A stretch of DNA of 63,852 nt, counting the filler, from Candidatus Coatesbacteria bacterium (lineage in GTDB: Bacteria; JAFGND01), in NCBI GenBank assembly GCA_016927185.1. It is 4 parts of 4 records of this genome, joined end to end, with 100 filler letters (N's around TTAATTAATTAA, not from the genome) between each part and the next. Parts side by side here need not be neighbours in the genome. Positions count along the whole stretch, not along the records: positions 32,168 to 60,033 come from JAFGND010000107.1; 3 more parts are not named here. The stretch is one strand, 5' to 3'. A model generated the notes under the pieces. The model was not told the DNA's origin and did no database searches. It worked only from the letters and a program-made list of their open reading frames with translations. The position numbers were made by a program, and so were the translations under genes. Positions 1-63,852 of this stretch are shown one piece after another. How positions within the stretch are numbered: position 1 is the stretch's first letter; each line of letters begins with the position of its first letter.

Positions 1-954
1 ATATGCTTGTGCACCATCTTTTGTAACGCAATAGAAATAATAGGAAGTATCCCCGAAATATATTCTTCCCTGGGAATCTATTGCTACAGGAACAGTAGGT
101 TGGTTTGTGGTCTCATAAGTCCATAAACTGTCACCATTTGCTGGATTGAATGCATGAATATTATGTTTGTTGGTGCTGTTGTTCCAGGCCGCTGAATACA
201 TCTGGCTATTGGCTTCATCAAGGCATAATCCCCATACATAAGCCCAGCTCATTGTTTTATGCCACAATTCTGTTCCATTCCTGTCCCAGCAATAATAAGT
301 CTTGCTTGAGTAGTTTGTTATATATGAACGAGCTTGTGCATCAACAACAACATCACAATAAGCATATGTTCCTGAATCATATTTGTACCATTTATAACTC
401 GGTTCATTTACCCTGTGAGCATAAAGCCTGCTTCCTGATTGATCAGTAACTACATAAATGGTTGAGCTTCCATCATATCCGGGGCCGTAATTGATTCTTC
501 CGCTAAGCTGGCTTCTCCATTGGAGATTTCCATCAAAGAACAATGAGTACAGGTATCCTCCAGTATCACCAAAATATATCTTGCCATAGTCATCTATGAC
601 AGCAGATTTTCCTATTGGATTCTGTGCCCTGAATCTCCAAACTAATTTACCAGTAGCTGTAAGGCAATAAAGATAGCCTGATGAGGTTCCGAAGAATATT
701 CTCTGATTATGATCCTCAACAGCAGGTCCTGATATTGTGGAACCAGCATTATATGTCCATTGTATTTTGATCCCACTCATACTGGCAGCAATAGCGGTTC
801 TGCTAGTTCTAGCCATGTTGCATCCAAAAGCAGGCCATGCACCTGTATTCTGGGCATCACAATCTCCACCCCTCAATCTTAATGATGTGTCTGCATAAAT
901 AAAACTGATGCTCAAAAACAATATAAGCAGAATAAAAGTCATACATCTAAACAT
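1..954 (-). CDS. Secreted PQQ-like beta-propeller repeat protein (3' end runs off the window)
   Basis: Not in the ORF track. Manual translation is open from ATG 954 (GGAAAGGAG RBS) to base 1: MFRCMTFILLILFLSISFIYA signal peptide, WPAFGCNMARTS, and repeats such as IFFGTSSGYLYCL...LVWRF and IYFGDTGGYLYSL...LQW. Confidence 0.85.
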   Translation of the reverse strand, partial: MFRCMTFILLILFLSISFIYADTSLRLRGGDCDAQNTGAWPAFGCNMARTSRTAIAASMSGIKIQWTYNAGSTISGPAVEDHNQRIFFGTSSGYLYCLTATGKLVWRFRAQNPIGKSAVIDDYGKIYFGDTGGYLYSLFFDGNLQWRSQLSGRINYGPGYDGSSTIYVVTDQSGSRLYAHRVNEPSYKWYKYDSGTYAYCDVVVDAQARSYITNYSSKTYYCWDRNGTELWHKTMSWAYVWGLCLDEANSQMYSAAWNNSTNKHNIHAFNPANGDSLWTYETTNQPTVPVAIDSQGRIYFGDTSYYFYCVTKDGAQAY

Positions 955-1049
955 ACATTTCTCCTTTCCTAAAGATTTGATATCGTAGAAATAAATTGCA
1001 AACATAAATGTCAAGCAAATAATGATATCTGGCAAGAAAAAGATACTTC

Positions 1050-1078
1050 TTGACAAAGGAGACTATACTATATATGCT
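1050..1078 (+). promoter_or_regulatory. Sigma70-type promoter upstream of the AAA ATPase
   Basis: TTGACA-17nt-TATGCT, about 40 nt upstream of the ATG at 1118. Confidence 0.55.
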
Positions 1079-1117
1079 AACTTTTAAAGGATAGGAATTG
1101 AATAAAAAGGATGGTAT

Positions 1118-2860
1118 ATGACTAATTTCAAACTTCCGGAGTTTTCAAAAACAATAATTGAAAAATATAAATCATTCCAGAATAATCAATTTTTGTTATA
1201 TGGAAATATCAATGACATTTATCCTTACGAAGAGGATAATTATCTGCCGTTAAATGAATTTCTGGAAAAAGCATTGATACTTCCTGAATATAAGCAGGTT
1301 AAGAAAATCATCATAAATTATGACCTGGCAAAAGGCCTTGAAATTCCCTATCCAGAAGACAAGGAACTTTTACAAACAGAATTTTCACCTAATCTGCTTG
1401 ACCAGGCTGTAGTAAGAAGCATAAATAATCCATTAATCGCATTGAATTTTCTCGTTGAGGCAACCAAAAGAACATTTTATAGATTTGTTGAAAATGAGAA
1501 TCAGTCAAAAGCAGAGGTTGTCCCTTTGGCGATAATAATTAAATATGCAGATTCATTATTGCCTGAAGGTACATTTGACAGATTATCAGATACTGACAGG
1601 CAGAGAATTACTCTGTTTCTGGAATGGTTCAGCAGCAGAAAATTCTCACACAGTACTAATATAGTATTTCTGATAAGTGAAACGCTTTCATCAGTAAATT
1701 ATAAGATAAGGGATCTGCCTTACCTGGCTCCTATAATGGTCACTAGACCTAATTCAGAGATGCGCGAAAATTTTATAGAAAAAATGCAGAATGAATACAA
1801 TCTGGAATTAAACATGGAAATAAAGCAGGTATCTTTTTTTACTGCAGGCCTTTCTCTGGTGAATATTCAGCAAATATTTAATCAGGCATCATATTCAAAG
1901 ATACCGTTAACAGTAGATTCTATTTTCTCTAAAACCAAGGAAATAATTGAGAAAGAGCTTTCAGGACATGTAGAAATCCAGGATATTGACTATGGATTTG
2001 AAAAGGTTATTGGAGCTACAAAATTGAAAAACAAGCTAATTGAAATAAAAAAGTGCATAGACAGCGGAAACGTAGATCTTATGCCAACTGGTATACTTGT
2101 TCCAGGTCCTAATGGAGTAGGAAAGACTTTCATTTTCAAGGCATTCGCGAAAGAATGTGGCTGGATAACTGTTGTCTTGAAAAATATAAGGGGAGCATAT
2201 GTTGGTGAAACAGAATCAAGATGGGAGATGATAAGGAATGTTCTGGAAAGTATGGGCAAGGTTCTTGTATTTTATGACGAAGCAGACACTCAACTAGGAG
2301 GTAGAGGACCTTATACCCATGATGTGGATAAGAGATTGTTCGGCTCAATCATGTCAATGATGAGTGCGAATAAGAACAGGGGAAGAATTATCTGGATAAT
2401 AATAACTGCAAGACCTGATAAACTGGAACCTGACATAAAAAGATCAGGAAGGGCAGGGGAGCATCTTGCAGTATTTGATCCAGAAGATGATGAAAAAGAT
2501 GATTTCCTGGAATGGATTCTCAAGAAGGTTGGGATAGAATGGAATACTCTCTCTGATGAAGAAAAAAAAGGATTTCTTGAAAAAACTAATTCATACAGTG
2601 CTGCAGATTATGAAGAGTTGCTCCATCACTGTCAGAGAAGAAAATTCATATGTGGCGAATTTGGTCTGGATGAACTTTTCAAGGAAGTCAGTAATTTCAT
2701 CCCAACAGATATTTCTCTTCAAAGGGAGCTTCAGCAGCTGGTTGCTCTTGTAGAATGTACTACTGCAGATCTTATCCCATCCAAATTCAAAGATCTCTCC
2801 AAGGCAGATGCTTTTGAGAGGATAAGGGAGATAAAAAATATACTGAGAGAGGATATATAG
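1118..2860 (+). CDS. AAA+ family ATPase
   Basis: Walker A GPNGVGKT, Walker B VFYDEAD, YVGETE pore loop, RSGR arginine finger; degenerate N-terminal AAA-like region. Confidence 0.85.
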   Translation: MTNFKLPEFSKTIIEKYKSFQNNQFLLYGNINDIYPYEEDNYLPLNEFLEKALILPEYKQVKKIIINYDLAKGLEIPYPEDKELLQTEFSPNLLDQAVVRSINNPLIALNFLVEATKRTFYRFVENENQSKAEVVPLAIIIKYADSLLPEGTFDRLSDTDRQRITLFLEWFSSRKFSHSTNIVFLISETLSSVNYKIRDLPYLAPIMVTRPNSEMRENFIEKMQNEYNLELNMEIKQVSFFTAGLSLVNIQQIFNQASYSKIPLTVDSIFSKTKEIIEKELSGHVEIQDIDYGFEKVIGATKLKNKLIEIKKCIDSGNVDLMPTGILVPGPNGVGKTFIFKAFAKECGWITVVLKNIRGAYVGETESRWEMIRNVLESMGKVLVFYDEADTQLGGRGPYTHDVDKRLFGSIMSMMSANKNRGRIIWIIITARPDKLEPDIKRSGRAGEHLAVFDPEDDEKDDFLEWILKKVGIEWNTLSDEEKKGFLEKTNSYSAADYEELLHHCQRRKFICGEFGLDELFKEVSNFIPTDISLQRELQQLVALVECTTADLIPSKFKDLSKADAFERIREIKNILREDI

Positions 2861-2861
2861 A

Positions 2862-3623
2862 TTGGAAAAAGAGCAATTCGAAGCTTTCGATGAGTTCGAG
2901 GATAATCACTGGTGGTTCAAAGCAAGACGAAAAATCATAACAGATATAATTGATGAAATCACAGAAAGGAATCCTGAGGTTTTCATATTTGAAATTGGAA
3001 TGGGAACAGGTGGAACCCTGAGGGATTTATCCAGATTTTATAAGGTTGCAGGCAGTGATATCTCACCAGATGCAGTTGAGAAAGCGAAAAAGAGAGTTCC
3101 TGAAGCGAAAATAATACTTGGCAGAGCTCCTGATGACATTGTTGAATTCATAGAGAGAACCGATGTATTATTGCTTCTGGATGTACTTGAACATGTTGAA
3201 AAAGACAAGGAATGGTTTGACAGTATTTTTACAAAACTCAAGCAGAATGCTTATTTAATATTAACTGTTCCAGCGAGAAGGGATTTATGGTCTCCGCATG
3301 ATGTGTCAAACAAGCATTACAGAAGATATGAAAAAAAAGAATTCAGGGATCTCTTTAGTAATCTTGATATAGAAGTACTTCTTTTTAGTTTTTTCAACAC
3401 AAAACTGTATCCATTGATAAAACTTATCAGAATTATAACTAATATGAAGGGTTCATCATCAGGACATGGGGGAATGGATTTATTCATGCCACCAGCATTC
3501 CTGAACAATCTCTTTTACAATATTTTCAAAAGCGAAAAAAAGACTCTGTTTGAAGCTATGCTTAATGCACAAAAACCTTACTCTAACGGGACTAGCTTGA
3601 TTGCAGTAATAAAAAAGAAATAA
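2862..3623 (+). CDS. Class I SAM-dependent methyltransferase (cell-surface glycan-associated type)
   Basis: E.NHWWF..R, EIGMGTG, LDVLEHV, LTVPA...WSPHD...HYRRY motifs; TTG start. Confidence 0.8.
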   Translation: MEKEQFEAFDEFEDNHWWFKARRKIITDIIDEITERNPEVFIFEIGMGTGGTLRDLSRFYKVAGSDISPDAVEKAKKRVPEAKIILGRAPDDIVEFIERTDVLLLLDVLEHVEKDKEWFDSIFTKLKQNAYLILTVPARRDLWSPHDVSNKHYRRYEKKEFRDLFSNLDIEVLLFSFFNTKLYPLIKLIRIITNMKGSSSGHGGMDLFMPPAFLNNLFYNIFKSEKKTLFEAMLNAQKPYSNGTSLIAVIKKK

Positions 3624-5357
3624 TTACATCTCTTCTGGTGGATCTATTCCAAGCAGGTTTAAACCCGTTTTCAAGATTTCGGAAACTGCTTTAATCAATT
3701 GCAATCTAGCTGCTGCTAAACCTCTGTCTGCCTTGAGAACAGAACAATTATGATAGAATTTGGAAAAATCTTTTGATAGTTTCAGAAGATATTTGCATAA
3801 TTCATCTATGCAATAGTCATTTGCAACGTGTTCTATAATATCAGGAAATTCCTGTATATCCATAATTACATATTTTTCTTCAGACATTGTGAGAAGATGG
3901 CTGTTATCAAAGTCTGGTTCAATTTCCATTCCTGATTTTTCAGATTTTCTCAGGATGGATTGTATTCTTGCGAATGCATAAAGAATGTAGGGACCAGTGT
4001 CACCTTCGAATGAAAGCCAGTCCTCCATCCTGAATTCTATATTTTTCTTCACATCCTGATCAAGCATACCGAATTTTATGGCAGCAACAATTATTTTTCT
4101 TGATGTTACTTTCTTCTTCTCATCACTCCAGTCTTTCTTTGAATCAAGATAACTTTCGTAAATATATTCATTCATGGATTTCTTAAGATCTGAGAAAAGG
4201 ACTACATTACCTGTTCTGGAACTCATTTTCCCTTCAGGTAATGATACCATCCCGTATGCAAGATGATAGCATTTATCAGCCTGCTTGAATCCCATTTTTT
4301 TCAAGATGGAGAAGATCTGCTTGAAATGAAGTGATTGAGCATCCCCTACAACATATATTGATCTATCAATATGGAATTCTTCGAATTTCCGCTTAGCCAG
4401 GGCAAGATCCTTTGTTGAATAAAGAGTTGTTCCATCGCTTTTCAATACAATTGCCAGGGGTAAATCCTCTAATTCACAAATAACAGCCCCATCAGAATAC
4501 TTGAAAATTCTTTTATTCAGGAATTCTTCAACTATCACTTTTCCAGGTTCCTCTTCCTCGCTTTCATAAAACCAGACATCAAAATGAATATCAAGCCATT
4601 TATAGATACTCTTGAAATACTCAATAGACCATTCCCTGGTCTCATTCCATAAGCATATCCAGTATGGGTCCTTATTTTCAAGAAGCTTCTGAACCTTACT
4701 TACATTGTTCTTTTCGGTGGGATTCTCTTCAAGATACTTTTTCGCTTCTGTATATACTATTCCAAGCCATTCACCTTTTTCAGAGTTATTGGTATTTTCC
4801 ATTTTGCTTTTTTCATAATGCCAGAGACAAGCTGCAATATGAGCTCCACTATCACCAAGATAGTTGGCAGAAATAGTCTCGTAACCTGTATGCCTGAGTA
4901 TCCTAATCAAGGAATCTCCAACAGCCATATTTCTTATATGACCAATGTGTATTCCTTTATGAGTATTTGGCTGAGAGAATTCAACCATTATTTTGTCTTG
5001 CTTCTTTTCAAAAGGTTTTGTCAGTGATCCTTTTTTTGAACAAATCAGAACTGCTTTTGAAAGATTCTTTTCATTCAGGAAAAAATTAAGATAAGGACCA
5101 GTTTGTTCAACTTTCTTAAAGATATCATCCTCAGAGAATATCATTTTCATTGACAATTCATTTGCTATCATCTGGGGAGATTTCTTTAATTCTCTGGCTA
5201 ACAAAAAACAGGAAAATGCCATGTCTCCCATTTCAGGTTTGGGGGGCAGGCTTATCTGTTTATTGATTGTAACTTCTTCAATATCCAGATTGAATATCCA
5301 TTTTATATTATCTTTAAGCAGATTTCTTAAACTCGTATAAATGATGCTTCTCTGCAT
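3624..5357 (-). CDS. argS: Arginine--tRNA ligase
   Basis: PNTHKGIHIGH (HIGH), KMSSR, GDTGPYILYAFARIQSI and a C-terminal PEEM. Confidence 0.97.
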   Translation of the reverse strand: MQRSIIYTSLRNLLKDNIKWIFNLDIEEVTINKQISLPPKPEMGDMAFSCFLLARELKKSPQMIANELSMKMIFSEDDIFKKVEQTGPYLNFFLNEKNLSKAVLICSKKGSLTKPFEKKQDKIMVEFSQPNTHKGIHIGHIRNMAVGDSLIRILRHTGYETISANYLGDSGAHIAACLWHYEKSKMENTNNSEKGEWLGIVYTEAKKYLEENPTEKNNVSKVQKLLENKDPYWICLWNETREWSIEYFKSIYKWLDIHFDVWFYESEEEEPGKVIVEEFLNKRIFKYSDGAVICELEDLPLAIVLKSDGTTLYSTKDLALAKRKFEEFHIDRSIYVVGDAQSLHFKQIFSILKKMGFKQADKCYHLAYGMVSLPEGKMSSRTGNVVLFSDLKKSMNEYIYESYLDSKKDWSDEKKKVTSRKIIVAAIKFGMLDQDVKKNIEFRMEDWLSFEGDTGPYILYAFARIQSILRKSEKSGMEIEPDFDNSHLLTMSEEKYVIMDIQEFPDIIEHVANDYCIDELCKYLLKLSKDFSKFYHNCSVLKADRGLAAARLQLIKAVSEILKTGLNLLGIDPPEEM

Positions 5358-5480
5358 AACCGTCCTTTGTTTAAAGTAAGCTATTTCTATAAAGTGCTTA
5401 GATAACTGAAGTTTATTCTTGACTTAAAATGTCAATAGACGTGTTAATCTATTGCATTTGTTGACGAAAATGGAGACCTA

Positions 5481-6518
5481 ATGAAAAAGGCACTAATTAC
5501 AGGAATAACTGGACAAGATGGATCATATCTGACTGAATTGCTTATAGAGAAAGGTTATGAAGTGCATGGTATAGTGAGAAGGATATCAACCTTCAACACA
5601 AAGAGAATAGACTATCTTTTTCACTCAAGACATTATAACAAGAAATTCTTTACTCATTATGGTGATTTAACTGATCCAAACAGTATTAACAGGCTTGTCC
5701 TTGAAATCAAACCGGATGAGATTTACAATCTGGCTGCACAAAGTCACGTAAAAGTATCCTTTGAAATTCCTAATTATACATCACAAGTTGATGCACTTGG
5801 TTCCTTGTATGTTCTCGAGGCTGTAAGGAATTGTTGCCCTGAATGCAAAGTTTATCAGGCATCAACTTCAGAGATGTTTGGGGGAATAAAAGGGGAAATC
5901 CCGAAAGAAGGTTACGATGAGAATATTCCTTTTCATCCTCGAAGTCCTTATGGAGTATCAAAATTATTCGGATACTGGATAACAAGGAATTACAGGGAAG
6001 CTTATGATATCTTCGGTTCAAATGGAATTCTTTTCAATCACGAAAGTCCGAGAAGGGGAGAGACTTTTGTAACAAGAAAGATAACAAAATGGTGCGGTGA
6101 TTATCTTGCAAATCCTTGGGAAACACCTCCTCTCCAGCTAGGTAACTTGAACGCTTATCGTGACTGGGGACATGCAAAGGACTTTGTAAGAGCTATGTGG
6201 ATGATCCTTCAAGCACCACAAGCTGATGATTGGGTTGTTTCCACTGGAGAAACCTATACAGTAAAGGATTTTGTAGAAAAATGCTTTGATTGGATGGGCA
6301 AGGAAATCCACTGGGAAGGAGAGGGTATTAATGAAGTTGGAATAGTGGATGACAAGAAAGTGGTATCAGTTAATCCAAAATATTTCAGACCGACTGAAGT
6401 TGATTTCCTGCTAGGGAACAGCAGAAAGATAAGGGAAGAACTGGGCTGGAAACCTGAATACTCATTCAAGAATCTTGTTGAAGATATGATGGAAAATGAT
6501 TCAAAAAACAGGGAATAA
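5481..6518 (+). CDS. gmd: GDP-mannose 4,6-dehydratase
   Basis: ALITGITGQDGSYL, YNLAAQSHV, PRSPYGVSK, NHESPRRGETFVTRKI. Confidence 0.97.
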   Translation: MKKALITGITGQDGSYLTELLIEKGYEVHGIVRRISTFNTKRIDYLFHSRHYNKKFFTHYGDLTDPNSINRLVLEIKPDEIYNLAAQSHVKVSFEIPNYTSQVDALGSLYVLEAVRNCCPECKVYQASTSEMFGGIKGEIPKEGYDENIPFHPRSPYGVSKLFGYWITRNYREAYDIFGSNGILFNHESPRRGETFVTRKITKWCGDYLANPWETPPLQLGNLNAYRDWGHAKDFVRAMWMILQAPQADDWVVSTGETYTVKDFVEKCFDWMGKEIHWEGEGINEVGIVDDKKVVSVNPKYFRPTEVDFLLGNSRKIREELGWKPEYSFKNLVEDMMENDSKNRE

Positions 6519-6530
6519 AAAGGAAAGAAA

Positions 6531-7472
6531 ATGGATAAGAAAAGCAGGATACTGATACTAGGGTCAACTGGAATGGTTGGCGGTTCTATTGTAAGACAAT
6601 TGAAAAAGCTGGAATATAGCAATTTGTTGCTACCTGATGAATTTATGCTTGATTTAACGAATCAGGAAAGTGTCATGAGGTATTTTAGGGAAAATGAACC
6701 CGAATATGTCTTTCTTGCAGCGGCAAAGGTGGGAGGAATTTATGCAAACTCCACTCAGCAGGCTGACTTCGGATATATAAACGGGATGATTGAGCTAAAT
6801 ATCATTTATGCAGCTTATAAATTCAAGGTAAAAAAGCTGTTGTTTTTAGGATCAAGCTGTATATATCCTAGAGATTGCCCCCAACCTATAAAAGAGGAAT
6901 ATCTCTTGACTGGTAAACTAGAACAAACTAATGAGATGTATGCACTTGCGAAAATACTTGGCTTGAAATTGTGCGAGGCATATAATCTGCAATACAAAAC
7001 AAATTTCATAAGCTGTATGCCAACTAATTTATATGGAATAAATGATAATTTTGATTTGCAGAATAGTCATGTCCTACCTGCATTGATAAGGAAATTTCAT
7101 GAAGCCAGAGCAGAAAACAAAAGCCAAGTTGAAGTCTGGGGTACCGGAAAACCAAGAAGGGAATTCCTGTTTGTTGATGATCTGGCTGATGCATGTGTAT
7201 TCCTTATGAACAATTATAATTCAAATGATACAATAAATGTTGGCTGCGGATTTGATGTTACAATCAAGGAGCTTGCCGAAACCATAAAGGATATAACAGG
7301 ATTTAGTGGCGATATTCACTGGAATATCGAAAAACCTGATGGAACTCCGAGAAAGATACTTGATGTTTCAAGGATCAATGAAATAGGTTGGAAAGCAAGA
7401 ACCGGTTTAAGAGAAGGTCTTGAAATAACATATAAATGGTTTATTGATAATCAAGATAAGATAAGGAAATAA
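6531..7472 (+). CDS. fcl: GDP-L-fucose synthase
   Basis: GSTGMVG, AAKVGGI, LGSSCIYP, SHVLPALIRKF, VWGTGKPRREF; directly follows gmd. Confidence 0.95.
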   Translation: MDKKSRILILGSTGMVGGSIVRQLKKLEYSNLLLPDEFMLDLTNQESVMRYFRENEPEYVFLAAAKVGGIYANSTQQADFGYINGMIELNIIYAAYKFKVKKLLFLGSSCIYPRDCPQPIKEEYLLTGKLEQTNEMYALAKILGLKLCEAYNLQYKTNFISCMPTNLYGINDNFDLQNSHVLPALIRKFHEARAENKSQVEVWGTGKPRREFLFVDDLADACVFLMNNYNSNDTINVGCGFDVTIKELAETIKDITGFSGDIHWNIEKPDGTPRKILDVSRINEIGWKARTGLREGLEITYKWFIDNQDKIRK

Positions 7473-7482
7473 GGAGGTTTAT

Positions 7483-8205
7483 ATGTATAAAAATGAAAGT
7501 GATTTCTTGAATGCCCTTGAAAGAGGAGACAGAAAAGCATTAAAAGCTTTTTATGACAGATTGTCTTTACAGAATGAAGATTCTGATTTTTATAAAGAGA
7601 TTGATGAAATAGTAACAAGGAAGAACAGGGAGGAATTGACAGAATTCATAAACCGAAAAAGTGGAGTGGATTATAACTCTTTTCTGAAAACCGCTCCTGT
7701 TAATATTCTCTTGATTTTCTTCCTGATGGCAATGCTTTTCTCTGCCTGCAATAAATCTTCCTTCAGTCAGGAATCAGAAACTAAAATTACCCAAACAGAA
7801 AGCAATCTTCTGAATGCTGAAAGCACTGATTATAATGAAGATGAGTCAAGTTCTTCGGATTCTACTGATATAGAAAAACTAAGAGGAAAGGTTTATATTT
7901 ATATTGTGAAAGCTCAGCTTCCAACCGGAGAAAAAAGAAGACTGAAAGCAGTACTGAAAAAAGCATCCAGGCAGACAATAGTTGATAACAAAAGCGACTT
8001 ATCAAAGCTTTTTAAGGAAAATGATCCTGAAAAGATTGCCCAGCTGCTGGAGGAAATGATATTGTTTCAGGCAGCTAATGAAACAAGCCCTATTAATCCC
8101 AATATTCATGTGAAATATAAAGGCGTAGATTTTTCTGAAAATTCTGATAGTCTTAACAAATTACCCAAGCCTGTTCCCGCTTACAAGGGTGTTGACTTTT
8201 CTTGA
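7483..8205 (+). CDS. Lipoprotein-like protein with duplicated C-terminal YKGVDFS motif; putative substrate of the adjacent radical SAM enzymes
   Basis: Strong RBS (AAGGAGG). About 70-aa soluble N-terminus, hydrophobic segment ending LFSAC (Cys89), acidic Ser-rich linker, two YKGVDFS copies at the C-terminus. Confidence 0.7.
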   Translation: MYKNESDFLNALERGDRKALKAFYDRLSLQNEDSDFYKEIDEIVTRKNREELTEFINRKSGVDYNSFLKTAPVNILLIFFLMAMLFSACNKSSFSQESETKITQTESNLLNAESTDYNEDESSSSDSTDIEKLRGKVYIYIVKAQLPTGEKRRLKAVLKKASRQTIVDNKSDLSKLFKENDPEKIAQLLEEMILFQAANETSPINPNIHVKYKGVDFSENSDSLNKLPKPVPAYKGVDFS

Positions 8206-8210
8206 GATAA

Positions 8211-9293
8211 ATGCTTTTCCTGTTAAAGAGAATAAAGAGAATCCCAATCTATTGTGTCTGGGAAATAACAAATGCCTGTAATTTGCGTTGCGTTCATTGT
8301 GAATCATCTTCTGGCAAACCAAGAAAAGATGAATTGACTACTGAAGAAGCTCTTTCTTTATGCAATGATTTGAAGGAAATCGGGACAAGAAAAATCAATT
8401 TATCAGGTGGAGAACCTCTTGTCAGAAAAGACTGGAAAATAATCGCTTCCAGATTGAAAGAACTTGGGCTGGAAGTCAATCTGATAACCAACGGTCTTCT
8501 ATTCAACAAGGAAATTGTGCAATTTTGTCTTGATATCAATATTGACTGGATATCGATAAGCATTGATGGAATGCCTGAAACTCACGATTCAATAAGGCTT
8601 TTCCCAGGGAAAAGAAAGGATATGTCACCTTTCAGAAGTGCTTATCAGGCACTTGTTCTGTCAAAGTCGAGCGGTTTGAAAACGAGCGTTATAACCCATA
8701 TAAATGGCAGGAATTTAAACGAACTTAATGAACTTCATGAATTATTATCTATAATACCAATAGATGGATGGCAGCTGCAGTTAGGAACTCCGCAGGGAAG
8801 AATGAAAAATACAGAGGAGAATTACCTGATATCTCCATCTAAACTTCCTTATATAGCTGAATTCATTATGCATAAGCAGTTAAGGCCTTTCAAGATCGTT
8901 TCAACCGATGATATTGGATATTATACTGAATATGAACCTTATTTAAGAGATTCGGGAAAAGATTATATCCCCTACTGGGTGGGTTGTTATGCTGGAATAC
9001 TTGGAATTGCAATAGAAAGTAATGGGGATGTTAAAGGCTGTCCATCAATGCCTTCCTGGATGAATGAAGGAAATATAAGGAAAAGAAAGTTGAAGGATAT
9101 ATGGGAAGATGATAATCTATTCGCATATAACAGAAAATGGAATGGAAAATACTTGAAGGGATTCTGCAGAAAGTGCGAATTCAGGAGAATCTGCAGAGCT
9201 GGTTGCAAGTCGTTTGCATTGGCATCAACTGGTTCCATCTATGAAAACAAGCACTGTTTGTACAGAGTGCAGGCACTAGGATTGAAGGATTGA
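8211..9293 (+). CDS. Radical SAM/SPASM domain protein (peptide/protein-modifying type)
   Basis: WEITNACNLRCVHC, SGGEPL, DDIGYY; SPASM cysteines CYAG...GDVKGCPS...CRKC...CRAGC...HC. Confidence 0.92.
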   Translation: MLFLLKRIKRIPIYCVWEITNACNLRCVHCESSSGKPRKDELTTEEALSLCNDLKEIGTRKINLSGGEPLVRKDWKIIASRLKELGLEVNLITNGLLFNKEIVQFCLDINIDWISISIDGMPETHDSIRLFPGKRKDMSPFRSAYQALVLSKSSGLKTSVITHINGRNLNELNELHELLSIIPIDGWQLQLGTPQGRMKNTEENYLISPSKLPYIAEFIMHKQLRPFKIVSTDDIGYYTEYEPYLRDSGKDYIPYWVGCYAGILGIAIESNGDVKGCPSMPSWMNEGNIRKRKLKDIWEDDNLFAYNRKWNGKYLKGFCRKCEFRRICRAGCKSFALASTGSIYENKHCLYRVQALGLKD

Positions 9294-9294
9294 A

Positions 9295-10362
9295 TTGAAT
9301 ATCAGAAATCCACAATATCTTGTATGGGAATTCACACTAGCTTGTAATATGAGATGCAAGCTTTGTGGAAGTTCAGCTGGCAAACCGAGAAAAAATGAAC
9401 TTAATACTCAGGAAGTAATGAAATTATGTGAGCAAATCAGGGAACTCAAGGTAAACAGGATAAGCCTTATGGGAGGGGAACCTTTTATAAGGAATGACTG
9501 GGAGCTAGTGCTGGATTTCTTTCATGGAACTGAACAGGAAGTTGAGTTTATTTCAAATGGATTGCTGGTTGACAAGAAGATTGCAAAGAAACTGAGGCAT
9601 TATGATATTTACGGAATTTCCTTTTCCCTTGATGGAACCGAGGAAATCAATGACAAACTCAGGAATTTCAAAGGGAGTTACAAGGCGATAAGGAGAGCAG
9701 TTGAAACATGCCAGGAAGAGGGTTTGAGAGTAGGCATCATTTCACAGATAAACAAATATAATATCAATAGCATTAAGGAATTGTATAATATTCTTGTTGA
9801 ATGGCAGATTGATGGATGGCAAATCCAGTTAACTAATCCGCTTGGTAATGCAAAAGCATCGAAATTGATAGTTGATGAAGATGATATAATACTCCTGCAT
9901 GACAGTATTCTAGAGATTCCAAAAGACAGGCAACTTGATATTTTCTTTGCTGATGATATTGGTTATTTTTGTGATTATGAACCTTTCCTTAGAAGCAGCT
10001 ACCTGCAGAATGGTGTATGGCTTGGTTGTCAGGCAGGACTGCTGGTCTCTGGCTTGACAAGTGATGGAGGTGTAAAGGGATGTCTCAGCCTTCCGGATGA
10101 GTTCATAGAAGATAATGTAAGAAAAAGGTCATTTGTGGAAATCTGGAATGACAAGAATCTCTTTTCCTATAACAGGATTGGACATGAGCTCCATGGTTTT
10201 TGCAGGGAATGCGATTTTGCAAAGCTGTGCAAGGGAGGATGCAGCAGTCTTGCATATTCAACAATGGGGCATTTAGGTGAGATAAAGCATTGCTGGCACA
10301 GGATTATGAAATCTCGATCACAACAGGACAGTGATCAGAACCCATTACATCCTCAAGAATGA
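9295..10362 (+). CDS. Second radical SAM/SPASM domain protein, paralog of the upstream gene
   Basis: WEFTLACNMRCKLC, MGGEPF, DDIGYF; SPASM CQAG...GGVKGCLSL...CRECD...CKGGC...HC; TTG start 1 nt after the previous stop. Confidence 0.92.
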   Translation: MNIRNPQYLVWEFTLACNMRCKLCGSSAGKPRKNELNTQEVMKLCEQIRELKVNRISLMGGEPFIRNDWELVLDFFHGTEQEVEFISNGLLVDKKIAKKLRHYDIYGISFSLDGTEEINDKLRNFKGSYKAIRRAVETCQEEGLRVGIISQINKYNINSIKELYNILVEWQIDGWQIQLTNPLGNAKASKLIVDEDDIILLHDSILEIPKDRQLDIFFADDIGYFCDYEPFLRSSYLQNGVWLGCQAGLLVSGLTSDGGVKGCLSLPDEFIEDNVRKRSFVEIWNDKNLFSYNRIGHELHGFCRECDFAKLCKGGCSSLAYSTMGHLGEIKHCWHRIMKSRSQQDSDQNPLHPQE

Positions 10363-11065
10363 ATGATTTTTGTATCTTGTCTTTGAAATTCTTGCTGACA
10401 AAGAAATAATCAATCCTCCAGCCTATATTCCTCTCTCTTGCTCTTGTTTTATAATCCCACCAGCTGTAATGTCCTGCTTCCTTGACAAACATTCTGTATG
10501 TATCAATATAACCATTTTTTACGAATTTATCCATCCATGCTCTTTCTATTGGAAGAAAGCCTGATGTATTTTCATTTTCTTTTGGTCTTGCGAGATCTAT
10601 TTCGTGGTGTGCTGTATTGAAATCACCGCATATAATCAGTTTCTTGCCTTTTTGTAACAAACTGTTAGCGAAATCAAGAAAAGCATCATAAAATGCCAGT
10701 TTATAATCGAGCCTTTCCTTAGACATCTGCCCATTTGGATAATAGATATTAATGAGAGTGAATTCCTTGTAATGTATTATCAGGTTTCTTCCTTCATTAT
10801 CAAATCTTTCTATTCCTAATTTTGTTTCCACTTTATCAGGTTTCTTCTTTGAAAAAACTGCTACCCCACTGTAGCCTTTTCTTTCTGCAAACGAGTAATA
10901 TTTCTCGTATTCTTTCAGATCATTTATTTCTGGAGGGATTTGATCTCCCTGCAATTTTGTTTCCTGAAGGCAAACTATTTCTGGTTTGAAATCATCTATC
11001 CATTCAACAAATCCTTTTTTCATGATTGCCCTTAGACCATTTACATTCCAGGAAGTGATTTTCAT
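10304..11065 (-). CDS. xth: Exodeoxyribonuclease III / AP endonuclease
   Basis: SWNVNGLRA, CLQETK, GYSGV, CGDFN, GWRIDYF, GSDHCP. Confidence 0.96.
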   Translation of the reverse strand: MKITSWNVNGLRAIMKKGFVEWIDDFKPEIVCLQETKLQGDQIPPEINDLKEYEKYYSFAERKGYSGVAVFSKKKPDKVETKLGIERFDNEGRNLIIHYKEFTLINIYYPNGQMSKERLDYKLAFYDAFLDFANSLLQKGKKLIICGDFNTAHHEIDLARPKENENTSGFLPIERAWMDKFVKNGYIDTYRMFVKEAGHYSWWDYKTRARERNIGWRIDYFFVSKNFKDKIQKSFILEDVMGSDHCPVVIEIS

Positions 11066-11090
11066 ATATTTTCCTTTCCAAATAATCCTT

Positions 11091-12227
11091 TTAAAAGACG
11101 ATAGATAACTTCAAATTGTTAACAACTCTACCGATTTTTTCAGGATCATATTCACTATATCTTTTTCCTTCAATAATTCCAAGTGAAATGTCAAGACTGG
11201 TATTCTTGAATATTGACCATTTTACATGTGGAGTAATAACAAAAGAATCATCATTGATATTTATCAATCCTGCAATCAAATATGAAACAAGAATGTTTGG
11301 TGAATAAGATATCTCAATAATGCCATAATGAATTCCCTTATAAAAATCATCAGGTCTGTAATCAGATGTATCTTTGAATCCATAACCATTATAAAAGTAT
11401 TCGCCTAACATAAACAGCCTGTTTTCAAGAAAACTGTAATCTGCTCCTAACGTGAATTGTATCCTGTCCTTGAAACTATTTTTTTCAAGAGGATAGGTTC
11501 TGTAAAATCTGTAAAGCCCTTCTCCATGTACTCCAAGCAATAAATCTCCCTTGAAATCCAAACCAGCTACCTGGGGGTGACTTCCTGTTTCACTTCCTTC
11601 GAGATCCTTGCCTCTGTAAGAATATGATAATCCCATATCTAAGGATTCAATATTCAGATGTGATCGTATTCCAAGTTCACTGTGTCCTGGCCATTTATCA
11701 AGGATTGTCAGCAATGTTACATCAGATAATAACGCAAGAGGAAAGGAAAATTTCAATGCATCAATTCCCTTTCTTTCTGCAGTCATATCAAGGGAATTCA
11801 AATGATTGAAGAAATCAAGTGGTCTGAAATAGACACCTTGACCCCACGGTACTCTCTGCCTTCCTACGGTCATTTCACCTTTGCTAACTGGGATTGTTAT
11901 ATAAAGTCTTGATATTTCAATCAGCCCATTATCTATCCATTCCTTGAAAGTCTCGAATTGAGGAGGAATGTATTCTGTTTCGAAAGGATTTTGCGTTCCA
12001 GAAAGCAGGTAAAAATCAAGGGAACTGTAATATCTGACTTGTTTCTTATCAGGTTCTGAATAAGGACTTTCAAGCATCAATCTTATCCTGTTTTTCCAGC
12101 CCCATTCAAACTTCTTGCTTGTATCATAGACGATTATATCATCAATTTTTTCTTCCCCACTGAAATTGATTTCTTTGTTGCAGAAGAGTGAAAGCAGTAT
12201 TATTTCTATAATTAGACTTGCTATCAT
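11091..12227 (-). CDS. Hypothetical outer-membrane beta-barrel-like protein linked to the Lol-like ABC cluster
   Basis: VGRQRVPWGQG, alternating beta-strand pattern, C-terminal Phe; last gene of the ABC/LolA-like operon. Confidence 0.55.
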   Translation of the reverse strand: MIASLIIEIILLSLFCNKEINFSGEEKIDDIIVYDTSKKFEWGWKNRIRLMLESPYSEPDKKQVRYYSSLDFYLLSGTQNPFETEYIPPQFETFKEWIDNGLIEISRLYITIPVSKGEMTVGRQRVPWGQGVYFRPLDFFNHLNSLDMTAERKGIDALKFSFPLALLSDVTLLTILDKWPGHSELGIRSHLNIESLDMGLSYSYRGKDLEGSETGSHPQVAGLDFKGDLLLGVHGEGLYRFYRTYPLEKNSFKDRIQFTLGADYSFLENRLFMLGEYFYNGYGFKDTSDYRPDDFYKGIHYGIIEISYSPNILVSYLIAGLININDDSFVITPHVKWSIFKNTSLDISLGIIEGKRYSEYDPEKIGRVVNNLKLSIVF

Positions 12228-12943
12228 GGCTTGAGGCTTTGTCTTGAAAATACGCTTTCATCAATTGCTACATCAAATTCGTACTGATAGATACCAAATT
12301 CAGTATAAGTATTCTTTCTCAGTACATTCTGAACTGTCATTTTTATTGGATAGTTCCTTTTCCCAACAGTCTTTATTTCATCGATTGTCATTATTCTCAA
12401 AAGTTTTCCGGATCTTGAATACCTTTCTTCTCTTAGTGCAACGAACCTTGATTTATCAATCCAGATTTTTCTTCTGTAATAAGTCAAATTACTTGTTTTT
12501 GCTTTAAGATCAAGCACATAGCAGTTCTTTCCATTTATTTCATCATCTTCTTCCTGTGAAATAGAATATCTTTCTTTCAGTTTTTGATTTTCAAGAGCAT
12601 CTTCATAAGAAAGATCGCTTCCCATCATACTTTCTCTTAGCATATGCCCTGATATTTTCATAATCTCCTCTGCTTCAGGAAAATATATCCACAATGATCC
12701 TTCTCTCTTGAGATATCTCACTCCCTTGTCTTCACTGTTGGTAAATATGATGAATGCTTTGTCTTTTCCTTTTGCCCAGGTTTTGTATGTCTTGGTTCTT
12801 GTTTCAGTTCCTATGTGTATTGTCATTTTCCCGTTATATCTTGCAGAAGTAAAAACCATGTTATCATCAACTTTCTGCAATATCTCATCCGGAGTTAATG
12901 CAAATAATTGGGACATAAAAAAAACCAATAATAAAACCATCAT
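12224..12943 (-). CDS. Outer membrane lipoprotein-sorting (LolA-like) protein
   Basis: Signal peptide, EILQKVD, KGVRYLK, LWIYFP, MMGSDLSYED, RKIWID. Confidence 0.85.
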   Translation of the reverse strand: MMVLLLVFFMSQLFALTPDEILQKVDDNMVFTSARYNGKMTIHIGTETRTKTYKTWAKGKDKAFIIFTNSEDKGVRYLKREGSLWIYFPEAEEIMKISGHMLRESMMGSDLSYEDALENQKLKERYSISQEEDDEINGKNCYVLDLKAKTSNLTYYRRKIWIDKSRFVALREERYSRSGKLLRIMTIDEIKTVGKRNYPIKMTVQNVLRKNTYTEFGIYQYEFDVAIDESVFSRQSLKP

Positions 12944-12953
12944 TTTTCCATCC

Positions 12954-14168
12954 TTATCCTCTTATTGCCTCAATGGCATTTTGTTTTGAAGCCAATCTTG
13001 CTGGTATTAGATTGGCAAGGCATGAAACAACAAAACCAATCAAGATAGAAACATAGATATTCCGTAAATTAAGCCTTGGATAAAGTACCGATGAAATTGG
13101 CATATCCACATTTTTTCCAAGGGATTGTATATTAATCCCGAAATATCCTAAAATTAATGAGCAGATACTTCCCATGATAGCACCAACGATGCATCCTAAA
13201 ACAGTTAGCACCAAACCTTCCAGCCAGAAAAGCGATAGAATTTCTATCCTGTTCAACCCCATGGCATTCAATATCCCGATTTCTTTTTTTCTCTCAAAAA
13301 CTATCATTATCATTGTATTGAGAATTACAAAACATGCAAGAGCAATTATTATGAAATAAAAAATCTGGTATATCGCAAAAGCAGTCTGGAATAATTTGTA
13401 CCAGTCACCCTGTTCCTGCCACGTCCTGATTATATAATCCTTTTTCAAATCTGTTTTCAGATCTTTTGCAATATTATCTGCATTGTCAATATTTTTTATA
13501 TAAATCAGTTGTTCAGTTGTCTTGTTTTTCATTCTTAGAAGATTTTGTGCATCATTAATATCTACCACGAACATGTTTTCATCAAAGCTGCTGAGTCCGA
13601 AATCCATCTCCCCAAGTATCTTGAATTTCATTGCATTAAGACCACCTTCTGATGTTACTGTTACAACAAGGATTCGGTCATTCAAACTCAGTTTCATTTT
13701 CTTCATCAATCCCTTACCCATAAGGATATTCTTTTTTTCATCATTGAAAAAGCTTCCTGATTTCACCTTTTTATCAAGCTTAAGAATCTCTTTGGCATCA
13801 TTCTTCTTTATCGCATATCCAAGAGCAAATTTGTTTTTTCCTTCGTTATATAACATCACTCCAAAATTTATTCTCGGTGAAATATGGATTATAGAACTAT
13901 TTTCTATTACAAGTGTATCAGGGATATTCATAGAGAGATTGTTTAGTCTTTCCTCTTTGTAATATCCTGTATCAACAATTTTTATATGGCCTAGTTGAAA
14001 ATCCGTCAATCCTTCCAAGACTGAAGTGAAGACTCCAGTTATATAACTTCTTACGAAAATAACTGAACCAACTCCTAAAGCTATAGAAAGTACAGCAAGA
14101 AGTGATCTTTTCTGATTTCTCCAGATATTCCTGTATGCTATCACTAGCAATAATTGAATCCTATACAT
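12954..14168 (-). CDS. ABC transporter permease, FtsX/LolE/MacB family
   Basis: IAYRNIWRNQKRS, ERKKEIGILNAMG, PARLAS; start moved to ATG 14168, which overlaps the upstream stop. Confidence 0.9.
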   Translation of the reverse strand: MYRIQLLLVIAYRNIWRNQKRSLLAVLSIALGVGSVIFVRSYITGVFTSVLEGLTDFQLGHIKIVDTGYYKEERLNNLSMNIPDTLVIENSSIIHISPRINFGVMLYNEGKNKFALGYAIKKNDAKEILKLDKKVKSGSFFNDEKKNILMGKGLMKKMKLSLNDRILVVTVTSEGGLNAMKFKILGEMDFGLSSFDENMFVVDINDAQNLLRMKNKTTEQLIYIKNIDNADNIAKDLKTDLKKDYIIRTWQEQGDWYKLFQTAFAIYQIFYFIIIALACFVILNTMIMIVFERKKEIGILNAMGLNRIEILSLFWLEGLVLTVLGCIVGAIMGSICSLILGYFGINIQSLGKNVDMPISSVLYPRLNLRNIYVSILIGFVVSCLANLIPARLASKQNAIEAIRG

Positions 14169-15417
14169 AATGCAGCGCCTCGACAACATTTAGCCTTGAT
14201 GCTTTTATTGCTGGGAATAAACTAAATAAACCTGATATAAAAACACCGAAACAAAATGCAAAAATAAAAGCATCTGGATTCCATGCTCCGTGAAAAACCA
14301 TTTTCATGGGGTAACCCAGGTCATTATTCTGAGATAGTTTTTCGAACATTTTCAGAGTAAGTCCATAATTGACAAGGTATAAGTTAATTGCCGAAGCTAT
14401 AATCAGACCTATAGTACTTCCAAATACCCCTATGCATATTCCCTCAAGCACTATCATCAAGATCATTTGCGTTTTCTGGACTCCCAAGGCAAAAATCATC
14501 CCTAGTTCTCTTATTCTTTCTAATATTGAAAGAAGAAGGGCATTGGATGTTCCAAGAGAAGCTATTAGAAGAAGTATCAAAATCAGAACGTTTGAAAATG
14601 CTCGTTTTGTTTTATTGATTGCTATGAAATCAGCACCCAGAACATACCATGGTTTTACATCATATTTATCAATTTTAGTATTTTTTTTCAGGATTTCAAC
14701 AGTATAATCTACTTTTTCCATATTTTGAATTTTTAATACCACTTCTGTAATTGATTTATTCATGTTCAACTGTTTTTGAAGGTAAGAGAGTGGAATGAAT
14801 ATTGTATTCCTGTTTATTTTAGGATTGGGAGAATCTATTATTCCGATAATTTTTGCATCAAAAGCAGAGATTGTTTTTCCACCTTTTTCTCTTGTCATAA
14901 CAGTCACCATGTCACCTATTTTCAAGCCCAGATCTCTTGCAACAAGATGACCGATAATTGCTTCTGCAGAGTCAGTTGAAGAGAAGTATTCTCCCTGAAC
15001 GTATTTTTTCAGATTGAATACAAGTTCATCTCTATCCGGGTCTATGCCATAACCTTCAATGGGAATCTGATTCACACCATTTCCAAGCTGACAGAAAAAG
15101 GATATTCTGAAAGTAAACTCATTCAGATTGGCTTCCTTAAGGGTATCTGATATTTTTTCAGGATCTTCGATTGTATAATCAAGATTTTTCAAGTCTTTCT
15201 CTGAGAAAAAACTGGGATGGAATATCTTGAGCATCCCTGTTTCAAGTTCTACCAGGTTTTTTGTTGCTTCAATATCAACTCCAATAAAGAATGAATCAGT
15301 AATTATGAAGGAAGTTATAGAAATACCAATTACAAAGGCTGTTGTCAATGTCCTGTGCCATCTTCTTGAAAGATTTTTCCAGGCAAGTTTTACAATAAAT
15401 AGAAAATATCTTGTCAT
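14161..15417 (-). CDS. ABC transporter permease, FtsX/LolC/MacB family
   Basis: LAWKNLSRR, ERIRELGMIFALG, PAIKASRLNVVEAL. Confidence 0.9.
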   Translation of the reverse strand: MTRYFLFIVKLAWKNLSRRWHRTLTTAFVIGISITSFIITDSFFIGVDIEATKNLVELETGMLKIFHPSFFSEKDLKNLDYTIEDPEKISDTLKEANLNEFTFRISFFCQLGNGVNQIPIEGYGIDPDRDELVFNLKKYVQGEYFSSTDSAEAIIGHLVARDLGLKIGDMVTVMTREKGGKTISAFDAKIIGIIDSPNPKINRNTIFIPLSYLQKQLNMNKSITEVVLKIQNMEKVDYTVEILKKNTKIDKYDVKPWYVLGADFIAINKTKRAFSNVLILILLLIASLGTSNALLLSILERIRELGMIFALGVQKTQMILMIVLEGICIGVFGSTIGLIIASAINLYLVNYGLTLKMFEKLSQNNDLGYPMKMVFHGAWNPDAFIFAFCFGVFISGLFSLFPAIKASRLNVVEALHYV

Positions 15418-16100
15418 TTCACCTCATCTTTACTGATAAATCCGTCCTTGAGAGTAACAATCCGCTTTGCAAATTCCATTACCAGTTTATCATGAGTTGA
15501 GAATATGAAAGTGGTATTGTATTTTTTGTTAAGATCCAGCATCAGATTCAATATCTCCTCAGCAGTTTTTGAATCAAGATTGGCAGTTGGTTCATCTGCA
15601 AGTATGATTGAAGGATTTTTAACCAATGCCCTTGCAATTGCTACTCTCTGTTGCTGACCACCAGACAGCAGGTCAGGTCTTCTGTATTTTTGCTCTTCTA
15701 AGCCAACTTCATCCATAATCATGTTGACTTTGCTTTTTATATCATTATTTTGCATAAGCCCTTCAAGCAAAAGAGGGAACTCGACATTCTCGAATGCAGT
15801 TAATACAGGTATTAAATTGTATGACTGGAAAATAAACCCTATCTTTTTTCTCCTGAGTACGGCCTGTTCCTTATATGAAAATTTTGCAAGATTGGAGTTT
15901 TCCAGGAAAATCTCACCTGAAGTCGGTTTATCAAGAGAGCCAATAAGGTTCAGTAATGTAGTTTTTCCTGATCCAGATGGTCCTACCAGGGACAGGAATT
16001 CTCCATTATCTATTTTCAGGTTTATATCTTTAAGTGCATGTACATTAACTTTTCCGATAGTGTATATCTTGTTTATATTGACCAATTCTATTAATGCCAT
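15414..16100 (-). CDS. ABC transporter ATP-binding protein, LolD/MacB family
   Basis: GPSGSGKT, LSGGQQQR, ADEPTANLD, STHD; start placed at ATG 16100 behind an AAGGAG RBS. Confidence 0.95.
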   Translation of the reverse strand: MALIELVNINKIYTIGKVNVHALKDINLKIDNGEFLSLVGPSGSGKTTLLNLIGSLDKPTSGEIFLENSNLAKFSYKEQAVLRRKKIGFIFQSYNLIPVLTAFENVEFPLLLEGLMQNNDIKSKVNMIMDEVGLEEQKYRRPDLLSGGQQQRVAIARALVKNPSIILADEPTANLDSKTAEEILNLMLDLNKKYNTTFIFSTHDKLVMEFAKRIVTLKDGFISKDEVK

Positions 16101-16179
16101 AAATCTCCTTCGGCAATTCATTGTGTCTCGTTCAAATAAGAGGTAATCTTTCTTGAAATAAATGTTTTCAGCCTTAATC

Positions 16180-16208
16180 AAAAAAAACCCTCTACAAGAG
16201 AGGGTTTT
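16180..16208 (-). terminator. Rho-independent terminator
   Basis: AAAACCCTCT/AGAGGGTTTT stem followed by a T-run on the minus strand. Confidence 0.7.
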
Positions 16209-16251
16209 ATAGAGTTATATTTTGTCAAGTATTAGTGATGAAGAATTCTGC

Positions 16252-16351
16252 NNNNNNNNNNNNNNNNNNNNNNNNNNNNNNNNNNNNNNNNNNNNTTAAT
16301 TAATTAANNNNNNNNNNNNNNNNNNNNNNNNNNNNNNNNNNNNNNNNNNNN
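16252..16351. other. Artificial contig linker
   Basis: N-run, TTAATTAATTAA (stops in all frames), N-run; 100 nt. Confidence 0.98.
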
Positions 16352-16680
16352 AGGAGAAGGATTTTGGTCTTGTGTTTTTAGGAGGCAAGTATCTGGCAAC
16401 TTATGCAAGGTTGAAATCTGAAGGTGCCTGGAATACAACTATAGAATCTGGAGGCAAATATATCCCTTATAAAGCTTCAGATGAAATGATAAAGTGTGCT
16501 GAAAAGGCTCAATCTCTTTTCAACCTTGATTTCACATGCGTTGATATTGCAGAAACTGATGAGGGAATGTTTGTTTTTGAAGTTTCAGCTTTTGGAGGTT
16601 TCAGAGGGCTAATGGAAGCAAATGGAATAGATGCAGCAAATTTATATGTTGATTATGTTATGGAAAAAATAAAATCATGA
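16352..16680 (+). CDS. RimK-like ATP-grasp enzyme of the GAK system (5' truncated)
   Basis: WNTTIESGGKY, LDFTCVDIAET, VFEVSAFGGFRGL; context upstream of the kinase, CofD-like and amphi-Trp genes. Confidence 0.85.
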
Positions 16681-17759
16681 AAAAAGACATGTCAGTAGAG
16701 TCCATCAAGGAGAAATTGCTGAAAGAGCTCATCTTGAAGGAAACTCTTTATCTGAAATTCGTCAATGTGAATATAAAAGTTGTTTCAAATTCATCAGCAC
16801 TAATATCATGTCTTAAATCCTATTACAATAGATTCATATCAATTGATTCAGGAGAGAGTATTAGGATAATCGCAATTGAATCAGATAACAAAGAATTCAA
16901 TGTTAACTATTTAATCAAGGAACCTGATCCTGGAAAGACAAGAATAAAGGAAGAGTATATTGATCTTGAAGACGGAAGGATTGTAAGAAAAGTATTAACA
17001 GGACTTGTATTTATATTTGGAGGGGGGACTAATATTGCATGCGGGGAATGCATAAAAAATTCCAATCAGATAGTGAATTTCATAAACAATAGATATATAG
17101 AGTGGATGTTAAAAAACGGATGCCTTCTGTTCCATTCTGCAGGAATTCTTGGTGAAGGACTTGGAATAGCAATATCAGGATTTTCGGGTGCTGGAAAATC
17201 AACTCTGGCATTGAACTTTCTGGATAGGAATTTCCTGTTTCTTAGTAATGACAGGATAATGATGAAAAGAGTAGCTAATAAAACGTATATGTATGGTGTA
17301 CCAAAATATCCAAGAGTCAATCCCGGAACATTATTAGCTAGTCCTTCATTAATGAAAATATTGAAAGAAGAAGAAAGAAAAGAATTTTTAAAAATTCCTA
17401 AGGACAAATTATGGAATTTAGAGCATAAATATGATGTATTCATAGAAGAAATCTTTCATAAAGAAGTGTTTATTCTTGAATCTGAGATAAATGCACTTAT
17501 AATTTTAAACTGGAAAAGAGTGAAAGATCCTTTCTTCATAAAAAGAATAGACTTATCAGAAAGAACCGATTTAATACCTGTATTTGCCAAGTCTCCTGGG
17601 TTGTTTTTTCAGCTATCCAGTAATGATAAATACAACTCAACTGATCAGTCATATTTAAAATGCCTTGAGAATTGTGCAGTATTTGAAATAACTGGAGGAA
17701 TTGACTTTAATCTCGTCAGGAAAGAAATCATGATGATTCTCCGAAAGACAAAAGTATGA
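16677..17759 (+). CDS. HprK-related kinase B (GAK system)
   Basis: KTRIKEEY, NQIVNFINNRY, H...GFSGAGKSTL, SNDR, PRVNPGT, LEHKYDV. Confidence 0.85.
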   Translation: MKKDMSVESIKEKLLKELILKETLYLKFVNVNIKVVSNSSALISCLKSYYNRFISIDSGESIRIIAIESDNKEFNVNYLIKEPDPGKTRIKEEYIDLEDGRIVRKVLTGLVFIFGGGTNIACGECIKNSNQIVNFINNRYIEWMLKNGCLLFHSAGILGEGLGIAISGFSGAGKSTLALNFLDRNFLFLSNDRIMMKRVANKTYMYGVPKYPRVNPGTLLASPSLMKILKEEERKEFLKIPKDKLWNLEHKYDVFIEEIFHKEVFILESEINALIILNWKRVKDPFFIKRIDLSERTDLIPVFAKSPGLFFQLSSNDKYNSTDQSYLKCLENCAVFEITGGIDFNLVRKEIMMILRKTKV

Positions 17760-18970
17760 ATATCAAGGAAAGTGCAAGAAACAAGACACTTCAGATAAGA
17801 AAGACGATAAGAATTCCTGACCCATTAACTGTAGCAAAAAGTCTGAAAGCTCCTGAATTTGGACCTGGTATTCTCTTTTTCAGTGGTGGATCAGCACTTA
17901 GAAAATTAAGTCAGGAAATTATAAAATACTCCCACAATACTATACACCTTATCACGCCTTTTGATTCAGGAGGTAGCTCTGCAAAGATAAGGGATTCTTT
18001 CAAGATGCTTTCAGTAGGGGATTTGAGGAATCGTCTCATGGCACTTGCAGACAAGTCAATAAAAGGAAATCCAGATATATATGAACTTTTCTCATATAGA
18101 TTTTCAAAAGACGAAAGTGAAGAAAAACTTCTCTCAAGACTTATTTCAATGATAAAAGGACACAACAAGATGGTTTCTTGCATTCCAGATCCAATGAGAA
18201 AGATAATAAGAAATCATTTAAAAATATTCCTGAATAATATGCATGATTTTTCTCTCAGGGGAGCAAGCATTGGAAATCTTATACTCACTGGAGGATATTT
18301 AAACAATGAAAGACATATCGATCCAGTAGTATTTCTTTTCTCTAAACTTGTTGAGGTGAGAGCTACAGTAAGACCTGTAATAAATGAATTCATGGATATT
18401 GCAGTATTACTGCAGGATGGAAGCATGTTTGTAGGTCAGCACCTTTTGTCAGGCAAAGAACACGAACCTGTTAAATCACCTGTTAAGGAAATATTTCTTA
18501 CAAAAAGCAGGAATAAACCTGTAAAGGAAAACATCAGTATAAGGCAGAAGACTCATGATTTAATAATGGATGCAGATTTGATATGTTATCCGATGGGTAG
18601 TTTTTATTCGAGCCTAATTGCCAATTTTCTACCAGCAGGTGTTGGGAGTGCAATTTCAGCAAATAAATGCCTGAAAGTATATATACCAAATACAGGTAAT
18701 GATCCTGAACAGCTGGGGATGAAAATGACTGACTGCATAGACAATCTTCTTTTCTATCTACAGTCCAGTTGTTCAGAAAAAGTGAAAGAAGAAGATATTT
18801 TAAACTATATAATAATGGATATCAAGAATGGTGATTATCCTGAATTATCAGACATAGATAAATATGAAAAACTGGGAATAAAAGTAGTAAATACTGAGCT
18901 CATTACAGAAGAAAGCAAACCTTACATAGATGAAGATAAATTAATACCGGTATTACTTTCACTAGCATAG
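17756..18970 (+). CDS. GAK system CofD-like (YvcK/CofD family) protein
   Basis: FFSGGSAL, TPFDSGGSS, GDLRNRLMALAD, ASIGNL, ADLICYPMGSFYSS. Confidence 0.88.
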   Translation: MNIKESARNKTLQIRKTIRIPDPLTVAKSLKAPEFGPGILFFSGGSALRKLSQEIIKYSHNTIHLITPFDSGGSSAKIRDSFKMLSVGDLRNRLMALADKSIKGNPDIYELFSYRFSKDESEEKLLSRLISMIKGHNKMVSCIPDPMRKIIRNHLKIFLNNMHDFSLRGASIGNLILTGGYLNNERHIDPVVFLFSKLVEVRATVRPVINEFMDIAVLLQDGSMFVGQHLLSGKEHEPVKSPVKEIFLTKSRNKPVKENISIRQKTHDLIMDADLICYPMGSFYSSLIANFLPAGVGSAISANKCLKVYIPNTGNDPEQLGMKMTDCIDNLLFYLQSSCSEKVKEEDILNYIIMDIKNGDYPELSDIDKYEKLGIKVVNTELITEESKPYIDEDKLIPVLLSLA

Positions 18971-18978
18971 AAGGAGGA

Positions 18979-19209
18979 TTGATTGGAATGACAAATAAGG
19001 AAATTGATCTGAAAGTAATTGTTGAATCTCACAAGGCAGCAGAATACCTGGAAAATCTTGCAAAGAGCTTCAGAGACGGCAAGATATATATACAGAAAGG
19101 AAAAGCATTTTTAATTCTGGAGCCCGAATCAGTGATAGAGATGGAGATAGAAGTAAATCAAAAAAAAGATAAAGAAAAACTTGAATTGAAGTTTTCATGG
19201 TATAAATAG
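18979..19209 (+). CDS. Amphi-Trp domain protein (GAK system)
   Basis: AAEYLENLAKSFRDGKI...LEP...EKLELKFSW, with a near-terminal Trp. Confidence 0.8.
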   Translation: MIGMTNKEIDLKVIVESHKAAEYLENLAKSFRDGKIYIQKGKAFLILEPESVIEMEIEVNQKKDKEKLELKFSWYK

Positions 19210-19257
19210 CATAAAAAAATTCATCAAGTTCTTTAGTTAACAAGGAGGAAGGAAGTT

Positions 19258-19677
19258 ATGGCTAAAAAGAAAAAGGAAAAAGAGGATAATGTCGAAAAAG
19301 CAGAAGAATTCGACGAAGAAGTAGTTGAAAAAACAGCAAGCAAGGAAAAAGAACCAAGAGAAATATCATTAATCATTTTTGAAAGAAAGGAGAAAAAAAT
19401 GGGAAAAAAAGAGGTAGAATTAGAAGGCAAAGTTGATTTGAAACAAGCAATTTCATTTATGGAAGGTCTTTTGACAGGTTTGAAGGAAGGCACCATTTGT
19501 CTGGAAAAAGGTGACAATACGATAGTTCTTAAACCCATAAATGAAGTATTTATTGAGATAAAGGCTATTCAGAAAAAAGACAAAGAAAAATTATCTTTCG
19601 AATTGTGTTGGGTAAAAGAGATTGAAGAACCATTAGAAGAAGCAGTTGAACTGAAGATATTCTCAGCTGAACCTTAA
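19258..19677 (+). CDS. Second amphi-Trp domain protein, with charged N-terminal extension
   Basis: AISFMEGLLTGLKEGTI...LKP...EKLSFELCW. Confidence 0.8.
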   Translation: MAKKKKEKEDNVEKAEEFDEEVVEKTASKEKEPREISLIIFERKEKKMGKKEVELEGKVDLKQAISFMEGLLTGLKEGTICLEKGDNTIVLKPINEVFIEIKAIQKKDKEKLSFELCWVKEIEEPLEEAVELKIFSAEP

Positions 19678-19705
19678 AAACAACTTTTAATTGCCTTTCT
19701 ACTAT

Positions 19706-19747
19706 ACTAAGTCGCTTATCTGAAAGGGGAAGCGACTTAGTTTATTT
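19706..19747 (+). terminator. Terminator hairpin closing the GAK operon
   Basis: ACTAAGTCGCTT/AAGCGACTTAGT stem followed by a T-rich tract. Confidence 0.65.
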
Positions 19748-19820
19748 CATTTCTATTTTTATAATATAAAACCATTCTCTTCATGATTCATTGTTTGCTA
19801 TTTAATTGATTTCCACAATG

Positions 19821-19894
<74 letters not shown>

Positions 19895-19921
19895 ATTGAC
19901 AAAAAAACGCTGAATATTAAA

Positions 19922-19995
19922 TCGGGGAGAGAGGATTTGAACCTCCGGCATCATGGTCCCAAACCATGCGCGCTACCGGGCTGCGCCACTCCCCG
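19922..19995 (-). tRNA. tRNA-Pro(TGG)
   Basis: CGGGGAG/CTCCCCG acceptor stem, anticodon loop TTTGGGA, T-loop GGTTCAAATCC; CCA not encoded. Confidence 0.95.
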
Positions 19996-20017
19996 GTTTA
20001 ACTTATGGCAACCTTTA

Positions 20018-20905
20018 ATGAAAGGAAGGCATGTTTTGTCAAGAATATTTATTCTCCTGATTTTTCTTGTGCTTTGTTCATGCTCAAATGAGAAGCATAT
20101 AAAAGATACATTTTTTCTTATGAATACAGTAATAGAGGTTGATCTGGAAGGTATAAGCGAAAGCAAATGGGAGAAAATAAAAAGAGATTTTACGAAAAAT
20201 ACTGACAAGTTCGACTGGCACAAGAAAGGCGGGAAAAGTGCTGAATGGGATTCTCTCAGTATTATTGCAAGGAATTTCGAGAAACTTACTCAGGGCTGTT
20301 TCAATACAAGAATAAGACCGCTTGTCAAGCTCTGGACGCAAGCAAGGGAAAAAAACGATCTTCCCTCGAAAGATGCAATAAGACTCGCTCTTTCAAATCA
20401 TGATGAAGAAGATTTCGGGGGAATTGCGAAAGGATACTTGACTGATAAGCTTTATTTCGATATTATTAAGGCAGGAGTAAAAAAGGGTTATATAAATTCA
20501 GGTGGTCATATAAGAGTAATTGGTAACCAGAAACCTGGTATTGAAGGCTGGGAAATAGGGATAAGGCATCCTGACAGGAAGGACGAGATTTTCGAGAATA
20601 TAAAAATCAGCTCAAATCAGGCAATTGCAACATCAGGCGATTATGAGCGTTTTTTCATGTTCAATGGAAAAAGATATTGCCATATACTGGACCCTAAAAC
20701 TGGCTACCCACCTGTTCATTCAGTCAGAAGCGTGACTGTTGTAGCAGAGGATCTGACTACTGCTGATGCTCTTGCAACGGGCTTGTTTGTTGCAGGTCTG
20801 GAAGGGGCAAAAGACTGGTTTTACAATCTGCCAATGAAACTTGATGTTTACTGGATATATGAAAAAGAGGGGAAATTGAAATCTGAGCACTGGAGCAGGA
20901 ATTGA
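20018..20905 (+). CDS. apbE: FAD:protein FMN transferase (ApbE family lipoprotein)
   Basis: Lipobox LCSC, DFGGIAKGY, WEIGIRHP, ATSGDYER, HILDPKTGYP, ADALAT. Start moved downstream of the tRNAs. Confidence 0.9.
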   Translation: MKGRHVLSRIFILLIFLVLCSCSNEKHIKDTFFLMNTVIEVDLEGISESKWEKIKRDFTKNTDKFDWHKKGGKSAEWDSLSIIARNFEKLTQGCFNTRIRPLVKLWTQAREKNDLPSKDAIRLALSNHDEEDFGGIAKGYLTDKLYFDIIKAGVKKGYINSGGHIRVIGNQKPGIEGWEIGIRHPDRKDEIFENIKISSNQAIATSGDYERFFMFNGKRYCHILDPKTGYPPVHSVRSVTVVAEDLTTADALATGLFVAGLEGAKDWFYNLPMKLDVYWIYEKEGKLKSEHWSRN

Positions 20906-22587
20906 ACATACTGGGACTGACTGCATTCTGGCATGACAGTACTGCTGTTCTTGTACAGGATGGCAGGATTACTGCTGCTGCTGAAGAAGAGAGATTCACT
21001 AGGGACAAGCATGAAGCATCATTCCCTGTCAAGGCAGCAAGTTTCTGCTTGAAACAGGCTCAGGGAAAAATAGACAGGGTTGCATATTACAGGAATCCTT
21101 ACAGAAATCTCTTTCCCCAGTTCATGCAGGTTATCAAGAATCTTCCAAAGATACACAGGACAGTCAGGCATCAGAATTCCTGGATAAAGTACTGGTTCAA
21201 GACATTCTCGTTTGGCAGGCATGTCAGGGAGGATCTTGGTTTAAAGGATGTTCCAGTAGATTATATTGCCCATCCTCTTGCTCATGCAGCATCAGCATTC
21301 TATCCATCAGGATTTGACAGAGCACTCATATTCATTGCAGATGCGATCGGGGAAATGACAACAACATCACTTTTTCTCGGTGAGCATGGAAGGTTGGAAC
21401 TTGTATGGTCACTTGATTTCCCTCACAGCATGGGTGTTTTATATCAGACATTCTGTCAGTATCTTGGTTATGCCCAGCATCATGATGAATATAAAGTCAT
21501 GGGGCTTTCCGCATATGGCAGGGACAGATACCGGCATGTACTCGATACATTGTTGATTCCTCATGGTATTGACGGGTACAGACTGAACTTGAAGTATTTC
21601 CAGCATCCATGGGGTGAAAAACCCTATTATAATGGTGATTTCATAAAGCTTGTAGGTTTTCCTCCAAGAAGAAAGCATGAAAAAATAGACGAATGTCATG
21701 CTGATTTAGCATGCTCGCTTCAGGAAGCATTAGCAAGAACAGTCACTTCTTTCCTGAAGACAAGAGCGAAGAGGCACAAGATAGAACATCTCTGTATGGC
21801 TGGAGGGCTGGCTTTGAATAGTGTTCTGAACGGTCATCTTCTTGAAAGCGGCTTGTTCAAGGATATTTTCATACAGCCTGCCTCACATGATGCAGGTGCA
21901 TCTTATGGTGCAGCGCTTATTAGCGGTTTGAACAATGGAGTACAGCCTGACAGGGAAAGACTGACATCAGTTTCCCTTGGAGTGGAATATTCCAGCAAAT
22001 ATGTAGAGAATGCAGTCAAGGAATTCTCTAACAAGGTTCTGTTGCCTGAAGAGGGAAGATGGAAACCTGTATCCAGATTACTCAAGGAAGGAAAAATTGG
22101 TGGATGGTTTCAGGGAAGAGCAGAATTCGGTCCAAGGGCACTTGGCAACAGGTCCATAATTGCTGATCCTTCAAGTGTGAATGTAAGAGACAGGATAAAT
22201 GACATAATAAAGGAAAGAGAGTATTACAGACCACTTGCTCCTTCAATTCTCTCAAATCTTGCCCCGCTTTATTTTGATATTGAACCAGGTCAGGAATTTC
22301 CATTCATGCTTTTCATAGTGAAGGCAAAAGACAAGGCAAAGGCAGAAGTTCCAGCAGTCATTCATGTAGATGGGACTTCAAGGATACAGACTGTTCCGCT
22401 TTCAGATGATCCATGGTGTTCACTTCTTCTTGCATGTTATAATGAGGACAAAATCCCAATGCTTCTCAATACCTCATTCAACAGGAAATATGAACCAATA
22501 GTGAACTCCCCGGAAGATGCTTTGAAAACCTTTACTGAAACAGAACTGGACTTTCTTGTGATGAACAACTATCTGATCCTCAAGTAG
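20902..22587 (+). CDS. Carbamoyltransferase, NodU/CmcH family
   Basis: HDSTA...AAAEEERFTRDKH, HPLAHAASAF, EYKVMGL, EFGPRALGNRS, HVDGTSRIQTV, LNTSFN. Confidence 0.93.
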   Translation: MNILGLTAFWHDSTAVLVQDGRITAAAEEERFTRDKHEASFPVKAASFCLKQAQGKIDRVAYYRNPYRNLFPQFMQVIKNLPKIHRTVRHQNSWIKYWFKTFSFGRHVREDLGLKDVPVDYIAHPLAHAASAFYPSGFDRALIFIADAIGEMTTTSLFLGEHGRLELVWSLDFPHSMGVLYQTFCQYLGYAQHHDEYKVMGLSAYGRDRYRHVLDTLLIPHGIDGYRLNLKYFQHPWGEKPYYNGDFIKLVGFPPRRKHEKIDECHADLACSLQEALARTVTSFLKTRAKRHKIEHLCMAGGLALNSVLNGHLLESGLFKDIFIQPASHDAGASYGAALISGLNNGVQPDRERLTSVSLGVEYSSKYVENAVKEFSNKVLLPEEGRWKPVSRLLKEGKIGGWFQGRAEFGPRALGNRSIIADPSSVNVRDRINDIIKEREYYRPLAPSILSNLAPLYFDIEPGQEFPFMLFIVKAKDKAKAEVPAVIHVDGTSRIQTVPLSDDPWCSLLLACYNEDKIPMLLNTSFNRKYEPIVNSPEDALKTFTETELDFLVMNNYLILK

Positions 22588-22686
22588 GATTCATCTGGTT
22601 TTCTGGTAAATCCTTGTCAGTAAATTATTAGATTTCAACATCAATTGTATTGACAAATATTTTATCAATATGACTTTCTTTAAGTT

Positions 22687-24033
22687 GTGACAACAAGAAA
22701 AGAACCTTACTTCAAAAAGCTTCTTGATGAAGAGATTTTTCTTCACAAGTATGAAAAAAGGCAAAAGGCAGATATATGTCTTGTGTTTCCTGCTTCATAT
22801 AGTGTTGCAATGTCGTCACTTGGCTATATAGCAGTACATGATAAACTGATGCAGGAAGGCTTGCATACAGACAGGGCTTTTATTGATGAGAAACTTGGAC
22901 TATATGCAATTGAAAGCAGAAGACTGATTTCCACTTACAGATTCTTGTTTGTCTCCCTGTATTTGGAGGAGCATTTACTCTATTTCATTGAGATGCTCAG
23001 GAAATTGAATATTGAGCCATTATCAGAAAAGAGGGAAAGCCATTTCATTCTTGCAGGAGGACCATTGGTAGATCTGTTGCCAGGCATAATATCAAGGATA
23101 GCTGACGGGATTTACAAAGGACCTTTGACAGATGAAGGTATTGATGCAATTAGAGGTTTCTGTAAAAATCCAAAGAAAAACTTTGATTTCGAGAATTGCA
23201 ATGGAAGCAATAAAGTTGATGCATGCGGGAATGTCATTACTCCCAATTCACATTTTCCTGAAAAATTCCTTATTGAAATCCAGAAAGGCTGTCCACACGG
23301 ATGCAAGTTCTGCTCTGCAAGTCGCTCTTCACTGGGATTTATTGACAGGGATTTTTATCTCTTAAATGTGAAGCATGCCAGGAAGTTTACAGACAAGATT
23401 GGTCTGGTAGGCCTTGCACTTCATACTCATCCCTTGTGGAAAGAATTGCTGAAAGAAACAGTTGAACTTGGTTATTCAATCGGGACTTCCAGCTTGCGTT
23501 TTGACATGCTGGACAATGATATACTGGATCTATTGAAAAAGGGGAAAATGAAAACCGTATCTACTGGACTTGAAACTGGTTCAAGAAAACTTCTCGAAAT
23601 GACAGGCAAGGGATTTAACAGTGAGGATTTCCTGTCATTTGCAGAGAGACTGAAAAAGACAAACATGGAATCATTAAAACTTTATTTGATAATAGGTTTG
23701 CCTTTGGAAACTGAAGCAGATATTATTGAGACAGCGGAGCTTATGAATTCCTTTAACAGCATTTACAAAGGCAGGATTGAGATAAGCATTAATCCTATGG
23801 TTCCCAAGAGGAATAGTGTCTGGAAAGATGCGAGTTTCATAGAAAGGAGAGATTACAGAAAAAGGATTGACATACTCAAAACCAATATAAAGAACAAGAG
23901 GATAAGTTTCAACATTGAAAGCTACAGGTCTTCACAAGTTATGTACCTGCTAAATAAAATGCAGGATAATGAATTAGAAGATTTGTGCTATGACAAGGCT
24001 TTCTTCAGGAAGAAAGAAGGTAAATATGGCTAA
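22687..24033 (+). CDS. Radical SAM protein with B12-binding-like N-terminal region
   Basis: FPASYSVAMSSLG, EIQKGCPHGCKFC, SSLR, GLETGS, LYLIIGLP. Confidence 0.8.
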   Translation: MTTRKEPYFKKLLDEEIFLHKYEKRQKADICLVFPASYSVAMSSLGYIAVHDKLMQEGLHTDRAFIDEKLGLYAIESRRLISTYRFLFVSLYLEEHLLYFIEMLRKLNIEPLSEKRESHFILAGGPLVDLLPGIISRIADGIYKGPLTDEGIDAIRGFCKNPKKNFDFENCNGSNKVDACGNVITPNSHFPEKFLIEIQKGCPHGCKFCSASRSSLGFIDRDFYLLNVKHARKFTDKIGLVGLALHTHPLWKELLKETVELGYSIGTSSLRFDMLDNDILDLLKKGKMKTVSTGLETGSRKLLEMTGKGFNSEDFLSFAERLKKTNMESLKLYLIIGLPLETEADIIETAELMNSFNSIYKGRIEISINPMVPKRNSVWKDASFIERRDYRKRIDILKTNIKNKRISFNIESYRSSQVMYLLNKMQDNELEDLCYDKAFFRKKEGKYG

Positions 24034-24415
24034 GGCAATTCGAGTAGCAAGAGCTGAAAGCATTTTTCAGAGGGAGCTTTCAAATATTTTTCTTTTCAAA
24101 TCCAAGGATAACAGATTGAAAGATATAATAATAACATCAGTCAAGGTGTCAAAGGATCTCAAGATTGTGAAAGTCAAGTATATACTGCCCAAAGATACAG
24201 ACAGGCAGGAAGTAAGCAATGCTCTTGAGAGAGCAAAGGGTTATCTGAAATCGCATATTGCACAGAATATTTCGATAAGGGAAATTCCTGAGCTCTACTT
24301 CTATTATGATGAGGGACTGGATCATGCAGAAAAGATTAACCAGATAATAACAGATTACCGCAAAGAGCACCCACAAGACGATGAGGAGCAAGGAGATACT
24401 GAAACGAATGAGTGA
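24026..24415 (+). CDS. rbfA: Ribosome-binding factor A
   Basis: RVARAE...KDNRL..IIITSVKVSKDL...AKGYLKS...REIPELYFYYD; start at MAKAIR. Confidence 0.9.
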   Translation: MAKAIRVARAESIFQRELSNIFLFKSKDNRLKDIIITSVKVSKDLKIVKVKYILPKDTDRQEVSNALERAKGYLKSHIAQNISIREIPELYFYYDEGLDHAEKINQIITDYRKEHPQDDEEQGDTETNE

Positions 24416-25796
24416 CAAATTCAAGCTGCTCCTGATTTCAGTAATAGTAATGCTGGGATTCACTGTTGTTGGAATCAATGCACCACCATCAGGAGCTCAT
24501 GGCTGGAATGAAGCAAGATATCTTCTTGAATGGGAAGAGTTTTTCAGAAAGGATGCTTCGCTTAAGGAGTTCGTTGGTAACTATTACATAAATCATTTTC
24601 CCTTATTGCTTTATCTTACATATCCTCTGAAAAACTTGAATCATTTCACCTTGATTGCAGCATTGAGAGTTCTCATGCTTATATTTGGCATCCTAACCAT
24701 ATATATATTAATAAGTTATACCGAAGTAACTGAAATGTCGATTTTCAGGAAGCGGATTGCTGTATTCTCTTTACTGTCAATGCCTTACTTCCTTTATATA
24801 AGCAGAACAATTCAGCTTGAAGCACCTCAGACCATGCTTTTATTCCTCTATGTCTTTCTCATAACACTATGGGAAAAAAGGAATTACAAGGCTATATATA
24901 TTGTCTTGTCTCTTCTTTCTCTTCTTGCAGCAGTACTCATAAAATACAGTAGTATCTTTTTCATAATCTATTACTATCTATTGATTTATATGAGCAAGGA
25001 CAAGAGTAGAAAGTTATTATACTTTGTTCTCCCAGTCATCATGGTTATCATTCCATTCTCAGTTTACCTGATTTCCCTGTATAGTCATTATGGAGAAAAG
25101 GTATTCCTTGATACACTATTCGGTTATGCTTTTGGTGAGAGTGGAAAAGCTACTCCATCTGATTTGTTGAAAATATCATTCTATGGAAATACTGCATTCT
25201 GGTTGTTGTGGACATCATCACTTTTCATAATCTTCATTTTCTTAAAGAAAAGGGAATCAACATATTACAGAGATGAATATTTCCTCATAATCTTTCTTAT
25301 ATATTACCTGTTTTACCACAAGCACGATTATTATCTACAAATCGCATTACCCTTTATCGCTCTTGCAGTTGCAAGAAGGATAACAGAAAAGGGATTCTTC
25401 AAGATACTATGGCTGGTTTCTTTTAATCTTGGATTAATCATATACTTATACATTTTCTCATTCAACAATGTTGCAGGAGACAATTACTTGAGCTCAGCAA
25501 AAACAGCATCAATGTTTCTAGATGAGAATACAGTTCTTCTTGTAGACAGACCTCAGACATTGTATTGTTACAAGGTTTTGAATAATGGGACTTCAAAGGT
25601 TTTATACAAACCGAGATGGGATAAGTTCCCTGAGCATAAATTCATGATCGCAGTATTTCTTGAAAGATTTCATGACAAGAAAAACATAGAGAATTTGCTC
25701 AGTAAATTCCCGAAATCAAGAACCTTGTGCAGTACAGGTCAGGGAAAGCTGATTGTAGAAAAAGAGAAATTGCATATAATTTCCATTGAGAAGTAA
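24408..25796 (+). CDS. Polytopic membrane protein, GT-C (ArnT/PMT-like) glycosyltransferase candidate
   Basis: Many TM segments, WNEARY loop, HFPLL, LIKYS, HDYY; start at MSDKF. Confidence 0.6.
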   Translation: MSDKFKLLLISVIVMLGFTVVGINAPPSGAHGWNEARYLLEWEEFFRKDASLKEFVGNYYINHFPLLLYLTYPLKNLNHFTLIAALRVLMLIFGILTIYILISYTEVTEMSIFRKRIAVFSLLSMPYFLYISRTIQLEAPQTMLLFLYVFLITLWEKRNYKAIYIVLSLLSLLAAVLIKYSSIFFIIYYYLLIYMSKDKSRKLLYFVLPVIMVIIPFSVYLISLYSHYGEKVFLDTLFGYAFGESGKATPSDLLKISFYGNTAFWLLWTSSLFIIFIFLKKRESTYYRDEYFLIIFLIYYLFYHKHDYYLQIALPFIALAVARRITEKGFFKILWLVSFNLGLIIYLYIFSFNNVAGDNYLSSAKTASMFLDENTVLLVDRPQTLYCYKVLNNGTSKVLYKPRWDKFPEHKFMIAVFLERFHDKKNIENLLSKFPKSRTLCSTGQGKLIVEKEKLHIISIEK

Positions 25797-25818
25797 TTAT
25801 TCACAGGCATTCCCTTCC

Positions 25819-26050
25819 TTACCTTACCTTCACAACCCTTTTTGTTTCCTTCCCAGCTTTTATTATATAAACTCCCTCTCTCCAGCTGCTAGTATCAAGA
25901 GAATATTTTCCTTTATCAAGTCTTGTTATCATTTTTCCTGTTATGTCGTAAATGATTGCAGATGAAGGAATTAAGAGAGTCAATCTTTCTGAGAAGGGAT
26001 TGGGTGAAACACTGAATAATAATGGAATACTGGTTTTACAAGTTGCTTTT
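25819..26050 (-). pseudogene. Out-of-frame C-terminal sorting-like module of the 25980-27521 gene
   Basis: The -1 frame reads KATCKTSIPLLFSVSPNPFSERL...IYDITGK...DTSSWREGVYIIKAGKETKRVVKVR*, homologous to the paralog tails. Confidence 0.8.
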
Positions 26051-27521
26051 TAAAACCTGTTCTTCGTATCTCAAATTCTGCATTACTAACATCAGTTGGT
26101 TTGTTATATCCAGTATTTGTAATCCTGACAAGACACTGTTCTGATGGAGTATCAGGAATTGTCCATTTATAAGGACTCTGATTTGCTACTCTTTCAATTG
26201 ATATATAAGAACTGCCATTATCTGTAGAATATTCTATTTGAACACTATCTACATTTGTTGAGGAATTCCACATAATATCCTGAGTATCTCCAATATTCCA
26301 GACTTCTCCTCCATTAGGTGATGTTACTGTTAATGAACCAACATCAATTGTGAAATTGGCATCGCTGTTATCAGAGAGATTTCCCAAACAGTTGGTTAAT
26401 CTAATTCTTGCCTGATTAGCTGTTTCCATCCATGGTATTTTCCATTTGTATGTTCCATTCCCGCTTGATGGATCTTCACAAGTTGCTATTGAAACCCAGT
26501 TGGAACCAGCATCAGTTGAATAGAAGAGTTTTACGCTATCCATTGCAGTTGCATTCCAGGTTATGTTATTGTTTTCATTGCAATACCAGCTTTCTCCTCC
26601 GTTGGGTAATACTACTTGAACTGTTCCTGCTTGAAGAGCATAAAGATACCTATCATGACTTCCAACAAAAACAATCCCATCTGAAACACAAGGAGAAGAG
26701 TAAGTATTACCTGTCTGATATCTCCATTTAAGAGTTCCATCTGAGCTATTTATTGCATAAAGATAAGTATCCTGACTTCCAACATAAACAACTCCATCTG
26801 AAACACAAGGAGAAGACCAAACAGAATCACCTGTCTTATATCTCCATTTATAAATTCCATTGGAAGCACCATTTGCATAAAGACAATAATCATTACTTCC
26901 AAAATATACAGTTCTATCTGAGAGACAAGGAGAGGAGGAAATAATATCACTAGTATAGATTATCCATTTAAGAGTTCCAGTCGAGTAATTTATTGCATAA
27001 AAAAAATCATCCCAACTACCAACATAAACAACTCCATCTGAGACACAAGGTGAGGAGGAAATTTCACTATCTGTCTTATATTTCCATTTAAGATTTCCAT
27101 CAGAGCAGTTTATTGCATAAAGATAATTATCCTCACTTCCAACATAAACAACTCCATCTGAGAAACAAGGAGAGGAGGAAATATCACAACCCGTCTGATA
27201 TCTCCATTTAAGAGTTCCAGCTGAGCAATTTAGCGCATAAAGATAATCATCCCAACTTCCAACATAAACAACTCCATCTGAAACACAGGAAGATGACCAA
27301 ACTGCATCATCAGTCTTGAATCTCCATTTAAGAGATCCTGTTGAGCTATTTATTGCATAAAGATGATAATCAGAACTTCCAACATAAACAATTCCATCTG
27401 AAACACAAGGAGAAGAGTTAACACTTGACATTGTCTGATATCTCCATATCAAATCCCCGGGAGCTGAAAAAAGCAGAGATGATAATGCTACCAGAATTAT
27501 CATAATAAAAAGATTTTTCAT
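25980..27521 (-). CDS. Secreted PQQ-type beta-propeller repeat protein with two Ig-like PNGGE domains; C-terminal module continues in the -1 frame
   Basis: Signal peptide MKNLFIM (start 27521), seven 40-aa repeats WRY.T...SSPCVSDGVVYVGS.D.YLYA, then two PNGGE..YSTD.G domains. Confidence 0.9.
   Translation of the reverse strand: MKNLFIMIILVALSSLLFSAPGDLIWRYQTMSSVNSSPCVSDGIVYVGSSDYHLYAINSSTGSLKWRFKTDDAVWSSSCVSDGVVYVGSWDDYLYALNCSAGTLKWRYQTGCDISSSPCFSDGVVYVGSEDNYLYAINCSDGNLKWKYKTDSEISSSPCVSDGVVYVGSWDDFFYAINYSTGTLKWIIYTSDIISSSPCLSDRTVYFGSNDYCLYANGASNGIYKWRYKTGDSVWSSPCVSDGVVYVGSQDTYLYAINSSDGTLKWRYQTGNTYSSPCVSDGIVFVGSHDRYLYALQAGTVQVVLPNGGESWYCNENNNITWNATAMDSVKLFYSTDAGSNWVSIATCEDPSSGNGTYKWKIPWMETANQARIRLTNCLGNLSDNSDANFTIDVGSLTVTSPNGGEVWNIGDTQDIMWNSSTNVDSVQIEYSTDNGSSYISIERVANQSPYKWTIPDTPSEQCLVRITNTGYNKPTDVSNAEFEIRRTGFKKQLVKPVFHYYSVFHPIPSQKD
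26630..27460 (-). repeat. Intragenic tandem repeat, about 120-bp period, 7 units
   Basis: AACATAAACAACTCCATCTGA...AGGAGA and CTCCATTTAAGAG recur every 120 nt. Confidence 0.92.
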
Positions 27522-27535
27522 AATTCTCTCCTTCC

Positions 27536-28087
27536 TTAATTCACCTTCACAACCCTCTTGCATTCCTTCCCTGACTTCACTATATAAACTCCCTCTCTCC
27601 AGCTGGTTGTATTAATAGAGTGCTTGCCTTTATCTAGTTTCATTATCAGCTGACCAGTAAGGGAATAGACTGCTCCCGTTGAAAGAAGGGAAATCGTAAG
27701 TCTGTCAGTAAATGGATTTGGAGAGGCTGAGAAGGATTTGGCTGGAATATAAGAAGCTGATTTGTTATCCTTGAAATTACTATAACCGTAGGTTTCTATT
27801 GCATAGAGATATTTATCATTACTTCTAATATAAACGACTCCGTCTGAGACACAAGGAGAAGAGGAAACAGTACCACCAGTTTTATATCTCCATTTAAGAG
27901 TTCCATCTGAGCAGTTTATAGCATAAAGATTAGTATCAAAACTTCCAACATAAACAACTCCATCTGAAACACAAGGAGAGGAGTAAACCCAATCACCTGT
28001 TTGATATCTCCATATCAAATCCCCAGGTGCTGAAAAAAGAAGAGATGATAATGATAACAGAATTATTATTGATAGCAGATTTCTCAT
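27536..28087 (-). CDS. Short secreted protein with two PQQ-type repeats and a T9SS-like C-terminal module
   Basis: Signal peptide and N-terminus LSSLLFSAPGDLIWRYQT shared with the neighbouring gene; tail SPNPF...YSLTGQL...WREGVYIVK...KRVVKVN. Confidence 0.85.
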   Translation of the reverse strand: MRNLLSIIILLSLSSLLFSAPGDLIWRYQTGDWVYSSPCVSDGVVYVGSFDTNLYAINCSDGTLKWRYKTGGTVSSSPCVSDGVVYIRSNDKYLYAIETYGYSNFKDNKSASYIPAKSFSASPNPFTDRLTISLLSTGAVYSLTGQLIMKLDKGKHSINTTSWREGVYIVKSGKECKRVVKVN

Positions 28088-28340
28088 TTTAACCTCCTTT
28101 TTATAATCATGATCTTCCCTTTCATATATATTTCGCTCTAAAAATTGACAATATTAAATGTCAAGGGTTTTCAGAAGATAATAAGTAAATAATATCCTCA
28201 ATACTTCCTCATAAGTCAGTCTATTAGACTCTGGGGCTGGATTATTTAAGATAATCATTTTCATTGACAAAAAAAGATAAAATATTGCATTATGACATTC
28301 AAGAGAAACAACATAGCTATCAAATTAAGGAGGCTAGAAT

Positions 28341-29351
28341 ATGAAAAAAATGTTAATACTTTTTTATGTCATTGTCTTGTCTTCATTTAGCAGTGCCTTT
28401 GAACCTGGTGATTTTGTTGCTTCATTTCCAATGCCATACGAGCAATCAGAAGAGCAGCCATGCACTGGACTTGCATATGTTCAAGGCAAGTTGTATGCAT
28501 GCCTGTTTTATAAGGGTGAGATATGGAGAGCAGATGCCAATACTGGAACATGGGAAGCAAAATTTATAGTCAGCTTCGAAGACAGACCATATGACATTGG
28601 ATTGAGTTTCTCAGGTGATACAATGGCTGTTGTTGGTAACGGGACCAAGACACTGTACTTTGTTGATGCCCACAATCCAAGCACTTTGTATGGAGCTTGC
28701 CTGCTGGACGAATCAGTTGTAGAGGAAGCAAATCCTCCCTATATTACTGGATGCACTTATATTTCAACGAATTACGGATATGAGCTCTGGGTTGTTGACA
28801 GGGATAATTACAAGTTCTATACAATTGATGCAAAGAATATGGTATTCAAGAACAAGTTTGATGTTCCGCTTGATCTTGCAAAACCATGGTGGTTGCGCGG
28901 TCTTGACTGGGATATTAATATCCAGTCACTTCTTCTTGTAGTCTCATGCTTTGATGAAACTGCATCTCAGCTTGACAGTGCTTTCCTGAGGGCAATGGAC
29001 CAGAACAATTTCACTCAGAAGAAAGAGCTTCCCTCTGAAGGTCAGTTTGTTTTCTTTGGTTATAATATGAGGGGTATTGCATACAACAGCAATTTCTATA
29101 ACAACCAGACTGAATGCAATTCCGTTTATTACATGTCTGAGCTGACAACTGCATATGACAGGCAGTACGCATGGATACTTGCAAGCTTTGGAACTACTGT
29201 TAACGTGAAGAATGATACATGGGGTGGAATAAAAAAGATGTTTGGCTCAAAGACGATGTCCAGACCCATTCTATCTACAAAAACTGCAAGCAAGGCAAAG
29301 AAGCATGTCAAAAGCAGATTGTTCCTGCCAAGAAGGTTTTCAGCTATATAG
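28341..29351 (+). CDS. Secreted beta-propeller-like protein with TWGGIK motif near the C-terminus
   Basis: AAGGAGG RBS, signal peptide, TGLAY/RGLDWD/RGIAY blade-like motifs, VKNDTWGGIKKMF. Confidence 0.65.
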   Translation: MKKMLILFYVIVLSSFSSAFEPGDFVASFPMPYEQSEEQPCTGLAYVQGKLYACLFYKGEIWRADANTGTWEAKFIVSFEDRPYDIGLSFSGDTMAVVGNGTKTLYFVDAHNPSTLYGACLLDESVVEEANPPYITGCTYISTNYGYELWVVDRDNYKFYTIDAKNMVFKNKFDVPLDLAKPWWLRGLDWDINIQSLLLVVSCFDETASQLDSAFLRAMDQNNFTQKKELPSEGQFVFFGYNMRGIAYNSNFYNNQTECNSVYYMSELTTAYDRQYAWILASFGTTVNVKNDTWGGIKKMFGSKTMSRPILSTKTASKAKKHVKSRLFLPRRFSAI

Positions 29352-29356
29352 AACAT

Positions 29357-29395
29357 AAAAAGCTGGTATCAAAGGTAATGGATAACCAGCTTTTT
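29357..29395 (+). terminator. Rho-independent terminator (possibly bidirectional)
   Basis: AAAAAGCTGGT...ACCAGCTTTTT inverted repeat immediately after the stop codon. Confidence 0.7.
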
Positions 29396-29440
29396 GCAAT
29401 TTAGCTTGCAAAAGAACTACTATATTGAAAGCAAAACTGC

Positions 29441-29890
29441 ATGATTTTTTTGATGAATTGCCTCAGGAAACTCTCTTTAATCTTGATTATCCTGCTTCTT
29501 GCATCATCATGCGGCAGAAGAAGTCCTTCCAGGGTTGTAGAGAAAGCAGCTGAGTATGCAAAATACGGGAAACTTGATGAAGCAGCAAAGTTCTTGTGCA
29601 AGGAAGACAGGGAAGCATATGCTGTTTTCAAGCAGAAAATGGATGAGCTGAAGAAGAGAAAGCCCGGGATGGAGCAGCAATATGATCTGAGCTTGAATGT
29701 GAAATCCATTGCCTATTTCCTTACTGTTGAGGGAGAGAGAGTTTATGAGGATTCATCATTTGTTACTCTTGTTTATAAAAAGGGAACAGCTCAGGAAGAG
29801 AAAAAAGATGTAAAACTCATACTTGAAGATGATGAATGGAAAATCTTTCTTAATGTTTCCAGATATTCGAAACTAGATTATGATTTTTAG
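29441..29890 (+). CDS. Lipoprotein, DUF4878/NTF2-like
   Basis: Lipobox LASSC, SPSRVV, V.LILEDDEWKI. Confidence 0.65.
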   Translation: MIFLMNCLRKLSLILIILLLASSCGRRSPSRVVEKAAEYAKYGKLDEAAKFLCKEDREAYAVFKQKMDELKKRKPGMEQQYDLSLNVKSIAYFLTVEGERVYEDSSFVTLVYKKGTAQEEKKDVKLILEDDEWKIFLNVSRYSKLDYDF

Positions 29891-29898
29891 GGAGTGAA

Positions 29899-30363
29899 AT
29901 GAAAAAGTATATAATATTTGCTTTTTGCATGCTTGCCATTATTATATCGTGCAAATCAGGAAAGAACGGACCAAAGGCAGTAGTAGAGGATTTTCTTGTT
30001 AAATTGAAAGCAGGTGATATTGAATCTGCAATGAAACTCACTTCAAAGAAGGACAGGGAAAACTGGGAGTTGATGAAGAAGGCCTTTGATGTTTACAACA
30101 AACTTGACAAGGATACAAAAGAAGAGTATGAGGAGCCAATTGGCTATAATATGGAGGAAGTTCTCAAGAAAGGTGCCCAGTTCATAGAGGTTGGCTCCGA
30201 GAAGATTTACGGAGATTCTGCTGTTGTAGTTCTTGAAGGCAAGAAGGATAATAAGGCAAAAGAAAAACAGGAAATGAAATTAATCAAGGAAGAGAATAAA
30301 TGGGTAATTGTTCTCGGATTCAAGTTTGATGATGAGAGTGAGAAAGAATCAACTTCTGAGTAG
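29899..30363 (+). CDS. Lipoprotein, DUF4878/NTF2-like; tandem paralog
   Basis: Lipobox IISC, GPKAVVEDFL, EKIYGDSAVV, MKLIKEENKW. Confidence 0.7.
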   Translation: MKKYIIFAFCMLAIIISCKSGKNGPKAVVEDFLVKLKAGDIESAMKLTSKKDRENWELMKKAFDVYNKLDKDTKEEYEEPIGYNMEEVLKKGAQFIEVGSEKIYGDSAVVVLEGKKDNKAKEKQEMKLIKEENKWVIVLGFKFDDESEKESTSE

Positions 30364-31788
30364 CTTTCTTTTTATATAATCCTGCATTCTGAACAGGAAG
30401 ATAGCAAAAACAAGAAATACAATCGGTTCTGTTGCAAACCTGAAACGCGTGTTTTCACCAAGTTCGAAAATATTGGTAAATATTATATGATAAAGGACAG
30501 TTGAAGAAACAAGCAGCCAGAACAAAGTTCTTTTGTCCCTTTCAGCAATCTTGAACAAGGAAACAGCGAAAAACAGCAAGTAAATCATTATTATGCTTAT
30601 GTATATGACATAGTCAACCCGTTCAAATCCGCGATATCTGCAGAAATTCTTTTCCAGGCATAGGTATTTCCTGTATATGATGTTCCATGAACCCAGCTTG
30701 TCCTCATTCGGGAGAGCCCATCTTGCGAATGTTCTTGCAGGCATGAAATAATAGTATAAGCCAAGGAAGAAGCTTTTTAGTATTCTCAGGGGATACTTCC
30801 TGATCACGTACAAATCTGCTTTCAGAAGAGTTTTTGAAGCCTTTATGAATGCAGCATTGTTATAATTAATCCATCCGCTTTTCCTGTATTTGTTGTCCAG
30901 TATCGGAATTCCTGTTTTTGGCATTGCAAGACTGTCTATGATATCCTGTGGCTTGAAAAAGAAATACTCCTGATTAGCATAAAATGGCAGTTTGCCATCC
31001 TTCATAAGCTCATTGAGTATATCGTTTCCAAGGGCGTAATGAATTGGTCTTGATAGATTTAAGCCTGTCCATGAACTAGTTGATATGATTCCGAAAAGTA
31101 TCAGATTTTTTAGTATCAGTGCAATCGGGATTATGCTGAATGACAGTCCTGCCTTCAGTATCTCCTTTCTTTGCCCTGACTTGAATAAAATCATCAGCAG
31201 GATCACAGGCAGTAACAGGAATGGATGAAAATATGGTCTCAGGAGTGTCAGTAGCATTAGAAAGAAGAAACCGAGATAGAGAAACACTTTTCTGTAATCA
31301 CTGAGCCATTCAAGAATTGACCATGAAAACGCAGTAATCAGAAATGCTTCAATGAAAGTATGATTAGAAAAATGCTGAAGTATTATTACAGGTGGTGTTA
31401 TAGAGAAAAATGTGACTGCAGCAAGAGAAAACCATCTGCCTGCCTTGAAAATGTTCATCATTCTCAAAAGGATAAGGCACATTGCAAAGCATAGTACTGA
31501 ATATGAAATATTGAGAAAAGTCTGGGGGAAACCTGATTTAAGTGCTGCAAGGAAAACAAGCCCGAGAAGCGGTGGCTGAGCATGAAAATAGAATAATGCA
31601 GAGAAAGGATTGGAGACAAGTTCGAATGTATCAGGAATATGCATTGCATTGTAATTCACTGCAATGACAATACCCATTGAATATAATATTACTTCTCTTG
31701 CAATGAAAACAAGAAAGAATATGAAGTATGCAGGTTCTCTCCTGACAAGTTCCTTAAAATTCATTACTGCAAGTGACTTATAATACAA
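30349..31788 (-). CDS. Polytopic membrane protein, possible GT-C glycosyltransferase
   Basis: Multiple TM helices, HAQPPL, SSWTGLNL, ELGENTRFR. Confidence 0.6.
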   Translation of the reverse strand: MYYKSLAVMNFKELVRREPAYFIFFLVFIAREVILYSMGIVIAVNYNAMHIPDTFELVSNPFSALFYFHAQPPLLGLVFLAALKSGFPQTFLNISYSVLCFAMCLILLRMMNIFKAGRWFSLAAVTFFSITPPVIILQHFSNHTFIEAFLITAFSWSILEWLSDYRKVFLYLGFFFLMLLTLLRPYFHPFLLLPVILLMILFKSGQRKEILKAGLSFSIIPIALILKNLILFGIISTSSWTGLNLSRPIHYALGNDILNELMKDGKLPFYANQEYFFFKPQDIIDSLAMPKTGIPILDNKYRKSGWINYNNAAFIKASKTLLKADLYVIRKYPLRILKSFFLGLYYYFMPARTFARWALPNEDKLGSWNIIYRKYLCLEKNFCRYRGFERVDYVIYISIIMIYLLFFAVSLFKIAERDKRTLFWLLVSSTVLYHIIFTNIFELGENTRFRFATEPIVFLVFAIFLFRMQDYIKRKLLRS

Positions 31789-32067
31789 TTAGCTGTCAAG
31801 TCTAAAGGATTTATTAATCGTATATTCCTGTTACAACTCCATTCATCACTTAAACTCAATGGCTCCTGATGGCTTCACCACAATTGATTGAAATCTTTGT
31901 AATGAGACTTCTTTCACAATGGGGTGGACAACCAGTACTGAAACGCAAGGCTCCAAACACTGTAGTAGAAGAGGGTTCAGCAGACAGTTTTGATGAAGCA
32001 GATTTCGAAACAGACAGCATTGAATGGAAGGTCTCTCATGCAGTAGGCGTGAAACTTGCAAGAACTG

Positions 32068-32167
32068 NNNNNNNNNNNNNNNNNNNNNNNNNNNNNNNNN
32101 NNNNNNNNNNNTTAATTAATTAANNNNNNNNNNNNNNNNNNNNNNNNNNNNNNNNNNNNNNNNNNNN
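32068..32167. other. Artificial contig linker
   Basis: N-run, TTAATTAATTAA, N-run. Confidence 0.98.
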
Positions 32168-32365
32168 GAAAACGCAGGGATAGAAATGATATCCCTGCAA
32201 ATTTAAAAAAAGGAATATTAATGAAAGAAAAACTGTTATTACTTGTCCTGATAATGAAATTCTTCATCAGGCATGGAGACAAGAAGCAAATCAATAAAGG
32301 GATAGATATTTATGAATAATCTGAAACACTTGACAAAAACCATCTATAATCAAGCTAATCCAAGC

Positions 32366-33715
32366 ATGACTAACATCCTTATTATAGGAGCAGGTCCAAC
32401 AGGTATCGGGGCAGCTTACAGATTATGGCAGAGAAAGGAAGAAGACTGGCTTCTCTGTGAAAAAGAAGATCATTTGGGAGGTCTGGCTGCTTCATTCAGG
32501 GATGAAAAAGGATTTACATGGGATATTGGCGGTCATGTAATGTTCTCCCATTACGAATATTTTGATGATTTTATTAATCACATGCTTGGAGATGCTTATA
32601 TTTCTCACCTTCGAGAGGCTTATATCTGGATGCTTGACAGATGGATACCGTATCCTTTCCAGAATAATTTAAGGTATTTGCCTGAAAAAATCCAGGAAGA
32701 ATGCCTTAAAGGACTGATAGAAGACAGATTGAAACCTGAAGAAGCCAGGAATTTCAAGGAATGGACTTATGCAGTTTTTGGAGAAGCAGTATCCAGGTAT
32801 TTCATGGATCCTTACAATTTCAAGGTCTGGGCTCATCCTCTTGAAGAAATGTGCAAGGAGTGGATAGGGGAGAGAGTCAGCGTAGTTGATTACAAGAGAA
32901 TTTTGTCTAATATAATACATAAAAGAGATGATGTTGCCTGGGGACCTAACAATCAGTTCAAGTTTCCATTGCATGGAGGAACAGGAGGGCTTTTCTCACC
33001 TGCTTCAAAACTTTTCGGGCAAAAACTGCTTTTAAACAGGGAACTTGAGAAAATTTACTGGAAAGAAAAGATTGCTGTTTTCAAGGATAAAAGCGAGATC
33101 AGATACGATAAACTAGTAACTACCTTGCCTCTTGATCTTCTATGTAAAATGGTTGAGCCTTCTTGTGAGGATATTGAAAACGCATCAAGGAATCTGGTTT
33201 TCACTAGCGGATATATAATAGGAATAGGACTTAAGAAAAGGCTTAATTCAAGACGATGCTGGATGTATTTCCCGCAGGATGACAGCCCATTTTATCGAGT
33301 AACGAATTTCGGCTGGTATTCCTGTAACAATGTTCCTGATGGAGATACAGAGCAGTACTCGTCCTATATGTGCGAAACATCATATTCCAGCTTCAAGAAA
33401 GTCAGCAAGGATGAGATTACAGAAAAGACAATTGATGGTCTTGTAAATTCAAGACTGCTGAGTAAGGATGATATAAGCAAAATAATAAGCACATATATTA
33501 TTGATGTCAAGCATTCTTATCCAGTTCCTGGCTTGAAAAGGAATAAAGCACTGTCAATTATACAGCCATGGCTTGAGGAAAGAGACATATTTTCAAGAGG
33601 AAGGTTTGGTGGCTGGAAATATGAAGTTGGAAATATGGATCATTCAGTCATGACTGGGAGAGAAATTGTTGACAGAATTATTGACAATACGGAAGAGAGT
33701 GTCTATAAAATATAA
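32366..33715 (+). CDS. FAD-dependent oxidoreductase resembling eukaryote-type UDP-galactopyranose mutase
   Basis: IIGAGPTG, GFTWDIGGHVMFSHY, YPFQNN, PYNFKVW, WIGERV, WGPN..FKFP..GGTG, RGRFGGWKYEVGNMDHS; start at MTNILIIG. Confidence 0.75.
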   Translation: MTNILIIGAGPTGIGAAYRLWQRKEEDWLLCEKEDHLGGLAASFRDEKGFTWDIGGHVMFSHYEYFDDFINHMLGDAYISHLREAYIWMLDRWIPYPFQNNLRYLPEKIQEECLKGLIEDRLKPEEARNFKEWTYAVFGEAVSRYFMDPYNFKVWAHPLEEMCKEWIGERVSVVDYKRILSNIIHKRDDVAWGPNNQFKFPLHGGTGGLFSPASKLFGQKLLLNRELEKIYWKEKIAVFKDKSEIRYDKLVTTLPLDLLCKMVEPSCEDIENASRNLVFTSGYIIGIGLKKRLNSRRCWMYFPQDDSPFYRVTNFGWYSCNNVPDGDTEQYSSYMCETSYSSFKKVSKDEITEKTIDGLVNSRLLSKDDISKIISTYIIDVKHSYPVPGLKRNKALSIIQPWLEERDIFSRGRFGGWKYEVGNMDHSVMTGREIVDRIIDNTEESVYKI

Positions 33716-33724
33716 GGTACTTGA

Positions 33725-34546
33725 ATGTCAGGCTCACAACACAGTATAAAACAAAGATTTTCGGAAGAATTCAACCTTGCAAAGGAACTTGCAAGGAATT
33801 CAGGGAAAATCCTGCTGGCAAATTTCGGCAAGAGAAAGGAACTCAGTTACAAGGGTGTTTTCAACTTAGTGACAGAATCTGATGAAGCATCGGAGCGTTC
33901 CATAATCTCTTCTCTTAAAAGAAATTACCCGAATGACAGTGTGTTGACTGAGGAAAGCCAGCCTAAAGAAGCTGATCCCGAAAGAAGATGGATAATTGAC
34001 CCTCTTGATGGAACAAATAACTATGCTCATAATTTTCCAATATTCTGCGTATCAATAGCATTCGAATACTGGGGCAAGATAATAATTGGCATTGTTTATA
34101 ATCCTGTCAATGACGAAATGTTCAGCGCAGTAAAGGATTCTGGCGCATATCTCAATACAAAGATGATAAAAGTAAGCTCTACTGAGAAGTTGGTAAATTC
34201 GCTTCTTGCAACAGGTTTCCCCTATGACAGACTGGAAGGTGGGGAAACGAATATCGAGTTTCTGTCTGCCTATCTGATGAAGGCACAGGGGATCAGGAGA
34301 ACAGGAAGCGCTGCACTAGATTTATGTTTCCTTGCTTCAGGCAGGATAGATGGATACTGGGAGTTGAAACTTTCACCATGGGATACTGCAGCAGGTGCCT
34401 TGATTGTCAAAGAGGCGGGAGGAAAGATAAGTTGTCTGGACGGTTCTGAATGGAATCCTTTCAAGAAAGAGATTCTTGCAAGTAATTCAATAATCCATGA
34501 CCAGATGATTGAAGTGGCAAAGAGTGTTCCAAGAAAGGTTTCTTGA
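33725..34546 (+). CDS. suhB: Inositol monophosphatase family protein
   Basis: LVTESD, WIIDPLDGTNNY, RRTGSAALDL, PWDTAAG. Confidence 0.9.
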   Translation: MSGSQHSIKQRFSEEFNLAKELARNSGKILLANFGKRKELSYKGVFNLVTESDEASERSIISSLKRNYPNDSVLTEESQPKEADPERRWIIDPLDGTNNYAHNFPIFCVSIAFEYWGKIIIGIVYNPVNDEMFSAVKDSGAYLNTKMIKVSSTEKLVNSLLATGFPYDRLEGGETNIEFLSAYLMKAQGIRRTGSAALDLCFLASGRIDGYWELKLSPWDTAAGALIVKEAGGKISCLDGSEWNPFKKEILASNSIIHDQMIEVAKSVPRKVS

Positions 34547-34563
34547 AATAGAGGGTAGCGATA

Positions 34564-34815
34564 ATGAAAAACCTTGAACTGGAACATGATATAGAACTTG
34601 TAAAATTCAAAGAGATGATAGTAGATGAGCTGAAGAAGAAGGGCTTTGAAAAGTTCATAATGTGGGATGGATTCAAGTTCAAGGGTGAAAATATGGGAAC
34701 TAAAGTGGAAGGAGAAATTACTGAAAAAAGGATTTCACTAACTGCTAGTGGTTTCTTTGAAAGCATGGTAATAAATGAAATCAGTAAAGTCTTGACAAAT
34801 TTATTGAAGATATAA
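34564..34815 (+). CDS. Small hypothetical protein (weakly like polyhydroxyalkanoic-acid-system proteins)
   Basis: GAGGG RBS; WDGFKF...VEGEI beta pattern. Confidence 0.5.
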   Translation: MKNLELEHDIELVKFKEMIVDELKKKGFEKFIMWDGFKFKGENMGTKVEGEITEKRISLTASGFFESMVINEISKVLTNLLKI

Positions 34816-34863
34816 TTATGCGCTACAAGTAAAACTTTATATAGGCATTTTAGGGAGGTTAGA

Positions 34864-35241
34864 ATGAGAAAGGTTATTGTAACATTATTAATTCTTGCAA
34901 CTGCTTTGTTATTTACAGGATGCTTAGGTCCAGATGCAAAAACTACAAAAGATATTGAGGATCTTAATGCAAAAATGAAGGCTCTTGAGGAAAAACAAGC
35001 TTCTCCAGCAAAAGATTTCACAGGTGATATTGAGGCAATCAACAGGAGTATTGAAGAGATTTCAAAAAGAATCGATGACCTTGAAGCAAAACTGGCTGAA
35101 AAGAAGATTATCATCAAGGAGACAACTAAGGACGCCACAAAGAAAACTGATGTGAAAACTCCTGTAAGGGATGTTCAACCAACAAAAGCAATTTACAAGC
35201 CAAAGCCAACAAAAGCAGTTTATGATCCTAAAGGTAAGTAA
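34864..35241 (+). CDS. Coiled-coil lipoprotein with duplicated PTKA(I/V)Y tail
   Basis: GGAGG RBS, lipobox FTGC, heptad repeats, PTKAIYKPK-PTKAVYDPK. Confidence 0.7.
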   Translation: MRKVIVTLLILATALLFTGCLGPDAKTTKDIEDLNAKMKALEEKQASPAKDFTGDIEAINRSIEEISKRIDDLEAKLAEKKIIIKETTKDATKKTDVKTPVRDVQPTKAIYKPKPTKAVYDPKGK

Positions 35242-35264
35242 TAATTATTAACAAGCATTCAATT

Positions 35265-35292
35265 TAAAAAAGCTCGATTATTCGAGCTTTTT
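35265..35292. terminator. Bidirectional terminator
   Basis: AAAAAAGCTCGA-TTAT-TCGAGCTTTTTT between convergent genes. Confidence 0.8.
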
Positions 35293-35625
35293 TATTTCTC
35301 TTGACCATCTGTTTTTTTGTAATTTTTCTTCTCTTCTTGTGGAATTCCAGAAGTTCCACTTGACTGGTCCCTTGTCAATCAATTCACCCTTGCTGTTTCT
35401 TATCTGCACATAATAATATGCTCCATAAAGGGGATAAGTTCTTACGCATCTTGTGGTTACATAACCGCTCCACAGGGAAAGATAAAGAACAGACAGCTCT
35501 TTAAGCATTAAAAATGAAAGCAGGTAATTAATCAGTTTTAATATGAAAGCATTCAACTTAAGTCTCAACAGGATGGAGATTATGAATGCAGTTGCTAAAA
35601 ATGTCAGTTTTCTGAATGACAGCAT
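35278..35625 (-). CDS. Hypothetical membrane protein
   Basis: Start overlaps the upstream stop (TAATG); hydrophobic N-terminal half. Confidence 0.5.
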   Translation of the reverse strand: MLSFRKLTFLATAFIISILLRLKLNAFILKLINYLLSFLMLKELSVLYLSLWSGYVTTRCVRTYPLYGAYYYVQIRNSKGELIDKGPVKWNFWNSTRREEKLQKNRWSREIKKLE

Positions 35626-36926
35626 TACTTTTCTATTTCAGTCTTATCCTTCAATTCTCTTTTCTTTAATTCATCTCCTTTTTGTTTCATTTCCATTGCT
35701 TCATTAGTCTTTCCCTGGATTTTAAGGAATTCTGAATAATGATAATATATTTCCCAGTTCTCTGGACTGAAGTTCAATGCCTTGTTAAATGCGACTTTTG
35801 CTTCATCAGGTTTGCCAAGTCTTATATACAGCATTGCAAGGGAGTCAAAGTAGTTACCATTATTAGGTTCCATCTCCAAAGCCTTTTTTATAAGCACCTC
35901 AGCTTCACCAAGTTTTATGTTTTTTTCAACGTATCTGTATCCCAGATTATTGTAACCATAAGCAAGATCTGGATATTTCTTTATAAACAACATGTGAATA
36001 CGCTCTTCCTGAGCCCAGTTGTCCTGCTTCGAGTAAAGAAGTATCAGATAATCAAGGAATCTCTGTTCATAGAAACCTTTTTTAATGATGTCTTCAAGAA
36101 GCTTTATCTTATCATTATCTTTTTTATCCTTCAGCATGAAGTAAACAACATTTATTATTGCTCCCTTTATCTCAGGGATATCCGGATTATTTCTATGTAT
36201 ATCAAGACTCATTTTCAATGCATCTTCATATTGCTTCAATCTGAGCTGCTCTGCAAGGATCAATGTCATCAATCTGTTTGTCTTGGGATTTATCTCATAG
36301 AGGTATTTCAGGCTTGCAGGATCATTCCTGTTAATCTCGAACAGCGCTCCAAGCAATCTCGGGGATCTGTCTCCAGTCTTATATGCTTCATTCCAGTATT
36401 TCAAGGCTTCTTTCCTGAGTTTCAGCTTATAAGATATATCTCCCAGATTATACAATACGACAGGCTTGAAATTTGTTGATTTCAATTGCCTCTTGAGTAC
36501 TGAAAGAGACGAATTGAATTCCCCTCTGCTTTTATATAAATTGCTCAACAATGTATATAGACTATCATTGTTCTCAGTCCTGGATATACCTTTTTCATAA
36601 ACCTCTATGGCTTTCTGATCATTCATTATTTGAAGCATGCTGCCAAGTTTTATATACAGCTTTTCCTCTTTCGGGAATTTCTCTATTGCCTTATTCGCTC
36701 TTTCTATTGCTTCTGTCAGTTTTTTAAGCAATTCGTAATTATCTATTATCCTTAATTCAATTTCCAGAGACTTATGTTTTCTTGATAGGTTATCATAAAT
36801 AAGAACAGCTTCCTGGTTTTTTCCCTGCTGTTCCAGCACTCTCGCTTTAATGAATAGCTCAATGTCCTGACCATCAGGAAAGGAAAGCCCAAGGAATGAA
36901 TAAAACAGAATCAATGCCAAGTACAT
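35625..36926 (-). CDS. Tetratricopeptide repeat protein, secreted
   Basis: YNNLGY, KALEMEPNNGNYFDSLA and other TPR patterns; signal peptide. Confidence 0.85.
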   Translation of the reverse strand: MYLALILFYSFLGLSFPDGQDIELFIKARVLEQQGKNQEAVLIYDNLSRKHKSLEIELRIIDNYELLKKLTEAIERANKAIEKFPKEEKLYIKLGSMLQIMNDQKAIEVYEKGISRTENNDSLYTLLSNLYKSRGEFNSSLSVLKRQLKSTNFKPVVLYNLGDISYKLKLRKEALKYWNEAYKTGDRSPRLLGALFEINRNDPASLKYLYEINPKTNRLMTLILAEQLRLKQYEDALKMSLDIHRNNPDIPEIKGAIINVVYFMLKDKKDNDKIKLLEDIIKKGFYEQRFLDYLILLYSKQDNWAQEERIHMLFIKKYPDLAYGYNNLGYRYVEKNIKLGEAEVLIKKALEMEPNNGNYFDSLAMLYIRLGKPDEAKVAFNKALNFSPENWEIYYHYSEFLKIQGKTNEAMEMKQKGDELKKRELKDKTEIEK

Positions 36927-37179
36927 AAAAAATCCTTTCTATATCCACTTGGATGGAAGTTAAAACTGCTATTATTTGTAAAGGAATTTTTAGCTGCTTT
37001 ATCATGAAGGTTCTTATGAATTGTTTAAGATAATGATTGGAGGAACATAATCAATTATAGATTAACAAGTATTTCCCTCTTCAGCATGAAATTAATATTC
37101 TTCTTGACATTTTAGCAGTTTTTTTTCAGTAAACTTTCCAGTTATTTATGAATGGAAATTCATCAAGGAGGCAACTCTC

Positions 37180-38070
37180 ATGAAAAATATGAAAATTTTA
37201 TTTGTTATTCTTATAAGCCTGCTCTTTACTACTCATTGCATTCTAGTGCAGAGAGATAATCCTTATGATACAGATGATAGTGGATCAGGTACTGGTACCG
37301 GCACAGGTACAGGAACGGGCACAGGTACCGGCACAGGCACAGGAACGGGAACGGGCACTGGAACGGGTACAGGTGAGGGACTAAGCATAAAGATTAACAC
37401 TCCAGAAAACAGGGGAGAATCTGCAGATGGTCTTTATACCATACAATGGGAATATACTTGTGACAAGGGAGAACCATCTGTAAGTCTGTATATTGATACA
37501 AACAATTCTCAAGGAGATGAATTCTTGATTGCTGAAAACCTTCCCTCAGATCCCATGCTTTTTGAATGGCATTGTGACAAAGTCCCTTCAGGGGATTATT
37601 ATATAAAAGGAATAATAGATGATGGCCTGGGAAATAAAAGAACGATCAACAATCTGGGTAAATTCAGCAAAAGAAAGTCATCATTATCTCCTTTCTTTAA
37701 GAATATTGGAGACAAGAAAGAAACAAGATATGATTATTCTACTTATTCCTTGAAGGTGAATCATGCGGCAAAGAAATTCATGATACTTGTTGTAAGACCT
37801 TGTGCAGGAGATTATGCAAACAATACATTCACAATCAAGTGGTGGTATGAAACACCTCAACAGAATACAGTAAATGTCTTGCTTTTCTATGGCAGAAATA
37901 GTGTATGGCTGCCTGTATGGCCTTTGCCACTACCAGCCACAAAAGGCGAATATATATGGGACTGTTCTGCTATACCTAATGGTGACTATTATATAAGAGC
38001 TGATCTCATGGAAGGGAACGTAGAAAGAGCATCTGATGAATCAGATGGTTATCTTGAAATAAGACATTAA
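37180..38070 (+). CDS. Lipoprotein with Gly-Thr repeat linker and two Ig-like domains
   Basis: Lipobox TTHC, RDNPYD, (GT)n linker, two W.C..(V/I)P.GDYYI domains. Confidence 0.75.
   Translation: MKNMKILFVILISLLFTTHCILVQRDNPYDTDDSGSGTGTGTGTGTGTGTGTGTGTGTGTGTGTGEGLSIKINTPENRGESADGLYTIQWEYTCDKGEPSVSLYIDTNNSQGDEFLIAENLPSDPMLFEWHCDKVPSGDYYIKGIIDDGLGNKRTINNLGKFSKRKSSLSPFFKNIGDKKETRYDYSTYSLKVNHAAKKFMILVVRPCAGDYANNTFTIKWWYETPQQNTVNVLLFYGRNSVWLPVWPLPLPATKGEYIWDCSAIPNGDYYIRADLMEGNVERASDESDGYLEIRH
37288..37371 (+). repeat. Gly-Thr dipeptide repeat, about 14 units
   Basis: GGN-ACN hexamers with varied third positions. Confidence 0.9.
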
Positions 38071-38072
38071 GA

Positions 38073-38102
38073 AATAAGGGAGATTTTTATGTCTCCCTTA
38101 TT
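38073..38102. terminator. Hairpin between convergent genes
   Basis: AATAAGGGAGA/TCTCCCTTATT inverted repeat. Confidence 0.65.
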
Positions 38103-38128
38103 GATGAATTAGATATTAGTCCTTTCAT

Positions 38129-38362
38129 TTAACCAGACTTGTTTTCAAGCAACTGGTTTAATTCTTTTAACAGATTTGCCAGACTGCTTCCCTGCCATTC
38201 CAGTATATACGCCTGAGACCCAAGCGGTGCCGCAACTGGTCTTCCTCCTCATCCATAGCAGTATACGCCATATTTAGAAAGTATTCTTATTGTTTCAGGA
38301 TGTTCTTTCATAAGCTCATCAATGTAAGTATTTTCGTTAACTTGCTTGATTTTGGTGTCCAT
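38129..38362 (-). CDS. DUF1858-like redox protein with CxxU motif (putative selenoprotein, 77 aa)
   Basis: Not in the ORF track. GGAGG RBS; reads MDTKIKQVNENTYIDELMKEHPETIRILSKYGVYCYG[TGA]GGRPVAAPLGSQAYILEWQGSSLANLLKELNQLLENKSG*, with TGA at 38249-38251. Confidence 0.75.
38216..38242 (-). promoter_or_regulatory. Putative bacterial SECIS element
   Basis: AGACC-AGUU-GCG-GCAC-CGC-UUG-GGUCU hairpin starting 7 nt after the UGA; apical loop begins with G about 19 nt downstream of the UGA. Confidence 0.55.
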
Positions 38363-38585
38363 TTTCCTCCTCTCATTTTTACAGTTGAATTATAGTGATT
38401 TGCTTGAAATCTGTCAAGAATAAGGAAAACGCATATGAAATCTTCTGTTTAAAAGACTTTACATTGATGGATTGAAAAAAGTGGGTAAAAAATGGTTTTT
38501 TTTCAAAGAAAGTCTTGACTAAATATTGGCACTCTCATTTTGCGAAGACTAGTGTTATTGCTTTAACTTCAAAAGGAAGAATACA

Positions 38586-38939
38586 ATGCGTATATCTGAT
38601 ATAGTGACAATACTTGATGCAGAGGTGCTTGCTGGAAGCAAGTTTCTTGACAGGGAGATTCCATGCGCATTCAGCTGCGATCTTATAAGTGACATCCTCA
38701 AATGCACAGCAGAACAGACAATGCTTCTGACCGGACTGACTAATCCGCAGATAATAAGAACAGCAGAAATGATAGATTTACTTGGAATAGTCATTGTCAG
38801 GGGTAATTTTGTAGCACAGGAAGTCATAGATGAAGCAGATGAAGCAGGTGTCCCTTTGCTGAGGACAAAACTGACTATGTATGAATCAAGCGGCAGACTG
38901 TTTGCTGCGGGATTGAGATCCTGCAAGATGAAGATATGA
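38586..38939 (+). CDS. DRTGG domain protein
   Basis: FSCDLISDIL, LLTGLTNPQIIRTAEM, IVIVRG. Confidence 0.85.
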   Translation: MRISDIVTILDAEVLAGSKFLDREIPCAFSCDLISDILKCTAEQTMLLTGLTNPQIIRTAEMIDLLGIVIVRGNFVAQEVIDEADEAGVPLLRTKLTMYESSGRLFAAGLRSCKMKI

Positions 38940-39424
38940 CCAACTACCATTACTCAAAAGAGAATTACAGGGAGCCTCCCATAGCGGATGCTGATGAGGA
39001 TCATATCTCATTGAGTTTTCCGATTGAAGGTGGGGATTTCACTCATGCCGGATATGGATCAAGTGAGATAAAACGCACTTTGAAAAAACTGGCTGCTGAT
39101 CCCAAGATAGTTAGAAGAATTGCCATTGCCGCATATGAAGCAGAGATAAATGTGGTAGCTCATGCATATAAGGGAAGAATAAGTGCAGTAATATCAAGTG
39201 ATGCGATAAGGGTTTTCATTGAGGATCAGGGACCTGGTATCCCTGATATTGAACAGGCAATGCAGCCGGGATTTTCTACTGCCTCACCAAAGGTAAGGGA
39301 AATGGGATTCGGTGCAGGTCTTGGTTTACCCAATATAAGAGATAACGTAGATTTTCTTCATATTGAATCAGAAGTGAGTATAGGAACGATTTTACAATTC
39401 TGCATATTATTTAGAAATGAATAG
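38936..39424 (+). CDS. Anti-sigma regulatory factor, Ser/Thr kinase (HATPase_c)
   Basis: GGDFTHAG, AAYEAEINVVAH, DQGPGI, GFGAGLGLPNI. Confidence 0.88.
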   Translation: MTNYHYSKENYREPPIADADEDHISLSFPIEGGDFTHAGYGSSEIKRTLKKLAADPKIVRRIAIAAYEAEINVVAHAYKGRISAVISSDAIRVFIEDQGPGIPDIEQAMQPGFSTASPKVREMGFGAGLGLPNIRDNVDFLHIESEVSIGTILQFCILFRNE

Positions 39425-40667
39425 GGATTATTTTCATAGTGTAAGAATTATTGATGAGAGATGTAATGGCTGTACACATTGCATAAGGGCATGTGAGACT
39501 GAAGCAATAAGGGTGCGCCATGGAAAAGCAATAATCCATGAAGTAAGGTGTATAGACTGCGGAGAGTGCATAAGAATATGCCCAAGGAATGCTGCAGTTG
39601 CAGCTTCAGACGATTTATCAGAATTGAAAAGGTTCAGTTATAATGTTGCGCTTCCATCTACTGCTTTTACAGCGCAATGTCCTTCCCAGCATAAACTCAA
39701 TAAACTGTACAATGGATTGCTGCATTTAGGTTTTAATGATGTTTTCGAAGAATCAAGGACAAACTCCATAATTTCATATGCAGTAAACAAGTTCCTGAAG
39801 GAAAATGCAAGGATAAAACCTTATATAAGCAGCGTTTGTCCAGCTGTTGTCAGGTTGATACAAGTGAGATTCCCTTCACTTGTAGAACATATAATTCCTA
39901 TAGAAACACCGCTTGAAATATCTGCAAGAATTATCAGAGAGCAGAAAAGCAGGTTGCTTGGTATAGAACCTGAGAAACTCGGGATCTTCTATATAACAAC
40001 TTGTCCTGCAAGGGTTACTGCAATCAAGCAACCTGTAGGAACTGAGATTTCAAGTATTGATGGAGCAATAGCAATTTGCAATATAATAAACAAGATTCTT
40101 GTTTTTATTGATCAGGTGGAAGAAAAAGAGAACTTCTGTAAAGCTCCTCCTTCTGCCAACAGATGGGGTGCAGTGGGTGGAGAAGTGAGAGCATTGGATA
40201 CCGACAAGACATTGTCTGTTGACGGGATAAGCAACGTTGTACAGGTTTTAAATAAGGTAGAAAACTATGAACTGGAGATGTTTGACTTTATAGAAGCTTA
40301 TGCTTGTCCATGTGGATGTGTAGGTGGTGTTCTTAATTTCGAAAATCCGTATGTAGCAAAGCAGAGGATTTATATACAAGGCAAATCCAATGAAAATATC
40401 ATAGACAAGGAAATGCTTGAAATAGCAGAAGAGATGTATGAAAACAAGACGCTTTTCCTGGCAGAGGAAGTTGAACCAAGACCAGTACTGAAGCTGGATA
40501 CAGATATGAGAAAAGCAATACAGAAACTGGAGAAACTGGAAAGAATTCTCAAGGATCTGCCGGGAATAGATTGCGGAGCTTGTGGATGTCCGACATGCAG
40601 AGCTCTGGCAGAAGATATTGTCCAGGGTAACGCAAATATTGAAGATTGTATTTTTATAAGGAAGTGA
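39417..40667 (+). CDS. [FeFe]-hydrogenase-like (sensory/degenerate H-cluster) protein with ferredoxin and C-terminal Fe-S domains
   Basis: CNGCTHC..C and CIDCGEC..CP; degenerate H-cluster motifs ISSVCP, TTCPAR, EAYACPCGCVGG; LPGIDCGACGCPTC. Confidence 0.85.
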   Translation: MNRDYFHSVRIIDERCNGCTHCIRACETEAIRVRHGKAIIHEVRCIDCGECIRICPRNAAVAASDDLSELKRFSYNVALPSTAFTAQCPSQHKLNKLYNGLLHLGFNDVFEESRTNSIISYAVNKFLKENARIKPYISSVCPAVVRLIQVRFPSLVEHIIPIETPLEISARIIREQKSRLLGIEPEKLGIFYITTCPARVTAIKQPVGTEISSIDGAIAICNIINKILVFIDQVEEKENFCKAPPSANRWGAVGGEVRALDTDKTLSVDGISNVVQVLNKVENYELEMFDFIEAYACPCGCVGGVLNFENPYVAKQRIYIQGKSNENIIDKEMLEIAEEMYENKTLFLAEEVEPRPVLKLDTDMRKAIQKLEKLERILKDLPGIDCGACGCPTCRALAEDIVQGNANIEDCIFIRK

Positions 40668-40673
40668 TATTCA

Positions 40674-41018
40674 ATGAGAATCAAGGAGATAATTGAAAAA
40701 CTCAATCTCACTGTTTATTTTTCACCTGAGGAAGATGCCGAAATCACTGGAGGATATGCATGTGATCTTCTCTCAGATGTCATGGGGCATGCAGATGCAG
40801 GCTCTATATGGGTAACAATACAGACGCATCAGAATATTGTTGCAGTTGCAGTTCTAGCTAATTTGCCTGCTATTGTATTATCCAGGGGAGTAAAACCGCA
40901 GGATTTGACAATAGATAAATGCAGGGATGAATCTGTCTATCTTCTTGGAACAGAAGAAACAACATTTGAAATGACAGGAAGGTTATACGATCTGGGAATC
41001 AGGGGAACAAAGAGATAA
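40674..41018 (+). CDS. DRTGG domain protein
   Basis: GGYACDLLSDVMG, IWVTIQTHQNIVAVA. Confidence 0.85.
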   Translation: MRIKEIIEKLNLTVYFSPEEDAEITGGYACDLLSDVMGHADAGSIWVTIQTHQNIVAVAVLANLPAIVLSRGVKPQDLTIDKCRDESVYLLGTEETTFEMTGRLYDLGIRGTKR

Positions 41019-41021
41019 ACT

Positions 41022-41789
41022 ATGCCTACATTCAAGATAGATCTTCACATTCATAGTGTCTTGTCTCCATGTTCAGATTTGATGATGAGTCCTTCCAGGA
41101 TACTTGACAGAGCCAGTGAAGTTGGTCTTGATATAATTGCGATTTCGGATCATAATATGGCTGAAAATGGAAAAGCTCTTGCAGAACTGAAACTAAGAAA
41201 TTTTTCAGCTCCTGAGTGTTTTTTCGGGATGGAATTGCAGACAGAGGAAGAAGTACATCTGCTTTGCTTGTTTGAAGCTATTGATACAGCTATGATTATG
41301 CAGGAAGAAATATATCCCTTGCTTATATCCCAGCCGAATAATCCAGATTTATTTGGATATCAGATAGTTGTTGATGAATTTGATGAAATAATAAGGCATG
41401 AGGAGAAACTTCTCATAAGTTCAGTAATGTTGAGGATAAATGATGTATTCAAGAAGGTTACTGATCTTGAAGGCATTGTCATCCCCTCACATATTGACAG
41501 GGAGAGTTTCAGCATAATATCCCAGCTAGGCTTTATCCCTGCTGATATACCATTTCCGACAGTGGAATTATCCAGAAATGCTGATATTAACAGCTTCATA
41601 AATGATCCATCCTTTTCTAATCTGAATCTTGTCACATTTTCTGATTCGCACAGGATTGAGGAAATTGGTACAGCATGGACTGAAATAGAATTGGAAGATA
41701 GAAGTTTTGCATGTTTCAAAGAAGCTATTTCTATGAAAAGCGCAAAACCTTTTAAAATAAGGAGGAGTGTTAATGGTTACACAAACTAA
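41022..41789 (+). CDS. PHP domain phosphoesterase
   Basis: DLHIHSVLSPC, ISDHN, GMELQTEEEVH, PSHIDR, SDSH. Confidence 0.88.
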   Translation: MPTFKIDLHIHSVLSPCSDLMMSPSRILDRASEVGLDIIAISDHNMAENGKALAELKLRNFSAPECFFGMELQTEEEVHLLCLFEAIDTAMIMQEEIYPLLISQPNNPDLFGYQIVVDEFDEIIRHEEKLLISSVMLRINDVFKKVTDLEGIVIPSHIDRESFSIISQLGFIPADIPFPTVELSRNADINSFINDPSFSNLNLVTFSDSHRIEEIGTAWTEIELEDRSFACFKEAISMKSAKPFKIRRSVNGYTN

Positions 41790-42261
41790 GATTATTAGTC
41801 TGGAAGAATACATCCCAGAACTTGATGAGATCATCCGGCAGCACAAGGGTTTGAAAGGTTCACTGATACAGGTTTTACACAAAGCCCAGCAAGGATTCGG
41901 ATATTTGCCAATTGAACTTCAGAAATATGTTGCTGAAGGTTTGAAAGTGCCATATAGTGAAGTATACAGCGTTGTCACCTTTTATTCTTTCTTCAGTATG
42001 GAGCCCAAAGGACGTCATATAATAAAAGTATGTCTAGGCACTGCCTGCTTTGTAAGAGGCTCTGCTAAAATAGTAACTTATCTTGAAGAAAAGTTTGGAA
42101 TCCCGTTGAGCAAGACAACAGAAGACAGACGCTTCACTCTTGATAGTGCACGCTGTCTGGGAGCATGTTCGCTTGCTCCGGTAATGATGGTCAATGAGGA
42201 TGTATATGGAAGGCTGACACCGGAGAAAGCCTACAAGATATTGATGGAAACATACGAGTAG
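41767..42261 (+). CDS. NuoE/HydC-like 2Fe-2S subunit
   Basis: LIQVLHKAQ, VVTFYSFF, CLGTAC, CLGAC. Confidence 0.9.
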   Translation: MLMVTQTKIISLEEYIPELDEIIRQHKGLKGSLIQVLHKAQQGFGYLPIELQKYVAEGLKVPYSEVYSVVTFYSFFSMEPKGRHIIKVCLGTACFVRGSAKIVTYLEEKFGIPLSKTTEDRRFTLDSARCLGACSLAPVMMVNEDVYGRLTPEKAYKILMETYE

Positions 42262-42803
42262 TGGAGGAATTATCACTTCATATACTAGATATAGCTGAGA
42301 ATTCCATAAAAGCGAATGCCTCTTTTGTAACTATAGAAATTATAGAGGATATTGATACAGACAAAATGGAAATAGAAATTACAGACAATGGTTTCGGAAT
42401 GAGTGATAAAATGATAGAGAAAGCTCTTTCTCCGTTCTTTTCTACAAGAACGACCAGAAAGATTGGTCTGGGTCTTCCTCTCTTCAAGGATACAGTTGAA
42501 GCTTGTGAAGGAAGCATAAAACTGACTTCGGAGATTAACAGAGGAACGAAGGTTTATGCTTCACTAAGGCATTCTCATATAGACAGACCGCCACTTGGAG
42601 AAATTGCAGATACCATACTTATGCTTGTCATAAGCTATCCTGACAGGGATTTCCTGTACAGGCACAAGAAGGGAAACAGGGAATTCACTTTTGACACAAG
42701 GGAGATAAAGGAAATCCTTGGAACTGAAGTAAGTATTAATCATCCGGAGGTCAGGAGCTGGCTTTTGGAAACGCTTAAATCTGGAGAAAAAGAATTAAAT
42801 TAA
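42261..42803 (+). CDS. Histidine kinase-like ATPase (HATPase_c)
   Basis: ELSLHILDIAENS, DNGFGM, GLGLP, HIDRPPLG. Confidence 0.88.
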   Translation: MEELSLHILDIAENSIKANASFVTIEIIEDIDTDKMEIEITDNGFGMSDKMIEKALSPFFSTRTTRKIGLGLPLFKDTVEACEGSIKLTSEINRGTKVYASLRHSHIDRPPLGEIADTILMLVISYPDRDFLYRHKKGNREFTFDTREIKEILGTEVSINHPEVRSWLLETLKSGEKELN

Positions 42804-42818
42804 AATAGGAGGTTTTCC

Positions 42819-43181
42819 ATGAATTTAGAGGAACTAAGAAAACTTAAGGAAAAGGCTCAGGCTGATTTGAAAGTGCGTGCTGAATCTGCAAAAATCAAGA
42901 TAATCGTGGGGATGGGAACCTGTGGAATAGCAGCTGGAGCACGTCCTGTAATGCAGGCATTCCTGGAGGAAGTGGAAAGAAGAAATCTCAAGGATGTATT
43001 GATAACTCAGAGTGGCTGCAAGGGAATATGTGCCATGGAACCTGTTGTTGACGTAGAAATTGAGGGAGAGAAATCAATAACCTATGGGTACATGACACCT
43101 GAAAAAGCTAAGAAAGTCATAGCAGAACATATAGTAAATGGCACACCGGTAAGTGAATATATAGTTAGTACTCAAGGATAA
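42819..43181 (+). CDS. Thioredoxin-like 2Fe-2S ferredoxin (HydD/HndB-like)
   Basis: VGMGTCGIAAGA, SGCKGICAMEP. Confidence 0.88.
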   Translation: MNLEELRKLKEKAQADLKVRAESAKIKIIVGMGTCGIAAGARPVMQAFLEEVERRNLKDVLITQSGCKGICAMEPVVDVEIEGEKSITYGYMTPEKAKKVIAEHIVNGTPVSEYIVSTQG

Positions 43182-43196
43182 GGATAGGAGGGAATT

Positions 43197-46100
43197 TTGA
43201 CTACCCGTTTACATGTCTTGCTTTGTGCAGGAGCTGCATGTGTTAGCTCTGGTGGTGATTCTGTAAAACTGAGACTGCAAGAGGAAATGGACAAAGCTAA
43301 AATTGCAGATGAAGTTGATATAATCGAGACAGGATGCATGGGTCCGTGTAATCTGGGACCTATTGTTGTCATTTATCCTGAAGGTGTTTTTTACAAGAAA
43401 GTCAAACCTGATGATGCTTATGAGATAGTAAATGAGCACTTCCTCAAGGGACGTCTTGTCTCAAGATTGCTTGTTACTGATGAGGAGAAAAAAGAGGCAA
43501 TTGCCGCACAGAAGGATATTGGTTTCTTCAAGGATCAAGTCAAGGTAGTATTGGAGAACAGCGGACAGATTGATCCAGAGAAAATAGAAGAATATATTGC
43601 CAGAGATGGTTATTCTGCTCTTGCCAAAGTGCTTACTGAAATGACTCCACAGCAGGTGATTGAAGAAGTCACAAAATCTGGCTTGAGAGGAAGAGGTGGT
43701 GGAGGTTTCCCAACAGGAATGAAATGGAAGCTTGTTGCAGGTAACAAGGGAGAATGCAAATACGTAGTATGCAATGCTGATGAAGGGGATCCAGGAGCAT
43801 TCATGGATAGATCCGTTCTTGAAGGTGATCCCCATAAGGTGCTTGAAGCAATGACTGTTGCAGCTTATGCTGTCTGCGGCAAGGAAATCCCTGCTTATGG
43901 TTACATATATGTGAGAGCTGAGTATCCTCTTGCAATAAAGAGACTTGAAATTGCCATCAAGCAGGCTAGAGAATTCGGCTTTCTGGGTAAGAATATATTC
44001 GAGACAGGTTTTGACTTTGATATAAATCTGAGAATGGGTGCAGGAGCTTTTGTATGTGGTGAGGAAACAGCTCTGCTCTCGTCCATAGAAGGCAAGCGCG
44101 GATGGCCGAAGCCAAGACCTCCATATCCCGCGGTAAAAGGGCTTTTTGCACAACCGACTCTTCTGAATAATGTGGAAACCTATGCAAACATACCCTCAAT
44201 AATAAGAAAGGGCGGGGAATGGTTTGCAGGTTTCGGAACAGAGAAAAGCAAGGGAACAAAGGTTTTTGCCCTGGCAGGAAATGTAGTTAATACAGGATTA
44301 GTGGAAGTTCCTATGGGAATACCTCTTGGAGACATAATTTTCAAGATAGGAGCAGGAATTCCTAATGGCAAGAGATTCAAGGCAGCACAGGTAGGAGGTC
44401 CTTCTGGAGGATGCATTCCTATACAGCATCTTAATGTCAAGATGGACTATGAAAGTCTGGTTGACCTGGGAGCAATAATTGGATCAGGTGGACTGGTCAT
44501 AATGGATGAAGATACATGTATGGTCAATCTTGCAAAGTACTTCATGGAGTTCCTGGTTGAGGAATCTTGTGGACAATGTGTTCCGTGCAGAGTCGGGACA
44601 AAGCAATTGCTTGAAATCCTTAACAGGATTTGCTCAGGCAAAGGCAAAATGGAAGACCTGGATACACTGGAAGAACTGGGAAAAATGATAAAGACAGCCA
44701 GTTTCTGTGGTCTTGGGCAGACAGCTCCGAATGCAGTACTGACTACACTAAGATATTTCAGGGATGAATATATTGAACATATCAAATATGGATATTGCCG
44801 TGCTGGTGCATGTGCTGATCTGGTTCTTGCCCCATGCACTAATATATGTCCAGCTGATGTAGATGTACCTGCATATCTATCATATGTAGCTGAAGGCAAG
44901 TTCAAGGAAGCAGTTGCAGTCCACAGGGAGAAGAACCCATTCCCGGCAGCTCTTGGAAGGATCTGCCCACATGAATGCATGTCTAAATGCAGGAGGGGAA
45001 CATCTGACACGCCTATTGGAATAAGAAGCGTAAAGCGTTTCATTGCAGATTTTCAGGAAGAGCTTCCGGTCTACAAAGTGGCAGCTACAAAAGAAAAAGT
45101 CGCCATAATTGGTGCAGGTCCATCTGGATTGACTGCTGCATATTTCCTGGCAAAAAAAGGTTACAAGGTTACTGTTTATGAGAAGCTGAATGTCAAGGGA
45201 GGGATGCTGAGGGTTGGAATACCTGATTACAGGCTGCCTCCTGATATCCTTGAAAGGGAAATATCACTCATTGAGAATCTTGGAGTTGAAATAAAACATG
45301 GCAAGGAATTCGGCAAAGACATCACTATAAAGAGCCTGAAAAAGGAAGGATATAAAGCTATTTATGTTGCCATTGGAGCTCACAAGGGACTGAAACTTGG
45401 GCTTGAAGGCGAGGATCTGGATGGAGTCTTTGATGGAGTGACATTGCTGCGCAAACTCAATCTGGGAGAAGATTGCAAGATCAAGAACAAGAAAGTGGCT
45501 GTTATCGGTGGAGGCAATGTAGCAATTGATGTAGCAAGAAGTGCCTGGAGAAAGGGAGCCAGTGAAGTTCATATAATCTACCGAAGAGAACGCAAGGACA
45601 TGCCAGCTTATCTGGATGAAATAGAAGATGCAGAACTTGAAGGAATAAAGATTCATACTCTTCTTTCCCCAGAGAAAATCATGGGGAATGGAAAGGTTGA
45701 GAAACTGGCAGCAAGAAAGAATGAACTTGGTATATTTGACAACAGCGGCAGAAGAAAACCGATACCCTTGAAGTGCGATTTGCAGGAATTCAAGGTTGAT
45801 ATGGTTATAGCTGCTATTGGACAGGAACCTGATGGTGACATTCTTTCTGGAGAAGGTCTTGAACTGAACAAGAACAAGACTGTAAAAGCTGATGTAGAAA
45901 CTCTTTTGACAAATATTGAAGGCGTATTCGCTGGAGGAGATCTTGTATCAGGCCCTGCCAGTGCAGTAGAGGCAATTGGGCAAGCTCAGAAAGCAGCAAG
46001 CGCTATAGACAAATATCTGGGTGGAGATGGCTATCTCTATGACAAGAAAGGTTTTGAAATCCCTGTTACATATAATGAAGATGCATATCTTGAAACAAGA

Positions 46101-46250
46101 AAGATATTCAGGGAGTCAGGTCTGCCTGTAGAAAAACGCTGTTGCACTAATGAAGAGGTTTATGAGACAATAAGCAAGGAAGCAGCGATTGAGGAATCGA
46201 AGCATTGCCTGCATTGTGACAGGGGAAAACGTCCCTTATTGGAAACTTAA
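43197..46250 (+). CDS. NuoF/HydB-like FMN/NADH subunit fused to a GltD-like FAD/NAD(P)H oxidoreductase
   Basis: N-terminal 2Fe-2S CAGAAC...GCMGPC, GRGGGGFP, NADEGDPG, CGEET, SCGQCVPC; then CTNICP...CPHECMSKC, GAGPSG, GGGNVA. Confidence 0.9.
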   Translation: MTTRLHVLLCAGAACVSSGGDSVKLRLQEEMDKAKIADEVDIIETGCMGPCNLGPIVVIYPEGVFYKKVKPDDAYEIVNEHFLKGRLVSRLLVTDEEKKEAIAAQKDIGFFKDQVKVVLENSGQIDPEKIEEYIARDGYSALAKVLTEMTPQQVIEEVTKSGLRGRGGGGFPTGMKWKLVAGNKGECKYVVCNADEGDPGAFMDRSVLEGDPHKVLEAMTVAAYAVCGKEIPAYGYIYVRAEYPLAIKRLEIAIKQAREFGFLGKNIFETGFDFDINLRMGAGAFVCGEETALLSSIEGKRGWPKPRPPYPAVKGLFAQPTLLNNVETYANIPSIIRKGGEWFAGFGTEKSKGTKVFALAGNVVNTGLVEVPMGIPLGDIIFKIGAGIPNGKRFKAAQVGGPSGGCIPIQHLNVKMDYESLVDLGAIIGSGGLVIMDEDTCMVNLAKYFMEFLVEESCGQCVPCRVGTKQLLEILNRICSGKGKMEDLDTLEELGKMIKTASFCGLGQTAPNAVLTTLRYFRDEYIEHIKYGYCRAGACADLVLAPCTNICPADVDVPAYLSYVAEGKFKEAVAVHREKNPFPAALGRICPHECMSKCRRGTSDTPIGIRSVKRFIADFQEELPVYKVAATKEKVAIIGAGPSGLTAAYFLAKKGYKVTVYEKLNVKGGMLRVGIPDYRLPPDILEREISLIENLGVEIKHGKEFGKDITIKSLKKEGYKAIYVAIGAHKGLKLGLEGEDLDGVFDGVTLLRKLNLGEDCKIKNKKVAVIGGGNVAIDVARSAWRKGASEVHIIYRRERKDMPAYLDEIEDAELEGIKIHTLLSPEKIMGNGKVEKLAARKNELGIFDNSGRRKPIPLKCDLQEFKVDMVIAAIGQEPDGDILSGEGLELNKNKTVKADVETLLTNIEGVFAGGDLVSGPASAVEAIGQAQKAASAIDKYLGGDGYLYDKKGFEIPVTYNEDAYLETRKIFRESGLPVEKRCCTNEEVYETISKEAAIEESKHCLHCDRGKRPLLET

Positions 46251-46270
46251 TAAATAAAAAGGGGTAAGGT

Positions 46271-46732
46271 ATGGATATAAAAGCAATAATAAGTAAATAC
46301 GATCCACCTGAAGAGAATTTGATACCAATACTGCATGATATTCAGGAAGCAACTGAGCTCAAATATCTGAAGGATGAAGATCTTGTAGCTGTTGCTGATT
46401 ACATGAATATACCATTAAGTGAGATTCATGGGACAGTGACGTTCTATTCTATGTTCAGCAGGACTCCAAGAGGAAGGCATATAATAAGAGTCTGTGAAAG
46501 TGCTCCCTGTCACTTGATGGGTGCAACAACTATAATACAAGCACTTGAAGCAATACTGGGTATTAAAGTTGGCGAAACTACAAAGGACAAGAATTTTACA
46601 CTGGAGCTTACAGCATGTCTTGGCATATGTGCAGTAGCTCCAGCTATGATGATTGACAGTGAAATGCATGGTAATCTTACTCTAGAGAAGGTAAAGGAGA
46701 TTATTGATGGATACAGGAAGGAGGTGTCATAA
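46271..46732 (+). CDS. Second NuoE/HydC-like 2Fe-2S subunit
   Basis: LIPILHDIQ, TFYSMF, CESAPC, CLGIC. Confidence 0.9.
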   Translation: MDIKAIISKYDPPEENLIPILHDIQEATELKYLKDEDLVAVADYMNIPLSEIHGTVTFYSMFSRTPRGRHIIRVCESAPCHLMGATTIIQALEAILGIKVGETTKDKNFTLELTACLGICAVAPAMMIDSEMHGNLTLEKVKEIIDGYRKEVS

Positions 46733-48312
46733 TGGCACTCTATAGGAGTCACATACTTTTGGGGATTGATGCAGAGACCATTATGGCAGGCGTCAATGAA
46801 GTCAAAAAAGCTATCTTTACTGAACTTGAAAACAGGGGTCTGGATAATGAAGTAAAGGTCGTTGAGACTGGCACACTTGGAATTGCAGGTCGCGGTGTCG
46901 TAATGGTAATATATCCTGAAGGAGTCTATTATGCAGGATTGACGGTTGATGCTATTCCTGCGTTGATTGAAGAGCATATAGTAAAAGGAAGAACATTAAA
47001 ATCCCATCAGATAACTCCACCTGTCAAGGCACAGAGAGTTTCTCTTGCTTCCGACAGGAGAGGTACTGAGATTAAGGAGAGAATAGTTCTCAAGAATGTA
47101 GGAAGGATAGATCCGGAGAATATTCAAGAATATATTGCTGCAGACGGCTATGAAGGACTCGGAAAAGCTCTCTCTATACAGCCCAAGGAAGTCATTGACT
47201 TGATAAAGGCAAGTAACCTCAAAGGAAGAGGCGGAGCTGGTTTCCCGACTGGATTGAAATGGTCATTCACTGCTTCTGCAAAAGGAGATCAGAAATACGT
47301 AATCTGTAATGCTGATGAAGGCGAACCTGGTACATTCAAGGACAGGCTGATAATGGAAGGCGATCCACACAAGGTACTGGAAGGAATGGCTATATGCGGA
47401 TATGCTGTTGGTGCTACAATCGGGATAATATATATAAGAGGTGAATACGCACTTTCCATAAAAAATATAAAGAAAGCAATTGCTGATGCAAAGAAACTAG
47501 GCTTGCTTGGCAAGAATATCTTCGGAAGCGGGTTTGATTTTGATGTTAGAGTGAATCTTGGGGCAGGTGCATATGTATGTGGCGAGGAAACTGCTTTAAT
47601 AGAGTCTATTGAGGGACATCGCGGAAATCCCAGAAAGAAGCCTCCATTCCCTGCTAATGCTGGATTATGGCAGAAACCGACAAATGTCAATAATGTAGAG
47701 ACTTTCGCAAATATTGGCCCTATTCTTCTTAATGGTGCTGACTGGTTCAAGAACTTTGGAACAAAAGACAGTGCTGGAACCAAGGTTTATACGCTTCTCG
47801 GTCATATAAATACTCCTGGACTGATTGAGGTTCCTATGGGAATTACATTGAGGCAGATAATATCAGATTTTGGTGGAGGAATGCTTGGGGGCAAGAAGTT
47901 CAAACTTGCACAGATTGGAGGAACTGCAGGTGGAATTCTTGGTCCTGACTTGCTTGATGTGCCTCTTTGTTATGAAAACATGGCAGAATATAGCCTGGTA
48001 CTTGGTTCAGGTGCAATACTGGTAATGGATGAGACAACAGACACCAGAGCAATACTTACTTGCTTTTTGAAATTCTTCAAGCATGAGAGTTGTGGGCAGT
48101 GTGTACCATGCAGACTTGGTTCAAAGAAGATGCTGGATCTTTCCAGAGGGCTTGAGAATGGTACTGGAAAGAAAGAGGATCTGGATCTCATTATTGAGAT
48201 TGCAGACTCTATGTTCAAGGCGAGTTTATGTCCACTTGGCCAAAGCCCGATACTTCCCATTAAGGGAATGGTGAAGTACTTCAAAGATGAATTACTGGCA
48301 AAGGTTTCTTAG
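46732..48312 (+). CDS. Second NuoF/HydB-like subunit
   Basis: GRGGAGFP, NADEGEPG, CGEET, SCGQCVPC...SLCPLG; the N-terminal thioredoxin-like domain lacks Cys ligands. Confidence 0.9.
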   Translation: MALYRSHILLGIDAETIMAGVNEVKKAIFTELENRGLDNEVKVVETGTLGIAGRGVVMVIYPEGVYYAGLTVDAIPALIEEHIVKGRTLKSHQITPPVKAQRVSLASDRRGTEIKERIVLKNVGRIDPENIQEYIAADGYEGLGKALSIQPKEVIDLIKASNLKGRGGAGFPTGLKWSFTASAKGDQKYVICNADEGEPGTFKDRLIMEGDPHKVLEGMAICGYAVGATIGIIYIRGEYALSIKNIKKAIADAKKLGLLGKNIFGSGFDFDVRVNLGAGAYVCGEETALIESIEGHRGNPRKKPPFPANAGLWQKPTNVNNVETFANIGPILLNGADWFKNFGTKDSAGTKVYTLLGHINTPGLIEVPMGITLRQIISDFGGGMLGGKKFKLAQIGGTAGGILGPDLLDVPLCYENMAEYSLVLGSGAILVMDETTDTRAILTCFLKFFKHESCGQCVPCRLGSKKMLDLSRGLENGTGKKEDLDLIIEIADSMFKASLCPLGQSPILPIKGMVKYFKDELLAKVS

Positions 48313-48877
48313 TATTATTCTGTTGCTTGCAGGAATGCTGTTAATAACCGTATCCTGCAAGTTAACAGAGATTATAAACAATTATACAAGCACTTATAGT
48401 GCAAAAAAAATCCCTCAGCAACCTCCTATTGTAAAGGAAATCAATAAATACAAACCATTCATGGATTCTTTTTTCGAGAATGAAAAAAAAATAAATTCAT
48501 CTTTTAATGATCTGAAGAATAAGCAGTTTTATAACTTGTCAAATGACAACCAGTTAGAAGAATTCAGGAAATACTTCAAGTTTAATATCAGCCTTCCTGT
48601 TAAAAAGCAGATCAATGAATTATCAAGATTCACATCTTCTGACAGTACATTAAATAGTCTCAATCAGAATCTTCTCAAGGAGATAAAGAAACAGGATGCG
48701 CTTTACAAGGAATTCACTGATCTTCTTGAACCTGGAATAGTCAAAAACAATAAGAAATTTAGAACAGAGACTATAAGAATAGGAAAAGAGTTAACATCAA
48801 TAAAACAGGAGCAGACAAAGATAATCAGGAAGATATCTGAAGTATTCACTATTCATGGTCTGGAATTGAAGTATTAG
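48287..48877 (+). CDS. Hypothetical lipoprotein
   Basis: Hydrophobic signal ending TVSC; helical body. Confidence 0.6.
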   Translation: MNYWQRFLSIILLLAGMLLITVSCKLTEIINNYTSTYSAKKIPQQPPIVKEINKYKPFMDSFFENEKKINSSFNDLKNKQFYNLSNDNQLEEFRKYFKFNISLPVKKQINELSRFTSSDSTLNSLNQNLLKEIKKQDALYKEFTDLLEPGIVKNNKKFRTETIRIGKELTSIKQEQTKIIRKISEVFTIHGLELKY

Positions 48878-48901
48878 AATTTCGTGGTTTAACAAGCATT
48901 C

Positions 48902-50353
48902 ATGAAGAAAAGATATATTCTATTAATGATCCTAATTCTTGCAGCAGAACTGAGTGCATGGTGGTGCAACTGGTGTGAATTGCTGAACAAGGAAAATGAC
49001 GAAACCTGCATTTACTGCAACAAGAAAAAGGGAAGCAGACCGGTAAATGAGAAGGAAAGACTGGAACAATTGTATGAATATGCAATGAGTATAAAACATC
49101 CTCATATAGATCTTTGTAATAAAATCTACGAGTTTTCAGGAAAATACCTTGATAGAATGAAAAAGGATGATTATTCAGAGGAGATAAGAAAGATATTCAT
49201 TATAAAAGCATTTTGTGCAATCAACTCCAATAATTACAGGGAAGCATCTGAATCATATGTGGATCTTTTTTATAGAATAAAATCTGTATCTTCAGAAAAG
49301 ATAAATAATATCAACAGGGAGGATTATCTTGAGGATCTGCTCTACAAGGCATTTCATTCACTTGTTAAGTTCAGGGATTATTCAATAGATAAAAGTGATT
49401 ATGCCTGGGTCAGGGGAGCTAATATCAGAATGATAAGTACTGCGGAACTTTATGAAAAGGAGTTTCCAGCAGGAAGGCATCTGCCTGAAATAATGAGATT
49501 GCATGCATCAATACTTATAAGAAGCAAAAAAGAGGAAGATGCAGTAATTGTTCTTGAAAAAATAATAAGTATGTTTCCTGATAAAACAGATCTTTCTCTC
49601 TTTGCATATCAGTCAATTTTATCATTGCTTACTGATCTTGATGAGAACTACAAAGCTGCATCATATGCAAGAAAATATAGTGATTATGCAAGAAAGAATG
49701 GAAAGAAGGAAACTGCAAGAAGAGCTGCAGAATCAGAATTGTATCAGTACATAATAATGGAGGAGAAAAAAAGGTCTTTTAATCCTGATTTGTTGTTTGA
49801 ATTCATAAGATATTATGAAACAACAGGATATGATAATCTGGTGGCTGAATCAGTTGCCCTTCTTTTCAATGTTTTCCTTAAAGAAAAGGATGCTGAAAAG
49901 AGAGCGAGAAACCTTGAGAAACTGCTTCCTGTATCAAAAAGAAATGTAAGGGTTTATCAAGCGGTAAGGAATGAATTATCAAGCATTTACTTCGGAATCG
50001 GAGAAAAACAGTTCAGACAAGCTGAAAAAGAAAAAAATGCTAAAGTACAATCAATCCTGTATTTTGATGCAGGGCAATATTTTATAAGGGTTAATAAATA
50101 CATTGAGGACAACAAGGACAAGAAGGATTTGTGGTATAATATTGTCATAAGCAATTACAATTCACTCAAGGTTTCAGGAGATTTCAGAAAGGCTGCAGAA
50201 GAAGAAAAGAAAAGACTTGAAGACTCACTCAACATTATATCCTTCTATACAAAGAAGCTTCTATTGCTTAATCTGAGCGGTAAAGAGAAGCAATACATAA
50301 ATATGGTTCTTCAGGAAACAGCAAAATTCAAGAAATTATTTCCTGACAAGTAG
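48902..50353 (+). CDS. Secreted helical-repeat protein with N-terminal RanBP2-type zinc-finger motif
   Basis: Signal peptide, then W-x-C-x2-C-x3-N-x6-C-x2-C; TPR-like helical body. Confidence 0.6.
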   Translation: MKKRYILLMILILAAELSAWWCNWCELLNKENDETCIYCNKKKGSRPVNEKERLEQLYEYAMSIKHPHIDLCNKIYEFSGKYLDRMKKDDYSEEIRKIFIIKAFCAINSNNYREASESYVDLFYRIKSVSSEKINNINREDYLEDLLYKAFHSLVKFRDYSIDKSDYAWVRGANIRMISTAELYEKEFPAGRHLPEIMRLHASILIRSKKEEDAVIVLEKIISMFPDKTDLSLFAYQSILSLLTDLDENYKAASYARKYSDYARKNGKKETARRAAESELYQYIIMEEKKRSFNPDLLFEFIRYYETTGYDNLVAESVALLFNVFLKEKDAEKRARNLEKLLPVSKRNVRVYQAVRNELSSIYFGIGEKQFRQAEKEKNAKVQSILYFDAGQYFIRVNKYIEDNKDKKDLWYNIVISNYNSLKVSGDFRKAAEEEKKRLEDSLNIISFYTKKLLLLNLSGKEKQYINMVLQETAKFKKLFPDK

Positions 50354-51763
50354 TTTCAGGCTTTCCCTGTGGCTTTTTGAAAGAAGCAGCAGTAATGAAG
50401 CAAAGAAAGGATAAACATAAAAGAAGATACTGCTGTACTTGATTGAAGAAGCATTCAAATAGAGATAAATAAATGGTATCCAGATTACAGGAATAAATGA
50501 GATAATTTTCATTACGTTCACCTTGAAAAGGTGTCTATATACGAAAATCATCAACAAAGTTGCCTGAAAGGAATATGCAATTATTGTAGCTATTGCTGCA
50601 CCTCTTGTATCAAGCAAGGGAACCAGAAGTAAACCCAGAGATAAATTGATTACGAAACTTGATATTGAGGCGGCTAGTATCTGTTTCTGTTTCCCTATTG
50701 TTATAAGTGCTATTGTATTCAGGAGAATGAGAAAAAGCGGAAGCAGTGATATTGCAAGCAATCTCAATGTTGAAGTGGCTTTAGCGAACTTCTCGCCTCC
50801 CAAAAGCAACAGGATGATATCTGAAAATCCGAAAAAGAAGAAGCTTGCAATATTCGCTATTGTGAAGCTTAATCTTGAGAAATTGTGATATATCTCTTTT
50901 CCTTTCTCAAGATCTTCCTTGAAAACCTTGACTATTATTGGGAAAATTGGTGCTATAAGGATGCTCGGTATTATCTGGGCTTGTAAAATCAGTTGATGTG
51001 GTGCATGGAATAATGCCAGGCTCTCAAGTCCCTTTATATATTTTATTATGTATGCATCTACTCTTACCAAAGAAGCTGCCACAAAATTGGCAATGGCAAG
51101 AAGATAGCAGACTCTTAATATGTCTTTCATCAATGGGTTTATATTTTCAGTAAAATCTTTTGCAAGCTGTTTCCTGAAGCCAATTCTCAAAGAAACCAGT
51201 TTGAAGGCGCTACCGATTGTAAGAGCAATATAAAAGAATGTAAGTCCTTGATCCAGAAATATTCCAATAAAGATGCCAAGTATACCAACCAATCGATGAA
51301 TTACAGATGATATGAAATCCATCTTCAGATTCTCTATACCGTAATATGCGGCAATGTATACAAATCCAAACTGGAATATGATTTCATTCAAGACTGCAAA
51401 AAGAAATGGCATATGAAGCTTATTCATTCCCTTAAGAAAAATCAGCCCTGAGAAAAATGTAAGAAATACAAAGGATACAGAAAGCAATATTTGTATATGC
51501 AATCCAGCTTTTATGTACCTCTGAAGCAAATTCCTGTCTTTTGCAATTTCTCTTGTAATTATCTTGCTTGTCTCGAAATTAAGAAGTGGATTGAGCGTGA
51601 AAATTATGGTTGAAATCCAGCCATATTCTCCATAGGTTTCAAGCTGGAAGTATCTTGATAAGAGCCAGAAAACGATAAGGCTTCCACATGTGTCTGTTAT
51701 CCTTCCCAGCAGAGAATAAGCGAAATTGGAACGCAGCTTTTCAAATGGGGAATCAATAGCCAT
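50336..51763 (-). CDS. Polysaccharide flippase (Wzx/MOP family)
   Basis: About 12-14 TM segments, LSRY....YGEY, ITREIAK, RVDAYII, GAAIAT. Confidence 0.85.
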   Translation of the reverse strand: MAIDSPFEKLRSNFAYSLLGRITDTCGSLIVFWLLSRYFQLETYGEYGWISTIIFTLNPLLNFETSKIITREIAKDRNLLQRYIKAGLHIQILLSVSFVFLTFFSGLIFLKGMNKLHMPFLFAVLNEIIFQFGFVYIAAYYGIENLKMDFISSVIHRLVGILGIFIGIFLDQGLTFFYIALTIGSAFKLVSLRIGFRKQLAKDFTENINPLMKDILRVCYLLAIANFVAASLVRVDAYIIKYIKGLESLALFHAPHQLILQAQIIPSILIAPIFPIIVKVFKEDLEKGKEIYHNFSRLSFTIANIASFFFFGFSDIILLLLGGEKFAKATSTLRLLAISLLPLFLILLNTIALITIGKQKQILAASISSFVINLSLGLLLVPLLDTRGAAIATIIAYSFQATLLMIFVYRHLFKVNVMKIISFIPVIWIPFIYLYLNASSIKYSSIFFYVYPFFASLLLLLSKSHRESLKLLVRK

Positions 51764-51766
51764 TTA

Positions 51767-52732
51767 TTACTTGACTGTCTTCTTGATTTTTTCCCAGGTC
51801 TCTTCTGAAAACTTAGTACCCATAATCTGAACTACTTCCCTCGCAAGAAGAGAGCCAAAATCAGCACTTTCTTTGAGAGTCCTGCCCTTTATTAGACCGA
51901 AAAGAAAGCCTGATGCAAAAAGATCTCCTGCACCGGTAGTATCAACAGGTTTTACAGGGATTATTTCAATTTTAAGAACTTCTGATCCTCTCTTTACAAT
52001 TGAGCCTTTTGAGCCAAGCTTGACTACAACTATATCTGCATATCTTGATAATTCATCTGCTGCCAGATTGGAATCCTTTCCCGTAAATGCTTTTGCCTCT
52101 TCCTCATTTGCGAAGATTATTCCGGCACCACTTTTCAGTACTTCTTCAAGGAATTCCTTGTTATCTTCAACTACATTGGGGCTTGCAAGATCTATAGATA
52201 TCTTTGTTCCAGTTTTTTTAGAAAGCTCCCAGGCTTTTCTTACAAGATCATGATTCTGAACAAGATATCCTTCTATATGAAAATACTCATAGGGAGAGAA
52301 TGTTTCTTCTGAAAGATCGTCCCTGGTTAGCTCTATTGCAGAGCCAAGATATGTCCCGAAGGTCCTTTCCCCATCGGGTGTAATCAGGGATACGCAACTA
52401 CCACTTGGATTTCTGCCAATCTTAAGAAAGCTCTTGACACCATGTTTTTCAAGATCAGATTTGAATTCATTCCCTGTCCTGTCGTTTCCAATCTTCCCAA
52501 TGAAACCAGTTTCTACTGCAAGGTTTGCTACTGCAGTTATTGTATTTGCTGCACAACCTCCTGCAGAAACTGCATAATCACTTATTCCCTTCAATATCTC
52601 ATCCTGTTTATCGAAACTTACAAGCTGCATTGTTCCTTTCGGCAGACCGTGTTCAAGAAGAAACTTGTCATCCACTTTTGTAAGTATGTCAGTCAAGGCA
52701 TTTCCCATACCCAGTATCCCTGTCTTTTTCAT
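51767..52732 (-). CDS. PfkB family carbohydrate/adenosine kinase
   Basis: GMGNALTD, GGCAANT, PDGERTF, FANEEEA, VDTTGAGD; start at MKKTGILG. Confidence 0.9.
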   Translation of the reverse strand: MKKTGILGMGNALTDILTKVDDKFLLEHGLPKGTMQLVSFDKQDEILKGISDYAVSAGGCAANTITAVANLAVETGFIGKIGNDRTGNEFKSDLEKHGVKSFLKIGRNPSGSCVSLITPDGERTFGTYLGSAIELTRDDLSEETFSPYEYFHIEGYLVQNHDLVRKAWELSKKTGTKISIDLASPNVVEDNKEFLEEVLKSGAGIIFANEEEAKAFTGKDSNLAADELSRYADIVVVKLGSKGSIVKRGSEVLKIEIIPVKPVDTTGAGDLFASGFLFGLIKGRTLKESADFGSLLAREVVQIMGTKFSEETWEKIKKTVK

Positions 52733-52910
52733 TTCCATCCTTTCTGTTAATGCATCAGCCAGAAACTTTTTATTGTCTTTTCTGTCAAAAGATTTTTTGA
52801 GATTATGATGTTTGTTTAGAACAAGATACTTCAAGGTAATTTGCAGAAGACTCTCATATATCAAGTAAAAGAAGTCCTGTCATTATCTAATTTCTATAAC
52901 TTTTTTCTCT

Positions 52911-52997
52911 GTTTATTTTAAAAGTCTGTATCCTTGCCTTTATGCAATAGAAACATATGGATACAAAGGCTTCAAGAATACAAAGTCAATTCCTTGA
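52911..52997 (+). pseudogene. Remnant of the PQQ-repeat/C-terminal-module gene family
   Basis: Translates VYFKSLYPCLYAIETYGYKGFKNTKSIP*, compared with VYFGSGDSYLYAIETYGYKGFSNKK in the 59700 gene. Confidence 0.7.
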
Positions 52998-53096
52998 AAC
53001 AGGAAGACTTAAGATAAGTACCAGGGAAGACTATTGCCTTGTCAGGAAGCTTAAGTAATTGATATAATTAAAATTATATTATTTCAACAAAATCTG

Positions 53097-53471
53097 TTGC
53101 AGAAAAAGTATAAAATCAGCTTTTTGGCAAACATGAAATTGATGAGATTTTTATGCTTGATAAGCTTGATTCTGAGCATATTATCTTGTGCTGAAAAAGA
53201 AAAACAGTATGTGCAGAAAGCAGAAAAAGTGACTTATTCCTTTCCGCCAAATGTAGAGGAAAGCAAGGATTCATTATCATCCGCAAAGATAGACAGCATG
53301 GCAAGAGAACTGCAAATGGAGATTTTCAAGGACGGGGATAAAGTCTATTACAAGAACAAATTCGGTTCCTGTTTCACTCCGAAGCAGTTACCGACTGTTT
53401 ATTCCCACAAGGATGTATATTTCAAGGAATTGAAGGAAGTCTGGGAAAAGAGATTCAGTGAAAATCCATGA
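53097..53471 (+). CDS. Hypothetical lipoprotein
   Basis: Lipobox ILSC; overlaps the lpxA start; true start probably MKLMRF. Confidence 0.6.
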   Translation: MQKKYKISFLANMKLMRFLCLISLILSILSCAEKEKQYVQKAEKVTYSFPPNVEESKDSLSSAKIDSMARELQMEIFKDGDKVYYKNKFGSCFTPKQLPTVYSHKDVYFKELKEVWEKRFSENP

Positions 53472-54264
53472 CACTGCAATAATTCATCCTACAGCAACTA
53501 TTGGCGATGATGTAGAGATTGGTGCTTATTCAATCATTCATTCTGATGTAACAATAGGCAACAGATGCAGGATAGCTTCCCATGTAATAATCCAGGACAG
53601 AACAACGATGGGGGAAGATAATATCATTTATGATGGTGCAATAATAGGAAACAAGCCTCAAGATTTGAAATACAAAGGATCTCCATCAAGAGTCAGAATT
53701 GGAGACCGAAACACTATAAGGGAATATGCAACAATCAATATTGCATCGGATACTACTGAGGATACGGTCATATCATCTGACTGTCTTCTAATGGCTTATG
53801 TTCATATAGCACACAATTGCCAGATAGGAAACAATGTTGTTATAGCAAACTCATGCAATCTAGCTGGTCATGTCGTGATAGAGGATTGGGCTGTAATTGG
53901 AGGAATGGTTCCTATACACCAGTTCGTGAGAATAGGTGCTCATGTAATGGTAGGAGCTTTTTTCAAGGTTGCACAGGATCTTGTTCCTTATATACTGTTT
54001 GCCAGGAATCCAGCTCAGCCAATAGGAATAAACAGTGTTGGCTTGAAAAGGAGAGGCTTTTCAGAAGAATCAATGCTTGGATTGAAAGAAGCATTCAAGA
54101 TATTGTTCATGAGAGATTATAATACAAGGGAAGCCTGCAATATTCTTGAAAAAGAACTCGGACATTTGGATGAAGTTAAAAATATTGTCTCTTTTGTTAG
54201 GAATTCGAAAAGAGGGATTGCAACTAAAAGGAAATCTGATTATGAAAAAAACCAGACATCATGA
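53458..54264 (+). CDS. lpxA: Acyl-ACP--UDP-N-acetylglucosamine O-acyltransferase
   Basis: Hexapeptide repeats, PQDLKY, IREY, MAYVHIAHNC, LAGHV, IHQFVRIG, INSVGLKRRGF. Confidence 0.95.
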   Translation: MKIHDTAIIHPTATIGDDVEIGAYSIIHSDVTIGNRCRIASHVIIQDRTTMGEDNIIYDGAIIGNKPQDLKYKGSPSRVRIGDRNTIREYATINIASDTTEDTVISSDCLLMAYVHIAHNCQIGNNVVIANSCNLAGHVVIEDWAVIGGMVPIHQFVRIGAHVMVGAFFKVAQDLVPYILFARNPAQPIGINSVGLKRRGFSEESMLGLKEAFKILFMRDYNTREACNILEKELGHLDEVKNIVSFVRNSKRGIATKRKSDYEKNQTS

Positions 54265-55048
54265 AATCAAGGAAGATGCCTTAACAACTTTCACATTCAA
54301 GGCATTCAATTATATCAAGGAGAATACTACAGTAGTCGCTGTTGCTGCAGCTGCTATCGTGGTAGTAATCGTACTTGCAACTATAATTGTGAAAAACAGG
54401 ACTTTAAGTAACGAGAAAATAGAAAAAGACCTTACTGATGCAGCAATAAATTATGCAATGGCATGCACGTATCAGGTAAAGCCTGAGGAAAGATTAAAGC
54501 TAATTGCACAGTCGAAAGAGATTTATGAAAGTATTATGAAGGATAAGTCCGGACATCCAAGGGCTCACGAAGCAGCATTTGCACTTGCAAACATCATATA
54601 TCATGAAGGCAAGATTTCTGAAGCAGAAACCAAATACAAGGAATATATAAATAAATACGGAAAGAAAGATCCATACTTGAAGGAAGCAGCTGAGCTTGCT
54701 CTTGTTCAATGCAAGGAAGATGCAGGAAGCATTTCCGAAGCAGAAAAAGGTTATGATGATTTCATAGCTGTATCACAATATCCTTTTCTTGTTTCAGATG
54801 CAAAGAGAGGAAAATACAGGATATTCGTAAGGCAGAAGAAACTGAAGGAAGCTTACAATGTTCTTGATGATCTTCTGAAGAATTATTCAGATATATATGA
54901 TGAGAAGCTTCTCAAGTCAGAACATCTGCTTCTTGCAAAAAAACTTGGCCTGCCTTCAAACCTGCCTTCTAAGAAAGATTCTACAAAGAATGAAGCAGGA
55001 AAGAAGATGGAGACAAGCAAGGATGCCGCTGAGAAAGGAGTGAAATAA
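54242..55048 (+). CDS. Membrane-anchored TPR protein (YfgM-like)
   Basis: HEIKED, single TM segment, TPR helices; start at MKKTRHH. Confidence 0.75.
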   Translation: MKKTRHHEIKEDALTTFTFKAFNYIKENTTVVAVAAAAIVVVIVLATIIVKNRTLSNEKIEKDLTDAAINYAMACTYQVKPEERLKLIAQSKEIYESIMKDKSGHPRAHEAAFALANIIYHEGKISEAETKYKEYINKYGKKDPYLKEAAELALVQCKEDAGSISEAEKGYDDFIAVSQYPFLVSDAKRGKYRIFVRQKKLKEAYNVLDDLLKNYSDIYDEKLLKSEHLLLAKKLGLPSNLPSKKDSTKNEAGKKMETSKDAAEKGVK

Positions 55049-55176
55049 CTAAATATAGATTACTTTTTCTCTCCTTAACTGTCCTGCTGCTTTATTTATA
55101 TAAAGGCACTTTCATTGAAGGCATCAGCTTATTACTTACAACAGGCTGGTGTTATTTTTTTATTCCCAGTCTTGTC

Positions 55177-57183
55177 TTGTTTCCAGTAGCAGCTGGCATC
55201 GGGATATGGATATCGAGAATACCATTTGTTTTCTATTTGTGTTTCACAGGATTACTATTCCTGTTTGTTCCTAAAATGGACAAGACAAGAAAGATACTGA
55301 TTGTCTTTGCAGGACTTTCGCTTCCCCTTTTTCTTGCATCTCTTCATTTCAAATCATTGATTTCCATAGATTTATACAAGCAGATATTCTCTGCTCTTGG
55401 TATGATAGGCTTTCTGATCCTCTTCAAGAAAGTATATCCTTTATCAAAAAGACATATTGAAAGAGCTTCTGTCTTCTCGCTTTCTGTGTCAGTTGTGGCA
55501 GGCATAGTTCTTTCTTTATCAGGCATTGCTGCCAGTCAATTTACCAGACTGAATCCCTTTCATGTATCGAAGACATTGGCAGCACTAAGAAGCAATAATG
55601 AAGCTCTGGAAGATGCATACAAAAAGTATTCTGGAAAGGATATCTACATTTCAAGAAGCATAGCAGGAGAGTTGTGTAAAAAATATGAGAAGGATATGAA
55701 TTTTCAGAAAGCTCTTGAAGCGTTCAGGAAAGGTCATCTTACAGATAACGAGATTGAATCAAGACTTCTATGGAAAACAGGCAAGAAACAGGAAGCACTG
55801 GCAGTTAACAGCGATTTTTTCATAATCCCAGCTAATAATGATGAGCTGAATTTACTGGGACAGTTTTATCTTCATAATGAGGATTTCAAGAAGCTGGATT
55901 CTCTTCTGGTAAGTATAGAAGTAGATTTTTCAGATGATCCCTATTTCAATTACCTGAAAGGCAGATTGCTTGTTCATAAAATCCAGCCTTCTATTAAATA
56001 TATGAAAAAATCATTCCCGTTTGTTCCTGATGCTGGCTATTATATAGCAAATGAAATGGCTGAGAGGGATTCCATAAATGAAGTATTGAAAATATCAAGG
56101 CAGCTTCTTCCTTATAATATGCTAATAAATAATGAGCTATATTTCAAGAATAAAGTCAATCTTCTGAAAGAGAACAAGGTTGAAATAGAGGATGGTTATT
56201 CGCTTCTGGGATTTTGTATTCCAAAGCGTGACATAGTACCTCATGAAATAATAGAAGCAACTATTTATCTGTATCTTGACAGGGATCAGTGGAGACTTGC
56301 AAAGCCTTTCCTGCAATTCGGCAAGGAGATTAATTTCCTTGAGAATGTCAGATTTGCACCTGTAAATCTTGATTCATTGCCACAAGCAGCAGGCAATGTG
56401 CTACCGATTGAAGTTTTCTCAATGATTGATGATAAAGTAACACCTGGCAACTATCAAATGTATTTCTCTATTGGATATGACAAAGAAAAACTGCTGAAAT
56501 TCAAGGAAGGTCTGGGAAAAACATTCCAGATAAGGCTTGCTGATGTGAAAATTACGAAGAACAGGAAAAGAAGCCTCAATGCACTTTATACCCAGGGTAG
56601 ATACAGGAAGCTTTATGAAGTATCAAGGGAATATGACTTACCTCTTCCCCTTCTATCAAAAACAGCAAATTTGTATATGGGTGGAATTGAATATGAGAAT
56701 GGCAATTTAGGGAAAGCAAGGAATTACTGGAAAAATACTGATGAAGAATGGCAATTCCTTGCTGACAGGAAATTCAACAAGGCAAGAATTAGCGTCAATC
56801 CTGACTTCATGAAAAAGAGCATTATCTTCCCTAACGGGATTGAACTGCTTGGATACAAGATCATCAGTATTACAACCAGAAAAGCAAGTATAGAGTTCTA
56901 TTTCATTGTGCATTTTCCCCAGCAGGAGAATTATATTATGCTTAATCTATATGACGAAAAGAAGAGATTGATAGCAAATGGAAATCACTATCTTGACTAT
57001 TCTGCAGAAAAAGTCAAGAATTCCAGCATTATCAAGACAGCAAAGACTGTATATTACAGCAGGGAAAACAAGATTATCAATATATGGATGGGCTTATGGA
57101 ACAGAAGTCCGTGGGATGATCCCATCATTCTTGATGCAAATGGTGACAGGGAGATTTATATTGGGCAGTTTAGAACAGAATAG
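55177..57183 (+). CDS. Hypothetical membrane protein with large extracytoplasmic region
   Basis: N-terminal TM segments and two (G.)LLG(F/Y) beta domains; the frame is open back to about 55033, so the start is uncertain. Confidence 0.6.
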   Translation: MFPVAAGIGIWISRIPFVFYLCFTGLLFLFVPKMDKTRKILIVFAGLSLPLFLASLHFKSLISIDLYKQIFSALGMIGFLILFKKVYPLSKRHIERASVFSLSVSVVAGIVLSLSGIAASQFTRLNPFHVSKTLAALRSNNEALEDAYKKYSGKDIYISRSIAGELCKKYEKDMNFQKALEAFRKGHLTDNEIESRLLWKTGKKQEALAVNSDFFIIPANNDELNLLGQFYLHNEDFKKLDSLLVSIEVDFSDDPYFNYLKGRLLVHKIQPSIKYMKKSFPFVPDAGYYIANEMAERDSINEVLKISRQLLPYNMLINNELYFKNKVNLLKENKVEIEDGYSLLGFCIPKRDIVPHEIIEATIYLYLDRDQWRLAKPFLQFGKEINFLENVRFAPVNLDSLPQAAGNVLPIEVFSMIDDKVTPGNYQMYFSIGYDKEKLLKFKEGLGKTFQIRLADVKITKNRKRSLNALYTQGRYRKLYEVSREYDLPLPLLSKTANLYMGGIEYENGNLGKARNYWKNTDEEWQFLADRKFNKARISVNPDFMKKSIIFPNGIELLGYKIISITTRKASIEFYFIVHFPQQENYIMLNLYDEKKRLIANGNHYLDYSAEKVKNSSIIKTAKTVYYSRENKIINIWMGLWNRSPWDDPIILDANGDREIYIGQFRTE

Positions 57184-57598
57184 GGAGCTTTTCAAGCAGA
57201 TGCTTCTTAAATGGAATACCCATATAAATCTTGTTTCAAGACAAAATCCAGAGAAAGTATTTGATGAATTATGGGAAAAAGCAATGGAAATAGAGAATGG
57301 ACTTCCTGAAGAGCTTACAAGAATACTTGATATTGGTTCAGGAAACGGTTTCCCTGCGATACCCATAAAGCTTATGAGAATGCATGTTGATATAAAGCTT
57401 CTTGAACCAAGAAAGAAGAGATATAATTTCCTGCTTTATGCAAGAACGGAACTGTCACTTTATGAAGGTTTCAATATCTATAATGTACGCTGGCAGGAAT
57501 TCACACTTCCAGATTACTGGCTCCCCGAGAAAATCCTGCATCAGGGAATAAAGCTGGGAGAGGATTTCAGAAGAAAATTCAATCTACAATCTTCTTAG
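57161..57598 (+). CDS. rsmG: RsmG (GidB)-like methyltransferase, short
   Basis: LLKWNTHINLVSR, ILDIGSGNGFPAIP, LEPRKKRYNFL; probable TTG start after GGGAG. Confidence 0.65.
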   Translation: MGSLEQNRELFKQMLLKWNTHINLVSRQNPEKVFDELWEKAMEIENGLPEELTRILDIGSGNGFPAIPIKLMRMHVDIKLLEPRKKRYNFLLYARTELSLYEGFNIYNVRWQEFTLPDYWLPEKILHQGIKLGEDFRRKFNLQSS

Positions 57599-58162
57599 GA
57601 AGTCCTTCATTTTAATAATTGCATTGTATCTATGAGAAAGTCTGTTCTTTGCAGCAGATTCAATTTCTGCAAAAGTTTTTTTCAATGGTTCATAATAAAA
57701 TATGGGATCATAACCGAAACCGTTTTCTCCCCTGAGCTCATCAATTATTAATCCATCAACACTTCCTTTTGCTGTGAACACAGTATTATTCTCTGGATTA
57801 AAATAAGCTATTACGCATATGAAATGAGCAGTTCTTTCAGGGACAGGGATATTTTTCAGCATTTCCTTGACCCTGTTTATATTGTCCATTGCGTTTCCTG
57901 CAAAACGTGCTGAATGAATTCCTGGAAGTCCTTCAAGAACATCTATTGAAAGTCCTGAATCGTCTGCAAGGCATTCGATGCCACTTCTCTCTCCATAGAA
58001 TCTGGCTTTTATTATAGCATTTTCCTCGAAAGACTCACCGTATTCATGAGGATTTTCATCAATGCCAAAATCGTCTGGGGAAAGTATATTGAAGCAATCC
58101 AGTATATACTTGATTTCTGAAAGTTTGTTCTTGTTATTAGATCCAAAGAGAATTGTCTTCAT
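57584..58162 (-). CDS. rdgB: Non-canonical purine NTP pyrophosphatase
   Basis: SNNKNKLSE, FEENAIIKA, ADDSGL, PGIHSAR, GFGYDPIF, KNRLSHR. Confidence 0.95.
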   Translation of the reverse strand: MKTILFGSNNKNKLSEIKYILDCFNILSPDDFGIDENPHEYGESFEENAIIKARFYGERSGIECLADDSGLSIDVLEGLPGIHSARFAGNAMDNINRVKEMLKNIPVPERTAHFICVIAYFNPENNTVFTAKGSVDGLIIDELRGENGFGYDPIFYYEPLKKTFAEIESAAKNRLSHRYNAIIKMKDFLRRL

Positions 58163-58357
58163 ACTACTCTATTCTTGCTAATATAAAACGCAAAGACAAA
58201 GCAAATTCATGAGTCTTTAAGTCAATAAGAATCGCTGTTTCTGATTTTTTGAGATTTAATATTCCATATAGCAGGTATACTCTCTTAAATATAGAAATAT
58301 AGAAACAAGAATATAGAAAAGGGTTTATAAAAAACATTTTTTTGGGGGAAGCCAAGA

Positions 58358-59689
58358 TTATTTTACCTTCACAACCCTCTTGCATTCCTTCCCTGACTTC
58401 ACAATATAAACTCCTTCTCTCCATTTGCTTGTATCAAGAGAATGCTTGCCTTTGGGAAGTTCCATAATCAACTGACCTGTCAGGGAATAGATTGAAGCAG
58501 AGGAAGAAGAGGAAATTGATAATCTGCCAGTGAATGGATTAGGAGAAATGGAGAAATGCTTGTCTGGCAAGCATGAAGAAGAGTTTGAAGAAGAGAAACC
58601 AGTGTCTTCCTTTATGGCATAGATCCTATCATCTCCAGTACTATAAGCATAAAGGGTTTTATTAGTTCCTAAAGCATAAATATTCCCATTTTTATCAAAA
58701 GAGAACTTCCATAATTCATTTCCATTTGTATCAAAACAAAAAAAGCCTCGTTTGTCTCTTGAGTAAAGATAATCGTTACTGTCTATTACCATTGAGCCAC
58801 CTATATCTAAATTTTTTACCCACTTTATACTTCCATCTGGATTTATTGCGTTAACATAGTATTCACCTAAGTAATAAATTGTTCCATCAGAAGTTAAACC
58901 CAAACTCCATCCTCCGATTGTTTTCGTTGCCCATTTCTCTGTTCCATCTTGATTAAAAGCGATTAAACCTACAGTCTGAGGAGAACCCATTACATATATT
59001 GTTCCATCTGGTGCTATTACAGGATAGTCATAATATCTAATATTAATACTATTTCCTTCTTTTGACCATTTCTCTGTACCTGAACTGTCATAACAGGTAA
59101 TTGTTAAAGTTGTCAATACATATATATCTCCTGTTTGGGAAATAGAATGACCTCGCCAGAAACCTTTTAACTTTCTATTCCATACATCATTACCATCTGC
59201 ATCAAATTTATAAAGAAGTGAGTCTTTCCAACTAACTCCATATACAAATCCATCTTTGTCTTCTACGTAATTATCACAACCTCTATTAGGTATTCTCTTT
59301 ATTATTGCTCCATTTGAAGGATTCAAGATATATAGATCATATAAATCACCATAACCATCTGTATCACAAACCCAGAACTTAGTTCCATCCTTGTTTATCA
59401 TAGGAGAATATGAATTCTGGACATCAGCACTTCTCCATCTTTGATTACCATTTTTATCCATACTATATGTTTCTGATCCTGCTAAAAATATATTATCATC
59501 TTTCCCAATTACGAACCCATTAACATAAGAATTCCACCAGGCAACATAAGGCTTTTTCTGTGGACCTTCATTCATGTCTGATCTTCCTGTTCTTTGTGCA
59601 TCATGTCTGTATTGAGGCCATGAGAATTCTTCTGAATATAAGTATGATAATGCAAGGATAAGTATTATTGTCAGAATTATATGTTTCAT
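58358..59689 (-). CDS. Secreted PQQ-like beta-propeller protein with T9SS-like C-terminal module
   Basis: Signal peptide, WPQYRHDAQRTG, DGTEKW/DGSIKW repeats, SPNPF...WREGVYIVKSGKECKRVVKVK tail. Confidence 0.85.
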   Translation of the reverse strand: MKHIILTIILILALSYLYSEEFSWPQYRHDAQRTGRSDMNEGPQKKPYVAWWNSYVNGFVIGKDDNIFLAGSETYSMDKNGNQRWRSADVQNSYSPMINKDGTKFWVCDTDGYGDLYDLYILNPSNGAIIKRIPNRGCDNYVEDKDGFVYGVSWKDSLLYKFDADGNDVWNRKLKGFWRGHSISQTGDIYVLTTLTITCYDSSGTEKWSKEGNSINIRYYDYPVIAPDGTIYVMGSPQTVGLIAFNQDGTEKWATKTIGGWSLGLTSDGTIYYLGEYYVNAINPDGSIKWVKNLDIGGSMVIDSNDYLYSRDKRGFFCFDTNGNELWKFSFDKNGNIYALGTNKTLYAYSTGDDRIYAIKEDTGFSSSNSSSCLPDKHFSISPNPFTGRLSISSSSSASIYSLTGQLIMELPKGKHSLDTSKWREGVYIVKSGKECKRVVKVK

Positions 59690-59699
59690 ATTAATCTCC

Positions 59700-60033
59700 T
59701 TAATTTACTTTTACTACCCTCTTGCATTCCTTCCCTGACTTCACAATATAAACTCCCTGTTTCCATTTACTAGTATCAAGAGAGTGCTTGCCTTTGGGAA
59801 GGCTCATAATAAGCTGACCAGTAATAGAATAGATTGCTCCTATTGAAGGCAGGGAAACTGACAAGCGAGAGGTGAATGGGTTAGGAGAGATGGAGAAGGA
59901 TTTGGAAGGAATATAAGAAGCTGTTTTTTTATTACTGAAACCTTTATATCCATATGTTTCTATAGCATAAAGATAAGAATCTCCGCTTCCAAAATATACA
60001 ACATGATTGAAAACAAATGGAACAGACCAAATA
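59700..60033 (-). CDS. PQQ-repeat protein with T9SS-like C-terminal module (5' truncated by contig end)
   Basis: Manual translation IWSVPFVFNHVVYFGSGDSYLYAIETYG...SPNPF...WKQGVYIVKSGKECKRVVKVN*. Confidence 0.85.
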
Positions 60034-60133
60034 NNNNNNNNNNNNNNNNNNNNNNNNNNNNNNNNNNNNNNNNNNNNTTAATTAATTAANNNNNNNNNNN
60101 NNNNNNNNNNNNNNNNNNNNNNNNNNNNNNNNN
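60034..60133. other. Artificial contig linker
   Basis: N-run, TTAATTAATTAA, N-run. Confidence 0.98.
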
Positions 60134-60192
60134 CAAAAAATTTAAAAAAGAATATCTTATTTTTCTTTATAGCTCTTATAACAGTAATTCCC

Positions 60193-61164
60193 TTGATAGT
60201 ATGGAATTATCTAAATTGGGGGAATCCTTATGGTCAACACACATTGACTAATTTCAGGCTATCATTTGTGCAATACAAAAGTCTGTTTGATATAGTATTA
60301 TCAAGAAGCATAGGTTTCGCCAAATCCTTTACTGGCAATTTTAACATTCTTTTACTTCTGGCGACCATTCTCTCAATAATATTAAGATTTTTATACAAGG
60401 AAAAACTCGAAAAAACTACAAGGATTCTCATTTTAACACTATCCTTTAGCCTTTATTTGATACATTTGCTTTCTCTTATACTTGATAAAGATCCATTATT
60501 CAATTTAAACAAGACTCAGGGTTTTCTTACTGCATATCCGATACTGGTTTTCATGATTTTTATTCCCGAGAAAACACAAATAAATAGGTATCTCATTATT
60601 ATATTGATTTATTCTATAATCCTTGCCTTCCTCACTCAAGTAACAGGAGGAATTCAATGGGGTAACAGGTTGATCTTGTGGGCTTATCCTCTCATATCTT
60701 TATTTCTTGCTTCTAAGTGGAATTATATTAATAAAGTATGTTCAAGATATTCAATGTTTGCATTTCTTAGTATATCGCTTTTTATACAGGTATATGGAGT
60801 TTATTTAGTAGATAGAAAATATAGAGCCATTTATGAATTAAACTCCTTTATAGAAAAGGATACAAAGGGAGTTATCTTGACTGATAGCTGGTGGTTGAAT
60901 CTGGAAGCAATAGATAAAACAAAGGATAGAATTGTATTTATGCCAAAATCAAGTAAGAAACTACTAGAATTATGCGATATAATAAAAAAGAATAACTTAC
61001 ATGAATTTACCTATTTATCTTCTCCTTATTATAGATTTATCAGTTCCAGCACATGGAAAGAAGTTTATGAAAAAGCAGATTTCAAACCTATCAAGATTAT
61101 CAAATTTGATTCTCCGAAAGCTGAATATATGAAATTGGATGGAGTAGTATGGGTATTGAAATGA
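60193..61164 (+). CDS. Polytopic membrane protein (5' truncated), possible GT-C
   Basis: WNYLNWGNPYG, GGIQWGNRL and several TM helices. Confidence 0.6.
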   Translation: MIVWNYLNWGNPYGQHTLTNFRLSFVQYKSLFDIVLSRSIGFAKSFTGNFNILLLLATILSIILRFLYKEKLEKTTRILILTLSFSLYLIHLLSLILDKDPLFNLNKTQGFLTAYPILVFMIFIPEKTQINRYLIIILIYSIILAFLTQVTGGIQWGNRLILWAYPLISLFLASKWNYINKVCSRYSMFAFLSISLFIQVYGVYLVDRKYRAIYELNSFIEKDTKGVILTDSWWLNLEAIDKTKDRIVFMPKSSKKLLELCDIIKKNNLHEFTYLSSPYYRFISSSTWKEVYEKADFKPIKIIKFDSPKAEYMKLDGVVWVLK

Positions 61165-62507
61165 GAAAATGGAATTTCTTCATCCTAGCAATAATCTTTC
61201 TTCTAAATAGTTGTGGAAAAGAATATCAATCTATTCCGGTTATTAAACAAAATCCTCTTCCCATATCATTTGAAATAAGGCAAGAACAGTATAGAGTAGA
61301 AAGAATGAGTGATGAAATAATATATCTATATAGAGATTACGAAACAGCAGATAATCTTAATGACTTATTATTAGTTAGAATATTTATTTACAAGTTAAAG
61401 TCCGAATTAGAGAAAGATGATGAACATTCCATTTTAAAAGAGAAAATTGCTGCCAAATTCAAGGAAATCTCTGAAAGAAAACTTATGCTTCCATCGAAAC
61501 AGATTAATTCTTCAATCATACCATCCAATTCCAGTTTTATAATACCAAGAAATAAGATAATTGAAAAGGAAATGAATAGATGGTTGAACAAATCAAGGAA
61601 TACACTTATAAACTGGTTAAAAAGAAAAAATAAGTTTGCAGGCATTGTGTTACCTCTACTAAGAAAGCATCAAGTTCCGGAAGAACTAATCTATCTGCCA
61701 ATAGTTGAATCAGGATATAGGCCAAAAGCACTTTCCAGAGCTGGTGCATATGGATTATGGCAATTCATGCCAGGAACCGCTAAATCACATGGTCTGAAAA
61801 AAAATTTTTGGGTTGATGAACGAGCATGCCCGTATAAATCTACTGAAGCAGCATGTAAATTTCTGAAAACACTTTATAGAATATTCAATTCATGGGAGTT
61901 AGCTCTTGCATCCTATAATGCAGGTTCAGGATATATCTCAAACCAAATAAAAAAACAGAATTCAAGAGATTTCTGGCAAATGGATCTTTATAAAGAAACT
62001 TCTTCTTTTGTTCCTAGGTTTTATGCAATAACCATTCTTGGAGAATATAAAGAAGCATTCAATCTGGATATAAATGATTACAAGGATTTTAAGTACGACA
62101 GTCTGCTTATCAATTCTCCACTGGATTTTACTTATATAGCTGATGCATGCAATACAACAAGTGAAGAAATATCAGAATTGAATCCTGAGCTTAATCATTC
62201 TTGTACACCACCTTTTCGTAATGGATATTATGTAAAAATTCCTCACGGTAAAGCAGATGACTTAAGGAGATTTCTTCTCAAGCTTGACAAAGATAAATGG
62301 TGGTTAGGAAAAAAGGTAATCTATAAGAATTCCCTGAGCGTATTTGCCAGGAAGTATAAAATACCTTTAAAGGTTCTTGAAGAGCTTAATCCAAATCCTT
62401 CCAAGGGAGATAAAATATTAATACCTGTTGGAAAATCCTTCAAGAAAATTACTACAAAAAAACGAACTTCCCCTAAGAAAAATAAGAAAAAACGTAAATC
62501 TCGCTAA
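61161..62507 (+). CDS. Lytic murein transglycosylase, MltD-like lipoprotein with LysM-like domains
   Basis: Lipobox LNSC, LPIVESGY, AGAYGLWQFM, LALASYNAG, ETSSFVP, ELNP repeats. Confidence 0.9.
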   Translation: MRKWNFFILAIIFLLNSCGKEYQSIPVIKQNPLPISFEIRQEQYRVERMSDEIIYLYRDYETADNLNDLLLVRIFIYKLKSELEKDDEHSILKEKIAAKFKEISERKLMLPSKQINSSIIPSNSSFIIPRNKIIEKEMNRWLNKSRNTLINWLKRKNKFAGIVLPLLRKHQVPEELIYLPIVESGYRPKALSRAGAYGLWQFMPGTAKSHGLKKNFWVDERACPYKSTEAACKFLKTLYRIFNSWELALASYNAGSGYISNQIKKQNSRDFWQMDLYKETSSFVPRFYAITILGEYKEAFNLDINDYKDFKYDSLLINSPLDFTYIADACNTTSEEISELNPELNHSCTPPFRNGYYVKIPHGKADDLRRFLLKLDKDKWWLGKKVIYKNSLSVFARKYKIPLKVLEELNPNPSKGDKILIPVGKSFKKITTKKRTSPKKNKKKRKSR

Positions 62508-62515
62508 TCTATATT

Positions 62516-63742
62516 TTACTTGTTAATCAGTATTGCTTTACTATCGATATATTTCCCTGCATTAATTCTTGCAATGTATATACCTGGTTTCAAATCCTTT
62601 GCATTCAGAACTATTCTATTAATGCCTCTGCTTAATTGGCTATTATCTATTGTTAGAACATGCTTTCCAAGGAGATCAAACAATGATATATTCGCTTTAC
62701 TTCTTTCAGGCATCATTACATTAACAACTGCTGTTGTTTTCACAGGATTTGGTGTTATCGTGAAATTGAATTGTAGTGGTATTGTTCTGGCTGATGATTC
62801 TTTTTCATAACCAGTTCCTTCGGAATATGCAGTACAGCTCCAGCTATAGTAACCTATCTGGGATGTTCCAAATTGTGTCCAGCCGTAACCTCCCTCACCC
62901 CAAGCTGCTCCCCAACAGTTTTTCCACTTCCATGATCCACCATTTCTAGCATCATCCCATCCAACTATTACTACTTCATGATTTATTGGATAACCTATAT
63001 CAGTTGATGGTGTTTCCTCCCCTAGAACTCCTCCCCTATAGAATCTCAACATCAATAAATTAACCTGCATAGCTGATCCAACTGGTCCATTTCTTAATGC
63101 TGCCTTGATTGCTTCAGTGTCAGGATTTGTGCAAACATCAGTTACTGATTTTATAAATTTTAATCTTTCTCTCCAGTCACTACATCTATCGTTGCAGTTT
63201 CCAGCACTAGCTCTGTATGGATAACATGCTTCATCTGGAACACCATTTACCATTATCCATCTTGCTGGACCCGAACCTGCAAGCATTTCATCTAGCAAAT
63301 TAGTTTGATAACATGAAATTAGATATTGTTCAGAACCATCCCAGTCAATGTCGGGATCATTGGAATTGATATTTATCATTGCTTCCCAGGTTCCTAATGT
63401 AGCAAACGCCCAACTTCCACTATAACTTCCCTGATTTTTAACTGAAGTCATCCAGTTTGTTCCGTTCTTGTTTGTCCAATCAAGATACTCTGGTTTATCT
63501 GTCTTTGAATTAATAACTTTATTATTTATTTTTGCATCAGTTTTAATAGGTAGATAAAAACCAGTTAGCATCGGTTTCAATATTTCTTTTGGAAGATAGG
63601 AATAAGGAGTAATTCCAGCTTCCCATGTTAAGTTGTTTACCTTGATATAATTTTTACAATCATCTAATGACATTGTATAGGGATCTAGTCCCATTAGATT
63701 AACCGCAAAACTTAAAATAAGCAAATAAACAAATGACTTCAT
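62516..63742 (-). CDS. Papain (C1A) family protein with catalytic Cys replaced by Ser, plus T9SS-like C-terminal domain
   Basis: DW, VKNQGSYSGSWAFA, SEQYLISC, NHEVVIVGW, KNCWG..WGEGGY; tail PNP...FDLLGK...GIYI. Confidence 0.85.
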   Translation of the reverse strand: MKSFVYLLILSFAVNLMGLDPYTMSLDDCKNYIKVNNLTWEAGITPYSYLPKEILKPMLTGFYLPIKTDAKINNKVINSKTDKPEYLDWTNKNGTNWMTSVKNQGSYSGSWAFATLGTWEAMININSNDPDIDWDGSEQYLISCYQTNLLDEMLAGSGPARWIMVNGVPDEACYPYRASAGNCNDRCSDWRERLKFIKSVTDVCTNPDTEAIKAALRNGPVGSAMQVNLLMLRFYRGGVLGEETPSTDIGYPINHEVVIVGWDDARNGGSWKWKNCWGAAWGEGGYGWTQFGTSQIGYYSWSCTAYSEGTGYEKESSARTIPLQFNFTITPNPVKTTAVVNVMMPERSKANISLFDLLGKHVLTIDNSQLSRGINRIVLNAKDLKPGIYIARINAGKYIDSKAILINK

Positions 63743-63762
63743 ATTCCCTCCTTCTTCCTGTC

Positions 63763-63798
63763 AAAAATAAGTCGTTCAGATTATTCTGAACGACTTAT
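63763..63798 (-). terminator. Rho-independent terminator upstream of the peptidase gene
   Basis: ATAAGTCGTTCAGA/TCTGAACGACTTAT 14-bp stem followed by a T-run on the minus strand. Confidence 0.7.
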
Positions 63799-63852
63799 AG
63801 ATTGAATTTATCTTACAACAAGTATTGTCTTGCTGTCGTTATGTTTGCCTGC

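Follow-up and report, generated by a model that had tools for sequence, protein, structure and literature searches.

Two radical SAM/SPASM enzymes and a lipobox protein with a Tyr-Lys-Gly tail form a conserved gene cassette, probably for protein maturation

The window analysed here is a stretch of 63,852 nucleotides, filler included, joined from four parts of a Candidatus Coatesbacteria bacterium genome (assembly GCA_016927185.1). On its plus strand, an open reading frame for a 240-aa protein, the putative substrate, is followed at spacings of 5 nt and 1 nt by two genes for radical SAM (rSAM)/SPASM enzymes, hereafter rSAM-A and rSAM-B (Table 1). The ORF call agrees with the first-pass annotation on this three-gene layout. 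The ribosome-binding site in front of the substrate gene overlaps the stop codon of the preceding GDP-fucose synthase gene, and its position before the ATG argues that the long N-terminal part of the substrate is translated; AAGGA precedes the start codon of rSAM-B. Genes surrounding the cassette in the window are gmd, fcl, xth and Lol-like genes. A functional tie to the upstream gmd-fcl pair was set aside, since the pair is not kept at other loci. A promoter and terminator scan of positions 5300-10600 returned counts of 18 (16.9 in shuffles) and 5 (3.2 in shuffles), hence no excess.

Table 1 Positions of genes, protein segments and motifs of the cassette in the window.
Feature	Position	Strand	Description	Basis
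Putative substrate (precursor) gene	7483-8205	+	240 aa	ORF call; absent from Pfam/NCBIfam families
rSAM/SPASM enzyme A	8211-9293	+	360 aa	Pfam matches; A clade in tree
rSAM/SPASM enzyme B	9295-10362	+	355 aa, TTG start	Pfam matches; B clade in tree
Ribosome-binding site AAGGAGG	7471-7477	+	5 nt 5' of substrate ATG at 7483	Sequence reading
N-terminal helical domain, residues 1-70	7483-7692	+	Predicted leader-like docking domain for rSAM-A	AF2 model, homologue conservation
Hydrophobic segment ending in lipobox L-F-S-A-C (residues 85-89, Cys89)	7699-7749	+	Putative internal lipoprotein-type signal or signal anchor	Near-invariant Cys
Low-complexity disordered linker, residues 90-125	7750-7857	+		pLDDT, homologue variation
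Second helical domain, residues 126-200	7858-8082	+	Predicted second rSAM-A contact	AF2 helices 126-200, conserved blocks
Core motif copy 1, YKGVDFS (Tyr212)	8116-8136	+		Sequence; Tyr invariant in family
Core motif copy 2, YKGVDFS (Tyr234)	8182-8202	+	C-terminus	Sequence; second copy in 6/15 representatives

Both enzymes pass the Pfam cut-offs for Radical_SAM (PF04055; 87.7 bits for rSAM-A and 74.9 bits for rSAM-B, cut-off 29.5) and SPASM (PF13186; 32.1 and 24.3 bits, cut-off 21.5). With 40% identity over 347 residues, the two share the motifs DDIGY and GC.AG...G.VKGC, and the description of the two genes as paralogous rSAM/SPASM genes with common motifs therefore holds. The CX3CX2C motif is formed by C23/C27/C30 in rSAM-A and C17/C21/C24 in rSAM-B, and the SPASM cysteines of rSAM-A (C259, C277, C319, C322, C328, C332 and C349, the seven-Cys motif that binds two auxiliary 4Fe-4S clusters) are retained without exception in 30 A-type homologues. 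An N-terminal RRE domain was not found in rSAM-A. The HMM comparison proposed in the first-pass annotation, against TIGR03913 and TIGR04133 among others, places neither enzyme above any curated family cut-off. Best for both is TIGR04103, which we take to be the PlpX splicease family (222.4 bits for rSAM-A and 221.3 for rSAM-B, cut-off 725), followed for both by TIGR03913 (212.7 and 197.3 bits, cut-off 591.75), which is itself the best model for the A-type enzyme of another cassette (L040). Lower scores were obtained with TIGR04133 (rSAM_w_lipo; 145.5 and 140.1 bits, cut-off 425), AhbD (164.3 and 130.1 bits, cut-off 500), NirJ (137.8 and 116.7 bits, cut-off 515; NirJ-type models 116-138 bits) and the mycofactocin maturase MftC (125.4 and 140.5 bits, cut-off 265). 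A clustering with AhbC/D or NirJ, which the first-pass annotation had named as one finding that would count against its own reading, was thus not seen, the enzymes being not nearest to these models. In the literature, no paper was found that names TIGR04103 or TIGR03913.

The putative substrate falls outside described families. No NCBIfam model matched it at E up to 0.01, no Pfam family came up in more than one of the 15 family members searched at E up to 1, and profile searches detected neither a Nif11 nor an NHLP leader in the substrate family. A Foldseek search of the PDB with the substrate model returned 0 matches at E up to 0.001, and the ESM Atlas gave no usable feature match, with structure rows at TM 0.33 or less. 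The AF2 model has helices at residues 5-70 (block pLDDT 82-95), and pLDDT below 50 at residues 94-125, a linker that varies in sequence and length among homologues. An architecture of N-terminal helical domain, hydrophobic stretch with lipobox Cys, second helical domain and C-terminal motif is common to the 15 family representatives, in which the lipobox Cys is nearly invariant. A pattern scan identified the hydrophobic stretch and lipobox in 26 of 30 family ORFs, and inspection by eye adds one that the pattern missed (P0130). The lipoprotein-like character attributed to the ORF is therefore supported at the level of family sequences. The Cys of the lipobox is the only one in the window protein. 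The N-terminal docking domain of about 70 residues ahead of the signal and lipobox had been overlooked in the earlier reading; 70 residues precede the internal signal in the window and up to ~140 in high-GC members. In some high-GC members, not in the window, R-R or K-R followed by F/Y precedes the hydrophobic stretch, an arrangement that brings twin-arginine export to mind. A variant layout occurs at L052/L087, where the hydrophobic stretch comes after both helical segments, and Y-K-G-V plus five more residues stand immediately behind the lipobox Cys, so that the motif would be the sole exported part. Identity as an anti-sigma factor was considered and set aside, with Foldseek probabilities of only 0.04 for RseA and 0.01 for MucA and a neighborhood that has no sigma gene.

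In this otherwise divergent protein family, conservation is strongest in the tail motif. In the window the protein ends in ...KYKGVDFS, 15 residues, YKGVDFS and the stop codon, and the two identical heptapeptides noticed at the outset were read again at the positions in Table 1. They differ at five of seven codons, all synonymously, which argues for selective conservation of the heptapeptide and against a recent DNA duplication. Across the family the motif is x-Y-K-G-[VAIT]-x-F, with Tyr invariant in 15/15 representatives and Gly within two residues after it in 14/15. The Lys position is held by Gly in P0132 (V-Y-G-G) and by Leu in L053; a Tyr-Lys crosslink, suggested in the first-pass annotation, thus becomes less likely as a universal chemistry. 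Its statement that Y-K-G is not a canonical YG splice site is upheld, as canonical x-Y-G is absent from the window, which has Y-K-G twice, and occurs in only one of the 15 representatives (P0132). Y-K-G is missing from 4 of 15 ORFs in another set of family members, and tail type co-varies with rSAM lineage: paralogous substrates that end in poly-Asp and His instead of Y-K-G pair with separate rSAM lineages. The pLDDT of the tail in the AF2 model is ~56-62. A role as C-terminal PDZ or beta-signal-like ligand was considered and set aside as less likely, given that the motif is followed by 0-9 residues and that one of the copies lies inside the protein. A literature search found no paper connecting YKG with radical SAM.

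The cassette is conserved in distant bacteria and is not a product of chance. The window, G001 and the loci L035, L036, L038, L040 and L043 share the gene order substrate, A, B, which reaches into high-GC MAGs from an unrelated phylum. At L036, three tandem substrates accompany two A-type and one B-type rSAM, and at L052/L087 and L053/L086 the substrate lies immediately upstream of an A-type rSAM. The first-pass annotation had held that homologous rSAM pairs without a YKG-motif ORF would speak against its proposal. For the A clade no such case was found, with a motif-bearing ORF directly upstream at 9/9 loci, while the more distant rSAM pairs L076, L077 and L079-L083 have no detectable family substrate. 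B is intact beside A at seven of these nine A-clade loci and split over two frames at one, and the remaining locus ends at the contig end. Among 401 sampled genomes, the eight with A-clade rSAM matches of at least 418 bits are those with a Y-x-G substrate. Orphan substrate copies exist elsewhere in the same genomes (L037, L041, L044), and together with the tandem copies and the synonymous divergence of the heptapeptides they point, on sequence grounds, to precursor-like behavior.

In the phylogenetic tree, A (43 rows, SH-aLRT 97) and B (12 rows, SH-aLRT 98) are separate, well-supported orthologue groups, each uniting the window enzyme with enzymes of the high-GC three-gene cassettes. No true TIGR04103 member was found in the 14 control genomes, G001 or G220, and the tree is consequently built without characterized spliceases. 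Related rSAM pairs in the same phylum adjoin small peptides carrying x-Y-G-L-[IV]-[KR]-R, so that cores of Tyr-Gly type recur in the enzyme superfamily. Close orthologues number 13 for A and only 2 for B, and B may therefore not be universal in the low-GC branch. For the low-GC relatives nearest to the window, linkage of substrate and rSAM is taken from matching source-sequence sizes (P0002/P0007, 2957; P0003/P0009, 5744; P0006/P0138, 3996), and profile scans of metagenome contigs with the substrate alignment and P0002 found no locus. The pathway is also not identical everywhere, since five high-GC loci include an extra sulfatase-family gene. An anSME-like role of rSAM-B on this neighbor was set aside, the gene being absent from the window and its motif having Thr/Ser without Arg.

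A complex model of the substrate with rSAM-A reached a score of 0.79 (runs 0.75, 0.79 and 0.80), compared with 0.02 for the best of three controls; 58 of 80 solved complexes attain this score mark, compared with 2 of 110 mismatched pairs, counts that are rough because own alignments were used here. The runs share at least 26% of contacts, with a partner pLDDT of at least 59. The best-defined interface comprises substrate residues 9-48, and the lowest-error contacts connect residues 12-48 with residues 138-155 and 174-183 of rSAM-A. Residues 170-197 of the second helical domain also touch the enzyme in the model; the Y-K-G tail is not among the confident contacts. The substrate is accordingly predicted to bind rSAM-A via its N-terminal domain, which in the model behaves like a leader. 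Leader helices that bind the enzyme and activate RRE-less (binary) spliceases are described in PMC11414181.

Collectively, these observations make it probable that the three genes constitute a maturation cassette for a lipoprotein-type protein, a RiPP-lipoprotein hybrid based on radical SAM enzymes, in what looks like an undescribed protein-modification system. For the window protein, the support for such a hybrid pathway is computational, from sequences and models; we infer that the tail is the target and Tyr its modified residue, as well as the sequence of steps and the loss of the leader through the lipoprotein pathway. The precursor would be made in the cytoplasm, where its N-terminal helical domain, aided by the second one, would dock on rSAM-A. 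Both enzymes, presumably cytoplasmic SPASM proteins with three Fe-S clusters each, would then act on x-Y-K-G-[VAIT]-x-F at the C-terminus, with the invariant Tyr as the likeliest site, before export and lipidation. The internal hydrophobic segment and lipobox would subsequently direct the protein to the membrane, where the Cys would be lipidated and signal peptidase II would cut off everything upstream, docking domain included. The expected product is a protein held by a lipid anchor, whose free C-terminal end carries the modified Tyr motif in one copy or two. The internal position of the lipoprotein signal is unusual, and processing by Lgt and Lsp is putative; the hydrophobic segment could also be a mere transmembrane anchor, with the docking domain staying attached. 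If export were co-translational, the C-terminal tail would be within reach of cytoplasmic enzymes only briefly.

One could read the locus instead as a spliceotide-type system, with a splicease acting on the variant site x-Y-K-G rather than x-Y-G. The family ranking of both enzymes, the invariant Tyr with a Gly close behind, the canonical site in P0132 and the x-Y-G-L peptides next to sister pairs all fit, as does the lack of an RRE together with a helical leader that, as in binary spliceases, is predicted to dock on the enzyme. We nevertheless consider this explanation unlikely: the scores stay under one third of the curated cut-off, the published x-Y-G rule is broken by a Lys (Leu in L053) between Tyr and Gly in all members except one, a Nif11 or NHLP leader is absent, and described systems employ one rSAM, not two conserved paralogues. 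Similar reservations apply to the 240-aa protein as a membrane-anchored scaffold, recruiter or regulator that holds both enzymes at the membrane, the real substrate being a lipid, a cofactor or another protein. The confident interface of the model does lie in the folded helical domains and not in the tail, the sequence of cytoplasmic helical domain, single hydrophobic segment and outer domain is like that of single-pass regulators (with RseA and MucA listed by Foldseek, at the low probabilities given above), and AhbD and NirJ are among the weaker matches of the enzymes. A scaffold would hardly be expected, however, to have as its most conserved short element a tail motif outside the folded domains that is duplicated in 6/15 representatives and kept through synonymous change, to occur in tandem and orphan copies typical of precursors, to shift its tail type with the rSAM lineage or, as in L052, to retain only the motif beyond the lipobox; nor are cofactor-pathway genes conserved nearby, and we regard this role as improbable.

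That the enzymes are AhbC/AhbD/NirJ-like rSAMs of cofactor biosynthesis, next to the ORF without functional meaning, is the reading to which we give hardly any credence. The AhbD and NirJ-type matches that suggest it lie far under their cut-offs (500-650 bits) and also under the peptide-maturase models, the genes keep their order in different phyla and stand close together or overlap, neither haem nor d1 genes turned up around the cassette in the window, and the controlled complex model supports binding of the substrate by rSAM-A.

Within the maturation cassette that we favor, several chemistries were weighed. Thioether formation was set aside, because the only Cys of the window protein is that of the lipobox and such a bond cannot be the conserved reaction. 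A Tyr-centered C-C or C-O crosslink, or a side-chain transformation, is a tentative suggestion, a non-canonical tyramine-type backbone splice seems a poor candidate, and something else takes the rest. Going further, the cassette could, as a tentative reading, stand for a new class of rSAM-made RiPP-lipoprotein hybrids, in which a detachable N-terminal docking domain and an internal lipoprotein signal are combined with two SPASM enzymes making an undescribed Tyr-derived structure (crosslink, quinone-like group or non-x-Y-G backbone splice) that a lipid anchor presents at the cell envelope; the L052/L087 product would then be a lipidated nonapeptide.

rSAM/SPASM enzymes are a main source of new peptide chemistry, and the cassette is a good experimental lead. 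Its motif is short and portable and has a single invariant Tyr, its two enzymes have steps that can be taken apart, and its docking domain is predicted to be self-sufficient for recognition; should the chemistry prove to be a Tyr crosslink of a new kind or a non-canonical splice, it would be useful for protein engineering, like spliceases. A-clade enzymes occur in MAGs labelled by their sources as Myxococcota, Deltaproteobacteria, Planctomycetota and Pseudomonadota, and in the tree the A clade takes in 21 of 22 sampled top matches, which points to a widespread, unstudied envelope feature of anaerobic bacteria and sediment bacteria. The literature search yielded no relevant report of an rSAM/SPASM enzyme with a lipobox or lipoprotein precursor; splicease type lists and DAG-RiPP data sets, outside its scope, might name the family.

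Among known systems, a SPASM rSAM enzyme of methanogens reportedly makes thioether crosslinks in a protein. It resembles the window in acting on a full-size protein rather than a short peptide, and differs in a chemistry that needs Cys. TIGR03913, the 'GDL motif peptide-associated radical SAM/SPASM maturase', ranks second for both enzymes, below its cut-off, and the window substrate lacks a GDL motif; TIGR04133 is likewise an rSAM/SPASM family scoring below its cut-off, and its short name suggests a lipoprotein partner. Spliceases (PlpX, RhaX; TIGR04103, 'nif11-class peptide radical SAM maturase 3') are rSAM/SPASM enzymes like those of the window, act on a Tyr next to a Gly in a ribosomal precursor and can take protein-sized substrates. 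They differ in using x-Y-G sites, whereas the window has Y-K-G, two conserved paralogous enzymes and a 240-aa lipobox precursor lacking a Nif11 or NHLP leader.

The first demonstration of RiPP-lipoprotein hybrids dates from 2026 and concerns MNIO enzymes only, going by the accessible text of PMC13056109 (PNAS 2026), which mined the MNIO family and in which the terms 'radical SAM', 'rSAM' and 'SPASM' do not appear. In these DAG-RiPPs (DybA/DybH), as far as that text goes, MNIOs act on Cys motifs and signal peptides are N-terminal, unlike in the window family, where a helical docking domain of 70 to ~140 residues comes before the signal. A hydrophobic stretch and lipobox Cys upstream of the core are found in both. 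Moreover, the same text describes RiPP precursors with a lipobox, including proteins of more than 30 kDa, whose C-terminal motif is modified by an enzyme in the cytoplasm before Lgt, Lsp and Lnt lipidate and cleave them, a logic that the present cassette would extend to radical SAM enzymes and a protein-sized substrate.

Three genes on one strand form the cassette, namely a lipoprotein-like protein gene (the putative substrate) and the radical SAM (rSAM)/SPASM genes rSAM-A and rSAM-B, separated by gaps of 5 nt and 1 nt, respectively. Both enzymes pass the Pfam Radical_SAM and SPASM models and share 40% identity; these ORFs and matches confirm the first-pass annotation, which had described an ORF with twin YKGVDFS heptapeptides followed at this spacing by two paralogous rSAM/SPASM genes. 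The two YKGVDFS copies differ in 5 of 7 codons, all differences being synonymous. A strong AAGGAGG motif lies 5 nt upstream of the substrate ATG at 7483, and AAGGA precedes the TTG start of rSAM-B. The public call of rSAM-B (P0136, 337 aa) would start at Met19, and the TTG start is preferred because Met19 falls within the CX3CX2C motif. The final ~20 residues of rSAM-B are located outside the region aligned to homologues, and its gene shares 59 nt with the 3′ end of a convergent gene for exonuclease III.

Features of the cassette, its surroundings and related loci (L-numbers, loci in other genomes; residues are those of the window substrate)
Feature	Location	Strand	Remark
GDP-mannose 4,6-dehydratase and GDP-fucose-synthase-like epimerase	window 5481-7472	+	upstream of cassette
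Substrate gene, 240 aa	window 7483-8205	+	ORF
YKGVDFS copies of substrate tail	window 8116-8136 and 8182-8202	+	identical heptapeptides
rSAM-A, 360 aa	window 8211-9293	+	ORF
rSAM-B, 355 aa	window 9295-10362	+	ORF, TTG start
rSAM-B/exonuclease III overlap	window 10304-10362		convergent 3′ ends
Unassigned 378-aa protein, LolA-like lipoprotein-sorting protein, two FtsX/MacB-type permeases, ABC ATPase	window 11091-16181	-	after exonuclease III
Two tandem tRNA genes	window 19821-19995	-	only Rfam matches within window
Helical N-terminal domain	residues 5-70		block pLDDT 82-95 (AF2)
Hydrophobic helix ending in lipobox	residues 73-89		Cys89 nearly invariant
Disordered linker	residues 94-125		AF2 model/alignment
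Second helical domain	residues 126-200		AF2 model/alignment
Extended tail carrying motif	C-terminal to second helical domain		AF2 model/alignment
TPR-fused rSAM/SPASM enzyme	L001 6001-7647	+	39% identical to rSAM-A; C-terminal fusion
Minimal-variant cassette	L087 952-2706	+	contig ends within A-type rSAM
Split B-type rSAM gene	L086 778-2669	-	N- and C-terminal halves in two frames; L053/L086 cassette
Sulfatase-family gene (PF00884)	L035 347-1807	-
Sulfatase-family gene (PF00884)	L036 about 13600-14833	+
Sulfatase-family gene (PF00884)	L038 8374-9828	+
Sulfatase-family gene (PF00884)	L040 11151-12737	+
Sulfatase-family gene (PF00884)	L043 4802-7663	-
Sister substrates, poly-Asp/His tails	L039 7838-8548 and 9652-10308; L045 8193-8990; L042 8669-9493; L078 1-1105	+
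Small ORFs, P-P-Y-x-x-G-x-x-Y-G-L-[IV]-[KR]-R tails	L080 8742-9248; L081 8580-8816; L082 8723-9239	-

The window substrate matched no Pfam or NCBIfam model, and when 15 representatives of the family were run against Pfam (E up to 1), no Pfam entry matched two or more of them. A word-based search (397 candidates, E up to 0.001) identified 4 proteins, three relatives besides the window protein. When 1.84 billion representatives were searched with a profile, 15 proteins scored E ≤ 0.001, 13 of them E ≤ 1e-30. The architecture listed in the table derives from an alignment of the 15 representatives and an AF2 model (mean pLDDT 72.3). The tail motif contains Tyr in all 15 and nearly invariant Lys, Gly, and Phe, with a second copy in six; exceptions are P0130 with Y-K-A and P0132 with Y-G-G. 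In the minimal variant (L052/L087, one locus), the hydrophobic stretch comes after both helical segments, and only Y-K-G-V-T-P-E-A separates the lipobox Cys from the stop codon; the predicted exported form is a lipidated nonapeptide.

A genome-collection scan with rSAM-A returned a MAG labeled ‘uncultured delta proteobacterium’ (G001), in which the TPR-fused enzyme of locus L001 has no substrate-like ORF in its neighborhood. This gene is situated between CheA/CheW-like and GlgC-like genes, and TPR-fused rSAM forms are common among database matches. A different contig of G001 harbors a substrate homologue with the tail Y-K-G-V-S-F-P-D, followed by two rSAM genes. The substrate profile was then applied to 401 genomes of the same phylum and matched 33 of them (E ≤ 0.001); the majority of these matches, covering only hydrophobic and linker positions, were taken as spurious, and the N-terminal and/or C-terminal domain was matched in 7 genomes. 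The 12 loci inspected contain 15 substrate-like ORFs, 11 ending in [PA]-x-Y-K-G-[VAI]-[AS]-F and four carrying a poly-Asp run and His in place of Y-K-G. Six Y-K-G loci (L005, L035, L036, L038, L040, and L043) display the order substrate, A, B, L036 having three substrate genes with two enzymes of type A and one of type B, and the orphan Y-K-G ORFs of L037, L041, and L044 occur in genomes that possess a full cassette elsewhere. In the reverse test, 148 of the 401 genomes gave a match to an A-type profile (E ≤ 1e-60), and the wider rSAM superfamily is thus common. Scores drop in steps, with matches of at least 418 bits in 8 genomes. Among 24 further loci, A scored far above B only in the best two, L052 and L053, both with a substrate-like ORF directly upstream of the A-type gene; the other 22 contain single rSAM genes and no substrate-like ORF within ~1.5 kb. 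Forward and reverse scans therefore place a motif-bearing ORF at all nine loci with an A-clade enzyme, the window included, which answers the neighborhood comparison proposed by the first-pass annotation. At L053 the tail reads Y-L-G-V-R-F, and the B-type gene, split in two, is either frameshifted, a pseudogene or misassembled. In the closest low-GC relatives of the window, substrate and enzyme are linked only by the equal lengths of the contigs given in their records.

In a quick maximum-likelihood tree (82 sequences, LG+G4, support by SH-aLRT only), rSAM-A groups with every A-type enzyme of the cassettes and with 21 of the 22 top database matches sampled (43 rows, support 97), and rSAM-B with its two near relatives and every B-type enzyme of the cassettes (12 rows, support 98). 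These separate, supported clades argue that A and B are old partners, each conserved separately. Enzymes partnering the poly-Asp/His substrates form separate lineages adjoining the A clade, and TPR-fused enzymes such as that of L001 are placed elsewhere. The sister substrates have the N-terminal domain, lipobox, and helical domain in common with the Y-K-G family, end in a poly-Asp run and C-terminal His (in two cases C-Y-[DE]-G, Asp residues, then H), and are accompanied by their own two rSAM lineages and a sulfatase-family gene. The tail type of the substrate shifts with the enzyme lineage. A sulfatase-family gene also directly follows rSAM-B in five high-GC cassettes; its product, which may be a tailoring enzyme, carries Thr at the formylglycine Cys/Ser position in a motif without Arg and has no signal peptide. 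No homologue was found in the window.

Neither window enzyme reached any NCBIfam cut-off. Best scores were obtained with TIGR04103, which we take to be the family of PlpX spliceases (A 222.4 bits, B 221.3 bits; cut-off 725), followed by TIGR03913 (A 212.7 bits, B 197.3 bits; cut-off 591.75). AhbD, TIGR04133, NirJ-type models, and, lower, MftC follow for rSAM-A, and MftC, TIGR04133, and AhbD for rSAM-B, at 116-165 bits and all far under their cut-offs. The closest solved structures are SkfB and PqqE, with the match restricted to the rSAM core. No N-terminal extension fit for an RRE is present in either enzyme, their cluster motifs beginning at residues 23 and 17, respectively.

Complex modeling of rSAM-A (30-row alignment) with the full substrate (15-row alignment) scored 0.79 (runs 0.75, 0.79, and 0.80), compared with 0.02 for the best of three controls. 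In calibration, 58 of 80 solved complexes attained this mark, as did 2 of 110 mismatched pairs; both counts are only rough here because our own alignments were used. The runs share at least 26% of contacts, with partner pLDDT of at least 59. Lowest-error contacts connect substrate residues 12-48 with rSAM-A 138-155 and 174-183, and a second patch connects substrate 170-197 with rSAM-A 226, 238-257, 323-327, and 351-355; the tail is absent from confident contacts. The model supports binding of the substrate to rSAM-A, in which the conserved N-terminal domain of the substrate would act as a docking module akin to a leader.

On balance, we consider it probable that the 240-aa protein is the substrate of both enzymes. 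We infer a route in which the precursor would dock in the cytoplasm via its N-terminal domain, rSAM-A and rSAM-B would modify the Y-K-G core, and the internal hydrophobic segment would insert into the membrane; the lipobox Cys would then be lipidated and signal peptidase II would cut off all residues upstream of it. The data themselves establish the anatomy, its conservation, the co-occurrence of the genes and the modeled binding, whereas the residue targeted, the sequence of steps, lipidation and removal of the leader belong to the inferred part. As to the chemistry, the view that Y-K-G is no canonical splice site stands, x-Y-G being absent from the window tail; P0132 has V-Y-G-G, unlike the window. 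Small ORFs at L080-L082, in the same phylum, resemble spliceotide-type precursors acted on by two enzymes. The genes of a large helical protein and of two related rSAM/SPASM enzymes lie downstream of them, and these enzymes share the sub-threshold best NCBIfam matches of the window enzymes. The Tyr-Lys crosslink suggested earlier is unlikely as a universal chemistry, since two members have Gly or Leu in place of Lys, and for the window substrate, whose sole Cys is that of the lipobox, thioethers are ruled out. An invariant Tyr with a near-invariant Gly at +2 and an aromatic side chain at +5 suggests a Tyr-centered reaction within a tight turn.

Upstream, the GDP-fucose synthase gene ends 10 nt before the substrate gene, no terminator-like site was found in this gap, and co-transcription of the GDP-sugar genes with the cassette is possible. 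Downstream of the exonuclease III gene, the 378-aa protein has no Pfam match, and the position of this lipoprotein-handling cluster beside a lipoprotein-type precursor may be a coincidence. None of these neighbors is kept beside the cassette at other loci. Metagenomes from sediment, biogas fermenters, and other sources (four studies, possibly including the window's own source) contain nearly identical DNA; no RNA dataset is listed among them.

Curated models and the literature searched yielded no description of this family, although Scott et al. 2022 or supplementary files of other papers may mention it; with this proviso, the system brings together two known concepts, the RiPP-lipoprotein hybrid and the maturation of ribosomal products by rSAM/SPASM enzymes, in a previously undescribed form. 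In RRE-less spliceases, according to Richter et al. 2024 (PMC11414181), a leader helix occupies an activating site on the enzyme, and the predicted leader-like docking of the window N-terminal domain would follow the same logic. MNIO enzymes modify DAG-RiPP precursors, which include proteins >30 kDa, in the cytoplasm, before Lgt, Lsp, and Lnt process them (PMC13056109), a direct precedent for the lipidation and leader removal proposed here. Mining in that study was confined to the MNIO family, and radical SAM enzymes go unmentioned. Compared with DAG-RiPPs as portrayed there, the window system differs in enzyme class, in its Tyr-centered core, in its enzyme pair, and in the long docking domain preceding the signal.

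Follow-up and report, generated by a model that had tools for sequence, protein, structure and literature searches.

Introduction

Selenoproteins with a DUF1858 domain have been described previously. Zhang et al. (2022; PMC9312934) list a "DUF1858 domain-containing protein" selenoprotein family (PF08984) with a CxxU motif and WP_012065717.1 as its exemplar, and the same CxxU family is also a table row in a 2026 review (PMC13188914); CxxU is the only form that these two published tables give for DUF1858. Within a thioredoxin-like family, selenocysteine (Sec) has been reported at either position of a pair (PMC2398784). Term searches did not find the name DUF1858 in the main text of PMC2398784 or PMC5029168, both of which are cited for the family, and none of the papers listed by a full-text literature search carries the term in its title or abstract.

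Here we analyze a DUF1858-like gene from a Candidatus Coatesbacteria genome (GCA_016927185.1) that has an in-frame TGA where its relatives encode the second Cys of CxxC. The initial annotation of this DNA had proposed a hidden selenoprotein, missed by ORF calling and tied to an adjacent Fe-S/flavin gene cluster. We find that the gene very probably does encode a selenoprotein, and that it is a new, divergent member of the known DUF1858 CxxU selenoprotein family; it is not a new kind of selenoprotein, since the family already stands in the tables of PMC9312934 and PMC13188914.

Results

A DUF1858-like gene with TGA at the position of the second cysteine codon

The window, by which we mean the whole 63,852-nt stretch of DNA that was analyzed, consists of several contigs joined by runs of N at 16252-16351, 32068-32167 and 60034-60133, and only positions 32168-60033 (contig C40) are contiguous with the gene under study. 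The host genome is metagenome-assembled and comprises 2.99 Mb in 109 contigs with a GC content of 36%. The DUF1858-like gene runs from 38362 to 38129 on the minus strand and has 77 codons, of which codon 38 is TGA (Table 1). When this TGA is read as U, the product is 77 residues long, contains the motif C35-Y-G-U38 with C35 as its sole Cys, and ends in a ...LLKELNQLL helix. The ORF listed under translation table 11 ends at 37 residues, and databases record the protein solely as a 37-residue stub (P0002), so the full product has been missed by gene callers. The initial annotation was right on this point, and also in stating that the frame remains open from the TGA, through the LLKELN helix, to a TAA; the open stretch covers 39 codons.

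The promoter-like site upstream of the gene is the only one in the region, where shuffled sequences contain a mean of 2.5; the count is therefore not enriched, although the perfect match of this site to the consensus is notable. On the strength of the consensus match, we regard it as a candidate sigma-70-type promoter of the DUF1858-like gene. At the other end, the terminator-like hairpin lies in a 67-nt stretch that folds with −16.1 kcal/mol (z = −3.15) and was equalled in stability by 1 of 200 shuffles; the hairpin is absent from the list produced by a pattern scan of the region. The convergent neighbor is a lipoprotein-like ORF with a Kre9/KNH-like Ig domain and about 20 Gly-Thr dipeptides near 37263-37400, and it shows several amino-acid differences between strains.

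Table 1. Positions in the window of the DUF1858-like gene, its predicted signals and its neighbors.
Feature	Position	Strand	Description
Promoter-like site, TTGACA-17 nt-TATAAT	38389..38417	-	12/12 consensus match; ends 27 nt upstream of the ATG
Shine-Dalgarno-like GAGAGGAGG	38366..38374	-	3-nt spacer to the ATG at 38362; read from the sequence
Codons 1-37	38252..38362	-	Helices 1-2 of the DUF1858-like domain, ending C35-Y-G; Pfam and TIGR03980 matches
In-frame TGA, codon 38, putative Sec	38249..38251	-	Homologues have the second Cys of CxxC here
Alternative hairpin	38216..38242	-	Apical loop GCAC from +22; minimum-energy fold, −10.6 kcal/mol
SECIS-like hairpin	38210..38226	-	6-bp stem, loop GGUCU; architecture shared with FdhA, HdrA and SelD
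Codons 39-77	38132..38248	-	G-G-R-P insertion, helices 3-4, family ...ELN... motif; homology and coding score
TAA stop	38129..38131	-	39 codons past the TGA
Terminator-like hairpin	38073..38102	-	11 bp and U-rich tail; between the DUF1858-like gene and the convergent gene
Convergent lipoprotein-like ORF	37180..38070	+	
Divergent Fe-S/flavin cluster	38586..48312	+	11 ORFs

Family membership and predicted fold

The two profiles against which the initial annotation proposed to check the product are its sole matches in their respective databases, and both matches fall below the curated cut-offs: in Pfam the product matches DUF1858 (PF08984; residues 9-44, E = 3.2e-6) at 27.6 bits, with a gathering cut-off of 32.2, and in NCBIfam it matches TIGR03980 (residues 9-38) at 31.5 bits, with a cut-off of 44.95. 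Alignments by tblastn with nine Cys-type homologue loci extend across residues 5-76 and thus cover both sides of the TGA, with CxxC falling on C-Y-G-U. In a 12-row alignment (A1), whose Cys-type homologues share 25-40% identity with the candidate, P22, C35, G58 and L68 are invariant, while at position 38 Cys stands in 10 of the other 11 rows and Trp in one. The initial placement of the TGA at the second Cys of the family, with homology continuing beyond it, is thereby upheld. Several Cys-type homologues pass the Pfam DUF1858 cut-off with 35.8-88 bits (the L018 paralogues with 64-65, L025 with 88), and the loci aligned by tblastn include two tandem Cys-type paralogues from the same genome (C59:24322-24729). 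A profile derived from A1 scores the candidate at 85 bits, the candidate being itself a row of A1. Judged by its end-to-end similarity to members that pass the cut-off and by the fold match described below, the candidate appears clearly DUF1858-like despite both sub-threshold profile scores.

AlphaFold, run on A1, predicts four helices (mean pLDDT 81.6, pTM 0.72), and the model is poorly defined only at residues 39-42 (G-G-R-P). The best Foldseek matches are 2k53 (TM 0.72, E = 0.028) and 2k5e (TM 0.66, E = 0.049), both with weak E-values, and 2fi0 follows far lower in E-value rank (TM 0.61, E = 4.8). These three structures, which we take to be DUF1858 members, are of small uncharacterised Cys proteins, and the predicted fold superposes on each of them. 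The sequence of 2k5e can also be aligned with the candidate, with C-I-G-C on C-Y-G-U (E = 0.23).

Relatives were also sought in larger collections. A search of 1.84 billion representative proteins gave 22 hits, 16 of which are 492-1911 residues long with several matched stretches; one of these long hits, the TPR-repeat protein P0003, was judged spurious. Protein cluster look-ups of the relatives returned no names. No homologue was recovered with the candidate protein in a search at near lengths or in a scan of metagenome contigs. The scan of genome contigs yielded two loci, both spurious high-GC frames, and none of the 27 loci found in metagenome contigs with a back-translated C-Y-G-TGA-G-G-R-P pattern proved DUF1858-like.

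Two distant relatives among the representative proteins bear directly on codon 38. P0013 (37 residues, 50% identical) ends at the same C-Y-G, and P0004 (77 residues, 44% identical) reads C-Y-G-W-G-G-R-P and remains similar through its C-terminus. The stop after P0013 would be a TGA, and the W of P0004 is probably a TGA that the gene caller translated under another code on a 779-bp contig. In A1 the four-residue G-G-R-P insertion immediately after Sec is common only to the candidate and P0004, and a Cys-type member of this insertion-bearing subgroup was found nowhere among the 22 database hits. The candidate, P0004 and P0013 are the three known members of a divergent DUF1858 branch, and none of them has Cys at this position.

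Selenocysteine machinery and other in-frame TGA codons of the host

The Sec machinery for which the initial annotation called is present in full: the genome contains selB (334.6 bits, cut-off 242), selA (342 bits, cut-off 268; an intact ORF of 383 residues), selD (327 bits, above the curated cut-off, with an in-frame TGA of its own) and a tRNA-Sec gene (68.3 bits, above the cut-off), which ARAGORN confirms as tRNA-SeC with anticodon tca. The selA gene (L006 1459..2610, minus strand, contig C83) begins near position 70 of the TIGR00474 profile and shares 4 nt with an upstream ORF of 127 residues; it apparently lacks the N-terminal region of other SelA proteins, though the genome clearly uses Sec.

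Three other selenoprotein genes, FdhA (C65), HdrA (C82) and SelD (C1), each have a Pfam or NCBIfam domain that spans the in-frame TGA. When 19 read-through candidates were run through Pfam, two (FdhA and HdrA) had a domain across a TGA at a classical Sec position. A selenoprotein screen based on coding score only (206 candidates) missed the DUF1858-like gene, which scored 0.24 bits per codon at a threshold of 0.25.

Some further in-frame TGA codons deserve mention in their own right. L061 (C38:14812-16284, minus strand; TGA at C38:15912) encodes a PQQ-like beta-propeller with a T9SS sorting tail, and its TGA falls inside one repeat at a place where the sister repeats have Gly (S-S-P-C-V-S-D-G-V-V-Y). 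We would put this TGA, which has no GGUC hairpin after it, down to plain nonsense or an assembly error and not to Sec. L068, in the same genome and outside the window (C68:81443-82174, minus strand), has 243 codons and encodes a signal peptide and a right-handed beta-helix/DUF5123-like protein with an in-frame TGA in N-C-G-G-TGA-G-x-x-W. A homologue with 26% identity in an unrelated genome (L092, G062:C1, TGA at locus 1635..1633, minus strand) reads N-C-P-N-TGA-G-x-x-W, and at +21 both genes show a short hairpin with a triloop that begins with GU. In four further L068 homologues the TGA position is a gap or holds unrelated residues, and no Cys counterpart was seen. A term search of the selenoprotein review PMC13188914 gave no match for L068-type fold terms, and L068 and L092 may represent an unlisted family of secreted CxxU selenoproteins.

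A GGUC-loop hairpin downstream of the TGA

Bacterial Sec insertion is generally incomplete. In the DUF1858-like gene, the TGA is followed by a 17-nt hairpin in which four of the six pairs are G-C, with a 5-nt loop that starts at +32 from the U of UGA; folded alone, it has an energy of −7.4 kcal/mol. Each of the host's FdhA, HdrA and SelD genes also has a hairpin of 6-7 bp, in which the GGUC loop begins at +22, +31 and +20, respectively, and the loop of the candidate is identical to that of FdhA. Across the genome, 93 of 141,796 TGA trinucleotides are followed by such a hairpin, a figure that is descriptive and no clean test, because the offset window (16-38) and the loop sizes (4-6) were both chosen after all four hairpins had been seen. 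When the 93 sites are ranked by the lower of their flanking coding scores, the top six are FdhA, HdrA, the DUF1858-like gene, two short frames (C28, C94) and SelD. In the two short frames, C94:53428 (plus strand) and C28:8603 (minus strand), the GGUC-loop hairpin behind the in-frame TGA has 10 bp and 5 bp, respectively.

We resampled the region with the peptide held fixed and synonymous codons drawn according to genome usage. A hairpin of at least 6 bp arose in 19 of 200,000 resamplings and one of at least 5 bp in 1437 of 200,000; the stem and loop contain the rare codons CCG (8% of Pro), GGG (10% of Gly) and GCG (4% of Ala). The GGUC hairpin is no by-product of the encoded peptide and is far from chance.

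The same cannot be said of base composition or overall stability. The 57 nt after the TGA have 58% GC, compared with a mean of 53% in synonymous resampling, where the real value was reached in 14% of 5000 draws; the GC-richness is thus mostly due to the Gly/Ala/Pro-rich peptide. The minimum-energy fold after the TGA is no more stable than that of shuffled sequences (z = +0.95 and +0.41). It contains the alternative hairpin of Table 1, which is mutually exclusive with the GGUC hairpin, buries the GGUC motif in its stem and is the more stable of the two. For FdhA, too, the minimum-energy fold differs from the GGUC hairpin, so energy alone is not decisive. The GC-rich hairpin reported in the initial annotation therefore stands in part: the region is GC-rich and does contain a specific GGUC hairpin, but the composition comes mostly from the peptide, the minimum-energy fold resembles shuffles, and the structure first noticed was probably the most stable one, which is not the one that matches the other SECIS elements of the genome. 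Rfam returned only chance-level matches at E-values up to 10, with no SECIS family among them.

Reading of the in-frame TGA

The Sec machinery, the homology flanking the TGA, a SECIS-like hairpin matched within the genome, its codon choice, the other assemblies described below and the distant relatives together argue strongly that this is a genuine selenoprotein gene whose codon 38 would be read as Sec. Judging from the anatomy of the locus, the mRNA would start at the gene's own sigma-70-type promoter and ribosomes would initiate at the ATG at 38362. At the UGA, SelB with Sec-tRNA(Sec) would be recruited by the 17-nt GGUC-loop hairpin located about 25 nt downstream, Sec would be inserted, and a further 39 codons would be translated up to the UAA. 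The product would be a 77-residue cytoplasmic protein with a four-helix DUF1858 fold, with C35 and Sec38 paired in the loop that links helices 2 and 3. In the source study, two metatranscriptome runs contained next to none of the sampled sequence words.

We consider it very unlikely that the gene is instead a pseudogene, formed when one base change turned a Cys codon (TGT or TGC) into a stop and left the rest of the frame to decay. TGA can be reached from either of these codons by a single substitution, at least one TGA of the genome looks like plain nonsense (in L061), and both curated family scores are sub-threshold. A decaying frame, however, is at odds with other assemblies: contigs assembled from three runs, which belong to two other studies, of a biogas fermenter and another metagenome series (X2, X4 and X5; ~97% identical, at the low depth of 3-11 in the compared runs), span the TGA and show no change there or downstream. 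The four differences that they show within the gene, in codons 6, 11, 24 and 34, affect third positions, are synonymous and all precede the TGA, so that the synonymous pattern covers codons 1-37 only, codons 39-77 being unchanged; the end of the neighboring gene in the same contigs has non-synonymous changes. Decay is likewise difficult to reconcile with a coding score downstream of the TGA of +9.4 in frame, versus −37.4 and −11.0 out of frame, with a SECIS-type hairpin built from rare codons at the right distance, and with two distant relatives of which one stops and the other shows W at this residue.

Less probable again is plain termination at the UGA, with a functional product of 37 residues and a hairpin that serves, say, attenuation or mRNA stability. 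A peptide of this size would lack half of the four-helix domain, the family homology runs on in frame for 39 codons, and P0004 is conserved on either side of the position. Gene callers do give 37 residues for the candidate and for one relative (P0002 and P0013), and some shortened product is expected anyway if Sec insertion is incomplete.

Little room is left for an error of assembly or sequencing that turned an ordinary Cys codon into TGA by one base. The genome was assembled from metagenomic data into 109 contigs and the run depth of 3-11 is low, but the same TGA base is found in contigs of four runs (X1, X2, X4 and X5) from three studies, of which X1 may be the source and hence not independent. 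None of these contigs has the TGT or TGC that the initial annotation had named, for reads, as grounds for refutation.

A reassigned code in which TGA encodes a standard amino acid (Trp or Gly) can be dismissed, the W of P0004 notwithstanding: TGA terminates 363 of the 1397 ORFs of at least 300 codons and is therefore an ordinary stop, the genome has tRNA-Sec, selA, selB and selD, and column 38 is Cys, not Trp, in 10 of 11 other rows.

Possible function and gene neighborhood

Provided that the gene encodes a selenoprotein, we lean towards a small thiol/selenol redox protein that would form a reversible selenenylsulfide, because Sec is found at either position of the DUF1858 pair, as has been reported for thiol-oxidoreductase families. 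Binding of a metal or Fe-S center by the C-x-x-U pair is the main alternative, and strikes us as rather unlikely though worth keeping in view. The role of redox or metal sensor put forward in the initial annotation finds no support in the analysis.

The divergent cluster next to the gene encodes a DRTGG protein, a histidine-kinase-type ATPase (HATPase), a [FeFe]-hydrogenase-like protein with an extra C-terminal Fe-S motif, a second DRTGG-like ORF, NuoE-like proteins, a second HATPase, a 1017-residue NuoF/GltD-type fusion, and a further NuoE and NuoF. Its gene content resembles that of the regulatory and diaphorase portion of a locus of the bifurcating-hydrogenase type; none of its 11 ORFs was recognized as a catalytic HydA. 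The head-to-head arrangement with an Fe-S/flavin cluster pointed out in the initial annotation is real. The functional tie and shared promoter that it drew from this arrangement find no backing, since the DUF1858-like gene has a promoter-like site of its own and the neighbors of the Cys homologues differ from locus to locus. At seven Cys-homologue loci the neighbors are unrelated to each other and to the Fe-S/flavin cluster, with no conserved partner; they include peptidases, an Fe-S ATPase with ferredoxins, pseudouridine synthase/YceG, a P-type ATPase/rubredoxin, GreA/GAPDH and AMMECR1-Memo. The association with hybrid cluster protein implied by the name of TIGR03980 is absent as well, the only Prismane/HCP gene of the genome being on contig C58 and the candidate on C40.

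One can imagine that the candidate belongs to a rare Sec-only side branch of DUF1858 (C-Y-G-U followed by G-G-R-P), whose selenenylsulfide pair would be a dedicated redox partner or switch for the divergent hydrogenase-type sensory and NuoE/NuoF flavoprotein cluster and not a generic DUF1858 protein; we rate this combined proposal as improbable.

Discussion

The gene described here would be the fourth selenoprotein gene, along with FdhA, HdrA and SelD, of an uncultured anaerobe from sediment and biogas-reactor metagenomes. Because automatic annotation cuts it to a 37-residue stub, the protein in its true form is absent from databases. Short selenoprotein genes of this sort can be found when coding scores on the two flanks of the TGA are combined with the SECIS consensus of the genome itself, here a GGUC loop on a stem of 6-7 bp. 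The finding opens no new kind of biology.

Like the SelB-bound SECIS of the E. coli fdhF type, the SECIS-like hairpin is short, comes soon after the UGA and has G and U in its apical loop. It differs in distance: the candidate loop begins as far out as that of HdrA and farther than those of FdhA and SelD. The FdhA loop of this genome, at +22 to +26, presumably has its G and U at the positions that are critical in E. coli.

Compared with the Cys-type DUF1858/TIGR03980 proteins, the candidate has equal length, the same four-helix layout and its pair at identical columns, and it differs in having Sec for the second Cys. A search of 401 sampled genomes with the A1 profile also revealed DUF1858 genes of UxxC type in three of them, all of one family (L084-L086: G199:C6, G031:C121 and G351:C63), with TGA at the first Cys in the motif G-U-L-G-C. 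These share the family and the pair with the candidate, whereas their Sec occupies the other position and their hairpin is longer (7-8 bp) and strong, without a GGUC loop. In the same search, the TGA codons of G395 and G088 were rejected as true C-terminal stops, and G331 was a TAG row. The presence of Sec at either Cys in different lineages marks the pair as the functional center of the DUF1858 family.

The closest described counterpart remains the listed DUF1858 CxxU family. As far as its table entries allow a comparison, the candidate shares with it the best Pfam match, the position of Sec as second of the pair and a small single-domain architecture; unlike that family as listed, it falls below the Pfam cut-off and carries the G-G-R-P insertion directly after Sec.
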